Source: Epithemia pelagica (taxonomy: Eukaryota > Protista > Bacillariophyta). From it: DNA of 64,000 nucleotides. Numbering within the stretch: the stretch's first letter is position 1; each line of letters starts with the position of its first letter. The notes under the pieces were generated by a model that was not told the DNA's origin, did no database searches, and was given only the letters and a program-made list of their open reading frames with translations. A program made the translations under genes and the position numbers. The stretch spans positions 310,001 through 374,000 of the forward strand of contig OX337241.1 of the NCBI GenBank assembly GCA_946965045.2, written 5' to 3'. This document shows positions 1 through 64,000 of this stretch, one piece after another.

Positions 1-1565
1 CTCTACAGTGGCACGATTATGGAAAAACCAGAGGCGCTATTACCTTTTGCTTCAGATTTCATTTGGTGAATACTTTGCTAGGCAATGAGAAGACGCTCAT
101 TGTCTAGCACAAGATCTGCATTCACTACCAAGCATGAAATTGACACGAGTATAACAGCACGCGCTTCGTTGCATCGTCTTTTATTTCCATCATTCATTGC
201 ATTTGTCCGATTTGGTTCCTCACAACTAGGGAAGTCTACGAGTGACCATCAATCATTAATGCTACGGTCTGTGTGGCAACAAGTCACCATCTCATTCAGG
301 AACGATTTCCCTGGCGGTGTACTGCGTATTTGCAATTTACGTACTCGGTGAATCCTTTTGTGGGACCAGCGACGAAGGAAGGCCGCCACGCTTCCTGAAA
401 TTTCTGTCTTTTCATGACCCAACGGTGCGACAATAGAGGCAAAGAGTACAAGATCATTCTTTTTCGAGTCCCGTGATCACGTCCAGATGCCAACACGTAC
501 TTATTTCTCTATACATTTACTCTCTTCAAGATACTCACTATTCCCCGAGATAATACAAAAGAGCGAGGTACATGAAAATCGTGTTCGTCTGAGTTCAGTA
601 TGAACGGGACGGGTGGGCCGGAAGGCTTGGGGTCTGGGGTGGGAATTTCCAGAAAGACCAGCTGTTCCGAAAACGGACGGACACTAGAGTAAAAAGTACA
701 ATTGAGCAAACATGGCGGTTGATGAAACGGTTAAATATATACGGCAATGATTTAGCAATGAATATTTTAATGGTCAGTCATGGTATGATTTGGAGGTGCA
801 CCTCCAACCGCGTAAAATGTGAGTGGGGACTTACCCTTGACGAATCTCTAGTAGTAATGTAAGACGCCCAACCGTTCTGGAATGACTGAAACAAGACTTT
901 TTGTTTGAAAGCTCGTAGGAACAGGTAGCAAGACGTTAGAGAGAATTGCTGTGTTCGATAACGGGCGTGAATCGCTACAACGGCAGAGTTAAATTCATAT
1001 TATCATCATACAGCAACAAAGAATTATAAATTGACTAGGAAAGCATATATTATGAATTTTGTTTTTCTTCGTTCGTTCTGCTGACCAGGATGCATGTGGT
1101 ATTGATAATAGCATATTGGTATACGATAAAAGCAGAAGCCCTTATATCTCTCGATTGGCACTCATATTGTATTTCAGTACACATATCACAATCGCTCAAT
1201 GGAACATCGCGAAATTGCCTTTTGCGCCTGATCCTGATGGTCCGCAACGTCGACAAGATGACACTCGTAGCAGTGGCTCGTAACAGGTAGAACTGTAGCT
1301 TAAACTGTTGACCTCTATAGATACAATCAATTAGCATCCAAATAGACAACTAGAACATTCATTAGCAACCGAATCAGATTGAGTCGCAGAACTAGTAGCT
1401 ACCGAGTTTAAAAATTTGTTCAAGACCCAAGACATAGAGTTGGTGTGAGCGACTCGGGGATCAGCACATAAAGAAGAAGACAGAATCATTGCTAAGAAGG
1501 CTCAAGCTAAAAATTCAAACCGGGATATTAAATGGTCATGGATCAGTCCTACTTACTACGTGCTC

Positions 1566-1822
1566 TACCGCTTAGCTCTGATTTGCCGATTAGCTCTGAT
1601 CTGCCGTTGAGCTCCGATATGCCGTTTAGCTCCGATATGCCGTTTAGCGCCTTTCTGCCGTTTAGCGCCTTTCTGCCGTTTAACGCCTCCTAGTACAAAA
1701 TCCTACGTGTTTTCTCGTAGCTCCTTCCGTTTAGCGCCTTTCTTCCGCTTAGCTCCGATCTGCCGTTTAGCTCCGATCTACCGTTTAGCTCCGATCTGCC
1801 GTTTAGCTCCAATCTGCCGTTT
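1566..1822. repeat. 18-bp minisatellite (consensus ~CTCCGATCTGCCGTTTAG) in two blocks
   Basis: Degenerate 18-mers at ~1566-1690 and ~1718-1822, separated by a short unique stretch. Confidence 0.9.
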
Positions 1823-2079
1823 TGAGTTTTCAGCTTATCCTCATTATTTGGCTAGCTTCATCGTAGCTAATCCTATGTTGTGTGTGTGTCGTTTGTCTCC
1901 ATCTCATTTTTTCATTCTATCAGTGCATTGGTTTGTTGTGTCAAATAGCAGTGCATAGCACACGAAGGGCTGAGGATTGAGGATGCACACCGATCACAAT
2001 TAGCTACGTAGATAAAGAATAACATTGCCCTAAATCAATGAACATGGATCACACTCAATCGTAATCTTGATAGCTTCTA

Positions 2080-3064
2080 TTATCTTATTCTAGCTAGCTT
2101 AGCAGTTTGGTTCCACATCACGGTGGGTTGGATGATTTGGGATTTTGGTTTGCCATTTGCCATCCAATTCTCGACCCAGAACGCAAAACGCAATTTCGCG
2201 GTGTTCCAATTCTCAGGGGTCGTTTCTTCGGACTCCTTCTCGTCGACTTTGTTGTCTTGGAGCCTACCAGTCGGGTATTTCCAGCGATTCACTGCACTTC
2301 TGGAGTACATGCCGTATTCATCACGCGAAAAAGCCTGGTCTGCCACACCATCGTCTTCGCCACCAAGATAGGTGAACAGATCATTGTCATCACCGAGTTC
2401 GAAGTAGTTTTGAACAAGAGCATTGACTTCTTCATCTTGAAACAGATTATCCAAAGGGCGAGGAATATTGCCGGTGTGATCCAAGTCAGGAGTGTTGTAG
2501 CTGTAAGTGCGATTGTATCCGTGTTCTTTGTCATTCTTCTCCATCACCTCGGCAATGGTCTTACACAAATTTTTGGTCAGAGTCTTTTTCTTTGTGTCAT
2601 CGTCAGCGTCGTCACAGAATCCAACAACGCACGGCCAGGGGTATTCGGTTCCGGACTTGTCCGGGTTGCCATTCATCATCGGTTCATCCTTCTCAGGTGA
2701 GAGACGACGATACAGTTTTTGAATTCGCACATCAAACTCATCAAAAAGGCACTTTTCCTTTTCTTTAATCAGATCAAATACAGGATTCATGTATCCCGAC
2801 CGCTCTGTTTTGGTCCCTGCGAGCTTCATGTAAGCAACAATAAACTGTGAGTTAGGGCCACAACGTTCCGAATGGATCTCAGAGACCCTGGGCTTCGATC
2901 TACTTGGAGAAGGAGCAACACCTTTCTTCTTTGTTGCCGTGAACTTGAACTTCTTGATTGTTTCCTGGTGAGGAGAAGAAAAAAGAAAGGTGAGCATGGA
3001 TGAATGCCATGTAGTGATAGAACGACGCAACAATCAAACTTGCCTTTTTCGCTGGTGGAGTCAT
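2080..3064 (-). CDS. Hypothetical protein, two exons (3064-3044, 2964-2080), probable GC-AG intron
   Basis: The long ORF lacks a good ATG. ATG at 3064 (MTPPAKK) joins in frame to ETIKKF via a 79-bp phase-0 intron with GCAAGT donor and pyrimidine tract + CAG acceptor. No family recognised. Confidence 0.6.
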
Positions 3065-3237
3065 GATGTGGATGTTGTTTGTCGAGGAAGGAAATATGAG
3101 TTGATTGTTGGACTTGGCTTGAGGAGATGAGGCTGCATCGAGAAAATCGTGTTTTCTCGATCCTCAACACTTCTCCAATTGGAACCGTTCAAGAACCGAG
3201 AAAAATGTTTTCATGGTATACTCCCATCGCTATTTGT

Positions 3238-3800
3238 AATTCAAATGCACATGGGAGTATAAATTTCCTCTATTACGGGATGTTTGGCCTTGGAAGCAGC
3301 ACTCAACAGACCAATACCCTCACTGGTTTGCCTCTTGTGTATGGAAATCAGAGAACTCCATCTTGTTGGCGGGCTCTCTACATGCTAAGATTCAAATGGA
3401 TATAGGAGTAGAAATTTCCTCTATTAAGGGATCTTCCGCTTTCGAACTAGGACTCAACAGACCGATACTACTCTTACTTGTTTTCCCTCTTGTCTATGGT
3501 CTCAAAGTACTCTTTCTTGTTGGCGGGCTCTCTACATTTTAAGATTCAGATGCACATAGGAGTATCACTTTCCCGCCAATGAAAGCAGGCTCCGCAGACG
3601 CACACGAAATTTCCTCTATTAAGGGAACTTCCGCTTTCAAACTAGGACCCAACAGACCGATACTACTCTTACTTGTTTTGGCTCTTGTCTATGGTCTCAG
3701 AGTACTCTTTCTTGTTGGCGGGCTCTCTACATTCTAAGATTCAGATGCACATAGGAGTATCACTTTCCCGCCAATGAAAGCAGGCTCTGTAGACGCACAC
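3238..3800. repeat. Tandem repeat, three copies (periods ~151 and ~195 bp)
   Basis: AAATTTCCTCTATTA...TCTTGTTGGCGGGCTCTCTACAT recurs at ~3261, ~3412 and ~3607; a partial copy lies near 4408-4440. Confidence 0.9.
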
Positions 3801-5393
3801 GATCGTAACTACTCTCGTCGATGGATATGAGCATCTTGCACTCTGGTAATGAGCCCAATCACGCCCTTCCCCAGAATTTACCATGGCTCGCACAATGAGG
3901 GCAAAGGGAGAAGGAATAAAATTTCGACGGCTTCTGGACAAGAAAATACTCCATTGGTCACCTTTTTGTCGGGATGATCTCGTTTGTAAGCACGAGGATG
4001 ATCACAATGAGGAAAGTGCACTGTGCACATGTCTGGTTTGTTTCCCTTGGCCAACTCGGAGAAACGAAATTTGTTGTGTCAGTTCTGCTTTGGAATGGAT
4101 CAATCATCGGTCGAGTTTTGTGCAGCAAAAAGGCCTTGAACATGATGGTGATGATAATAGTGGGATCTTGGAAGATTAAGATTTATGGCAAGAGAGGCGG
4201 TTCGACGTTTGACAACAACTTTGACACCGCCGGTGCAGGAAAAGCGTGAACAAGGACAGACAAGGATCTTGTGTGATGGCTGTTGGCTGTTGGACTTTGC
4301 ACACGAACACGAGAGACGTCGATAGCTCAGTCAGAGGTTGGTTGACTTCTGTTCGACCAAGAGATCGAGAGAGCGACTGCACAGCAACACAGAGATACCA
4401 ATCGTTGGAAATCAGAGCACTCCATCTTGTTGGAGGGATTGTGAACGAAACGAGGGCCCATCAACCGACAACAACAATGATTATGCTCCTCCTCCCAGGA
4501 GCAATCCAGATGACGTCCACGACAATTTCATGCAACGACTGGATGATTCGGCCGCCTTGTATGTGGCATCACATCCAGAACCACATCCAGATGTGGGTGG
4601 TTGGTTATACACCGCAACAGGTTGGAGAAAACTGCTGGTCAGCACTATGGAATAGTATCATTAGGGTTAAGGTTTCAATTGGTGCACGCAGGTAGTGCCT
4701 CTATGTTAGGCACAATAGAGCTCCTACTAGCAAGAACTAGGTAGGAGTACGATTTTAGTGCACTTTGGATCTTAATATTACAAAAAAAACCCAGTATGTC
4801 GTGCACCTTGGGTGAGATAGTGGTTTGGGTCTTAGATCCACACTTGATCGAGCAGGTCAGGGGTTTGATTCCCCCCACTTCAGCACAAAGTTAAGATTCG
4901 CCATGTTTGGGGTTCATGGCCATAGACGTATCCCCGCTGGTAGAGTGGAAGTCCTTGCTGTGAGCTCTGCTGATGTTTGATTCCACTGGGCCGGCCGGTG
5001 ACACGGTTTTGTCTTTTTGATTCATACTCTACCCTACTTTTCTCTTCTATTTAGCAAGTGCCCAATCACGTAGCCAACGATCACACCCAACACCCAACGA
5101 CGACCAACATCATGGGCGCGCAAAAAGTGCTCCCATGGCGAACGTTCGTTGCATTTCTTTCGTTCGTGTAAGGAGGCGCTTCTCTTTATCGTAAATTTGG
5201 TGAGCACGACAGAGGCGGAACTTTAGTTCGGAAGTATCCACTCCTACCGAACAACGGTGAAGGAACGGCCGTGAAGCATTCTACGATTCATGAGTTTGTA
5301 CGGAATCCAACCGCATGGACGCATTTTGGCTCATTTGGATTGGCATTTTGGTACAAGCCTATCCTAACGCCAACGAGGAGGACGAGTAGTAGC

Positions 5394-6255
5394 ACCAGCC
5401 CAATTCACCAAGACGACAACACGAGAAGGATACGAAACGAGTGGCAAAGCAGAATCCGTCCAAGAAATTTCTTCGTCAATCTTCCACAGGAACCACAACC
5501 AGTCGTTTGGAACTACTCTTGAAAGAAACCAGAACAAAACAAGCAAGTTTGGATGCACCTCCCAAGCAACGAATGGACTTGGACCAGAAACTGATGGCTT
5601 GAGATGAATTGGACTTTGATTAAATGGATGGCAATGAGGATGAATCCGTCTTTGGTCGTCCGTCGTCACGAGGCACACTGGTTCCACAACGATTACCACT
5701 GTGGTTGCCTCGTCCCAAGGATGCTCGCAATCGTCCACAGTCTTGCCATTATTAACATCAACAGTATTGTCGGTGGGGCAACGCAAAAACGGAGTAGGGT
5801 TCCTCTGATACAAAAGAGGAAAGCTCCCCTCGACCCGGCAGCCGGGGCCATTGCAAACCAACCGCCACCACGAATATTGGCTGTAATCACACGACAATAC
5901 CCACTCCACCATGATCCTCCAAGCCAAAACCAACACCGCCCCAATTCACCAAGACGACAACACGAGAAAGACACGAAACGAGTGGCCAAGCAGAAATCGT
6001 CCAAGAAATGTCTTCCTTGGTTTGGCACCACTCTTAAAGAAAAACCAGAGTCTTGTCATTGTCAATATCATCAGTATTGTCGGTGGGGCAACGCAAAAAC
6101 GGAGTAGGGAATTCCTCTGGTACGTAAGAGGAAAGCTCCTCTCGATCCAGGAGCCGAGGCCATCGCAAACCAACCGCCACCACGAACCCCGCCAAACAGA
6201 CTGTGGATGCTATTCGCTAGTAGTCACACGACAATACCCACTCCGCCATGATCCG
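5394..6255. repeat. Mosaic of shuffled direct duplications
   Basis: CCAATTCACCAAGACGACAACACGAG at ~5400 and ~5940; CAGTATTGTCGGTGGGGCAACGCAAAAACGGAGTAGGG at ~5762 and ~6073; CACGACAATACCCACTCC at ~5890 and ~6227. Confidence 0.85.
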
Positions 6256-6469
6256 TTACTAGCTTTAAATCATGGATGAGACAAGAACGTATGGTTCTCG
6301 TTTGGTTCATCGATTCCACAACACTAGCAACTATACTAAGACTGCGCGTCCATGCGTCTGCCATTATAACATGAGTCCAAACCGTATGTGTGCTTGCGCT
6401 AGACAATCAATAGACTATTAGTTTTACTCTCTTGGTATTACGAATAACCAAGATACTTACATATCTCGT

Positions 6470-7312
6470 TCATAACATATATTCCACATCATCCTCCTCG
6501 TCTTGCTCGTCGCTCCCTTCGTCGCTCTCTTCATTAACCTTGTATTCATGTTCCTCTTCTTCTGAATCATCATTCTCATCTGAATCATCATTCTCATCTG
6601 AATCACCATTCCAATTGCCATAACAGCCATCCTCTTCATCTTGTCCGTCTGAATCGTCTTCCTCAGTGTCATCCTCTTGCTCTTGCCAGTCGTCGCCTCC
6701 ATCGCTTTCCTCTTGATTGACCTCCAACTCACTGAATTCCTCATCTTCCTCTTCTTCTGAGTCGTCGTTCTCATAGGAATCGCTTTCCTCTTGATTGACC
6801 TCCAACTCACTGAATTCCTCATCTTCCTCTTCTTCTGAGTCGTCGTTCTCATAAGAATCCTCATCGTCTTCCCAGTCGTCACCATTGTCACTCTCTTGTT
6901 TGCAATTTTCAGTTGACGAAGAAAGCACATAATTCTCAGGAAGATCAGGTTCGCTAAATTCGTGACGTTCCTCCACCAAACTTAATTTAACAACCCCGTC
7001 AATGAGATCATCATCGTTGTCATAGACGTAAGCCTTCATAGCAATACGTTTCCCATTTTCCTGACAAAGTCGAATATCACAGAGTCGTGATCGAATCCTT
7101 TCTGCGATACATCGCAACACATCAATTGCCTTGGAATACTTTTGGATGACACACAGACGGATGTAAAAATCATGCTCACTGAAATAAACGATACAATCAA
7201 CAGGTTTAAACGCACAGCCTGCCTCGATGATAGTCCGTACCAGATAACCAGGCATGCCTGGATGAGGGAAAAACCCGGCACGATAACGGAGACCTACACG
7301 ATGACGGGGCAT
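6470..7312 (-). CDS. Hypothetical protein with highly acidic C-terminal half
   Basis: 280-aa ATG-started ORF: ~130-aa globular N-terminus, then an Asp/Glu tract containing an in-frame 78-bp duplication (6701-6775 / 6779-6853). Confidence 0.6.
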   Translation of the reverse strand: MPRHRVGLRYRAGFFPHPGMPGYLVRTIIEAGCAFKPVDCIVYFSEHDFYIRLCVIQKYSKAIDVLRCIAERIRSRLCDIRLCQENGKRIAMKAYVYDNDDDLIDGVVKLSLVEERHEFSEPDLPENYVLSSSTENCKQESDNGDDWEDDEDSYENDDSEEEEDEEFSELEVNQEESDSYENDDSEEEEDEEFSELEVNQEESDGGDDWQEQEDDTEEDDSDGQDEEDGCYGNWNGDSDENDDSDENDDSEEEEHEYKVNEESDEGSDEQDEEDDVEYML

Positions 7313-7531
7313 TATGCTTTCTTCGCAAGGGTTTCGACAAAACTATAACAGAAGTCGAACAAACACAGCAACTTCCTACATCATATCGTTCTTTTCTGCA
7401 GCACATTCAAATTAACCTAATGCTATGGTGGTGGTGCCACAAAGTTCAGATTCCATGCAATCGAATGAATTGAGCGCAAATGATAAGTAAGGAAATATTG
7501 CGATCATTCAAAAGTGATCCAATGAAACTAA

Positions 7532-7789
7532 TTCCTTGGAATCTCGGATCAACAGTTTGGTCGCAGAACAATTTCACAGCCTAATACACAAACCACATGT
7601 CACAGAGAGTATGCATAGCTCCGTTAGCACAGAACCCATATGCAGGTCAGTTGGTAGACATTCCTCTGAATCTCGTATCGCCAGTTAGGTCGCAGAAAAA
7701 TTTTGGAGCTTGTTAATACACCAACCACATGTTCCAAAGAGTATGCATAGCTGCCTTAGCACAGAAACCACATGTAGTTGTCAGTTGGT
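7532..7789. repeat. ~129-bp degenerate tandem duplication upstream of RepHel
   Basis: GAATCTCG...GGTCGCAGAA...AACCACATGT...GAGTATGCATAGCT...TTAGCACAGAA occurs twice. Confidence 0.85.
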
Positions 7790-7914
7790 TCGTGACAGTT
7801 AGGTAGAAGACCTATCTACTGACTGTGTCACTTACCTTTGACTTCTCTTCTCACAATACTCATTTGGCCTAAGTTGTCACCAGTTGTAACCAGCAAGATC
7901 TGCATTACCAAGAA

Positions 7915-10900
7915 ATGTTAGCTAGAGACACCTCGATCCAAAAAGGAATAGCCAGAGCAGTGGCAAGTCGGGATTCTCTATTGACTAAGAAAGGAGACTT
8001 GTTTTTCCCAAAAGTATGTTGTGTCTGTGATCAATTCATCAAGGTTGGGTCAGAGAAATGCTTGAAGATTGATGATATTCTTCATGAGAAAATAAAACCA
8101 AAATTCATGAAGTCTAATCTTGACTTTTCACACTATGGTACCGGACTAGAGAGCCAGAAACAGATCAAGAAACATTACACACAAACGTGTTACGATTCCT
8201 CTCATTCCAACAGAAAGTATCGTCCGCTGCAAAGCTTGGTTCTTTCACCGTCCTCTTATGCAATCAAAAAGGGACAATCTGAAGGATTTGGATGTTGCTC
8301 AGAATGTTACCATTGCATCATTTACATGAAAAAAGGAATAGTGACCCTGATAAAATCCCCAAAAATGCTATCATCAATGGCTATATGATTGGTCCTACAC
8401 CTCTTTGCTTGCAAACTCTGAATGAGGTCGAACTTGCACTCATTTCGCCGGCGAGGACAAACAAACACGTTTTTTCATTCACGGCAGGATCACATAAATC
8501 AATTAAGGGTTGGCACTCCTTGTATTACAATGACCTCAAAGCTGTCAATGGGGTTATAAATTGGTGTCTGTCAGCAACAGGACAAGCTGACAGTGCACTT
8601 CCTAATCATGGCAAAAAACAAAGTGAACATACTGGCCAAGACATTGCTGCTCGATGGACAGAACTTTTTGATCACGACATGGATGATAGTGATGATGACA
8701 ATGTCAGTGATGTTGGAAATGACATTCAAGACAATAATAGTGGCATCAGCGACAATATGAATGAAAATGATGACACAGATCAACCGCCACTTAATAGCAA
8801 TGAATCGCCTCTTCTGCCTCAAATTGCTGTTGTTTTAACAGGTCCTTTCACACCTACACAGAAAGCTTTGACTCGTCAGCGCACAAACGTTCGATGGAAT
8901 TTGGTCAAAAAAGCGCTACAATGGTTGAAACAACACAATCATTTGTACCATGACTTTGATTTGCCACCAGAACATCTTGTAAAACCAGTTGTCATTGACA
9001 AAAGTGATGACGCACCTGCCTCAACGTCCAATGTTGAGCAAGTTTTTGAAATCACGGCGGTCTTCCCTGATTCTGATGAACCTCAACAGAAAAATGGAGG
9101 GTTCTCCTCCCAGGATGATTTCATGCAAATGACGCTTGATCGTCTTTTGGTAGACCATGACAATAAAGATGCAACATTGATTTCAAGACCTTCAAAAACC
9201 TTGTTGAAAGACTATCAAGGTTCTAATCTCCTGAAGGCATTTCCTTTACAGTTTCCTTATGGGATTGGTGCCAATGATAAAGATGGAAATCCCCATGTCG
9301 GAATGAGTTACTTTGGGCATCTGATGCGACACTCAAGCAAGTTATTTCACCATGCTGATTTTGTATGTGTCGTACACAATATGTTTGAGCGTCAAAGAAT
9401 GGTCTCAAATTCATATTTGCAAACCAGTGATACACAAGCAGAATCATTTGCTACAATCACTAACGAACAGATTCAAGATGCCATCAAGCGCCATCTTGAA
9501 AATGCCCAGGGATCAGGTCCTAGTGACCAGTTTTTGAGAAAGATGAAAGCTGTCGCATCTTCTATGGGACACACTGCAGGAGCTGCCAGAAAAGCACGAC
9601 AAAATATGCTAGCAATGATTGTAAAATTTGGTTTGCCAAGTGTGATGTTTACAATTACACCAGAAGATGCCGTAAATTTCAGACTGCGTGTAATGGTGAA
9701 CAAAAAGGTTGGTGAAGCAATTCCACCTAACCCAGCTACAACTTCAACTTTGGATCAACAAGAATTCATCCTTGACTGTGCTCGCATTAGACAGATTCAC
9801 CCGGGAATGTGTGGTATTGACTTTGAAAATGTGATTGCAATAACGATTGAGCATCTCCTTGGCTGGGATATGAAAAAGAGAATGAACAAAATTGATGAAG
9901 GTTTATTTGGTGATTTGCTTGCGTGGTGTGATGCAGTTGAGGAGCAAGGAAGAAAAACGCTTCATGATCATTTTCTCTTATGGTTGTTAAAGTGGTCAAA
10001 GTTATTGAAAGGACTTGCCAATCAGGCAACAAGAGAACACTTTTCGAAGCTCTTAGTTGACTATGCATCAAAGGTCATGAGCACACATATGCATGGCGAG
10101 ACTATTCCGCCTTGTGTAAATGATGCTTGTGTCTCACGTGCCTTCCACCCATGTTCCAAACAAGACATTCGGAATTTGCAAACAAAGATTGGTGTAACAT
10201 CCCTTGGTGGGAAATCAATTGTCAGATTCGCAAACTGCAACACAGCAATGACAAGTGAAGCTCTTGTTCTTTCCAGATTGAAAAACATTCTCCCAGCCAT
10301 GGCTTTTCAAGAACAACAACCACAGAATGACCCAATGGCACAAGCTTCATCCTTCAATGTTCCACTCACAAATTCAATGGAATTGTTCCTAATGCGTCAG
10401 CAGATCTTACATCCCAAGAGAATGACAACTGATGGCACCTTTGTTCTGACAGTATTACGCAATTTGCATCGCTCAAAACATGCTATTTCTTGTTTCAAGA
10501 AAGGAGACGAGTGTCGTATGCATATTCCGTGTGCAGAGTGTAAAAAAACAGAGTTGAAGTTTTCGGAAGATTCAACAAAGTGGTTTGATTGGAAAGGCAA
10601 TGATCAATCCAGACACTTGTTCACACTGGAAGCAAATCGAAAACACCATGATGCATTTGTCAATATTCACAATTGTCATGCAAGCCAAATTTTTGGTTGC
10701 AATACTAATGTTGTGACAGCTGTTGACGGAGGAAGTGTCATGTATATGACATGTTACATTTCTAAGAATACTCAAGAAGAAGACAGTTCACTGTTTACAA
10801 ATGCAGCTAAACAAATGATACAAAAAATGCGGGAAAGATTGCTTGAACTTGAGCAGACTACCAATTCGACAGAAATTGAGACAGTTGAGCAAGACCGTGA

Positions 10901-13808
10901 AACTTCTGGAATGAGGGCATTAATTGGGGCAATGTTGCTGTCCACTTCTGCACATATATGCAGTGCACCGATGGCTTCTTACTTGGTGCGAAATAATGGC
11001 TCAAGGTTTCGTTATTCACATGATTTTGCATATGTGAATCTCAAAAATTTTGAAAAAGCAACCTTGCAAGATTTGTCCCTTGATTCGATTGATGGAAACA
11101 CCTTTCTGACGTCAGATGTTGCAAATTACTTGTTCCACCCAGAAGAACTTGAAGATGTTTGTTTGTATGATTTTCTGTCCAACTTCACAGTGACCAGGAA
11201 AACATCAAAAAGCTTGGAATGGATCAAGGAACACCCTTCAAAAGACCATCTTGGTGTAACAGCCGCAAAACATACAAAGATACCACTTGTGACTTACAAA
11301 GATTTTGTTGACACCAAATATTTTGGGAATCGAAACATTGAAACAGAAGAAATGCCGGATGATATCTTGCACGAGGAACATCATTACATGGAACTTTATG
11401 CAAAAAAAGCAAACATCTTGTTCCATTCATTCAGATCCTTTCCAGGAGATTTGACAAAGGATGGTTCATTTGTTAAATGTTTCCAAGCAGCACTTCAGAG
11501 TGGAATGATCACAGCTGAGCATCGGCAAATTCTTGCTAATATTCAAGATTGTCGGAACAGTCTAAATTCTGGAAGACCAGTGGATCCTCTGGAAAAAGAA
11601 ACACAAAAGCCAACTGACAACTGTTGTGTCCATGATGAATATGATAATGAAAATGATGAGGATAGTGCTCTTCACAAAGATTTTGACAGTGCCTTTGAGG
11701 AGCTTATTGAGACGGTCAATGACATGAATGAGACAGGACTTGACTTGAGGTCGCCAACCAACATTTATCAGATTCCATCATGTATCATTTGCAAATGTGG
11801 AACATCAAACTGTGGCATTCAAAACATTGTTACACCTGTTATAGATGAAGACAACGGCTTTACAGGAAATGTTCTACAGCTCCTGGAAGACACCTCAGCT
11901 TCACATGTGGGTCTTGAGTCCACCCCTGAAACGTCCTTTTCTCATCATGTAATCAAAGCAGCTCTTCATGAATTGGCAATTTCACGGACAGAGAGAATTA
12001 CAGCTGGTGATGGACAGCAAGATATCAAAGCGATTGGGACATTGAAAAATATACGCGAATATGCAGCCCACCATTTCAGAGACGATATGGATCAGCGCTA
12101 TGCATTCGAAGCAATCATTTCTGCTTTTATATTGCGTTTGCATGATGAGGCAAACCGAAATTCAAATACAAATCCTGAAGCAATGCCTACACGGAAACGA
12201 CGGAAACTTGACAACATTCAAAAGACATTGCAAAAAGTCAACAGGGGAAACCAATTCATTGCATTTCTATCAGGAACAGGGGGGTCTGGGAAAAGCCACG
12301 TTATCAAAACAATTGTACGATACGCCAAAAATTTGTGCTACAACCTCCACATCAGGTATGACAAGAGAACTATTGTCGTTACTGCTCTTACAGGTGCTGC
12401 GGCAGTTGGGATAAACGGAGAAACAACTGCTATGGCTTGTGCACTAAACAGAGCAATTACCGAGGAACCAGAGCAATGGAAAAATGCTTATCTGTTGATC
12501 GTTGATGAAATTTCATCTGCCTCAAAAGAAGTCGTTGATACTCTTGATCACAAATTGCGACAAATATTGCAGCCGGATGCAGCCTTTGGTGGAATTGCTC
12601 TTGTCTTTGCAGGTGATTTCACACAACTGAAACCAGTCAAAGCCCAACCATTATTCCTTTTTAAGGACTTCGTGAAATGGTATGACTGGGTACACACATT
12701 CCTTGAACTTAAGACAAATCACAGGTTTTGCCTTGATCCACCATGGGGGACAATTCTTGAGACATTTCGAGATGAGGGACCAAGCAATGGTGATGTGGCG
12801 ACAATCAATACTCGTGTTGTTGGATCTAAACATGGACCAACAGAGAAAGAAATTCCTCCAAATGTGGTTTATGCAACGAAAACTAATCTTGATCGAGCAG
12901 CAATCAATGATGCCATTTTTGCTAAACATCTGGAAAATACCCATTCAAAAGATCCTAATGTTGACCCTCCCATGCACACAATCTGTATCAAAGCGTCCAA
13001 CTTGAAGTGGAAAAAAGCGGGAACAAGAAATGACTATGTTGATTTCAACAAGGCAAGTGAAGATATCCTATATGCCACCTGTGGTGAGGGTCACTTGCAA
13101 GGACGAGACAACAAGAGATATGATCCACTTTTGAAACTGTATTATGAAAGACCGTTGTGTATCAATGAAAACAAAGACGTTGAGTCATGTATTGCTAATG
13201 GAGCCATGTGTGAATTCAATGGCGTTCTCCTTAAGCAAGGGGTGACATTAACTGATTTGGAGAAAATATTGATTGATGGATATTATGTTTGGAGTCTTAA
13301 GGTCACTCAAATCGAGGGAATCAAGGTGAAAATGGAAACCAGAACCATGTTGTTCTTTTGAAGCCTCAGACTGTTACTCAACAAGTGCAGTTCCCACTCC
13401 CCATGTTTGGCATGAAACGAGTGAGGAAAACGATGAAAATGACGCAGCTTCCTCTCAATGTGTCCAATGCAAGGACTGTTCATAAGCTACAAGGGAGATC
13501 AATCAAATTTCTTTACATATCAAACTGGGACTACACGGGCAATTGGAACTATGTTTGTTTGTTGACAGTTTGCCAGCTCAAAGGCCTTTTCCTTGCAAAA
13601 CCACTTATAGCCGACAAATGACTACACGGGCAATTGGAACTATGTTTGTTTGTCGACAGTTTGCCAGCTCAAAGGCCTTTTCCTTGCAAAACCACTTATA
13701 GCCGACAAATGTCGTGGAATGTCTGCTGAATGTAAAGAGTTTCATGTACATTTCCGGACAACTAAACGTCCGCCACCCGCGGTTCAGCTCGATGAAAGAC
13801 TTAATTAA
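7915..13808 (+). pseudogene. Helitron RepHel (HUH Rep + Pif1-family helicase), frameshifted and decayed
   Basis: Three ORF pieces. N-terminal Cys motifs and IPKNAIING...TLNEVELALIS. Rep motifs LPSVMFTITP, VEEQGRKTLHDH, YMTCYISK. Helicase motifs GTGGSGKS, LIVDEIS, FGGIALVFAGDFTQL, TVHKLQGRS, YVCLSTV. Frameshifts at 8329-8334 and 13329-13332; a 91-bp duplication introduces a stop at 13621. Confidence 0.93.
13530..13711. repeat. 91-bp tandem duplication over helicase motif VI
   Basis: 13530-13620 and 13621-13711 differ at one base seen (TTGTTGACA vs TTGTCGACA). Confidence 0.95.
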
Positions 13809-14024
13809 CTTTCATTTCTAGGAAGTGCTGCCAAAGATAAATAGAATAGTCCTGTCCACTGTACTACTGATACTGAACTCAGCCGTCCTTTACCGCCTTG
13901 GCGGTTTCAATCTTCAAAACCTCGCACAAAAAGAGAACTTTGAAGCCACACATGCATCCAAGAAAGAGAACCTAACCATCATCCATCATCCATCATCCAT
14001 AAAATAACACAAACCAATGAGACC

Positions 14025-17000
14025 ATGTTCCGATCGCCACATCGTACCCTATCGGGCAATCCACGGTCCGCTCTGGTGACACCAGAGTCAGGGATGCAAG
14101 GAAGGAAAGGACATTGTCCAGACTGGCCCGACTGTAGCTGCTACAAGGCAAGATTTTATACAGCCTCTCCATCCTGTTGTGGACTCCCCATCAAGATAGG
14201 CCATTGCATCCAACCACCAAAAGTTATGCACGGGCCCTGGGGCCATGTCCTCTGTCCCAATGAGACATCTGATCGAGGAATTGCTACTATTCAGAGAAGC
14301 TTTATCAAGTCCAATCGCTTGCTCGAGAATGACGGCCCTCAGCACAGTTCGGTGCGACGCAAATTGACCTACGAACCATCCGACAACAGCCGCGAAACCA
14401 AGCGTCAAAAGACCAACCATGAGACAAGCAGCGAATACGAACATGTGCCTGCTACTGCTACAATTCCGATAACTCCAACAAGAGAGGATGAACGATCCCA
14501 CCATGACGAAACATACCCCTTTACGGACGAGCAACTTGAAATCATTGATTATTGGCCGGAAAAGGGACAGATTGTATGTGTCAATGCTTTGGCAGGATGT
14601 GGAAAAACCAGCACCATTGCTGCCGTATGCAATGCAATTGTGAAACGTGATGAATCTGCACATGTCTTGTACCTAGTCTTTAACAAGAATAATGAAAACG
14701 AGGCCAAAACGAGCAACAAGTTTCCCAAGGGCCCCATGGAGATTCGGACCACACATGCCTTTGCTATGCGGCATTACTTTGGAGCAAAGCAAATGCTTCT
14801 TGTTAAACCCCGTGGAACACATTCAAACAAGAGCATTATCCAGGCTCTGAGTTTGGAGAAGGATGCGTGTTTGCTCGAGGCCAAGAAATTGCTGGGCACA
14901 ACGAATCCAGGCAAAAAGTGGGAACGAGCAGTATCGACGGTTGCCACTACGATTCGCAGGACTGTAGAATCGTTTGAACATTCAGTCGACCCAAAAGTCA
15001 AGGATGTTCATGTTCCGTGGAGGTGGCGCAATCCGGAAAAACTTGCCATCCTGAACGGATCAAAACTCTCCAAGCGTACTGCATGGAAAATAGTCATTAA
15101 AGGGAGTCAGTTCGTTCGATGGGCGCAATTGTTCTTTGATCAAGTCCATCGCCAATGTGAATCTATACGAGATGAGGGCAAAGCGCCTCCTGCGTCGGAG
15201 AGACTCATTACTCACGACGACTATCTCAAGGTAGCACAATTGTCCAAGCTGCCTTTACCGTTTTCGCACGTTGCCATTGACGAGGCTCAAGATATGACTC
15301 CTTGTCAAGCAGACTTGTTTTGGGGACCACATCAGCGTCACGACAAAGTGATTTATCTTTTTGGTGATCAATATCAGCAGATTTATCGCTTCCGGGGAGC
15401 CGGTGACGATTTCCGTAACATGGGCAAGAACAAGGCCACATTTACTAATAATAAAAGCAGCGAATTGGAACACCACGGGGGCCTAGATCTACACGGGTTT
15501 GGCTTGACAGGATCGTTTCGCTTTGGGGACACCATTGCCCAGGCGGCGTCGTTGATTCTGGAAAAAATGGGCTCCCAACCGTTGCGGGGACTGTCGGTAG
15601 AGAAGGGACGAATTCGCCAGGACCGTGACTTTGTCAAGGGAGTTGTGGTGTGTCGAAGCAATAATGGAATGATTGAATTTCTACTTCACAAAAAGATACT
15701 CGAAAAAAAGCCGTTGCGTTGGTGCTTTTTGAATAGTAAAGCGTCTTTGTCCTTCCTAAAGATAAAGAGATGGATAAGGAATCTTGAAAATTTCATATGG
15801 TCGCTTCCCGACAACGACGACAAGACAGGTCACGACAATGGCAGTGCACATGTACCTGACCCAAGTGAATCATCGAGCAACGACCAAGAAACGAGTGAGA
15901 ATACGCCAGATGGCAACTGCATGAAAGGCGATAGTGAGCTTCAAGAAATGACAACTGATCATGTAAGCAAAACCTTCGTATCTAGTGACGAAAAAGAGCA
16001 AGATCCATCTTCCACTTTCAACAGGGAAACAAACGAAACAGAACATACGCCAACAGTTAGTGCTGGTAGAATGGAAAGTACGATTGGTTGGGTTTCAGGT
16101 GAAGAAAATGGCGTAAAAGTGGAGGTCGAAGAAATGGAAAAAGAACAAGATAAGGATGACGATGAAGATTGCCTGATAAGTGAAGATGGCTTCCAAGAAG
16201 AACCACTAAAGACTGATACCAGTACAGAGCCGGTTGACGAGCAAGACTTGAAACGAGACGAGCCTGAAGTTAAAAGGGAGACGGATTCTACCGATAAAGT
16301 CAAGAGTGCCAGCATCGATAAACAGCAAACAAACGAGGTTCCCGATTGTGTCATGAACGAGTCAAAGTCAAATAGTTCAGACATGAAACACAGCGAAACT
16401 GCAAATGAGCAAGACAGCCAGTGCTCCGCAAACAACAATGCCAGCGATACTTCTAGTACTACAGAGGAAAGTAGCAGCGATGAGTCCATCGCCGAAGAAA
16501 ATCACGACGATGATGGCGATCATGACAATAATGACCAAGACACGAGCATTGGAAGCACACCTTGTTTTGTGTATAAACGACAGCGCTTTTGGAGCTTGGA
16601 GGAAATCCAGGAATATATGGATGAAGAAGACGATCTGGAACTTTCGCGTCAATTTCACTTGCTTGTCATGTTGAAAACTACAATGTACGACTCGAGACAT
16701 TGTACAAGGAAATTCGCAAATCTCATTGTGAAATGGAAGAGGGGGAAACGGCGGATACCTATCGTGGTGCGATACTGACCACGACGCACAAGGCCAAGGG
16801 AATGGAGTTTGACAATGTCTTGGTATGGGATGATATCCGTTTCAAGGTCTTGATGAAATTGAATCAGCTTCCCTCTCGTTATGTGGAAGATGAAGCAAAT
16901 CTGTTGTATGTGGCCATGACACGATCCAAAGTCAACCTCTTTTTGTCGGTTACAGCGATGGACAACTTGAGGTCTTTGCAAAGCAAGCAGCATGCGGGAC

Positions 17001-17479
17001 CGTTTGGATTTGAGGAGGATCATGATGATAAAGAACCTGGTCTGCACCTTGCCAAATCACTTGAAACCTGTCGGAACGAATGGGAGGCCCAATGGCAAGC
17101 CTTTGAACGCCAGAAACCCACCACTGACAATCCTGCGCAGGACGACCCACAAACAACAACAACAAGCAATTATGTCATTTGTTCCTTTGACGATATTCCC
17201 TGGCCCACTGGCTACCAAGAAACCAATCCCTTTTCTCTGGATCCCGGAATGGAAGAAGAAGAACAAAAGGCGTATTTGCGAAAAATGATTCGTCGGTTCC
17301 ATACCGACAAGTTTCTGCCTCGAATGCAATCGCGACTCAACGTGGCGACCCAAGAACACCATCGGATCGTGGCAAAGCTCCATCATTTCTTTACCGTGGC
17401 TCGTGAAACCTTGCGCAGTTTGCAAGCTCCCAATCCGACGAATAGGGACGACTCGTCGGATGACTGGGACGGAGCATGA
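14025..17479 (+). CDS. UvrD/REP-family (FBH1-like) SF1 DNA helicase with C-terminal J-like domain; one frameshift
   Basis: ALAGCGKTS (Walker A), IDEAQD, FGDQYQQIYRFRGA, LTGSFRFG, VVCRSN, TTHKAKGMEFDNV, NLLYVAMTRSK. The two ORFs join by +1 A at 16674-16677. C-terminus has DIPWP...RRFHTDKF. Confidence 0.9.
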
Positions 17480-18695
17480 GAGGTGTTGACAAAGGAATTC
17501 ACATACAGTCAGGGACTCGACCAGTCAGGATGCTCGATTCCAGTTAACAAACTCTAAACACATTTTTTCGGGGAATTCATTCGTTGTAGTATTCGCATTC
17601 TCATAAAAAGGTCTGTCAGGATGATTGTAGTGTCATGTAGATTGCCGAATTATTCCTTGACATGGCATCGTCAAAAGAGATGGATTGTGACAGCTGACTT
17701 CTCGTCCGGCGCAAAGTGACAGAGGAGTTACCGGCGTGTTGGGGGAAATGCCTTGTCACCGTGATGTGACACGTGGAAGGATGGGAATCCCCCATACCGT
17801 TTCACACCCCATCGGGACCGCGTGTAGGACTCCACGCGATAGAGCGCCACGTCTCTGTCGTGTTAACTGGAAAACTCTGTGGAATCTGACGTAGCACTTT
17901 GTGCGACTGATTTATTAGGCGTGACCCGAAATCTGACAACGAAAAATTTCGCAGAATCCGAGACGTCGCTGCATCTGATTGTACACAATCAACAACCTAT
18001 CGTGTCACTGGCACAGTGGCATCACTTAAGTCTTAAGTTGAGTGTTGGTCTACACTCGGCGTTCCGATTTCCGATGATGCACGACAGACATGGACCATTC
18101 GGCTTCTCGCGGTGTGTGGTTTGGCTGCCACATCCTCCTCTCTTCAAGTCAACCCACATCCTCCTCATCCCTTTTTTTGTTTCAACTCTTTGTCGTCTGC
18201 GTCTGCCAAGAACTTGAGGAGAAACGAACAGCAAGCACCAAACCATATCTATCAACCACAAACAAGAACCACCAAAGTTTCATTCGTAACACCACCACCA
18301 CCACGACACTACTAGGCTTGAGTGTGTCACGATTGACAAAAGCCAATCACATGGACTATTCGTTTGGGGATCGACGATAGCTTTTTGTTCGCCTTGGCAC
18401 ACTTTTTTACCACATCCGTCAGTTGTATTGGTTGCAACAAGCACTTGGTCGATCTACTTACTCTCCAGGCGTGAAACCACAACAATAGACTTGTACCATC
18501 TCGATTGCAACTTGCTTGATTGCGATTGTGTTGTGTATTTTTCGAACAAACAACCACCAACACACACAAGTGCATGAATCTACCATCACCACTGTGCAGT
18601 AGTACGAATCAGTGACGACATACGGCTCTTGGTTTCACCCACCGACACCCAATCCACTCCTTCCACAGAAACAACCACAACAACCACAACCAAGG

Positions 18696-21600
18696 ATGCG
18701 GTCTCGCTCGAGTCGTTTGTTTGTGGTGCTTTTGCATTTGGTGGGTTGTCCGCAACATTTTCATCACACCTTTGAAGGGATTGTGGGCGTCCAACCCTGG
18801 CCCATTGTTCTAGAAACCTTGTCCACCGTACCGGGATGGCCCTCTTCGTCGCAACACGAAACACCACCAGACTTGCCGGAACCGGTGTGGTTGCAAGATG
18901 CCGTGACGCAAACCTGTCTGGGTCCGCAGGGAACCTTTACGGCCGATTGTGGCGATGCCACACTCTGGCTACCCGTTCCACAAGCCATTGCCTCCACCAC
19001 CCCCACCACGAGGCGGCGGAGAAGGAGGCGGCGGGGCGATTCCCACAGTGACAACGACACCACTGAATCTCGCGGAGTGGTCTTTTATTTGGTCGATCGA
19101 GATGTGGCCGACATGTTGGAGGGGACCCTGGAATCCTTTCGTAACAACAACAACAACAACAAGTCGGTGGTCTGGTGGAATCCCCCTCGAGCCTGGAAGC
19201 AACGGCGACAAGCCTTGCCGCCCTTGGAATGTTTGGTGTGGGATTCCAACAACGACGAGGTTTCGATTCAAGTGTGCGATCCACGACCGCATCGCATTCC
19301 TCGAACCTCGGCGCTGCCGCAGTGGGCGTGGAGTGTCGAGGAAGATTCGAGTTTGCGACCCGTCGTACGGGCCAGAGAAGGGACTGTTTCTTCCTCCACA
19401 ACTCCAAGAATCGAGGAATCACCACTGGACACTCCTCTCTGTGCCACCTTGCGACCCAACGAATCACCACGGCATTCGGTCCACTTGGCGCCCTGTCAAG
19501 AAACACCACTCTCCACCACCGCATCCGAGGCGACTGCGGACCCGCCATTCCAGCAACCACAACAGCAAATTGAACTCAGCTTGGTGCGGTATTGGACCAA
19601 CAACAACAACAAGGAACATGCCACACGTGCCGGCAATCCGGAAGGCCCCTCTTCCAATACCAACAACAAGAACAAGAGCAATGGCCACCAAGACGGTTGG
19701 GGGAACCAAGAATCAATGGAAGAGCAACCGGATAACGAAAATGACGCTGCTATTCAAGAGTCTCTATCGGAATCGTCGCCCTTGCCCTTTCGCAAACGCG
19801 ATTTGGCTCACATGGCGGCCTTGGATCGAAGCATGCATCCCGAATTGCCCTCCCGTCCTCGATTGCTCTTTGAGGCACGGAGTCACAACAATAAAAAGGA
19901 GGGAGAACGATCCCACTCTTCCACCAAAGGTACCATGAATGTTCAAATCAAAACCAAGGAACGTTTGGCGACCTTGCACAATGCCAATCCAATTCTCTTG
20001 GTGGGAGGTGCAAGTAGTAGCAGTTCCTTGCATGATTCTTTGACGGTCAGCAGCAGCACTGCGGCTACCGGAGACTCCTTTGCTTCTTCTTCTTCGTCGG
20101 TGCACCATCGCAAGCGACGCATTCCGGTGCATCCGTACATTGCCGACTGCAAGAATGAAGTATGGACCGATCCACAAACGGGGTTGGACTATCCGACTGA
20201 TTTGTCGAGTTATTTGGGCTACGATCGCAAGGAAAAGGGTCGTCATACCATCATGGGAGTGGGCCAATATCGCAAGGGCTACGTCATTAAGGTCTACGGC
20301 ATTGCCTACTATGTGTCCAAACGCGATGTCTTGGCCGATCCCTTTTTTGAACAGTACGCGGACCTGTCGGCCGACGAACTCCGACAACACCCGGAATTCT
20401 TTGAACATTTGCGGTTGCACCCGCAAAACTTTGAACGGTCCTTGTACATTAAAACCAACATGCAATTGTCGGCCGAGGCCATTCGAGGTAGTTTACAGGC
20501 CGATTGGTCCATGTTGACGGAAGAAGCCAAGGATTTGATTTTGGAATCCAGTATGCGACCGCAGCCAGTGGATGGCCGGACTTTGGAGATTATTCAAGAT
20601 GCGAGCAATCCCAGCAAGTGTTCCTGTGAATCCATTGCGCCCGAGGAATACCATGCCGATACGTCCTGCTGTGCCAGGGGAACAGAATTGGTCTTCACCT
20701 GGCTCAAGAATGGCGATGTTGTGGTAAGAATCTAAATGTGTATCCAACTCTGCATATCGTTCCAAAGGTGCAGTCTGATTCTGACATGGTTGGACTTTTT
20801 GTCGTACTCGTGTTGCTCGTTGACAGTGTCGTTTGAATGGCCGAGTTGTGGACGTCTTTCCGAGACCTGACATTGCCGAAGGGATTTTCTTTGAATACTT
20901 GAGGAACGACGATCCCATTTCCAAGGAATTTCATGACAATGTTGTGGATGGATTTCCCTTTTTACTGTCACCCCTCACACAAGTGCAGGGCTTTCATCAG
21001 CATGTCTCGCCCTCCCCTAAACAGGCGGAGGAAGACGATGAAGCAGAGGGCGACTCTCACACGCATGGTGTTGCGTGGCTGGGTGGAGCCGTCCAGTTGG
21101 TAGGAAGGGGGATCATGCATGTCGGTGAAAGCATGGTTTCCCATGCTTCCTCCATGGCGGAAGGAACCCAACGCACCATGACCAATGCGGCCAGCCATGT
21201 TCAGCAGGGAGCCAAGACAATGTTGGACTCGGCGCGGTCCATGAGCGACGGCATGGCCAAGGAAATGACGAGACGGCGAGAGCTGGTCGTTCGACGTGCT
21301 ACAGGCTTTTCCGACATGGTCCTGACCACAGTGAAACGCAACCCCCTTCACACATTGCAACAGATGCTACGAGGACACCGCATCGAAGATGATCCGTCCT
21401 TGCTCCAAGCCGAAGACCTTTTGCAGAGCAACTTGGAGGCGGCCGCCGCGCAAACCAAGAATCGTCGACTCTTGTTGGTGTCGCGGTGGCTGGGAGATGT
21501 ATATTATTACGCTCCCGATGAAATTGGCCCCATGATTATTCATCCCACCATGAATATGACGCGCAAGATTTTCTTGTTCTTGGTCCACTTGTACTTGCTG

Positions 21601-22233
21601 CTGCTGGTTATTGTCAGTTTTCCGGGATCCTACTCAACCCGTACCAAGTTTATCTATTGTCGCAAAACCCAGAAACTTCGTCGCTTGTCCTCCTCCTCTT
21701 CCATGGTCCTGGAAAGTGACTTGTCTGCCCTTTGTTTGGACGAAGACCCGGATGGTGATTACGAAGAAGACGAAGATGAGGATGAGGAGGAAGACGATGG
21801 AATGGCCTTGAGCGAACGAAGCAATATTACATTGAGCGAACGAAGCCGAAGCCTGCTGACTCCCTTTCGAAGAAGTAACTCGAACTCGACGTCACCACCA
21901 CCGTCACGGTTACCCTTTAGTCCTCGGTATGTTCGACGAGGGTTGCTGAAATATCCCATGCGTCGTCGGCAGTCCAGCCCATCACGGCGGGGGTCTTCCT
22001 TGAGTGATGGTGAAATCGACTATTCGGTGGACCACAATGAAGCCAGATCCGAACAAGATGAAGAAGAAACGGTCGGCTCTGCCTTGAAGGAGAACACGTG
22101 CAACCGCCAAGAGTCGCAGGAAAGACGATTAAGTGCCCGAAGAGCAGTATCATCGTTGGTGTTTGGTGTTCGACAATTGTCACCCTCCTTGTTGAGCAAG
22201 CAGAGCACTCGATCCAACAGTGACACTGGATGA
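18696..22233 (+). CDS. Chalcone-isomerase-fold protein with low-complexity arms and one predicted TM helix; intron 20724-20826
   Basis: MGVGQYRK..IKVYGIAYY...RSLYIK...ELVFTW|CRLNGRVVDVF..IAEGIFFEYL. A phase-0 intron (GTAAGA...GACAG) joins the ORFs at 18612 and 20833 in frame. First in-frame ATG is 18696. Confidence 0.8.
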
Positions 22234-22706
22234 TGGAGAACGTATCCTTTGATTTTGGTTGTTGTTGTGAGTCCTTACAGGGAGCAAACGCAACCAACAG
22301 TGTACGGAACGATCGTGTTCGTTTTGTGGTTGCCGTTGCATCTCCAGTGGTTTCTTGCCTTGCCTTGATTGGAGGCATCGTCTACATACACCTGGAGGCA
22401 ATCAAATGGGCTTGAAGCGCTGCTTCGTGTAAGTCTCTTGGTCCTCTTCACGTCTCCCTTTCACGTTCTTAGAGAATTGCAGTGGAATATGTAATCTTAG
22501 AATCATGTACGTTATAGTTACTACCACTACGGTTTGAAACCATCAATAAGGCTCTTTCCGAGAACATTGCTTTAGATTGCTGAAAAACTCGCGTTCTGTT
22601 TACGTTCTATGTGCTGTGATGATTTGTTTGACTTTCTGGCTTGATGGTCGTCGTTTCTTTCTACAACAAGGACTGCCACTCTCGTCGTCGTCGTACTCTC
22701 GCAGTA

Positions 22707-22985
22707 TTACTTTTTCTTTTTGCGATTCAACAAATCCTTCTTTTCGGGATGACCGCCAAAGGTTCGTGTCTTGACAAAGACCCCGAGTTTTTGCCCCACC
22801 ATGTCATCTCGAATCGTCACGGGCATGAACACCCGTCCATTGTGGACCGGTACCGTCTTTCCCACCATGGATCGGGTAATGGGCATGTTTCGTGGCCATC
22901 GATGATAATTGTTTTCCAAATAGGCCTCCTTCATGAGTTGCGCCATTTTGAATTGCGCGCGCTTCAACGCCTTGGCCGACGACAT
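22707..22985 (-). CDS. rps19: Organelle/bacterial-type ribosomal protein uS19
   Basis: WPRNMPITRSMVGKTVPVHNGRVFMPVTIRDDMVGQKLGVFVKTRTFGGH matches the uS19 signature VHNG...MVGHKLGEF..TR; basic tail; 92 aa. Confidence 0.9.
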   Translation of the reverse strand: MSSAKALKRAQFKMAQLMKEAYLENNYHRWPRNMPITRSMVGKTVPVHNGRVFMPVTIRDDMVGQKLGVFVKTRTFGGHPEKKDLLNRKKKK

Positions 22986-23832
22986 GATGATGAAGATGAT
23001 TTCAGTAGAATGTGTCTGTTTCCCGTACTATACAATGTCACGAACGGATTGAAACACAAGGCATGCACAATCAGTACCTGAACACAGTTGACAAAGGAGA
23101 GAGTGTGGTGGTGATGCGGGGTGATGTGTGATTGCAATGGGCATGGGCGGCCGCCATGGTATCTTTTTCTCCGTCGCTGTCCGTCCCTCTGTCCTTCTGT
23201 GTGGCCCACCTTTTATTGCGCTATCTGTCTAATAACTATCCGGCAACCTATGATCTAGCTAGCCCTCTTCATCTCATAGGATCGGCCTCCTCCTCCGAAT
23301 GTAGACTCATATAGCTCAGGATTCGTCCAATTTATACATTCAACCTCGTTTGAGGTGTGCCACTTTTGTCTGTCTTGGGATCTCTCTACTACCTAGAGAC
23401 ACATCACCAAATCCTCGAACCTCATATTATACAGAGGATGCATGGTTCCGTTTCATTCCTCCCCATTGCTATACTCCTATTTTAGGTTGTGTGCGGTTGG
23501 AGCTGCGAGAGTTCTTGTGGTGGTATCTCTACTGTATTAACAGACGAGAGTGTGGTAATTCCCATGGGGGACTCCCGTCGTTTGGAGGGTGGTCAGTGGT
23601 CCCTTTGGTGGTTCCTACAGTATTGCTTCACCACCACCATTTGCAAAAACCCTTCTCGTCCAAGGAGATGGCCAATGGTACTACCATGTCCTTCCTGGGG
23701 TTCCTATTGTATTGCTTCAACACCACCTGAAAAACTCTTGTCGTCGTAATCCACGGCACCAGCCGGACGTGCGAATCCATCTCCTGGTTGTGGATGATGA
23801 GAGACTGGACTTGTAGTAACGACTCGGCATTT

Positions 23833-25686
23833 TTACTTGCGGCCACGCCGCCGACGACGACGCCCGGCAGTCGTATTTTCTCTGGCGGGGTCGAGTTCGG
23901 GATACTGCTGTTTGAGCCATTGCACGTAGAGTGGATCTTTTTTCTGAACCTTTTGGATTTGCGTTTGCATTTGGTCTGCGGTCAAGGACCAATTAGTGTG
24001 TTGAATCTTGCGTTGCAAGGCCGCCGAAATTTGGACGAGTCCCGTCCCGTGCAGCAAGGATTGAATCCGCGTGACATTGTGGTGGTGCATCTGGACAAAT
24101 CCCTGGATCCATCCTCGGACGGCATCATCCACGGTATCTCCCAATTGGGACCGATACAAGTAGACTTGTCGACTGCGAATTCCACCGACGCGGGTATCGA
24201 CGCGACTCGTATAGACCTCCCAACTTCCTATATAATGACGAATGCGAATGGGAACATACGAGGCCTCGTTCCAGGGACAGGTCTTCAATACGCGATGTAC
24301 TCGACCCGAAAAGGGCAGCACGGTAGAAGTGGATGATTGATTTGTCATTGTGGAATTCGTAGTCACGTGGTCATGTTGGGGAGGTATGAAAATCATGGAT
24401 TTGGGGAGTCCATTGACGGCGCCATAGTCATGAGAGGCTCGATGCAACCAAGAGAGGGTTTCAAAGTGACTGGCATTCAAGTAGGATGGAACGTCTTGTT
24501 GGATCCGTTGTGGTTCCTCGGAAATGGCACTAAACAAGGTGCGTTCCATGACGACGCAATTCGAGTCCACCACCTTTTGTCGATATTCCAACTGTTTCTG
24601 GTTCTTGTGGTTGTTGGACAAAGATGACGACGACGACGACTGGAGGAGCTCGTTCAAAAAGTGTTGAATACTGCCAGGTTGGGATGCCATGCGTTCCACG
24701 GCATTGGGTACGACGGTGGGATCCAAATACATGTATTCGTCCACATCGTGAAAGGTAATCCACAGTCCCTCCTGGTCGTGTTCGGTCGAGTGTTGTTTCT
24801 GTTGTTGTTGTCGTTGTTGTTGTTGCTGTCGCATGAGATGCGTAGTACATTGGGGATAAAACAAATTTTGGGCCAATAGGTGACGATGGATGCTGGAGTG
24901 GAACGACGACGATCGGCCGGCGGCTTTTTTCGTATATCCCACCAAATCGGTAAAGTTCCAAAGGACAATCTCGACGTAGGGTCGCCATCGATGGACAATG
25001 TCCAGAGGAGACGTGTCCGAGAGTGGATCCACCAACAAGACGACGTGTCGCAAGGGCAACATGTAGGAATGGTACGCGAGCCATTCCGGCAAACGATGAT
25101 TTTCGTCCATGACCATGAGACAGGCCGCAACAACAGAAGAGAATGACGACCTGTTGGACATTTGTTGGTCGTCATGTGTTTGGTTTTGCTGCTGTGACGT
25201 TTGGTCCACCACGAACTCAAAGGGCCGTGGTTGTGTATCGTTCTGGAGAATGACGGTATGGTTCTTGTCGTGTTTCGAGGAGTGTCCTTTTGGTGTCTGG
25301 TCCACCATGATTCGTCCTCGAGTGGTTGGGAAGGTTCCATTAGTACTGCTACTAGTAGGAGTAGTGGTTGCAGTGGCGTCGTCTTTATTGTGGGCCGAGG
25401 TGGTCCTTCCTCGATCCAATGCTCCCAACTGGAGCAGCAGCACTCGACCAATCACGTCCTCCTCCTCCCCAAGACTAGTACTATCGGTCATCATGTTCCA
25501 CAACATGCGACCATTCCAGGAAACCAAGCAGCCAATCATCATCCCGAGTAGCCCCACGAGAATGGGAAATCGAGACAAGTTCCTTCTTCTTGTTGTTGTG
25601 GTTGTGGTGGTGCTCCGAGGGTGACCAACAGGATGGGCGACCGTCGCGGCGGCAGCATGTTGTTGTTGCTGTTGTTGTTGGTCCAT
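23833..25686 (-). CDS. Type II membrane glycosyltransferase (GT92/GT2-like), copy A
   Basis: N-terminal TM segment, low-complexity stem, AACLMVMDENHRLPEWLAYH, WITFHDVDEY (DXD), IRIRHYIGSWE. ATG 25686 aligns with the start of copy B. Confidence 0.8.
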   Translation of the reverse strand: MDQQQQQQQHAAAATVAHPVGHPRSTTTTTTTRRRNLSRFPILVGLLGMMIGCLVSWNGRMLWNMMTDSTSLGEEEDVIGRVLLLQLGALDRGRTTSAHNKDDATATTTPTSSSTNGTFPTTRGRIMVDQTPKGHSSKHDKNHTVILQNDTQPRPFEFVVDQTSQQQNQTHDDQQMSNRSSFSSVVAACLMVMDENHRLPEWLAYHSYMLPLRHVVLLVDPLSDTSPLDIVHRWRPYVEIVLWNFTDLVGYTKKAAGRSSSFHSSIHRHLLAQNLFYPQCTTHLMRQQQQQRQQQQKQHSTEHDQEGLWITFHDVDEYMYLDPTVVPNAVERMASQPGSIQHFLNELLQSSSSSSLSNNHKNQKQLEYRQKVVDSNCVVMERTLFSAISEEPQRIQQDVPSYLNASHFETLSWLHRASHDYGAVNGLPKSMIFIPPQHDHVTTNSTMTNQSSTSTVLPFSGRVHRVLKTCPWNEASYVPIRIRHYIGSWEVYTSRVDTRVGGIRSRQVYLYRSQLGDTVDDAVRGWIQGFVQMHHHNVTRIQSLLHGTGLVQISAALQRKIQHTNWSLTADQMQTQIQKVQKKDPLYVQWLKQQYPELDPARENTTAGRRRRRRGRK

Positions 25687-27304
25687 GATACGGCTGCTAC
25701 TGCTACTGCAGTGTTTGTTGGCGACACAACAGGTGTGTGTATGTTTCTGGAACTGCGAAAACAATGTCACGTTTCACGTTCTTCTTGGACGTTTGCTATT
25801 ATATAATACACAAGAAAAGGATTGTCGCCGAGGTCTTTCGAATAGAGGTGTTTTGTTGCAGTAATAGTATTTGATGACAACCTCAATACTAGGTCTAGAA
25901 CCGACAGGGACCTGACTCTCTCGAATGGGCATAAAGTGATTTGCAATCCACGAGAGGAGAGGTTCTCCATTCTCCACCCAACGGACCATTTTTTCCCAAC
26001 GCAAAGCGACACTCGCCTCCCTCTCCTCTTTGTCCCGATCATTAGTATTGCCCTCATGAGCCGACCGTCGGTCGCGCCGGGGGAGCATCTCTCGCTCTCT
26101 ATATTCCCACACAAAACAACAACAACAACACTCGTTGCAACTCCGTTCTCTGTTCCAGATGGGCGTTTTGCCGCATAGTTTGTCGAGGCGAGAACTCTGG
26201 TGATGTGGCCGTTTTCGATCTCGGCGGCGGTGAGTCTTGTTGTTGTTGTTGTTGTGATTGTTGCTTGGATTGGTTTTGGGGGTGTCGCAGAGCACAACCA
26301 CAACTACTACAACAACAAAAAGCCATCACTGTGGTAGAAGAAACACGCTCGCCCCTCTCTCTGAGAATACGAATAGAAACACACGCGTCCACGCTTCGTT
26401 CGAAGATTTGCTCCAACACACACACACACATTGTGAATCGTAGGTGTCATTCGTACGCATGGGAACCCTGCTCCTACTACTTATGCAAGGATTGAATCGT
26501 AACGACAGGCAAACACAAGAAAATTGGTTGTGGTGGCTGTTGCATGGGAGACAGCTCTGGTGCGACCTTGTCTTTCTTGTTGTCCTTGTGTTTCATTGGA
26601 ATAAAACACGGCATGTTGCAATTCTCACTCGTCGTGTTGTTGTTTTTGTTTTTGTTGTGGTTCGTGGCATTCACTGGATGGGCCTCCTCCTTCGACGATG
26701 AGGATTCTCCTCCCGGCCATACTGTTTCCGTTGTGCTCGTACTACTAATAGGTAGTAGTATGGAGAGGCCAAATCCATTCTCTTGCTCCAAGAAAATGGC
26801 CGTGTCCATGATGTCCCAAAAGGCTGGCGCGCGGACGGATTTGGACCGCCACTTGGATGACACGTGGTATACCATGGCGATACCCGCACAACAACGAGCC
26901 ACACCACCACACCAAAGAAGGATGGCGCAAGACTGATCTCTTTGACGTCGTCTCAATGTGTGGAATCCGAGTCGTTCCTACAACCACACGAGGAGAAACA
27001 AAGAGGGCATCCGGGTATTATTCTTTTGCTGGGTCTATATCGGTTTTGGGGGTGGCGATGTGATCGAGGCACGCAAACCATGAGCGACCGAAGTAGGTAG
27101 GCGAATTCGTCGCGGCTTTTGCGACCACACCATGTTGAATTTTGCTCGTCGCCTTTTCGTCGAGCAGAAAGAGAGAGTTGGTTGTCTCAGTTGTACAACT
27201 ACTACTATTCAATAACAGACCAACCCACATCCCTCAGAGTCCTTTGCAACGGAGGAACATAGACAACAAAAGAAGGCAACGAACCACTGTAGTTCGAGCC
27301 GACC

Positions 27305-29149
27305 ATGGAGCCACAGCAACAACAACAGGCCGCCGCCACGGTCGCCCATCCTGTTGGTCACCCTCGGACCACCATCGCCACAACAACCAAAAGAAGAAGA
27401 AGAAGAACAAGAATACACGACGACAGGAGGGTTCCCAGTCTACGAGTTGTCGGGTTTTTCGGCATGATTGGATGGTTGGTTTCCTGGAATGGTCGCCTGT
27501 TGTGGAACATGATGATCCTGACTGGTACGAATAGTACGGAGAAGGAGGAGAACGTGATACTGGGTGGATTGCTGCAGTTGCAGTTGGGAGCGTTGGATCC
27601 AGGAATCATGACCAACAACAACAACCCTGCAACCACTTCTAGTGCTAGTAGCAGTACTAATAGAACCAATCAAACCATTCGGGGAGGAAGAATCATGGTG
27701 GACCATGCACAAGAAGAAGGACAATCCTCGAAACACAACAACAACAACCATACCACCATCCTCCCGAACGATACAGAACAACGGCCCCTTGAGTTCGTGG
27801 TGGACCAAACGTCACAACAGCAAAGCCAAACACACGACGACCAAAATATATCCAACATGTCATCGTCCTCCTCCTCTGTTGTTGCGGCCTGTCTCATTGT
27901 CATGGACGAAAATCATCGCTTACCAGAATGGCTCGCGTACCATTCCTACATGTTGCCCTTGCGTCACGTCGTCTTGTTGGTCGATCCACAGTCCGACACG
28001 TCTCCCCTGGACATTGTCCATCGATGGCAACCACACGTCGAGATAGATGTTTGGAACTTTACCGACTTGGTCGGATATACCGAACAAGCCGGTGCCTATC
28101 ATCTCATTTTGGCCCAACGCTTGTTTTATCCCCAATGTACCACGCATCTCCTGCGACAGCAACAACGACAAGAACCACACGAACCGACTGGACTGTGGAT
28201 CACCTTTCACGATGTGGACGAATACATTTCGTTGGATCCCGCTGTAGTACCCAATGCCGTGGAACGCATGGCATCCCAACCTGGCAGTATTCAACACTTT
28301 TTGAACGAGCTCCTCCATTCCTCGTCGTCGTCGTCGTCGTCGTCCAACCACCACAATCCAAACAAGAAGAACCAGAAACAGTTGCAACAGTACCAGCGGT
28401 ATCGACAAAAGGTGGTGGACTCGAATTGCGTCGTCATGGAACGCACCTTGTTTAGTACCATTTCGGAGGAACCACAACGGATCCAACAAGACGTTCCATC
28501 CTACTTGAATGCCAGTCACTTTGAAACCCTCTCTTGGTTGCATCGAACCTCTCATGACTATGTTGCCGTCAATGGACTTCCGAAATCCATGATTTTCATA
28601 CCTCCCCCACACCACCACGTACCGGCGAATTCCACAATGACCAATCAATCATCCGCTGCTGCCGCGCTGCCCTTTTCGGGTCAAGTACATCGCGTATTGC
28701 AGACCTGTCCCTGGAACGAGGCCTCATATGTTCCCATTCGCATTCGTCATTATATAGGAAGTTGGGAGGTGTATACGAGTCGCATCGATACTCGCGTCGG
28801 TGGCATTCGCAATCGACAAGTGTACTTGTATCGGTCCCAATTGGGACGCAACGATACCGTGGATGATGCCGTCCGAGGATGGATCCAGGGATTTGTCCAG
28901 ATGCACGGCCACAATGTCACGCGCATTCAATCCTTGCTGCACGGGACGGGACAGGTTCAAGTCTCGCCGGCCTTGCAACGCAAAATTAATGAAACCAAGT
29001 GGTCCTTGACGTCCCACCAAATTCAAGCCACAATCCGCAAGAGTCAGAAAAAGGATCCACTCTACGCGCAATGGCTCCAACAACAGTATCCAAAGCTTGA
29101 CCCCGGAACCAAGAATGCAGGGCATGGTCGGCGGCGTGGTCGCAAGTAA
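27305..29149 (+). CDS. Type II membrane glycosyltransferase (GT92/GT2-like), copy B
   Basis: Close paralogue of 23833-25686 in inverted orientation with the same motifs; 614 aa. Confidence 0.8.
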   Translation: MEPQQQQQAAATVAHPVGHPRTTIATTTKRRRRRTRIHDDRRVPSLRVVGFFGMIGWLVSWNGRLLWNMMILTGTNSTEKEENVILGGLLQLQLGALDPGIMTNNNNPATTSSASSSTNRTNQTIRGGRIMVDHAQEEGQSSKHNNNNHTTILPNDTEQRPLEFVVDQTSQQQSQTHDDQNISNMSSSSSSVVAACLIVMDENHRLPEWLAYHSYMLPLRHVVLLVDPQSDTSPLDIVHRWQPHVEIDVWNFTDLVGYTEQAGAYHLILAQRLFYPQCTTHLLRQQQRQEPHEPTGLWITFHDVDEYISLDPAVVPNAVERMASQPGSIQHFLNELLHSSSSSSSSSNHHNPNKKNQKQLQQYQRYRQKVVDSNCVVMERTLFSTISEEPQRIQQDVPSYLNASHFETLSWLHRTSHDYVAVNGLPKSMIFIPPPHHHVPANSTMTNQSSAAAALPFSGQVHRVLQTCPWNEASYVPIRIRHYIGSWEVYTSRIDTRVGGIRNRQVYLYRSQLGRNDTVDDAVRGWIQGFVQMHGHNVTRIQSLLHGTGQVQVSPALQRKINETKWSLTSHQIQATIRKSQKKDPLYAQWLQQQYPKLDPGTKNAGHGRRRGRK

Positions 29150-29902
29150 AAGCTCTCTCTCTCTCTCTCTTTCTCTCTCGTTTCAAGGAGGAGGATACAT
29201 TTGTGTGTCCTGCAGGTGTTGATTGTCTCACCACTCTCTCTCTCTCTCTGTCTAATAGAGAGACCACAAGAACTCTCACTCCCTTACCACAGGATCAACC
29301 TAGGTACCAAAAGTGTAGCATTCGGGAGGATTGAAATGGTTCAAGGTTTCCGGGTGATCCATATTGTGTGGTGCTGCTTTGACGATTCGTAGAGTGGTAC
29401 TATATCACCTACTCCAATGTATAAAAAAAGTCGTGTCCCCCTCTGGAGGAGAGAGAGAGAGAGACAGTTGGATGGTTCGATCGGCCTGTGTCGCCGAGCA
29501 CCCCACCAACAACAACAAACGAAAGCCACAGTGGTCGACACAAGACGAATACTCCTTCTTTTTTGGAGAGTAATCGAAAGCACACGAGCTGGGACCCTTC
29601 CACCACCACTACACACTGTACAAATTGTACCTGTCATTGGTACGCACATGGGAACCCTCCAACTACGAATCGTTGGCGGCACGACGACAGTGGTCAAACA
29701 CAAGAATGGTACTGTTTTCTCCCAATGAGTAGTATAGAGTTGCCACACCTCTGGACGGATGATTCATGGTGAGAAACTCTCTGTTGTTGGCAGGATGAGA
29801 AACTGTTGTTGCCTCAATCTATCTACAGTTCGGTTATATGGTATATCGAATCCATTGTGTCTGTTTGGAGAAGAATGTATGAATGAATGAATCCATCGCT
29901 TT

Positions 29903-31474
29903 TTGAACTTTTATGAACAGGCCTATGCAGAACCATCGCCCCAACGTCGTCGTATTCGCCGTCGTTCCAAGCAGCAACGAACCAATCAATTCCACTCCTC
30001 ATCGTCCTCCCAACTGTCGCAACGACGAAGTATCTTGCCACGATTGTATGAAGAAGAAGAAGAAGAAGAAGAAGAACACGACGACGACGAGAGTAAGGAG
30101 GAGGAGGAGGCCAACAACAGTGGTCAAGAGGAGCCACCCGACCGGCTGTCCTCTCCTCCAGCCACTCCCCAACCACACGACGACACCCAGAACGACGATA
30201 CAGCCTCGGTATCCTCCTCTGCAACTGCTGCTTCTTCCGTCAGTAGTTCGATTCATTCCAGTCAACGGCGTCGGTTCTTTCCAACCCCTCCAGTGACGAC
30301 CACCACAACCACAACCGTAACCATGTCTCCCCGCAACAATCGGAGTACTAGTTCAAGTCCTACAGCTACAATCAACCACAACCACAACCACAAAAACGAC
30401 CAACCGCCAAACCCAGAGGCGGATCACGCACTACAACCACCACAACCACAACCAGACCAACCGACGCATCCTCCTTTGTGGTGGTCCTTGTTCCAGCAGC
30501 CGAATGACCCGAATCACAGCAAGGACATTGAAAGCAAACAACTGCATCGACCAGAGCCATCCATCCCCAACAACAAGAAGAACGAGGATGCGGCTGCTGC
30601 GGTCGTGTACACGTTGCTGCCTCTCCCGTGGCATCCTGACGACATGAATGATGATGACACGCAAGACATGCCCCGAGCATCGCCCGCCTCTACCGGATCC
30701 TCCACATTATCGTCCTCCTGGTCGACCGAATCATCCTGTCCGATCCAACGAGAAAAAGAAAGAACAGGGAGTAAAAGATCCAGAGAAAGAAGAAGAAGAA
30801 GAAAAGAAGGAAGATGGTCCACACAATGGCCATAAGGACTCCTCCTCTTGTTCCATGCCATTGGATCATTCATCATCATCTTCATCCGTAGACCAACCAT
30901 CACAGGAGGAGGAGACGTTTGTTGGGGAGAAGGAGGAACAACACCCCTTGTCGACATGTCCCCAAAACGAAGAAGAAGAAACTGCGCCCCATTGGCATCC
31001 AGTCCTCTTGGTGGAGCAACAGCAGCAGGAACGCAACCCGAAACCTAACTCGTACCGAACCATGACAAGGATGGTTCGTCTTCCAACACGGATATGGCAC
31101 TCAATGACGACAACGACGACCACAACAACAGAAAGACCCTAGAATCCTCCTCGTCATGGTCGTCCGTTTCATGTTCCTCATGGTATAATACAAATGCGAC
31201 AGAGATTCAGGATCAGCTCGAGACGGCCACACGTGCCATTGGCTCGGGCCTTGTAGCGGGAACCGTTGTCTGGATGGTCCTCACGGTCCTGCTGGTTCCG
31301 GCCGGCACCACAGCATGGCGGATGACCAGTGATTATCTAAGACTCTCCAATCGGATGTCTCTTTCTCTTGGAATTGCAAGTGTTTTGGTTTCTTGTTGTT
31401 GTGTGTGGTTGTGGATCTGGGAGGAGAAGAATGACACGGGAATCCCATTGAATAGAATGGATTTCTGTGGATGA
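29903..31474 (+). CDS. Low-complexity protein with two C-terminal hydrophobic helices; interrupted reading frame
   Basis: Protein-like sequence moves from the 29903 frame to the +1 frame near 30750 and back near 31055. No in-frame ATG at the 5' end. Confidence 0.4.
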
Positions 31475-31920
31475 TTACAGCTGTGGCACCCAAATCATAT
31501 GTTACCCATACGATATATGGTCGAATAGTACAAGATTTCAGGACCACATGGTCCTCGTAACTCTCAAGTCGACGAGCAACTATCCAACTCGTTTGTAGTC
31601 TAGTACTACCTACTCTTTACTCTCTACTCTAGCACAGTGTGCCATTCCTGGCCACTTCTTTCCCGTTGACGGGAATGGAGATTGGTGTTGCAGGAGAGAT
31701 AGAGAAAGAAATTCATTTGCGGTCCTATTATGCGACCAAAGGTCTATGTATACCATGCAACGAGTGGCTCTTGGATCCCAATGAATTGGAGAATGTTTTT
31801 ATTCATTTACTTGATTCACAATGTAAGTTCGGATTGACATTATATCCTGTTTTTTTACGAATGGGCATGATATAGTTTCCGGGCCATGGCAGAGCAACCT
31901 GTTGCACATTTCAATGACAA

Positions 31921-33111
31921 TCATGGATTGGTCTTTACTCGTTTACGATTGAATGTCGAGGTCGAGAGGGGTGAAAGAACAGCATGTTGAATATGCATTT
32001 CTTCCAGAGAATGATCGTTGGGCAGCTGCTCACAGAGTCGAGAAAAACACCATGAATGCTTGTCCATGAATGGTAATGTCGCACACGAAGGATTCACATA
32101 TCCACCAATCACGGCAATTTGATTGGCAACAGTCACCATACTGCAGCCTTCAACGGGAGCTTCGATGGATGGGAGATTCCACATGCGGTTGCTGTGCGTA
32201 TCCAAGACTTGCACCGTTGGATTGGCCTCTCCTCCCGCCACCACGATACAAGATCCCACGGCAACCGCTGCACAAGAATGTCGTGGGCGGGAAAGTACCA
32301 AACCAGAGAGAGTGGTCCAAGTGGAGGAGAGGGACATGATGATTGTAGAAGCAGTCTCCTTCTTTGTCTCATCCTTGGCACAAGGCTTTGCAAAGTCCAA
32401 ATACTCCACGGATTCAAGATACGGATAGCCATTATTGTTATGACCTCCGACGACAAAGATGCGGTGACCAACGACCACACTGGCACACCCAAATCGTGGA
32501 GCGTTAAGGCATGCTCCCACAGTGACACTGTGGTTGTTGGTATCAATAATATCCACCGAAGACAAGCTTTGCCCTTGATTCCTTCCACCCACTACGACAA
32601 GGTATCTATTATGCACCGCAACAGCACCACATCCATATTTTCCCGTCGATAACCGACAGTTCAATGTCTTCCAATGGATCTCGTTTGTGTTGCTTGATAT
32701 CGAAGATGATTGGAGCAAATCATTAGCATCAATTTGTTCGATACAATCCAAACTTGGACCTGCATCGCGTCCTCCAATCACGTAGAGGCTTCCATTACAC
32801 ACAACAGCGGCATGTCCGATTTTTTTCTTGTTCATGGGTGGCCCTTCTCGCCACTGCTGGTTGGACTCTGATAAATTCAATACAAGAACGGACTTCATGT
32901 TACCCTGGCCAAGTTGAAATCCGCCCATCACTACGACGGTTTGTCTCTTGCTGGTGTCGTTGTTCTTATCGGGATGATCAATTACGACCGAGGCAGGGTA
33001 CTCTCGCCATCCTCCCTCAAGAGGAGGCCAGTCGTTGGTATTCCATTCTGAATCTTCGTCCAAAAGGACAAGGCCCGACTGCCATGCCTGTTCTTGCAAT
33101 GTCATGCTCAT
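31921..33111 (-). CDS. Kelch-repeat protein
   Basis: Repeated GG-containing kelch blades: VVVMGG, LYVIGG, LVVVGG, IFVVGG, IVVAGG, IAVIGG, with WREGPPM and LSRPRHSCAAV. Confidence 0.92.
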   Translation of the reverse strand: MSMTLQEQAWQSGLVLLDEDSEWNTNDWPPLEGGWREYPASVVIDHPDKNNDTSKRQTVVVMGGFQLGQGNMKSVLVLNLSESNQQWREGPPMNKKKIGHAAVVCNGSLYVIGGRDAGPSLDCIEQIDANDLLQSSSISSNTNEIHWKTLNCRLSTGKYGCGAVAVHNRYLVVVGGRNQGQSLSSVDIIDTNNHSVTVGACLNAPRFGCASVVVGHRIFVVGGHNNNGYPYLESVEYLDFAKPCAKDETKKETASTIIMSLSSTWTTLSGLVLSRPRHSCAAVAVGSCIVVAGGEANPTVQVLDTHSNRMWNLPSIEAPVEGCSMVTVANQIAVIGGYVNPSCATLPFMDKHSWCFSRLCEQLPNDHSLEEMHIQHAVLSPLSTSTFNRKRVKTNP

Positions 33112-33411
33112 GGCTCCAAACGTTGCGACAGCTGAGTTTTTATGAGGATCGCGAGAGAGAGAGCTGCGATGGGTGTGAACCGATGATGTGTCTGGATGCT
33201 GGAAACGAAAGAGGACATATTATAATTCGTTCCGGAGTGTGGGGTAAACCTGATATTATCTGATACCAGAACGTATATCTATCTATATGGTTTCCATACG
33301 TATTGAAAAGATAGGTAGTCATAACAAAGGAGTACAGTCTAACGTAATTAGTGTAGCTAAACCCACCTCCACCCGGTCTTTCGACCACTACACTTAGCAC
33401 TACTAGCTAGA

Positions 33412-34351
33412 CTAATCTTCTACTTCGACTTGGAATACATCGAGGTCGTTGTTTTCGATACGAAGCTGGACCAAATTTACCACCGCCCCAAAAACCACAT
33501 TGTGCCATCCAAGGTCACCTCTGTATTTGTCTTTTAGAATGTTGTACCTTTTGAAGTAGCTGTTGACTACTTCATGTCGTGCTCTTGCATCAGCCATCAT
33601 TTTGTCCATAAAGTTGTTGTGTCCAGACGGTGTAATGAAGTATTCTCCACCATCATTGTAGCCTCCATCTGCAACCATCATTTCCCCTTCATCCACTTTG
33701 TCTATGATCCAATCTCTGCTGATATTGAGGTCTGCCCATGTCCCACAAGGGTATGGGCCATTCCACCACACAATCCACCCAGTGTTGATGCATACTCCAA
33801 TTTCATAACGCAGCCCAGGTCCCTTGAATTTGTGGGAAAACCACTTAGGGTCAAATGGAGCAGGCTCAAAAATTCTAAAGTCTGTTCCATCAACAGTAAT
33901 GAAGCAACATTGTCCTTCTTTTCTTGCATCATATCTATTTTCCCATTTTATCTAAAGAAAACAGGACAAAGATGGTGAGAATACAATGCTGACAAACTGG
34001 TACACGCCGTCCTCATGAACACTTACCAGTACTTACATAGTTAAGATGAGCCATCAGCTTTGTCACTATCTTACTCCATTTTCTAAAAGTCTTTCTTGTT
34101 GTATTTGCAATTGCCACCAGGACATCTTCTGAGGCGTAAACCTTAAGGTAAAGAAGTCCCCATAACAGGTGGAATGGCTTCCCTCCTCTTGACAGAAGGT
34201 TCTCTATTTCGTCCCACACATGCACACAAAGAGAAGGGGTTAGACTGAAATAGCCTCGAAAAGCTCTATGAAATTCATTTGTTGTTGGATTCCCATTCTT
34301 CCCCATCATAGGAAGAGCACTTTGAATGAATGTTCCTGCATTCACCTCCAT
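33412..34351 (-). CDS. Harbinger-type DDE transposase (DDE_Tnp_4-like), exons 34351-34037 and 33951-33412
   Basis: 85-bp phase-0 intron GTAAGT...TTAG gives an uninterrupted 284-aa protein with TVDGTDF, FSHKFKGPGLRYEIG, WWNGPYPCG, VADGGY and RARHEVVN; D-D-E triad intact. Confidence 0.9.
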
Positions 34352-35079
34352 CGTCAGGAATTGTGAGTTTATGCGATATTCATGTTGGTGCCCATGCCGT
34401 GCAGTGAAGCTAAGTTCCAATGCCAAAACACTATTCCTTTGCGTTCATCAAGAATTTTTGTTATAGTAGTGTTCGAATTTAATGTATGACTGTCTTTACG
34501 TGAACGCCATGGAGTAATCTAAGTACAGAAATGGTCACAGTCACTATTTCTGGGTCACTTGGGTCTGATCCGGTCAGATCTTGGATCAGACCACTGTATC
34601 AGTTTCAGTGATGAGGACCAATATTGAAACATGAATAACTTTTCGCAAGTCTCTCTAGAAACAGTATAGAAGCGACCCTCTTATTCACTGAAAAAAGAGT
34701 TAACTAGATATAACTTAAGCCTAAACATTGCTCATCAACAAGGTCGTCTGGTCTGCCAATGAAAAAGCTGCCTGGGTTGAAAAAAACGACCTGGGTCGTT
34801 TTTTTACCACCAGACCCAAAGACAACCTACGTAATTAATCCTTATATTTAACTGACCCACAGTTAACTCATTAAATAAGGAACAAGGAGGTCGGTTCAGT
34901 ATTGGCATAAGTGCCAATGTCATGGAGAAATCTTCATTTATAAGAATCAGGATCAGACCCGGTCTGATCCTGGTCAGACCAGAATACCAATTACCCAGTA
35001 TGCTTTCTTGGTCATAGTTTGGTTTCGCCAAAAAAACCACCCAGGTACTAAACTCCCCAACGTTCATTCCAAAATTGTT

Positions 35080-36142
35080 ATGACACGCTCCGGTAGGAAC
35101 TCCCTTGGTGAAGGTCCCTTACTCTCTTGGGATTCCAGGACAGCAGACGCTGAGTACCTGGAAGACTTGGTAAAAAATCGTGCCTTTGCAGCAAGCGCTG
35201 CACCAAAGCAAGTGTGGTCTGATCATCCACAGTTCATGAAGTACAAGCTTGAATCATTTCGTACTGCATTGAATAAACTCAAAAAAAATATGGATACCAT
35301 TTGAGAGATGGCCCAAAGGAACAGGACAGTAAGGTGACCAGCAAGGAAAAGAGTTTCAATCCATTGGAAGATGTTGAGGATGATGCAGACGACGACCTTC
35401 CCCCTGGTTCTGGTTTGTTTGGGAAGAAGAAGGCACCAGGTGCACCAGGTAAGTCATGGTACATGATCAAAATTGGCGACTTCTTGGTACCTACCTAATG
35501 TTCTCTCATCTATTGCTCTTTCTCTCTTTCTCTACAGATAAGATTAAGAGTATAGCTATGAATTTGTTACAAGGAAAAGAGAAAAAAAGGTCTGGAGTTG
35601 CCGTTCCAGTTGGTGGTGCTGACCTTGGAGCATTGGAAAACAAGAGAAAGAAGTCAGAAAAGAAGGATATGATGAAAGAATGGACGCCCCCTCATGTGCT
35701 GACCCAGTGGGTGGATCAGAACAAACAAAAGCATGTGGTTGTAGTGATCAACCTGCCCACTGGGGTTGCGCACAGAGATACAACAAATTGCGACATTGAG
35801 GTTGGTGAGTCACAGAAGGAACTGATTGTGAAGATCATTTGGCCTACCAATAGCACAGATGTGGGAGAACTGTTGAAGCAGTTCTCCCAGGAGTGGATGG
35901 AGAAGGATGAAAACATTCGTAAGAAATTGGCTCTAGAAGATGCATTCAATCAATTGAAAGAAAAACAGACTGATTATGTGAGATCCAAGTTTGTCCTCTC
36001 TTTGCCTTTTGCAGTACAGTCAAAGTTTGACTACGAGTTTTTGTTTGACACTATCAATGGATTTCGTGCACTGATGGTATTCCTAGACGAACCGGATGCA
36101 AAATTCGAGGGTGGAATGCGCCACAAAATGGTGGCCCTTTAG
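35080..36142 (+). CDS. Transposon partner protein (putative DNA-binding), intron 35449-35537, one frameshift
   Basis: ATG 35080. +1 A in the A8 run at 35281-35288 restores KKKYGYHLRDG. A phase-1 intron GTAAGT...TACAG joins to DKIKSIAM. Lies inside the TIRs. Confidence 0.75.
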
Positions 36143-36536
36143 ATAGCTGTAAAGTGTTCTTGTGTCGCGGTTGCAAAAACCGGGTGGTGGTGGGGACCGA
36201 TTACACTATATTTTAAGTTACCTATTATTCTGTTGATCGTATTACTAACCTAGCAATAGCTAACATAGTCGGTCTGCCTTTCTATGATGAAGTGGGGCTG
36301 ATATTATCAGGTTTACCCCACTCTCCCGCAATATTCGTGACAAACACACGACGTGCGACCATATCGGGACGACTGCGACATTATATACTGCCCGCAATAA
36401 GATGGCATCACGTCCCTATATGGTTATCTTAGCATGGTTCTTTTCGCAAGCCAAAAAGGTCCAGAATGTTTGAGAACATTTACTTAGTATAGTATGATAG
36501 ACCCCTTCCAACAACAACAACAATACACAAGAAAAG

Positions 36537-37041
36537 TTAGAGGGCATTGACAACCGTTAGCCAAATCAATAGTGTCTTGGCGGTAAAGCTCAATGCAATG
36601 AATTGCTTTTCCCCCACTACATAGTCCTAGTAGATTCCAATCTTGTTCCATTGCAAATAAAATGTGGCCGCAAAGGATGTATCGAGGAGGAACTGCAAAA
36701 TGATCAAGGCCCAAACGGCCGATGCTTCACCCCCACGACTGTTGTAGACGGCAAAGTAATTGAAAATCATGGCCCAATTGGTCAAGTGTCCAATCCAGCC
36801 CGTGAAGAAGGGCCTCCAGTTCTGGGCACGATTCTCCGATCGGGCCTTGGCATTGACCGCCTCATGAGTCGCGGCGCACTGATGGATCGAAATGGCCATG
36901 ATAACAAACAAACAAGGCAATGAGCAAGTGGACATTGGTAATACCAACTTGTTGACGAGCAATGAGGACCTTCGATAGGGCTGATCAAGATTGGTACAAT
37001 CAAACGAGGCTGTTTCCATACAGACGGTGATATTTCACATT
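36537..37041 (-). pseudogene. Heliorhodopsin-like gene remnant (helices C-G)
   Basis: Reconstructed KVLIARQQVGITNVHLLIALFVIMAISIHQCAATHE...WRPFFTGWIGHLTNWAMIFNYF...VWALIILQFLLDTSFAATFYLQWNKIGIY*DYVVGEKQFIALSFTAKTLLIWLTVVNAL*. SxxxK Lys codon at 36578-36576, TAG at 36629-36627, extra 4-mer at 36903-36914. Confidence 0.8.
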
Positions 37042-37398
37042 CGACTCCGCTCGTTCCACAGGCGCCAGAAGTCGTCGTCCGCATCCGTCGCGTCATTGTC
37101 TATAAAATCGATTATGGTGCCGATCTACCTAGATGCAGTGTTAGGTTCTTGAATCCACATAGAGAGGACACTCCTAGAACATAGAAAATCCCATGAGATA
37201 GAAAAGATAGCTATACCATAGCAATAGCTATTTGGAGTACTATGGTAGCTACTCCATATTACTCCTAATCTATTTTTACTCCTAGTTTTTAGCGACGTTT
37301 TTTGTGGTTGAGTTTTGGAGGGGACAATGGACGGATCTTCCCGCCGTGTCACCAACACACACTCTAGAAGAAATCAACACAACAAGAAAACTGAAGCA

Positions 37399-37431
<33 letters not shown>

Positions 37432-37570
37432 CTCTTTCTGGACTACTGAACCGAACCACTACAGTGCCTCCACAACGAAGCAAACAACCACACTAAGAAC
37501 CAAACGAAACAAGAGATAACAACATCCGAACCATCATCACGACACGTTGTGTCCACCACACACAATAAGG

Positions 37571-39478
37571 ATGAAGGACGATCCAAACCACAACCAGAAT
37601 AACAACAAGACTGTGGAAGTCATTGTTGTGGACGACGACAGTGATAATGGCAGTGACGATGACGACGAGACTCTAACCTCTTCCATCGTGGAGAGAGCGC
37701 TGGAGGAAGTCCAACAAGTCTTTGCGTCGAACCGCAACAAGACGACACGTGTGACTCCTCCTCCTCCTTTGCACGGTGCTGCAGAGACAAAGACGACGAC
37801 AAGGAACCATGCTCACAATCTTGCTCCAGTCTCCGTGTCGTCGTCGTCAGGGAATGACACGAAAGCTGTGAATCCTCCCCTAAACAACCACAAGAAGAAG
37901 ATTACAGGCCTTAGTTCTCCCCCTCCGCTCCAAGGACGACCATGCGTTTTACAAAAAGAAAAACCACCACCAGGGAGCAGGAGTGAATTGGTCACTGGGA
38001 AAGGAGGAGCACGACTCGACGACCCGCCCGTGTCGTCGTCGTCTCGGTTCCAGGAACCAACCGTGCCAGTTCCAACGAATACTTTGGTTCGTAATAGTAG
38101 TCCTGGTACAACCAACAACCCTCCAAGGACGACGACTGCGCTCGCAGCACTCGTAACACCCGAACCAGCCGTTCCACCCACAAACCAACAGCGACCCTTG
38201 TTGGTGTTGACACGAGTTCCTCCCCATCGAGCGACGGAAACAGCTCGGTACCGGCCCACCCATCCTCCTGCGCTCATCTCCAAGCATCCGACAAGCGAAC
38301 CCAGGACCCGAACAACGTCCCCTCCCTCCAAACGAATGCGATTGTCGATATCGTCATCATCATCATCGTCGTCGTCATCGTCATCGTCATCATCATCATC
38401 ATCACTTTCCGGCTCCGCATCCGTACCACCACGTCGACAGGACGACTACGGTAAGAACAAGAACAAGAAGAACCACAACCACCACAACAACAAGGGAGAT
38501 ACCAAACCAGATTCCTCAATCGACCGGCCTCCTTCTCCTCTGGAACAACACCTGCAAGACGATGGTGCATCGTCCTTTGGCCAAAATGAGGAGGATGAGG
38601 ACAGGTTCCAACCCACGACATTGTTTCCCAATACTACGAATACAAGAACCACCACCACCAATCATAATGTTGCAACACGGAGGATTAAGAACGAGACAAG
38701 AAGAAGAAACAGCCACGGTCCCTCCCCATTGCCCGTGGTGTCGCCATCTATTAGTGTTTCACGACGACAACAACAACAACCACGACGTTCCTCCTCTTCC
38801 CCGCTCCAAAAGATGGTGGAAGAGTATTTCCATTTTTCCGACATGGCCTATCTGGTACTGGGCGCTCCCTCTCTGGTCCAGCACTCCTATCAATTGAATG
38901 TGGTGGCGACATGTCGTCCTGGGACCTATCATCGGACCGTGGTCCAAGTCCAGGACGACACGCAACAAATTTCCATCTTGTGTTTTTGTCTTGTCCATGC
39001 CCCCCAAAATCGCTGCACGGCTGTGGCGGAATTATTGATGCGCGTCAATGCCTCTTTGGATCCCTGTCAAGCTCATGTCGACTTTAACAATGGTGAAATT
39101 TGTACCCGATCCACCCTTCAAGTACGCGACACCTTGTCGTGGAGCAAGGATCCCAAGACCAAGGTGGTTCTCCTCCTCTATCTCCAGCAATTGGATTCCT
39201 TGATGCAGACCACCACCAAGGCCATGAATGACTTGGTTCCCTACTTGATTCCCATTCTGTTTGGTGGAGCAGATTCCTCCATGGATGATGGTGGTGGTTC
39301 GTTCCTGCGAGAGACCGTCGTCACTCTGCGACAAATGGCGAAACGGTTTCAAGAAGGACTGCCTCCGGACCAAGACCTTGGCACAACAACAACAACGACG
39401 ACGACGACGAACCCCATTCCCTGTGAAATTCAAATGCCACGCAATCAGAAAGTGGAGGAATATGATATCGAGGTATAG
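37571..39478 (+). CDS. Disordered protein with C-terminal YbjN-like domain
   Basis: C-terminal ~190 aa is globular; VQVQDDTQQISILC...AVAELLMRVNASLDPCQAHVDFNNGEICTRSTL fits the YbjN pattern. ATG 37571. Confidence 0.7.
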   Translation: MKDDPNHNQNNNKTVEVIVVDDDSDNGSDDDDETLTSSIVERALEEVQQVFASNRNKTTRVTPPPPLHGAAETKTTTRNHAHNLAPVSVSSSSGNDTKAVNPPLNNHKKKITGLSSPPPLQGRPCVLQKEKPPPGSRSELVTGKGGARLDDPPVSSSSRFQEPTVPVPTNTLVRNSSPGTTNNPPRTTTALAALVTPEPAVPPTNQQRPLLVLTRVPPHRATETARYRPTHPPALISKHPTSEPRTRTTSPPSKRMRLSISSSSSSSSSSSSSSSSSSLSGSASVPPRRQDDYGKNKNKKNHNHHNNKGDTKPDSSIDRPPSPLEQHLQDDGASSFGQNEEDEDRFQPTTLFPNTTNTRTTTTNHNVATRRIKNETRRRNSHGPSPLPVVSPSISVSRRQQQQPRRSSSSPLQKMVEEYFHFSDMAYLVLGAPSLVQHSYQLNVVATCRPGTYHRTVVQVQDDTQQISILCFCLVHAPQNRCTAVAELLMRVNASLDPCQAHVDFNNGEICTRSTLQVRDTLSWSKDPKTKVVLLLYLQQLDSLMQTTTKAMNDLVPYLIPILFGGADSSMDDGGGSFLRETVVTLRQMAKRFQEGLPPDQDLGTTTTTTTTTNPIPCEIQMPRNQKVEEYDIEV

Positions 39479-39817
39479 TGCGTCTGGACATGGAAGCACC
39501 AACACGGCAGTTTATAGCGTGGTTCCCCACAAAATTGCTTTGTGGGTGGAGAATTACCCACAGCAGGTGGTATCAAGGGACAGCGCACACCAGTTTGGCC
39601 AATCAGCGTTCCTGTTATAGTTTTCTGTATTGTATAGTGCTTTGGACGAACATACATGAGCCTTTTTTTCAGGTTTCAGAGTCCTCGTGTCCTTTTTCTC
39701 CGACGATTTTACATTGGACCGGCGTTCGATTGATGCAATACTGGCCATTGTTGTAACCAATCAAGGTACAACAACTACTAGAACGTTACTCTGTCGATAC
39801 GACAAAGAATTGTATAC

Positions 39818-40988
39818 CTAATACGATCGCAGCAGCATGGGACGCCTCGTTCTCCCACTAAATATTACGTTACGTTATGACATATAGCCCCCAATGATAT
39901 CAGCGGATATACAGGAGCTCAAATGCTCGATCGATGGGCGGAAACGTGTCCACCGTATATTATAGAAAGCTCAAAGACAAAACGAACGAAACATTTCCCC
40001 CAAAAATTTCACTTCATGTGCTATGCGGCGGAGCATCGCGTGGAGTAGCATCGCTTGGACAAGGAATCAAGTCATTCTAGTTGGCAAAAGCTCACAATAG
40101 AAGACAGTTGTCCAAAGCAACTCGTGTTGTCTTCAGCCTACTCCTACAACGCACAGCCAACTTCTGGCACAAATAGCTTGCGCACCTCGGTTGCCTCAAG
40201 TTGCCTCCTCATTGAGTTGGCCCACACTTTTCCGGTCGTTTCATTCGGTTGTTGCTTCAACGGCTGACAAGCCAGATTGGACAATGTCATTTTCCTCCCC
40301 ATGCGACTCGAGAAAGTTTCCCTTGTCAACTGGAGACAATAAGGTGTATCTCAGCACCCTTATCGACGACGAGAAGGTTGTCGAACACGTTTTGAGCCTT
40401 GCCAAGAACGAATATGACCCCCCTCTTGTCTTTGGATGGAATGACGCTGGCTTGCAGGAATTTTGGGGCAAGGCCGCTGCTTATGGTGCTACTATGGGCG
40501 CCCTGCTGCCTCCAAATTCCATAAATGGGGGCGTTGCGATTCCTGCCCATGGCGGGATGGTTGCCGTGGGCAAAGACCTTGACAATCTCAAGATTTGGAT
40601 TCTCGATTTCGTCCGCCTACAGGAGAACCCTCCTCCTGCGGTCTGTGGAGTCACGACAGGGTTGGCCTGTTCGCAACAACAGTTCGGCTTAATGTGTGTT
40701 CGTCTTGCGCAGATGATTATCCATCCATGGTTTGCGGCTGTCATAGGCCATGGCCCGCCGATCACTCAACCTTTGGTGAGTATTTGGCTTCCTCGTCCGC
40801 GTGTTGCCAGTGGACAATGCGATCAAATTCCTATGGGAACCGCATTGATTCACTAAGTTCAAGTAAATGGGATCTAATACGATCACAGCAGGATGGGATG
40901 CCTCCTTCTAATTAAACATTATAACATATATTTTACTCGCAATGGCGGATAGGCGGAAAATGTTCACCGTATATAAAGCTCCAAGACA
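39818..40988. repeat. Degenerate direct repeats (39818-39979 and 40874-40988) flanking an orphan ORF
   Basis: CTAATACGATC(G/A)CAGCAG(C/G)ATGGGA(C/T)GCCTC and GGCGGAAA..GT.CACCGTATAT...AAAGCTC.AAGACA are shared by both. Confidence 0.8.
40284..40856 (+). CDS. Orphan 190-aa protein, copy 1
   Basis: ATG-started ORF with the same length and about 90% aa identity (by eye) to 52857-52285. No family recognised. Confidence 0.65.
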   Translation: MSFSSPCDSRKFPLSTGDNKVYLSTLIDDEKVVEHVLSLAKNEYDPPLVFGWNDAGLQEFWGKAAAYGATMGALLPPNSINGGVAIPAHGGMVAVGKDLDNLKIWILDFVRLQENPPPAVCGVTTGLACSQQQFGLMCVRLAQMIIHPWFAAVIGHGPPITQPLVSIWLPRPRVASGQCDQIPMGTALIH

Positions 40989-41288
40989 CCGCGAGTTGCG
41001 CCACATACAGCAGGGACATGCGAAAGGAAACCGATTACGACTCTTGCCTTGGTCTGTTGCTCTGTCGAAAAGAAGAAAACAAGTCGACCAAAAACCAAAT
41101 GGCAGTTGTCGGCAGATTTATGAATTATGAAAATAGACACAAAAAAGGTGTCATGAATTGAAGCAAATGGGGAAACAATGGAAAGAGGAAGACGAGCTTG
41201 TAGATAGAATGTTCGAACAAGGCTCTCGGTTCCCTCGGGGCACCAAGAAAGGAGAATGATGAATTGTGTATGCTCTTTGAGCAATTAT

Positions 41289-42040
41289 TATGAAAGTATG
41301 AACGTTGTAATCTTGACCAGACTTGTCGCTGGTTGTTCGTTTGGACAGTGAGCAATAATTAGGAAAGTATAAACGTTGTGCGCGCAGCGTGCGCAACAAG
41401 TTGGATAGGTGGGAAAGATGATGTCTTTTCCCTACGTGGTGTTGGACAACCATGTTTGGGTGGTGTTGGTTATGAAAGTATGAACGTTGTAATCTGGATC
41501 AGACAGAACTTGTCGTTGGCTGTGAGTTTGGACAGTGAGAGAGATTATGAATGTATGAACGTTGTATTACACGCAGCGTGCGCAACATGTTGGACAGAGG
41601 TGGGAAAGATGATGTCTTTCTTTCCCTACGTGGTGTTGGACAACCATGTTGGGGTGGTGTTGGTTCTACCCAAAATCTCGACCAGACTTGTCGCTGGTTG
41701 TTCGTTTGGACAGTGAGCAATAATTAGGAAAGTATAAACGTTGTGCGCGCAGCGTGCGCAACAAGTTGGATAGGTGGGAAAGATGATGTCTTTTCCCTAC
41801 GTGGTGTTGGACAACCATGTTTGGGTGGTGTTGGTTATGAAAGTATGAACGTTGTAATCTGGATCAGACAGAACTTGTCGTTGGCTGTGAGTTTGGACAG
41901 TGAGAGAGATTATGAATGTATGAACGTTGTATTACACGCAGCGTGCGCAACATGTTGGACAGAGGTGGGAAAGATGATGTCTTTCTTTCCCTACGTGGTG
42001 TTGGACAACCATGTTGGGGTGGTGTTGGTTCTACCCAAAA
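41289..42040. repeat. Higher-order tandem repeat: 2 x 365 bp, each made of two ~180-bp subunits
   Basis: 41315 and 41680 start near-identical 365-bp copies; GGTGGGAAAGATGATGTCTTT...CCCTACGTGGTGTTGGACAACCATGTT occurs four times. Confidence 0.93.
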
Positions 42041-45000
42041 GGGCCATGGGATTGGCTCGCAACAGCATAAACGTCATGGATGTCGTGTTGTTGTTCTTGG
42101 AGGATTGTGCTATTTGCAAACAGGGAACCAAGCCCGTGACTGGATCGGCCAGTTCCAAACTTTCCGGAAAGGATTGGACCAGTCTGTGAATAACCACCCA
42201 AAGTGCGACACACTCTTGTTGTTGGTCGTCACCGTCGTTGGTTTGCAGTGTGAATGCCTCGTCGTCGGGTCCAGGATGAAACGATGGAAGACTATCCAGG
42301 AGACAATGCAAGGGCAGTCGTCCTTGTCCATCGCGAACACGACTGGCATCGGGATACAATCGAAGCAAGGTTTGAATCCATTGGACCCAAATCTCATTGT
42401 TGGGTTCCATCCTGGCGGTAGTAGTAGTTGTTGCGTAGCCGTCCCTGGCGCCACGATCAAGTGGAGGAGGAGAAATCGAAGCAAGAATTGTCACGGCATG
42501 ATGCAAGGGCAATTGGCCATACGCGTCGCGCAACCGAACTTGCTCTGGAAATTTCCACAACAGATAGTCCATGAGAAACCATGGAAGGGTGGTGCTGGTG
42601 CTGTCATTGGTTGGATTGTTTCGAGTAGTACTAGCATTTCTCTGGTCATTGTCCGAACCGAAGCACAGAGATTGGTGAATCCAGGTGGGCGTGCAAAGTT
42701 GGGAAACGGTATGTAGAATAGTACTCGTGTCATTCAAGGTGGTCGACAGCAGCGCTTGGGGAGTCCTTGTTGTTGTTTGGTGGGTCCTTTCATGCCACAA
42801 ACGTGTTGCATTCAAGAGGAGTACCATGCGTGGAAACACTTGACATTCCATGTGATAGGAATGATCATTGGACTCTTGCATTTTTTGCACTGCCTGACAC
42901 CACAGGGATTCCGACAAGGACATTTTGGTGGAAGAAAACAGGGACGACGGGAATAACGACGACGACGACAACGACTCGTCAGTGTCTTCAATCGCCATGG
43001 ACTCCCTATCATTATTATTATTTTGGTTCATGCCTTCTCCAGTTTCTTGTTCGAAAGCAAAGAATCGTTGTGCTTCCGCCCGTAATCGACGTGTCGTGGG
43101 GGATAATTCCGATTCTCCACTCAGAGAGCCTCCAGGACGAGTTGTTGTGGTTGTCCTTGTTCCGCCCCATGGTGGTGGAAAAAGAGGATACAATCCAGAA
43201 GGACCGTCGCCACCCCCTGTGGTGGTGGTGGGGATTGTTGATGTAGGAACGTACGCATTGCTGAATGGTGGGGAATGATACTGACGACAATACCCATTCG
43301 TACGTTCCACGTAGCTGTGGCAGACCAACTCCAAGGCTGTTTGTCCGGCAAGATTGGATCCACCCAAAACAACCAGCCCCGTTGGAAGAGTGGACCGCAG
43401 TGACAATGGAGGAGGAGAACCATGGGTGCCAAAGAACCCTGACGAGTGGTTGTCCTCCTCGAAAGAAAAGGCCAACAAGGTTTGTTCCACCACAATTTGA
43501 AAGAGGGACAAGGGCAAGGCCGGTAAACAACATGCCACATGAAGTGGCAAGTCTCCCTGATAATTGGCCTGTCGATACAAGGACTGCTGCTGCATGCCAA
43601 AAGGAGCTTGTAACATGGATTTCAAAAACCTCAACGGTGCCGACAAGGGTTCCATCATGCCTCCTGATAACGAATTCTTGTCGTGTTTATTGTTGGAATG
43701 CGTCGTCGAAGTCGTCTTTTGCTTGCCATGGTTGCTCCCATTCCCACGACGACTGGCACCAATAGCGCTAGCACCACCCAATCGTCGAAGAGCAATGTGC
43801 AAGGTATTGCATCCCGTCGTCACGGCGGTATCCCACCACGAACAATTGTTGGTAGTGGTAACCGCTTCCAAGTGATGTAGTGTTTGGATGCACTCCCATA
43901 AGAGACGATCCACCAAAGAGGAAGAAATGGATTGCCTATTCTCCTGTAGCAATGTTCTTGTCATGGTATCTTCTTCTTCTTCCTCCTCCACACACGACGA
44001 GAACATGGCTGGATCCATACGGGACAGGAACCGGATCCAGGGACGGTCCATACAAGGAGTGTGGTGGTCGTCGTCTTTGGGATCATTCTGGTTTGTGGAA
44101 CACTCCGAGAACGACCCCTCACCATCATAATGGTTGTGAAGGTGCATTCCCCTCTTGCGGCTACTGTTGCTCCTTTGTGGGCGCGGGTGTGCGTATTGTT
44201 GCGTTTGTTGAAGTTGTTGCAACAAGTCGGACAAGATGGATAGTCTAATAGTAGAGGATAATGCCCCCTCGTGCTGGTATGGACTGGAGAATGGGTGGAA
44301 CCAGAGGACTTGCTCCTGAAGCACGGTCCACCCCCGAGCGACCATGGCCTCGACTGTGATTGTTTTGGAATCCTCAAGACGGTTCGCAAAAATCCTACGG
44401 GACGTCCCCGAATCCTGTCGACTGGTACTTGGAGTACTTTTTCTCCTACTCGTAGGAGCGGGTGGTGGTTTCTTGTCGGGTGTAATAATAATGACCCCGG
44501 AGGATGCTTGGTAGGGAGGAGGACTCTGTGTGTGACGGTGCTGCTGTTTCTTGCGGAAGGGTGTGATATCTGGTCGAGCAGGAGGAAGAGGAGAATGGTA
44601 GTACTCGGAGACAGGGTGATGATAATGATGAGGAGGATTGTGCCGGGGCGACCCAGAAGAAGAAGAAGAAGAAGAAGAAGAAGAAGAAGAAGAAGAAGAA
44701 GAAGAAGAAGAAGAAGAAGAAGAAGAAGAAGAAGAAGAAGAAGAAGAAGAAGAAGAAGAAGAAGAAGAAGAAGAAGAAGAAGAAGAAGAAGAAGAAGAAG
44801 AACGAAACGAATGGGAAACCGTTTGTGGTGATGGTGGTGGTAGCACATTCAGGTCTTGCATGGTCACATTGTCGTCGTCTCGTGCTTGTGCGAGGTTCAG
44901 CAGCAGAGGATTGGGCTGCGAGAGTTGTCTGGTTGTTGTTGTTGTTGTTCTTGTTCTTGTGGTTGGGAGAATGCGTCTCCGCACTGGTGGTCGTGCGTGG

Positions 45001-45554
45001 ATCCCCGAGGAGGATGACCATGACGACGACAAGCTTCGTTTGTTTCTCTTCTCGTTGGGGACGAACCACGAGCTGCTCGTCGATGGAGAAGAAGAAGAAG
45101 AAGGAGAAGCACGCGTGGTGGTGGTCGGTGCTCGTGGTGTGGGACCCGCATTCGGAGGAGGAGTGGTGCGGCTGGTGCCAGAAATTGGGGGAGACGAGGA
45201 GGATCGCGTAGTAGTAGTAGTAGGAGGAGGAGTCATCGTCACAACCGAGTTGGTGGTGGTCGTGGACGACGACGACGACAAGAAGATCCATGCTGGAAGT
45301 CGTTGTTGCAGTGTGGAGGGTGGTGGTCCGGCCGTTGGTGGTGGTAAAGGAACAAAAGTCCGGGGCCGTTCGGCTGCGGAAGGATGATGATGATGATGGA
45401 AGGACAACTCGGGTCGTACACCACCACCACCACCATTGCTCCTCACCGACTCGTAATGTTGTTGTAGTTGTTGCTGGGTCAAATCATGGTGTGTTGTTGT
45501 TGTTGCTGTTGTTCCTGAATCTGTTTCCAGCGTCCACAACGACGCCATGGTCAT
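41991..45554 (-). CDS. Ankyrin-repeat-like protein with long low-complexity N-terminus
   Basis: 1187 aa; GCNTLHIAL, QGDLPLHVAC, AGQTALELV, DAYGQLPLHHAV, DGQGRLPLHCLL, DPVTGLVP...FMLLRANP. Confidence 0.8.
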   Translation of the reverse strand: MTMASLWTLETDSGTTATTTTHHDLTQQQLQQHYESVRSNGGGGGVRPELSFHHHHHPSAAERPRTFVPLPPPTAGPPPSTLQQRLPAWIFLSSSSSTTTTNSVVTMTPPPTTTTTRSSSSPPISGTSRTTPPPNAGPTPRAPTTTTRASPSSSSSPSTSSSWFVPNEKRNKRSLSSSWSSSSGIHARPPVRRRILPTTRTRTTTTTTRQLSQPNPLLLNLAQARDDDNVTMQDLNVLPPPSPQTVSHSFRSSSSSSSSSSSSSSSSSSSSSSSSSSSSSSSSSSSSSSSSSSSSSSSSSGSPRHNPPHHYHHPVSEYYHSPLPPARPDITPFRKKQQHRHTQSPPPYQASSGVIIITPDKKPPPAPTSRRKSTPSTSRQDSGTSRRIFANRLEDSKTITVEAMVARGWTVLQEQVLWFHPFSSPYQHEGALSSTIRLSILSDLLQQLQQTQQYAHPRPQRSNSSRKRGMHLHNHYDGEGSFSECSTNQNDPKDDDHHTPCMDRPWIRFLSRMDPAMFSSCVEEEEEEDTMTRTLLQENRQSISSSLVDRLLWECIQTLHHLEAVTTTNNCSWWDTAVTTGCNTLHIALRRLGGASAIGASRRGNGSNHGKQKTTSTTHSNNKHDKNSLSGGMMEPLSAPLRFLKSMLQAPFGMQQQSLYRQANYQGDLPLHVACCLPALPLSLFQIVVEQTLLAFSFEEDNHSSGFFGTHGSPPPLSLRSTLPTGLVVLGGSNLAGQTALELVCHSYVERTNGYCRQYHSPPFSNAYVPTSTIPTTTTGGGDGPSGLYPLFPPPWGGTRTTTTTRPGGSLSGESELSPTTRRLRAEAQRFFAFEQETGEGMNQNNNNDRESMAIEDTDESLSSSSLFPSSLFSSTKMSLSESLWCQAVQKMQESNDHSYHMECQVFPRMVLLLNATRLWHERTHQTTTRTPQALLSTTLNDTSTILHTVSQLCTPTWIHQSLCFGSDNDQRNASTTRNNPTNDSTSTTLPWFLMDYLLWKFPEQVRLRDAYGQLPLHHAVTILASISPPPLDRGARDGYATTTTTARMEPNNEIWVQWIQTLLRLYPDASRVRDGQGRLPLHCLLDSLPSFHPGPDDEAFTLQTNDGDDQQQECVALWVVIHRLVQSFPESLELADPVTGLVPCLQIAQSSKNNNTTSMTFMLLRANPMALLGRTNTTPTWLSNTT
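44656..44802. repeat. Uninterrupted (GAA)~49 microsatellite encoding poly-Ser on the - strand
   Basis: 147 bp of pure GAA inside the 41991-45554 ORF. Confidence 0.97.
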
Positions 45555-46203
45555 GATGTGAACACGGAACAGAGAATTTGGTGGGCACTACTCCTCTCCA
45601 AAGTCGTTCCAAGCCTCTCTATCCTAACAACGGCAACCGTTCATCCTCTTTTGGAGAGAGAGAGAGAGACCTCTTTTGGATGAATGAGTAGAGTGCGTGC
45701 TCCCTTTTTTTGGCCAGTCTCATCGTTCCGTTGGATGTGGTACGGCCGCCAATCTGCGAGAGAGAGAGCGAAGTGACATGGGACCACACTATGTGAGCTC
45801 GTCACGCTTGCTCGTGCCAGGAGCGCAGGTCGAGCGATTTTCAATCCCAGCCCCTGACAGAGGCTTAAAAGAATTTGCTTAAATGAAGAAAGTGCACTGG
45901 CGCAGGCGCGCACAGAACTCCGAACGAGTTATCGAAGTAGCTCGCATAGCTAGGGATGAAAAGGTCCTCTATTGTAATTCCCTCGCACACATCTCCCTTT
46001 TCTCAGTCTTTACGTTCGATCGGAATCCTAATACTCACTCTCTATTACCATGTGCTGGACCATGGGGTTGGCGAAACCTTGTTTGGTGGGATCCATATTC
46101 TTTTACACTCTCTTCTCCACCACCCGCAGACAATCGCGCATGGAACTGGACGATTCGGCATTTGCTCCCAAAAGCAGGCGAGTCGTCTCAACACCCACGA
46201 CGA

Positions 46204-46239
<36 letters not shown>

Positions 46240-47088
46240 TGACACACTGTGGTGACAATCAATGATGGGCATGGAACACTACACACTGCGGATTCTGGAA
46301 TTTGCACAGCGCCTTTCCGAATCTCATTGGAGGAGGACTGTGGCCTTGATTGCTGGTTGTCTGTATCGTACACGGAGGAGAGACGAATAACGAGGTAGGT
46401 AGGCAGTCCTATATACTTTGTGGGCCGGTGTGTAAACTTTATAGAATCGACTTGGAGGATCTTTGTTCCCTCTCTAGAGGAGAGTACATAGTACATCTAG
46501 TAGTATGAAGCATGGAGCCTAATCATTCGACTCCCACCACCATGACCTGACGATTCGACAACAACCACACATGATGAATGATGACCAGGGTTTCGAGTTT
46601 CGAATACACATTCTTGACGTAATGTACTGATTCAAGACACGGATCTTCCACACTCTCGCAAGGCAACCAACCATAGCGAGTGGGAATCATGACATCCTCT
46701 GATGAGAATTGACGTAAGATCCAAGATCTTGTGGGTTTCTGAAGTTGGATGGTAAGAATGATGCAGAGTTCTTCCACGCGTATGACATATCACGCCTAAG
46801 CGATACATAGAAGAATATAAAACATAACGTTTTATTGTTTAGCTTTTTGGGACGCTCAAGAGTAGAATTTCGAAGAAGGGTGTGACAGAGGATCGAACGA
46901 TTTTGCCCAATGAAACAAAACAAGATGGATGACAGGCTCTGACGCAAAGTTGCGTCCCCGTTGTGGTTTCTGATGGTTCCGAACCGAGAGATCCAATGGG
47001 ACGAACGAGAAGGTACGCCATGATGACCGAGAGCGACAAAGAACACAACCAACAAAACCAATATAGTGACAACCGTCGAATGAAACCC

Positions 47089-47120
<32 letters not shown>

Positions 47121-47251
47121 ACCAATAATACCAAACACACAAGCTTGATCATTGCAACAACAACAACAACAAGAACCCATAAAGACAGTAGGAAACAAAG
47201 TAAACGAAACCGATCGCCGCAACAACAAACGCACACACTCTGTCTACGATC

Positions 47252-48830
47252 ATGAACAATCCATTCTTGGCAACCTATCTGCACTATTCGCCCCTGACGG
47301 CAATGCCCGCCCTGCATCCCACCATGTTCCAAACTACTACTACCAACAACAACAACAACAATCACCAAGAGTGGATGCCGGGCAACCACCAAGGACGACA
47401 AGAACAACCACAAGTGGTACAACCACAACAACAACAGCAACAACCACAACAAGAGGAAATGACCACAAACAACAATTTTGTGAACCCACCTCTGTACAAT
47501 CCAGAAGAACAAGAAGGAGTAGAGGAAGAAGAAGCGTTGGACGACCATGAGGAGGAGGAGATTCCACAAGAAGAAGACGAACGACACAATGAGAACGAGG
47601 AGTTGCACCAAGAAGCAATTGGTCGTCGAATCGTTCCCATTCCCACACTCTCGAGTACCAGCAGTGTTTCGAGCAACGTGGAGGAACAAGAAGAAGAAGA
47701 AGCCGATGAGAGTGGATACAATACCGAATCGTCTCCCAACAATACTAGTGGTCAAGCCGGCTGGTCCGACAGCAGTAGTCCCAGTACCATTACCAGTGCC
47801 TCCTCTGGTGATGTGGAGTTGGAGGATATTACAGATTTGGGAGAACGCATTGAATTCCTCAAGGCCAAACAAATCATTCTCCAACAAGCCTATCACGTTC
47901 TGTGCCCAAACGAACAAGATTTGTTGGTGGTGGCCAAAGCTACCAAACAAAGTAGTCGACAAACCAACAACCACAAGAAGCGTAAACGACAGGATGCTGC
48001 TGATCTCGCATCCTCTTCCACAACGCCACCTCCTCCTACGGAAAAGCCTCTTCTTCCGGCGATTCCAAGTACCTCCTCCGTTTCATCGTCGTCGGGCCGA
48101 ACGGCTCTTGAACCTCAAGACACCAAGAATGACACCGAACAGCAACACTGGAACAGTTCTTGTCGTCGCAATCCAAGAACACGCACACCATCGAGTAGTG
48201 ACGCGGAGGAGGACAGTGAAGACGATGATTCCAGCATTCCGGGTGTCCCTCCGGCCAATAGTATTTGGGCCGAGGCCGTTCAAGTCTTGGAAACATTGAA
48301 TTCGTCGCAGTATGGAATTGGTGCTCCCAGCAGTGCACGAGGTCGCAAAAAGAATACCGCCACCACCGCCAAGACGTTATCCACACATCAAGCCACACCC
48401 AAATGGAAACATCAACAAACTGCCTCCCATCGATTCTCCAAGACGGATCCTCACAAGAATCCCAAGGATCCCAGTATTCGGTTGGCCGGAGTCAAACGGG
48501 TGGCATCGGTAGCCTTTGATGGTGGTGGTCATCCACACGACTGGATGGATCCCATGGCTGCGGTGGCAGTCTCGTCGACGACAACGTCCCCCACGAATGG
48601 AGATTCGGCGTCATCCTCCTCCTCGTCCACTTTATCGTCTCTCACAAACCAGCACCCATCATTGCCACCGCGACCGCTTTCTCCAAGATCCTTTGAATTT
48701 TCTCTGAGAAATAATCATTCTTCCTCTTCGTCGTCGTCGTCCTTACGACTGGCATGGAGACGAGATCATCCCCATTGGATGGCCCAAGCCTTGATTCAAT
48801 GTGCACAAGGGTCTCCTACGGAACAGCAGC

Positions 48831-48870
<40 letters not shown>

Positions 48871-49945
48871 GGGACCCACGAAGCAGTCCAACAGGCCATG
48901 CTCCTCCAGTACCAGTTGTGATTGGAGAGTCATGTCTTGCCCTCGATCTAGTGATCCTTTGTCCGATGCCACTGGCATGATGCAAGTGCTGGTCCCACCT
49001 TGCACGCCTCCGCCCGGACTGGTGGGCCGCAGTCCTCCCAGTACGGGCAGTACCATTGATATCAATGAAGCTACCAGTCCTCAAACGACCATGCCACGAT
49101 TGGTCACACAAGCCACACCACCCTTTTTGGTTGTGTATGCCAATCGTGCCTTTTTGCAACTGGTAGAACAGACACATGCATCATCATCGTCATCATCCCG
49201 CACATGTTCCACAACAACCACGACGACCAGTACCAACGTGGTGGTGTCATCCTTGCCGCCACCGCCGCAAGTCCCTCAAGCTCCCACCATTTTGGGACGA
49301 CCGGTCGAATCCTTGATTCAAGTGATTCGTGGTCTTCCCAAAGAAGAAAAAGAAGAACACCAAGACGAGTCGGATCCACAGGGACGACGACACGACCAAG
49401 AGGAAGGCCATTCGCCGCAAGACATTATGGAATCGGCAGGCTGGATTCGACACGATTCCTGTCCCAACACCTCAAGTTCGACCAGGTTGGATGCGGTCTT
49501 GACCCTGTCGGGAGTGCATTGTCAAGCCCAGGTCGTACCTGTAATTGATCGGTCCTCCTGCCAATCCTCCACACGTCGTTCGTTTTCTGCATGGACCATG
49601 TCTCATGTCATGGTTCAATTGGAACCCTATCCCCAAGACGTGACTACTACCATGACAGCCACAACAACAACAACAAGACAAAGCTCTCTGATGCGTCCGA
49701 CACCTCTTCGCATCCGCTTGTCATCATCGGCATCCACGACAATGACCGGACCATCATCCATGGACTCCCCCAAATCTCCTACTACGAATCTCCCAGTACG
49801 ATACCACCACCACCAACAACAACAACAAGACACGGATGGTACCACAAGTGCTGCCAGTAGTGCTGGTAGTAGTAGTAGTACGATTGGCGGTGTTGAGGAG
49901 GATGGAAATGGCAGTCCACAACACAATGTCTTGTTGGTGGGATAG
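47252..49945 (+). CDS. Low-complexity protein with degenerate PAS-like segment
   Basis: 897-aa ORF; PPFLVVYANRAFLQLV...ILGRPVESLIQV resembles a PAS-fold start. Confidence 0.6.
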
Positions 49946-50787
49946 CAATACCGTCATCCTCACAGATATATGTATATGGACGGACCGCACAGAACCAACC
50001 AGCAAAACATGGGAGATTTATACCAGTATCCAGAACAACCCATCCTCCAGTGTAACGGAGGATGATGCTTGTGCTGTTTCTCAATGGTGCAACTTTCTTT
50101 CTATAATACATATATATAAATATTCCTATCCATTACGACAATTCTCGTTTTCCAATCATGGATCGCTTGTTTCTCGGTACAAGATCGGCACAGTATGAGG
50201 GTTCATAATAGGAAGAGCTCTCCGTGTTCGTATATTACCTACACATTCTGGACCTGGGGATTCCAGACAAAGAGCTGCTTGTTTGTATTAGTTTCTATGT
50301 ACACATTCTTGACGTGACCAGAGTTTGGACGCCCATCCCAAACATCCAATGAAAGGAGCAATCCGATACTACTAGGAGTATCTATTTTAGTCGTACGAGA
50401 TCGCATTCCTGACTCGTAGCAGATTGCACAGCCATAGCACAGTCTTGCGTGGATGGAACGCGACTGGGACGCAGAACTCTCGAGCGAATTAGGACATTGA
50501 ATGAGACGATTGACGCGAAACACCACATGATGCCGAGCGCTCGGGCGACCACGCACGTAGCGGAACGCGGAAGCAACACAGCAAACACGTCGATATCGGC
50601 CTTTTCTCTTCTTCCTCTTCTTGCTTGTCATCTATTAGATGTACAAACCTTTTTGCTTGGTCCACAGTCCACACACAACAAATCTTTGGTGCATGCCAAG
50701 AGGAACTTTTCTGCTGGAAGGTTCGTGTTGGGTGTATTCCACACAGTGATATAAGAGAGATTACAGCACACACTGTCCCAAAGAACC

Positions 50788-51900
50788 ATGCTGTGGACGT
50801 CCATCCTGCTGCAACTCGTGTTGCCCGCCATGGGTTTCCTGTCCCAACCACCACAGGCGTGCCGTCGCAGCACGGGTCTATTGATGTCGTTACCCAACCG
50901 ACACGATGCTCCTCATCCCGACAACCACAACCACAACCACAACGACGCAACGTTGTCCACACAACAACAACCAGGTCGGATACAACAATCTCATGACGGC
51001 GTCACGAAAAATCGTCGTCAGATGGTTTGGATGGTTCCTGCCGCTGCCGCTGCCTCTCTTTTGGGACTCGCTCCCTCCACCTTGGCCGCGGACGAACCAT
51101 CGTCCTCCTTTGCCGAAATTGCGGCGCGCGCCAATCAAATTACGCAAGAATTGGATCAACAAGCGCTCAGTCAAGCGGCCACAATTCGCGAAACGACCCA
51201 AACGGCCTACGACTTTACCTTGCCCGTCAATGGGGAAGCCGTCAAATTTGCCGATTTGATTCATCAAGAATTTTACTCCGACGGCAATGTCCGCGTCAAG
51301 GCCATTGTCGTGGTCAATTTCAAACAAGACGACCCCGTCGCTCGCAAAACCATTCCCGAACTCATGGCCGTGGCGGCCAAGTACAGCAGTGGCAACACCA
51401 ACAACAACAAGAACAAGGATGCACCGACCAGTGCCGTGGCAGTCGTGGTCTCTCCCACCGATCAAGGCTATTACGAACCCGACACATCGGCCTTGATTCG
51501 ATTGAAATTGGCGTCGGAATATGGCTATGGAATCAATCCGGCCACGGTCGTGACCGACAAGGTGAATTTGTTGGGCACGGGCGCCCATCCCTTTTGGCGC
51601 TGGTTGCAAAGCACCAGTCGCATTCCCACGTCCGGTGTGGGCCGCATTCAAGGCAATTTTGAAAAATGGATCTTGGATGGCCGCACCGGATTGCCGCTGC
51701 GACGGTATCCCCGTCGCTATCAACCCCTCGACATGGAAGCCGACGTTCAAGCCGTCGTGCAAACGCAAGGTCAAACCTTGACACCCAATCAATTGCCACC
51801 CGCCAAGGCGAATTACTTGGAAAGTTGGAGAGCGGCCGTCCTCGAAGCCGAACGAGATACCTATCGCTTTGAAAAGGGATTAAATGTCTTTGATCAATAA
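50788..51900 (+). CDS. Glutathione-peroxidase-fold protein lacking catalytic Cys, predicted thylakoid-lumen targeting
   Basis: Signal peptide ending AMG-FLS, twin-Arg NRRQ plus hydrophobic segment ending TLA; YDFTL, IVVVN, AHPFWRWL, IQGNFEKWILD, PLRRY. Confidence 0.82.
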   Translation: MLWTSILLQLVLPAMGFLSQPPQACRRSTGLLMSLPNRHDAPHPDNHNHNHNDATLSTQQQPGRIQQSHDGVTKNRRQMVWMVPAAAAASLLGLAPSTLAADEPSSSFAEIAARANQITQELDQQALSQAATIRETTQTAYDFTLPVNGEAVKFADLIHQEFYSDGNVRVKAIVVVNFKQDDPVARKTIPELMAVAAKYSSGNTNNNKNKDAPTSAVAVVVSPTDQGYYEPDTSALIRLKLASEYGYGINPATVVTDKVNLLGTGAHPFWRWLQSTSRIPTSGVGRIQGNFEKWILDGRTGLPLRRYPRRYQPLDMEADVQAVVQTQGQTLTPNQLPPAKANYLESWRAAVLEAERDTYRFEKGLNVFDQ

Positions 51901-52284
51901 TAAAACGAAAAACCTTCTTGACAAAATGAAGGAGAAGGAGTGGGAGTGGAATAATTGGAACACTATAAAGAATGATTGAATTCTACGAATAATCTAGCAA
52001 CTAAATTGCTTAAACTCTGTCGTATTTTATCGCTCCGATTGTAGTATAGGTAGTTCTTTGGAAAAACCGGGTTAGCCTGTAACGCTGTGTTATTGTCACA
52101 TCATAACAGAGCGTCAATGAGACTGGAAGTCGTCTCTCCGGCATTCCTCGCGTCTGGTCCAGCTTTATTGATCGTAGAAAGATGGACCAATGACACAAGA
52201 ACTACAATTGAAAACAACCAACTTACCGTTGCTCACGTCACAGACAAAACGGAGGAGGAACGACTTGATCCCTTTAACTTGAAT

Positions 52285-52893
52285 TTACTGGATCAATGCG
52301 GATCCCACAGGAATTGGATCGCATAGTCCACTGGCAACACGCGGACGAGGAAGCCAAATACTCACCAAAGGTTGAGTGATCGGCGCGCCATGGCCAATGA
52401 CAGCCGCAAACCATGGATGGAAAATCATATGCGCAAGACGAACACCCATTAAAACGAACTGTTGTTGCGAACAGGCCAACCCTGCCGTGACTCCAAAGAC
52501 CGCAGGAGGAGGGTTCTCCTGTAGGCGGACGAAATCGAGAATCCAAATCTTGAGATTGTCAAGGTCTTGGCCAACGGCAACCATCCCGCCATGGGCAGGA
52601 ATCGCAACGCCCCCATTTATGGAATTTGGAGGCAGCAGGGCGCCCATAGTAGCACCATAAGAAGCAGCCTTACCCCAAAATTCCTGCAAACCAGCGTCAT
52701 TCCATCCAAAAACAAGCGGGGGGTCATCTTCGTTCTTGGCGAGCATCAAAACGTGTTCGACAACCTTCTCGTCGTCGATAAGGGTGCTGAGATACACCTT
52801 CTTGTCTCCAGTTGAAAAGGGAAACTTTCTCGAGTCGCATGGGGAGGAAAATGACATTGTCCAATCTGTCCAATCTGGATTGTCACAAAACAA
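52285..52893 (-). pseudogene. Orphan protein copy 2, 5' end interrupted by copia insertion
   Basis: Paralogue of 40284-40856. Its frame continues in register on the far side of the retrotransposon (59822-59981). Confidence 0.65.
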
Positions 52894-53090
52894 TCACTTT
52901 TTCGTGTCGTAACGAAAGCAAGTTCCAATTCAAACAAAAGACTAAGCTTAGAAACTACGTAGCTTGGATCCGCCTTCCAAGTACAGAGGTAATGGGTAAA
53001 TGACTATGACCGTTGGATTCGCATTCTTCCTCCCCAATGTCCCCAAGGACCGGGACTGATCTTTCCAGTCCCGACCACCCGAATTAAACA
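52894..53090 (-). repeat. 3' LTR (197 bp)
   Basis: Matches 59309-59818 once the MITE and one TSD copy are removed. Confidence 0.93.
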
Positions 53091-53161
53091 GTCCCCGCAA
53101 GTATCAAAAAATGGAAGATAGCATTCTTTGGGACTTGCTGCAACAATCAACGATGGGGCGA

Positions 53162-56100
53162 CTACAAGTCGGCAGCATTCGTAGATGCGATGGTCGGTGG
53201 CCCACTCATGCCGAAAGCGGAAGAATATGTGAACTGGGAGATGAGGACATTGCGACGTTCACGGGGCAAGATCTTCGTAAACAGGTCGGCCAAGTTTGTT
53301 TCGGTATCTTCTTTGCCAACTCGCAAGATCGAGGCAGCCGCAGCCTCTCGGACGGAATGGCAGTTGATGGCATTATGGCGTTTGGAAAGGATCGATGAAG
53401 GGAGACTGGTATTTTTGACCACCCCGCGATTATCACACAGGACATCTGCGGGTGCGACAACGGGCACGCCGAACATTCGAAGCTTGTAGCGAAGCTCGAC
53501 GATCATCTCCTTGGCGATCCGTAACGCAACAAATTTGCTTCCGAAGCTGGAGGTCTCGACGGTGTTCTGTCGTTTCGAATACCAGAGTATCGGTGCGTTC
53601 TGTAAAAAAATGAGTATGCCACTGTGAGATCGACGGGTAACAACATTCCCAGCGTGGTCAGCATCAACGAAGCACGTGATCTTTATCGGGCTTCCTAGCG
53701 GCTCGGGCATGTTGGGTGGCAGCTCTTCAACGACGTCCCCGTAAAATTCCTTCCATTCCGCAATGGGTACTTGTGCGAAGCAACTATCATCGAGTGTCAC
53801 GTCTTTAGCGTCAAACACAATCTTCAACTTCAGATGTTTCTTAACAAAGGCAAAGATATGACACACGGCCTCAAGGTGGCCGGCTCTCGGGTTTGCAAGA
53901 TATTGGGACATCAGCGACACTTCAAGATAGATGTCAAGCCTCCCCAACTCGACCGCCCAACGCAGGATTCCAATCAACTGTTGGTACCTGTTGGTCAACT
54001 CTGGCCCCAACTCTGGGGTTGTGTCCAATTCGGGCTTATAAGAAGCAACAATAGGCACTCTGGCTGTGGTTTTCAAGTGTTGCCCGTCCCCGTCTTTTTC
54101 TAACATGTCCTCCACAATCTTTACAGCGTTTCCCAGGTACTTTTCACTGGTCATGCCCCAAGCCCATCGCCCATCAGGAAGGCTGTGCTTGTATATTTGG
54201 GCGCCGAGATAGACACTTGGTTCCCCAATGCTTCCGGATTTAATCTTATAGTATCCGTCAATCTCGTCCAACACTGGCTTAGGATCGGCACTAACCAGTA
54301 GTATGTCGTCGACATAGACTAGGATTAGCTCATAATATTCCTCGCCGTTTGCCCGTCTAGCCCGCCTTCTTAACACGCAAGGGTCGGCCCTTGTGTCAGC
54401 GAAACCCATCTCGTAGAGGGTATTCATCAACGTAATCCTCCAACTAGCCCCGGATGATTTCAATCCGTATAACGCTCGTGTCATCACACATACCTTTCCC
54501 CTATCCTCGTTCCCTACTTCCGGCCCACCTAGGAACCAGACTTTTTCACGACACGGGGCGTTCAGGTACGCGTTCCCGATGTCACAGGCCATCACCTCAA
54601 GGCCGTTCAGTGCCGCAATCAGGAACGCCATCCTAATTGAATCCCGACTTACCACGCTTGAGTATGTCAAGCTCGTTGGCGCATCAGTCAGATGCCCGCC
54701 CGCTACCAGACGTGCTTTTCTCGTTAGATCAAGCTTGATATCGAAAACCATATGGCACGTGATTTCCGTGTACCCAATGAGTTGTCGCCCGGCGCGTACT
54801 CGATCTATATCTAGGTCTTCTCTCGCTTCCCAGGCTATTTTGACTGCTTTTAGCTCCTTGTCGATAGCTTTCCTCCAGTAATCCGTCCCCGTCTGTTCGT
54901 CGATACCCAAGGCTTCTTCGACCGAATGCGATAACCGGATTCCGAACTTGCTCGTTGTCTTCCAATATTTCTTTTTCACCTTATTTATCATCCGCTGCAT
55001 GTGGTTTCGTGTCTGTGACACCCACCAATGGAATGCCGGTTCTGTTTCTATCTGTTGGGCCACAGCGTATTCGGCTAAATCGATAGGATATCCATCCTTG
55101 ACATCTTTCAATGGCATCCACACTTGGGATCCGTCTACCAGTTTGACTGCGATCTCCCAACCTTTGGTTGTTCGCTTCGGATGGCGATTCCCATTCAATC
55201 CAACATGGAACCCATCCTCCTTTGGGACAGCGTCCCCGTTTTTTCGATGCCCTACAATTTCTTTCACCAGCAAGAAGTCGTTCCCGCCGTCATCCACCTT
55301 GGCATACAGGTTTGCCGCGACGATATTCGCCGTATACTCATGGATAAGACCCCCAGGAAACTTCACTTCGTAAGTGCGGGAATCAAATAAGGGGTTTTTG
55401 TGTTTCTTGCCAATAGGCTTCCCGTCTAACCCTTTCTGTCGTTTTGTGACCGTACCCACCATGTTCTCGCCTCCGATGTCCATTCGGATCTGGGCACCGA
55501 CATACTCGTCGTATTGGCTGCCCATATCGTCGGCGTCAGGTGTCTGTTCTTCTATCATCTGTCCGTAGTCCTCGTCGGACGGGACCAATCTGCGTCGTCG
55601 CCACTCTTCCTCGTCGTCTTCGACGTCTTCCAGGTACCCGGGTCGGCCATCGCCGTCGTCTTTGAAGTTGGTGTCATCCAATCGTTCTGCGACAATCAAC
55701 CGAAAATTCCGAGTTTTTTCGCAAACATCTTCTTTCTCCTGGTCCTCTTTTGTCACATGCTGCACCGTCGTCCGTGCAATCACTTTCCCAGACTTGGTTA
55801 GCACCCAGTAACACAAGTCACTACCGATGCGATGGGCAATGCCAAGCCAATACCCCAGATGATATTGCTCGTCGGCGGTGTCGGTCTTTTGGTTGGTATG
55901 ATACCAAACCAAGTCAAAGAATTGGAAGTCAATCCACTCCGATATATCAGGCGTCTCCCCAGTGAGTCGTTCAATTCCGGTACGACCGTCCTGTCCCCGG
56001 GCGACTCGACTGAGGAGACCCGCCTCATATACTAACCCGTAGTCCCACAATCGATTTGGGACACGTCTTTCATTCATCCTTCGCCTCCAGCGCTGCTTGA

Positions 56101-59100
56101 GAAGGCCAATCTCTCGTTCGGCCTTGTGGTTTTGCTTGTCAGTGCCTTTTTCGGAATAATGAAACTGGATTCGATGAAAACGACCAAGTTTCGCAAACAT
56201 GGTGGCTGCACCTGTCTGCTCAGTAGCAAGATCGGCAGTCAACTGCTCGGGCACGCCCACATTGTCAATAAATTCTGCCAGAGCTTGACCGGCATGGCTT
56301 TTCGAGGCCATCGGGTATACTGCTGTAAACTGCCCGTCTGTAAAGACCTGGGCGCACTTCTTTCCTGCTAATGAAAGCGTTTTACTAAACAACGTGTCTG
56401 TGTAGATGCGTGTGTTGAGCCGATTACGATGCAACGCAAGGTTATCCACGCGGTAACGCCGCGTAATAGGTGCAATCGCGGTACGGACTCCCTGTTGGGT
56501 GGTCACTCGGAGGGTGTTACACGCCGTTCCGAGTCCAATATTCCATTTGCGACTGAGTGACTCCGGTGAAACTCCAGAGTGTCGCGAACTCGCGACCTGA
56601 TGCAGGGAAGTAAGGGCGTGACCAAGACCATTTGGATCCAACGCGATTGAAACTTTCCCGATTACGCTACTGGCAATCGCATGTGCCTCCTCATACGGAC
56701 TCGCGCCGAGTAGCGACGATAAATCAACTTTCTTCGGGTCCCAGCTTTCCTGCCTCGTGATGACCACGTGCGGCAAATTTTCGATTTCATGGTGACTCGG
56801 GGCACGGGACTCAAAGTACACCGTCGTCCCCTCCATCTTGAATGGCACGTGGATCCCATCGGCCCAAATGCCGAATCCATCTGCTCCCTGGCGCGTTGGG
56901 TCGTCCCTGACCACATGCCCCGCATGGCGAATCTGGTTCTGGTTTAATAAAGTTACAGACAAATTCTTCCCGAACCACAACATTTGGTGGCCGATTATGA
57001 TCGTTTCTATACCACTTTTCTCGTCCCGAATCAAGGTGGCACATGTTGCCACTGGGACATGGCTCTTTCCAACTTGATTGCCTGCGAAATCGTTCACAGC
57101 GCACTCCATCCCAGTCGTCTCGACCAGGGTCCAATTCTCACCGGCGCAACAAGTGTCCGCCATCGTGTCCATCTCGTTTCGTCCGAGCACTGGCACACTC
57201 GAATTCTTGGTATCCAACAACCAACCCTTTTCGACTTGTCCTACGAGTCGTCGTGGCCCACAAGTCACCATAGAGACATCCCTTCCGTCGCCAGCCGTCG
57301 GATATGCCCCTGCCCCGAACCTGCGGCCATTGGTACCACCACGATCCCCCGTCTGATCGTCGGTCTGTGTATCCGGTGCTCGCTGCCCTTCAGCACGATT
57401 CTCGTCGGTCTGGACGTTTCCAACGTCACGTCCCCCTCTGTTGCCGCCACCCTGGGCGTTTCCCCGACCATTTCCTTGGCCGTTTCCCCTGTTTCTACTG
57501 CGGCTGCCTCCACGGCCATTGCCACCATTTCCTTGGTTCCTCAGCCGTGCCCTTTCCTGGAACACGTACTGCTGCCCGGTCGTCCCAAGGGTAGCCATTT
57601 CTTGGTCGGTAAAGCGACGGTTGACGTCTGTGACGTCGACTCCATATAGGGTGTAAACGCCATTTGCGTGGCTCAGCCCTTGGATTTGCTGAGGGCGGGA
57701 GTTGGTCTCGGAAACGAAACGATGTCGGTTTCCACCACGAGTCCCCCCAACTACGGCCTGAGGGAACAGCTCTGATACTTCTGTAGAGATGTAAGAGATG
57801 GCGCCATGCAAGTCAGAGCGGAAATTGCTCCTGACGTGACCCTTGATAACGGCAAACTCAGCCGTGTTGATCTTGATATTCTCGAGCAACGCTCGCACTT
57901 GGTTCGAGGGGGTGCGACGATTTGGGGTGTTCTCCAGCGTTCGAAAGGCTCGGAGGATCTTAGCAGCATAAGCGTCAAAACTAAAGACGCGCTCATTATT
58001 ATAGAAGAGGTTGTCCAACACTCCTTCCGCTTTAATGATTCTCTTCTCCTTTTGCCCGCCACCATCATAGTGGACAACAAGGGCCATCCAAGCGCCTCTT
58101 CCATCCTGTTGGGACTGGAAGGGCTGGATCCAGGTCGCGGGTTGATCCTTAACCCGATCGCTTAGCAAGCGAAAGACTTGACGGTTGTCTTCACGGAAGA
58201 AAGGTCCAGTTAGAGGATAACTATATATTTCACGTTCGCTAGGGGTAGCAAACACGTGACCAGGCTCTAGCTCGGGCCTAATAACATAGTCCAACGGAGC
58301 TTTCTGCTTTCCCGACACATGGGATAGATATGTGGGGAATTCTTGGGACCATTCCTCCCACGCATCCTCCTTGAGGATGTCCGGTTTTATATCAGGTGAC
58401 GTGTCGGTCGTGTCCTCAATTTCCATGCCGTTGAGTGCATCGGAAAGAGTTTCTGCGTCAAACTCGCCCGCATAGATAATACGTCCTTGTCGTCGGGCTT
58501 TCCTGGCCCAGAAACAGAGGCCTTGAATGTTCTTCACGACTCCCGTCGGAATGCTAATAGGCGGGTTTCGCTCTTCCAGGCGAGATGCCAGCTGAGATAC
58601 GTCATCGGCGGACATTCTCCCGAAAGCTTGAAGGGAATTAAGCCGTTCTGTGACTTCAAGCGCTTGAATTTCGGTCGGGTCGGCCCCGCACACCGTCAAG
58701 GCGAGTCCAACAGCAGATAAGGGTAAGGGTGGTCCAGCGCCATGTCCGGCGCCTCCTCCAGCACCTCCTCCTCCTCCTCCTGGCGCTCCTCCACCGCCAC
58801 CGCCGGCTCCACCGCCGGCTCCTCCGCCGGCTCCACCGCCGGCTCCACCACCGGCTCCTCCGCCAGCTCCACCGCCGGCGCCACCACCGGCACCACCTCC
58901 GATACCTCCCGTGCCTCCTCCGGCACCTGCACCTCCGCCGGTGCTTCCTCCGGTGCCGCCTGCACCGTGTCCTCCGCCGCTCCCGGCGTTGCCAGTTGCA
59001 CCTCCTGCGGTGCGCCTGCTAGTCCCTCCGCGGGTACTCGCTCCAGCACCAGCGCCTCCTGCGCTCATTCCTCCGCCTCCAGCGGCGTTCCCGCGATCCG

Positions 59101-59275
59101 TGACATCAGGATCGCCCGTGTTGTTCTCACGGGCTGCCGTTCCGTTGGTTGAAGCACCAACCGGATTGGCGTTCTTCGGGGTTCCTTTGGCACTTCCTTC
59201 AGTCCCGCCGTCATTGGGATATCCCTTCCAGGTACTGGAAGTACCGTTCTTCGTCGTAGATGGCGTCGTCGTCAT
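53162..59275 (-). CDS. Gag-Pol polyprotein (2037 aa)
   Basis: Protease EMDTMADTCCAG; integrase YTDTLF / LTADLATE / KAEREIG; RT CDIGNAYLNA, LYGLKSSG, YVDDIL; RNase H FVDADHAG, LCDN, NLADLFTK. Confidence 0.96.
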   Translation of the reverse strand: MTTTPSTTKNGTSSTWKGYPNDGGTEGSAKGTPKNANPVGASTNGTAARENNTGDPDVTDRGNAAGGGGMSAGGAGAGASTRGGTSRRTAGGATGNAGSGGGHGAGGTGGSTGGGAGAGGGTGGIGGGAGGGAGGGAGGGAGGGAGGGAGGGAGGGAGGGGGGAPGGGGGGAGGGAGHGAGPPLPLSAVGLALTVCGADPTEIQALEVTERLNSLQAFGRMSADDVSQLASRLEERNPPISIPTGVVKNIQGLCFWARKARRQGRIIYAGEFDAETLSDALNGMEIEDTTDTSPDIKPDILKEDAWEEWSQEFPTYLSHVSGKQKAPLDYVIRPELEPGHVFATPSEREIYSYPLTGPFFREDNRQVFRLLSDRVKDQPATWIQPFQSQQDGRGAWMALVVHYDGGGQKEKRIIKAEGVLDNLFYNNERVFSFDAYAAKILRAFRTLENTPNRRTPSNQVRALLENIKINTAEFAVIKGHVRSNFRSDLHGAISYISTEVSELFPQAVVGGTRGGNRHRFVSETNSRPQQIQGLSHANGVYTLYGVDVTDVNRRFTDQEMATLGTTGQQYVFQERARLRNQGNGGNGRGGSRSRNRGNGQGNGRGNAQGGGNRGGRDVGNVQTDENRAEGQRAPDTQTDDQTGDRGGTNGRRFGAGAYPTAGDGRDVSMVTCGPRRLVGQVEKGWLLDTKNSSVPVLGRNEMDTMADTCCAGENWTLVETTGMECAVNDFAGNQVGKSHVPVATCATLIRDEKSGIETIIIGHQMLWFGKNLSVTLLNQNQIRHAGHVVRDDPTRQGADGFGIWADGIHVPFKMEGTTVYFESRAPSHHEIENLPHVVITRQESWDPKKVDLSSLLGASPYEEAHAIASSVIGKVSIALDPNGLGHALTSLHQVASSRHSGVSPESLSRKWNIGLGTACNTLRVTTQQGVRTAIAPITRRYRVDNLALHRNRLNTRIYTDTLFSKTLSLAGKKCAQVFTDGQFTAVYPMASKSHAGQALAEFIDNVGVPEQLTADLATEQTGAATMFAKLGRFHRIQFHYSEKGTDKQNHKAEREIGLLKQRWRRRMNERRVPNRLWDYGLVYEAGLLSRVARGQDGRTGIERLTGETPDISEWIDFQFFDLVWYHTNQKTDTADEQYHLGYWLGIAHRIGSDLCYWVLTKSGKVIARTTVQHVTKEDQEKEDVCEKTRNFRLIVAERLDDTNFKDDGDGRPGYLEDVEDDEEEWRRRRLVPSDEDYGQMIEEQTPDADDMGSQYDEYVGAQIRMDIGGENMVGTVTKRQKGLDGKPIGKKHKNPLFDSRTYEVKFPGGLIHEYTANIVAANLYAKVDDGGNDFLLVKEIVGHRKNGDAVPKEDGFHVGLNGNRHPKRTTKGWEIAVKLVDGSQVWMPLKDVKDGYPIDLAEYAVAQQIETEPAFHWWVSQTRNHMQRMINKVKKKYWKTTSKFGIRLSHSVEEALGIDEQTGTDYWRKAIDKELKAVKIAWEAREDLDIDRVRAGRQLIGYTEITCHMVFDIKLDLTRKARLVAGGHLTDAPTSLTYSSVVSRDSIRMAFLIAALNGLEVMACDIGNAYLNAPCREKVWFLGGPEVGNEDRGKVCVMTRALYGLKSSGASWRITLMNTLYEMGFADTRADPCVLRRRARRANGEEYYELILVYVDDILLVSADPKPVLDEIDGYYKIKSGSIGEPSVYLGAQIYKHSLPDGRWAWGMTSEKYLGNAVKIVEDMLEKDGDGQHLKTTARVPIVASYKPELDTTPELGPELTNRYQQLIGILRWAVELGRLDIYLEVSLMSQYLANPRAGHLEAVCHIFAFVKKHLKLKIVFDAKDVTLDDSCFAQVPIAEWKEFYGDVVEELPPNMPEPLGSPIKITCFVDADHAGNVVTRRSHSGILIFLQNAPILWYSKRQNTVETSSFGSKFVALRIAKEMIVELRYKLRMFGVPVVAPADVLCDNRGVVKNTSLPSSILSKRHNAINCHSVREAAAASILRVGKEDTETNLADLFTKILPRERRNVLISQFTYSSAFGMSGPPTIASTNAADL

Positions 59276-59308
59276 AGCTCTTAACTTGGGTCCGTGGGTC
59301 TGATAAAC

Positions 59309-59818
59309 TCACTTATTCGTGTCGTAACGAAAGCAAGTTCCAATTCAAACAAAAGACTAAGCTTAGAAACTACGTAGCTTGGATCCGCCTTCCAAGTACA
59401 GAGGTAATTAGAGGTGGGACCCGCACCGCGGTGCTGCGGATCGGATCCGCGGATCCGCGGTGCGGATCCCTGGAACCGCAACGAAAGAGACTGGCGGGTC
59501 CGATCCGCGCTACCCGCACCTACGCATAGTAAACGCGGTGGGCACTGATTTGGTCCTTTATAGGTCTGCCTGTCCGTACGTCAAATATGTGCAGAGTACA
59601 TAAAATCCCATAGTAGTGCGGAACTGCGGAACACGCGGGTATTTGGACCCGCAATGGTTAGGATGCGCGGCTCACCTACCCGCATCGATGTGAGCTCGCG
59701 GGTCCAACCTCTAGAGGTAATGGGTAAATGACTATGACCGTTGGATTCGCATTCTTCCTCCCCAATGTCCCCAAGGACCGGGACTGATCTTTCCAGTCCC
59801 GACCACCCGAATTAAACA
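59309..59818 (-). repeat. 5' LTR interrupted by MITE
   Basis: 197 + 305 + 8 = 510 bp, exactly accounted for. Confidence 0.93.
59409..59713. mobile_element. Non-autonomous hAT-type MITE, 305 bp
   Basis: 16-bp TIR TAGAGGT(G/T)GGACCCGC, 8-bp TSD GAGGTAAT at 59401-59408 and 59714-59721, GC-rich GCGG/GGATCC subterminal repeats, no ORF. Confidence 0.93.
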
Positions 59819-60278
59819 ACAACCGGATATGTTTGTTGGGGCGAAGAGCGGATTGCGTCCCATGCGAACCTCGCCAGCCCCCCACCAAAGAAGCTGCATC
59901 TGTCACAAAAAAAGGGACCCTTAGCCTTCCGCGGGGGTGAGATTTTTGATCGTTAATCTTCAGAACGGTATCCTTGATCATCCCCGCTGAGGGGTGAATA
60001 ATGACACCAAAGAACGGAAAAAAGGCGAAGGGTCGAGAGTCGTTGATCACTAGGTAGTTTCTTTTATCAAAGGAGGGTTGGTTGTGTGTGCTTGCTCTTT
60101 GCTGTTGATCGTTGATCCTTTCTTTGGTATTTCAAAAACCTGCCGTTTGGTGTGAGTCGTTGGAGAGAGAGAGAGAGAGAGAATATCCAAACAAAAGACG
60201 GTGCCATTGTGCGGTGTTTGGGATCTCACGACTTGGTCTGTAATATATTTATAGATTGAATCCTTTTTTGGTTCGACC

Positions 60279-63200
60279 ATGGTGGACAATGACCAAGACC
60301 ACTCATCAATGAATCGTCCCAACAATGACCTCCCCTCCGACAGTCCTTCTCCTACTAGTAGTAGTGCACAGGAGAATGACGACAAGGTTCCTACTCCTTC
60401 TTCCTCCTGGACAAGCCCACCAGTCGATACCAAGAAGGATTCCATTGGAGTGTCGGCAGGAAAAACGGAAGAAAATGAATCCAAACCATTGCCATTGAAA
60501 GATATGGAACAACCCGAAACAGAAACAAACGAACTTCCTTTCGATGATGATGATGATCATGATGATGACCAGGAAATGGATCCAGTAGTAGAATCGAATC
60601 CAGAATCCATTGACGATAACCACCGCAACGCCATAGAAAAGAATCACCCAAAGGAGGAAGAGGACGATTTGCTTTCGAAACTAGCCTCCATGGTCTGGAC
60701 TCGCCTTTTGGAATTGCAGGGGTCTTGGTCGGAGGATCCTCGCGTCATGGCGTGTTTGGTGGCCGTGCTGAGTTGGAGTGTAGGGACCTCCTGGGGCCGT
60801 GCCGTATGGCACCAAGTCGGTTTGTTTCTGTTGCGATGTCTGGCCTGGGCCTTGGGAAGTGCCTTGGGATTGGGATGGTCGGCTCATGTGTACGAACAAC
60901 TCGATGTCTGGTATACCCAACAACAAGAACAAGAATTGCAACGACAACAACACGAACAACAACTCGAACAACAACACCAGCATTCCTTGTCGCATCATGC
61001 TGGCACTACCATTTTGATTAGTGGAGATACACCACCGACGCAGGGTCGACCTCGGTTGGATTCCTCCTCCTCCTTTGGTCCTTCGTCGTCTTCGTTTTCT
61101 CATTCGGTCAACGATCCTCATCATTCTCATGGCAGTACTACTACCAATATTCCTCGACCGCTCGTCAGCCATTCCACTGGACCCTCCGCAACCACCACCA
61201 GCATGTCCTTGTCGTCGGCCTTGCCACCCCTCCAAGAAGAACAAACCTATACCAGTCTCATGCAAGCAGCAGGATATTCCGTGTGGATGCACAATCACAA
61301 TCAACAGCCGCAGCAAGGAGAGTCATCCACCGCCACCACCAGCACGGCATGGTTGCGTGGACAAGTGTGGCGATCGTCGGCGTCTCAATCATCCTCATCC
61401 TCATCGCAGGGCGGCGAGGATCGATATCGATTGGAACATGGCACGCGAGCCTTGGAAACCATGACACAGGTCTGGGGGCCCTCCTCACCGCATCCACGCA
61501 TTCAACAAGCCTTGGCGCAATGGATGGAATACTTGTTGCGGGATTTTGTCGTTTCCTGGTACTCCCTTGTCGATGCAGGCGTGGCAGCGTCCCAGGCGAC
61601 TGCTGCGGCTGCTCCTCCAGAAGACAACACGGGAGGAGAAGACACGGACAACGACAAGAGCTCCTCCCCGGCGACCAATGACCCAAACGCTGCTCCACTC
61701 GAACCAACCACAACGAATGACACTGGAGACGACGACAATGATGACGTCAAGACAGCTCTGGACCCAACCCAACGCAAGCAGGACGATACGAACCGGGAGG
61801 TTCCGTCACCCACCACCACCCAACAGCACACCACTGCTTCCGTTCCTCCCATGCCACCGACGACGCGGTCCATGATTTATTCGACGGCTCGTCATCGTTC
61901 CATTCCCTTTTTGGATCAATTGTATAGCAGCATGGGAATCTTGTTTGGCAATTTGGCCCTACGGGTGGAATCGGTCAATGTACTCGAATTGGTATTGCTC
62001 AAATGGACCCGCATTATCGCTCATACCTTTCGGGTCTATCGACAATTGCGACGTCGCGTCTTGCAACAAACACCGGCCTCGCATCATCATAATTCGCAAT
62101 CGGCGTCCACACGACGGTCCACAGCATCAGCACGGTCTACCACAACCACCACCAATCCAACCTCTCCGTCCACCACGTCTCCATCCACCAACAATAACAG
62201 TGGGGAACGTTCACCACAACCAGCTTTGGCCAGCAGCACTGCTTCTTCTTCGGCTCGTCGCAGTACTACTAGTACTACGAGTGGTGGTGGTCCGAGTCAC
62301 CACCACAAAAAACCTCGTCGACTCAAACGTCCCATTACCGAAATGACCATGACACGCGAATTTCTCTTGGCGGGGAAATTACATCGAGCCATTACCTTTG
62401 GCCTCGATGTACCATCCTTATTGTTTGCCGATGCTTCGGGACGTGAATGTGGCATTTTGGATCCGAATAGTAGTAATAGCCAACAAGATTCCACGGCAGC
62501 GGCCCGCCCACCAACTACCAGCACCATGACACCGGATCAAGTCTTGGAACACCGATTGTTTCAAACACCACTCTTGCGAGAATGTGAATTGGATTACAAT
62601 CGGGTCTTGGCCCATCGCATGATTCGGGCCTTGGCCAGTCGGACCGATTCGGCATCGCCCGTCCTCAGTGCCCTCTTGACCGAACTCTTTGCCTCGACCG
62701 TACTCACTTCCACCATGAGTTTGTTTGGACCCGATACCCTCAATGGATGGATTTTGCAAGCATTGGCGACCGATAGTACTACTGCGAGTAACAGTACTAA
62801 TTCGACCAAGGACAATGCCAAATCCGACGCAACCACCACCACCGACAAGACAAGCAAACCCACCACTGCCAAAGGGACTGCAACAGCAGGACCTCGAAAA
62901 TCCCAATCCACGTCGGCCTTGACGACGGCAAGTCCACGAAAACATTCCTTGACTACTCACAACAAAGGAATGGGACACTCCCTGTCTGCCGTCCAAGAAG
63001 AAACAGTCTTGGACGAAACTACCGACGACGACAAGATTCATGACAATGCACGATACACGTCGCATGCATCCTCTCTGGCCCTGTCCTCGTCGTCGTCCTT
63101 TCCCGATTCCATGGATACCACTGTGGAAGATCATGGAAATGACGATGATGTGACGGATCCCATTTTGATTGCCTTGCGTCAATCCTTGTTGGAAATGCGG

Positions 63201-64000
63201 AATTATATGGATTTTGATCAATTGCGGGCTCGGTCTCTTTCACCCCGATCCTCCTCTTCCTTATTGCATACGACGACTGAAGGAATTGTGGATACGGTCG
63301 AATGGGACGATCCCGATTGTCGTGCGGCCGTACTGAAATTGGTCTTGGTGTTGGAAGCCACCCTGTGTCATGGACGAGCCAACAACAAGAACAAGAACAA
63401 AAAGGCAGCTGTGACACGACCCGTTCGCACGCATTCGGAAGACATGGCGTACAACAACAATGGTGACGAGGATGATCCTCTGGATCCTCAGAATAACAAT
63501 ATCAGCAGCAACAGCAATCACAGTACAGAGTTTGCCAAGGAAAGAGACGAATCAGGACGAGAAGAGGAGGATGAGGATGACGACCATGACGACACTCACA
63601 GAAGTGAAGAGCAGGACATGAACAGGACCAGATCGTTAACCACCGACAGTCAGATAGACGATTCCTTGGCTGATGACCCTGCAATGTTGGCGACAGAATA
63701 CAGAGAGGAGGTGGAAGCCTCTGTAACATTGCCGCAACTATTAATGGAGATGACGGGAGATATTGATGCCTTTGAAGAACGTGTTGCCTCGGAAAATTCG
63801 GTCCTTATGGCACAGGAATCGGTGGCCGAAGGATACTACTCGACCAAGCAGGGCAATGAGGAGGATGGCGATGACGACCATGAGCTTCACCATCATGTGT
63901 TGCCACCCACGGAACAATCCACGCTCCGTACCTTGATTGCCGCATGGCTTCATACGGGGCAAATCCATCGTATCATGACGCTGATTGTACAGGCCCATGC
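60279..64000 (+). CDS. PXA-domain protein (SNX13/14/Mdm1-like), 3' end outside the window
   Basis: ATG 60279; the frame appears open to the window end, which explains its absence from the ORF track. Two N-terminal TM segments, then WMEYLLRDFVVSWYSLVD and LLTELFASTVLTSTMSLFGPDTLNGWIL. Confidence 0.82.
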   Translation, partial: MVDNDQDHSSMNRPNNDLPSDSPSPTSSSAQENDDKVPTPSSSWTSPPVDTKKDSIGVSAGKTEENESKPLPLKDMEQPETETNELPFDDDDDHDDDQEMDPVVESNPESIDDNHRNAIEKNHPKEEEDDLLSKLASMVWTRLLELQGSWSEDPRVMACLVAVLSWSVGTSWGRAVWHQVGLFLLRCLAWALGSALGLGWSAHVYEQLDVWYTQQQEQELQRQQHEQQLEQQHQHSLSHHAGTTILISGDTPPTQGRPRLDSSSSFGPSSSSFSHSVNDPHHSHGSTTTNIPRPLVSHSTGPSATTTSMSLSSALPPLQEEQTYTSLMQAAGYSVWMHNHNQQPQQGESSTATTSTAWLRGQVWRSSASQSSSSSSQGGEDRYRLEHGTRALETMTQVWGPSSPHPRIQQALAQWMEYLLRDFVVSWYSLVDAGVAASQATAAAAPPEDNTGGEDTDNDKSSSPATNDPNAAPLEPTTTNDTGDDDNDDVKTALDPTQRKQDDTNREVPSPTTTQQHTTASVPPMPPTTRSMIYSTARHRSIPFLDQLYSSMGILFGNLALRVESVNVLELVLLKWTRIIAHTFRVYRQLRRRVLQQTPASHHHNSQSASTRRSTASARSTTTTTNPTSPSTTSPSTNNNSGERSPQPALASSTASSSARRSTTSTTSGGGPSHHHKKPRRLKRPITEMTMTREFLLAGKLHRAITFGLDVPSLLFADASGRECGILDPNSSNSQQDSTAAARPPTTSTMTPDQVLEHRLFQTPLLRECELDYNRVLAHRMIRALASRTDSASPVLSALLTELFASTVLTSTMSLFGPDTLNGWILQALATDSTTASNSTNSTKDNAKSDATTTTDKTSKPTTAKGTATAGPRKSQSTSALTTASPRKHSLTTHNKGMGHSLSAVQEETVLDETTDDDKIHDNARYTSHASSLALSSSSSFPDSMDTTVEDHGNDDDVTDPILIALRQSLLEMRNYMDFDQLRARSLSPRSSSSLLHTTTEGIVDTVEWDDPDCRAAVLKLVLVLEATLCHGRANNKNKNKKAAVTRPVRTHSEDMAYNNNGDEDDPLDPQNNNISSNSNHSTEFAKERDESGREEEDEDDDHDDTHRSEEQDMNRTRSLTTDSQIDDSLADDPAMLATEYREEVEASVTLPQLLMEMTGDIDAFEERVASENSVLMAQESVAEGYYSTKQGNEEDGDDDHELHHHVLPPTEQSTLRTLIAAWLHTGQIHRIMTLIVQAH

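Follow-up and report, generated by a model that had tools for sequence, protein, structure and literature searches.

Heliorhodopsins are encoded in diatom genomes (PMC8413402), and the heliorhodopsin of Phaeodactylum tricornutum, PtHeR, is listed among the diatom photoreceptors, its transcript responding to blue light (PMC7670200). In the heliorhodopsin 48C12, the residues of the Schiff-base region have been named as Glu230, Ser237, Lys241, and Trp246 (PMC9726877). A preliminary description of 64,000 nucleotides of Epithemia pelagica DNA (contig OX337241.1; this whole stretch is referred to below as the window) had reported a heliorhodopsin-like gene remnant on the minus strand and had taken it to imply a little-studied light-sensing rhodopsin for the lineage. 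Given that PtHeR and other diatom heliorhodopsins are already known from the reports cited above, this implied novelty does not hold. Here, the locus is described as a non-functional pseudogene fragment of a diatom-type heliorhodopsin (HeR) gene, a reading to which a probability of about 0.93 is assigned. The working heliorhodopsin of this genome is the product of an intact gene, HeR1, located elsewhere.

RESULTS

Identity and Extent of the Heliorhodopsin Fragment

The fragment lies at positions 36973-36540 of the minus strand and corresponds to the 3' ~48% of a HeR gene: the final ~143 of 296 codons, from the middle of helix C through helix G. An ATG-initiated open reading frame of 130 aa extends from 37019 to 36630 on this strand and ends at a TAG codon (36629-36627). 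The two pieces on either side of this codon were searched separately against the Pfam profile PF18761, which has 242 positions and a gathering score of 26.7 bits. The 130-aa frame matched profile positions 125-212 with an E value of 2.4e-11 and a score of 43.9 bits, and the 29-aa tail following the TAG matched positions 214-241 with an E value of 7.5e-07 and a score of 29.2 bits. The matches are colinear, the TAG taking the place of the single skipped profile position, 213. Given that both pieces score above the PF18761 cut-off and lie in colinear order, the heliorhodopsin match is far beyond chance. By descent, the fragment belongs to the PF18761 family; of the profile that a functional seven-helix protein would span (positions 1-242), only ~120-242 is present.

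The pieces of the fragment can be followed along the minus strand from its 5' end. Helix C ends and helix D begins in a second frame, within KVLIARQQVGITNVHLLIALFV (36907-36972), which runs into a TGTT repeat carrying a frameshifting 4-nt insertion (36903-36914). The second part of helix D and helices E and F then lie together in one frame at 36630-36902 (IMAISIHQCAATHE...FYLQWNKIGIY). Beyond the in-frame TAG nonsense codon (36627-36629), which is found on the window haplotype only, helix G is encoded at 36540-36626, terminates at a TAA (36539-36537), and is assigned by its PF18761 score together with alignments to 6is6 and 48C12. Reading through the TAG gives DYVVGEKQFIALSFTAKTLLIWLTVVNAL followed by a stop, and the continuity of frame across this codon that was noted originally is confirmed.

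A phmmer search of 1.84 billion representative proteins returned 43 matches, all of them relatives within the HeR family. The best was P0001, a protein of 296 aa that is 88% identical over residues 34-130 of the open reading frame and is itself a complete heliorhodopsin (PF18761, 168 bits, profile positions 1-240). In tblastn comparisons with P0001, the D-F part at 36630-36902 showed 85% identity (127 positions), and the second-frame piece at 36907-36972 matched residues 154-176 with 79% identity and an E value of 1e-4. When searched alone, the second-frame piece (26-40 aa) is too short and gave no Pfam match; it is identified by tblastn and DNA alignment.

The account of the locus as a pseudogenized heliorhodopsin remnant is thus borne out by the profile scores of both pieces and by the lesions described below, and the expectation that the lineage has heliorhodopsins proved correct with the finding of intact P0001 in the same assembly. 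The remnant had also been called divergent and hidden. These terms do not apply, given that it is 85% identical to an intact HeR of the same assembly and 95% identical in DNA to the tandem twin of that gene.

Retinal-pocket Residues

The Lys codon at 36578-36576 falls within an LSxxxK motif and aligns with the Schiff-base Lys241 of 48C12 in the alignments to 6is6 and 48C12. The preliminary description had made its assignment depend on this correspondence, which was tested directly and found. The tail of helix G holds the equivalents of Glu230, Ser237, Lys241, and Trp246 of 48C12; in the comparison of P0001 with 48C12 (6su3 and 9ljj numbering), these residues are represented by G-E, L-S, A-K, and W, respectively. 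Arg104, Trp105, Glu107, Tyr108, His23, His80, and Ser76 belong to the part of the gene that is absent. The claim of an intact retinal-binding motif is therefore accurate for the Glu, Ser, Lys, and Trp codons of helix G, all of which are kept, but these represent only the helix-G half of the pocket. Neither haplotype translates the motif in frame: it lies behind the TAG in the window haplotype and, in the other (L004, see below), has been shifted out of frame. Given the missing helices, the fragment is, as judged from its sequence, not expected to bind retinal or to act as a photoreceptor.

Lesions in the Window and in the Allelic Haplotype

Comparison with a paralogue that is 89-95% identical identifies the TAG and the TGTT frameshift as real lesions. 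The latter is a 4-nt insertion of TGTT within 36903-36914 that separates KVLIARQQVGITNVHLLIALFV from IMAIS and shifts the reading frame. It is apparent in alignments to HeR1 and to HeR2, the tandem neighbor of HeR1 at the locus L001 described below; at this site, L001 HeR2 reads TTTGTC----ATT. The earlier observation that removal of one TGTT unit restores the frame is therefore matched by a paralogue without those 4 nt. Introns were considered as the cause of the frame change and were ruled out, as the intact paralogue lacks introns and aligns colinearly over this position. The codon at 36629-36627 is TAG in the window, AAG (Lys) in both L004 and L001 HeR2, and GAA (Glu) in HeR1. Two in-frame insertions were also found: CGT at 36957-36955, which adds an Arg and is common to both haplotypes, and 3 nt at ~36880-36884, which add a His on the window haplotype only.

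The other haplotype is represented by L004 (contig ctg1270l; protein P0091), an allelic haplotig of the window locus that shares 94-98% identity and the same flanking genes and was reached through a further protein grouped in the same cluster at 90% identity. L004 carries the same break at 36973, the same CGT insertion, and the same TGTT frameshift as the window. It has AAG in place of the TAG and is without the extra His; at 36778, it contains an in-frame 3-nt insertion not seen in the window. Deletion of 1 nt at 36588 changes ALSFTAK... to ...ALSLPPRRY followed by a stop, such that the Schiff-base lysine is out of frame. An uninterrupted reading frame is thus found on neither haplotype, one having the frameshift and the TAG and the other the frameshift and the 1-nt deletion. 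Old lesions common to both haplotypes, accompanied by a different private lesion on each, are the signature of a neutrally decaying pseudogene.

The read check that had been proposed over the TAG and the 4-bp repeat was carried out with Logan contigs, in which bubbles have been popped and some of which are mosaics of both haplotypes, so that the allele depths are approximate. Contigs (records 12 and 18) span the TGTT site gap-free at diploid depth, and both alleles are seen at 36629. The deletion at 36588 was present at roughly haploid depth (~57-68, compared with ~126-130 for single-copy sequence).

Several smaller differences were observed around the fragment. Assembly and runs disagree by small indels at 36880 and 37015. 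At 37015, all three runs and L004 have an extra base (C on the plus strand), reflecting a private variant or an error of assembly, and this indel changes which upstream ATG opens the reading frame. In-frame 3-nt indels and one substitution at 36778, 36822, and 36880 distinguish the runs of samples S1 and S2 from the window and from one another; these differences are within-species polymorphism, partly confounded by the mosaic contigs. In L004, a 250-bp stretch immediately upstream of the remnant (window 36964-37214) is tandemly duplicated, and a Copia-type (RVT_2) retrotransposon of ~6.6 kb, which the window does not have, is inserted near window positions 40067-40070.

An Intact Heliorhodopsin and a Source Locus in the Same Genome

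The search for an intact copy that the preliminary description had called for, performed among tblastn and phmmer relatives, yielded the 296-aa HeR1 in the same assembly. Window positions 43111-21921 are 100% identical over 21,191 bp to a locus (L003) on contig ctg1289l of ENA assembly ERZ21939226, and the kelch protein of the window is likewise present on this contig. The gene for P0001, HeR1, is intact and intronless at L001:5001-5891 on contig ctg1252l of ERZ21939226. Given that ctg1289l is identical to the window and that L001 lies on ctg1252l, both loci come from one assembly. In addition, a contig from the runs in which the window is found has the L001-specific letter at all six distinguishing positions between 36594 and 36651, which indicates that the window locus and L001 coexist in the same samples.

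At L001, intact HeR1 is followed by a tandem HeR2 (6993-7954) and then by a kelch gene. HeR2 is decaying here, with a 1-nt deletion between LLSG and LEHL and a change of GEK to GGK. A second locus, L002 on ctg1276l of ERZ21939226, also encodes an intact HeR1 (P0044) and is an allelic haplotig of L001, with 95-96.6% identity. The 3' half of its HeR2 (L002:12010-12587) has been removed by a 663-bp deletion with ACC microhomology. The remaining 5' half of L002 HeR2 contains a tract of ~270 nt that is identical to HeR1 and resembles the outcome of gene conversion. The tandem HeR2 is thus degrading by a different route on each haplotype, HeR1 being intact on both.

At the DNA level, L001:7528-8183 corresponds to window 36973-36326, and L001:8250-9656 corresponds to window 33163-31764. 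Outside these two stretches, no DNA similarity between the window and L001 was found on either side. The shared block is a dispersed partial copy of 2.1 kb that comprises the entire kelch gene together with HeR2 in its 3' half. Immediately downstream of the remnant on the minus strand, its 3' flank (36326-36539) is homologous to the 3' flank of L001 HeR2 (91% identity). The kelch-repeat gene of the window is intact, encoding 396 aa on the minus strand at 31921-33111 (Pfam Kelch_1, E = 2.5e-33). Identity to L001 by segment is 95.0% for the formerly coding HeR sequence, 90.9% for the 3' flank, and 87.6% for the kelch block (L001:8250-9656).

The 5' Boundary of the Fragment and the Proposed Helix C Relic

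BLAST homology to L001 stops at 36973. When 43 HeR proteins were compared with the 64-kb window by tblastn (word size 2, E values up to 10), nothing was detected beyond 36984, and residues 1-153 of P0001 have no counterpart anywhere in the window. The remnant begins in the middle of helix C, directly after the position of the RWxEY motif, at KVLIA.... The source-gene motif (L001 ...CGTTGGACCGAATAC..., ~7494-7508) is without a counterpart in the window, and the upstream neighbors of the remnant are unrelated genes. The preliminary description was correct that a 5' part is missing, but it had set the extent too narrowly in naming helices A-B alone, since the RWxEY part of helix C is absent as well. 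With it, the counterion Glu (Glu107 of 48C12) is missing from the fragment.

A corrupted RWMEYSL string had been proposed at 37026-37006. This string lies beyond the 36973 break, inside a 76-bp block of non-HeR origin that abuts it (36973-37048), and a local alignment of the upstream sequence alone to L001 HeR2 scored 30, no better than shuffled sequences (mean 32.8, SD 4.9); the proposed relic is accordingly rejected. The block has loose ends at 36972 and 37048, and contigs in two runs (samples X1 and X2) match the window only over 36973-37048 before passing into unrelated sequence on both sides. Its depth is ~3.4x that of single-copy sequence, in part owing to the duplication on the other haplotype. 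The block may derive from a transposon or represent filler DNA at the junction of the duplication.

Neighboring Transposon and Other Features of the Window

Between the remnant and the kelch gene lies a 3.1-kb transposon (33235-36325) bounded by 27-nt terminal inverted repeats that are 93% complementary. A 3-bp target-site duplication, CCG, is present at 33232-33234 and 36326-36328, and the corresponding sites are empty in L001 and L004. The distance of ~215 bp from the remnant to the right end of the element, as first estimated, was measured as 211 bp from the stop codon. Disruption of the HeR gene by this transposon was considered and ruled out, as the element lies beyond the stop codon on the 3' side and the unoccupied sites of L001 and L004 are intact. 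The element is hemizygous, being found on the window haplotype only, and its read depth is 10-180x that of single-copy sequence. It is taken to be a recent insertion of a very abundant and possibly active family. Pfam searches of seven internal open reading frames of at least 70 aa gave no family and no transposase; introns or a non-autonomous copy could hide one. The putative PIF/Harbinger label fits the 3-bp target-site duplication.

Other repeats were observed elsewhere in the window. Two tandem units of 367 bp, 99.7% identical, are located at 41288-42040 together with older copies of ~80-85% identity, and overlap the 3' end of a 1187-aa open reading frame (41991-45554, minus strand) that has no Pfam match. 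The segments 23831-25672 and 27313-29151 are paralogous, with 81-87% identity, and each contains an open reading frame of ~614-617 aa without a Pfam match, in keeping with a local duplication.

DISCUSSION

Origin and Decay of the Fragment

The features of the locus can be explained by the following sequence of events. A block of 2.1 kb would have been copied from the HeR1-HeR2-kelch locus, with the kelch gene in full and HeR2 in its 3' half. This copy probably had its 5' breakpoint inside HeR2, leaving the fragment truncated at birth; in that case, helices A to early C would have been absent from the outset, as would a promoter. Neutral decay would then have begun with the 4-nt frameshift and the 3-nt insertion that both haplotypes have in common. 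Later, the window haplotype would have gained the TAG, its own 3-nt insertion, and the transposon 211 bp downstream, and the other haplotype would have gained the 1-nt deletion by which the Schiff-base lysine was lost from the frame.

A different history for the same pseudogene is possible, although we regard it as less likely: a fuller second HeR copy may once have stood at the locus, its 5' half being removed only afterward by a deletion or rearrangement associated with the 76-bp block. Such a history would be a sub-scenario of the pseudogene reading and not an alternative to it. On the stem lineage of the remnant, 7 of 12 polarized substitutions fall at third codon positions, a bias that the eight changes of L001 HeR2 do not have, and the formerly coding sequence retains higher identity to L001 (95%) than do the flank and the kelch block. 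Both observations suggest that the sequence was under constraint for a time or underwent gene conversion between copies, fit a fragment born dead less well, and are weak pointers to later truncation, the counts being too small to be decisive. The repeated block sits exactly at the 36973 breakpoint, and L002 HeR2 demonstrates that deletions of 0.66 kb occur, the left end of its deletion being only 37 bp from the window breakpoint, which is likewise a weak hint. Against this history, the paralogous block is only 2.1 kb long and sharp at both ends, so that trimming on both sides would require more events, and the window holds no trace of HeR1, of the 5' half of HeR2, or of the 7tm_3 neighbor.

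Two readings in which the locus retains a function were also considered. That it is a functional HeR gene, its lesions being assembly errors or introns and its 5' exons lying upstream, is very unlikely and already largely refuted. The perfectly kept helix-G motif, the 95% identity of the coding part to its paralogue, and the small indels between assembly and runs at 36880 and 37015 could be cited in favor of such a gene. However, the 5' break and the TGTT frameshift recur in two haplotigs that were assembled independently, the TGTT site is crossed gap-free by read contigs of diploid depth, and a further disabling lesion is private to each haplotype. The intact HeR1 is, moreover, intronless, and the window contains no coding sequence for helices A-C. 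It is similarly improbable that the open reading frame for helices D-F is transcribed from unrelated upstream sequence to give a membrane microprotein that tunes or interferes with dimeric HeR1, although such a product would amount to regulation of a photoreceptor by a pseudogene. ATG-initiated D-F frames do exist on both haplotypes (130 aa in the window and 176 aa on the other), and products were predicted by the gene caller. By contrast, the start codons and N termini differ between the haplotypes, as a result of the 1-nt indel at 37015, and the C termini differ also, being set by a stop in one case and by a frameshift in the other; a conserved open reading frame structure is not seen, and among the three sequencing runs listed, none was identified as RNA.

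Significance of the Pseudogene Reading

Given that an intact HeR1 is present elsewhere in the genome, the fragment is an ordinary pseudogene. The finding is that of a pseudogene fragment from a known photoreceptor family and not of a hidden or novel photoreceptor. As the fragment is dead and partial, the genome retains an intact HeR, and diatom heliorhodopsins are already documented, it has little significance alone. Its modest value lies in a haplotype-resolved record of gene-fragment decay, comprising common lesions, private lesions, and a hemizygous transposon insertion. The HeR1/HeR2 tandem locus provides, in addition, a small snapshot of contraction in a photoreceptor family. With regard to annotation, the gene calls of 90 and 176 aa labeled "Heliorhodopsin" at this locus in ERZ21939226 merit flagging as pseudogene pieces.

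Comparison with Known Heliorhodopsins

The helix-F YLQ(W/Y) and helix-G GE...LS...K....W motifs of the solved structures of 48C12 (PDB 6SU3) and TaHeR (PDB 6IS6) align residue for residue with the fragment. Pairwise phmmer comparison of the fragment with these HeR structures in the PDB gave weak matches (E = 0.5-1), so that the identification is carried by the profile and the paralogue. Among diatoms, two proteins of Epithemia clementina, KAL7567357.1 and ACA910_002515, belong to the same family (PF18761) and are 70 and 60% identical, respectively, to intact P0001, and MPSEU_000617600 and MPSEU_000617700 of Mayamaea pseudoterrestris, also members of PF18761, are 42-44% identical to it. These closest named relatives of P0001 make a raphid pennate diatom the most likely source. 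Compared with these diatom heliorhodopsins, the window copy consists of the 3' 48% only, is interrupted by a frameshift and a stop, and is without the helix-C counterion. L001 HeR2, the direct source paralogue, shares its 3' flank and its downstream kelch neighbor with the window fragment and, unlike it, retains the 5' half of the gene.
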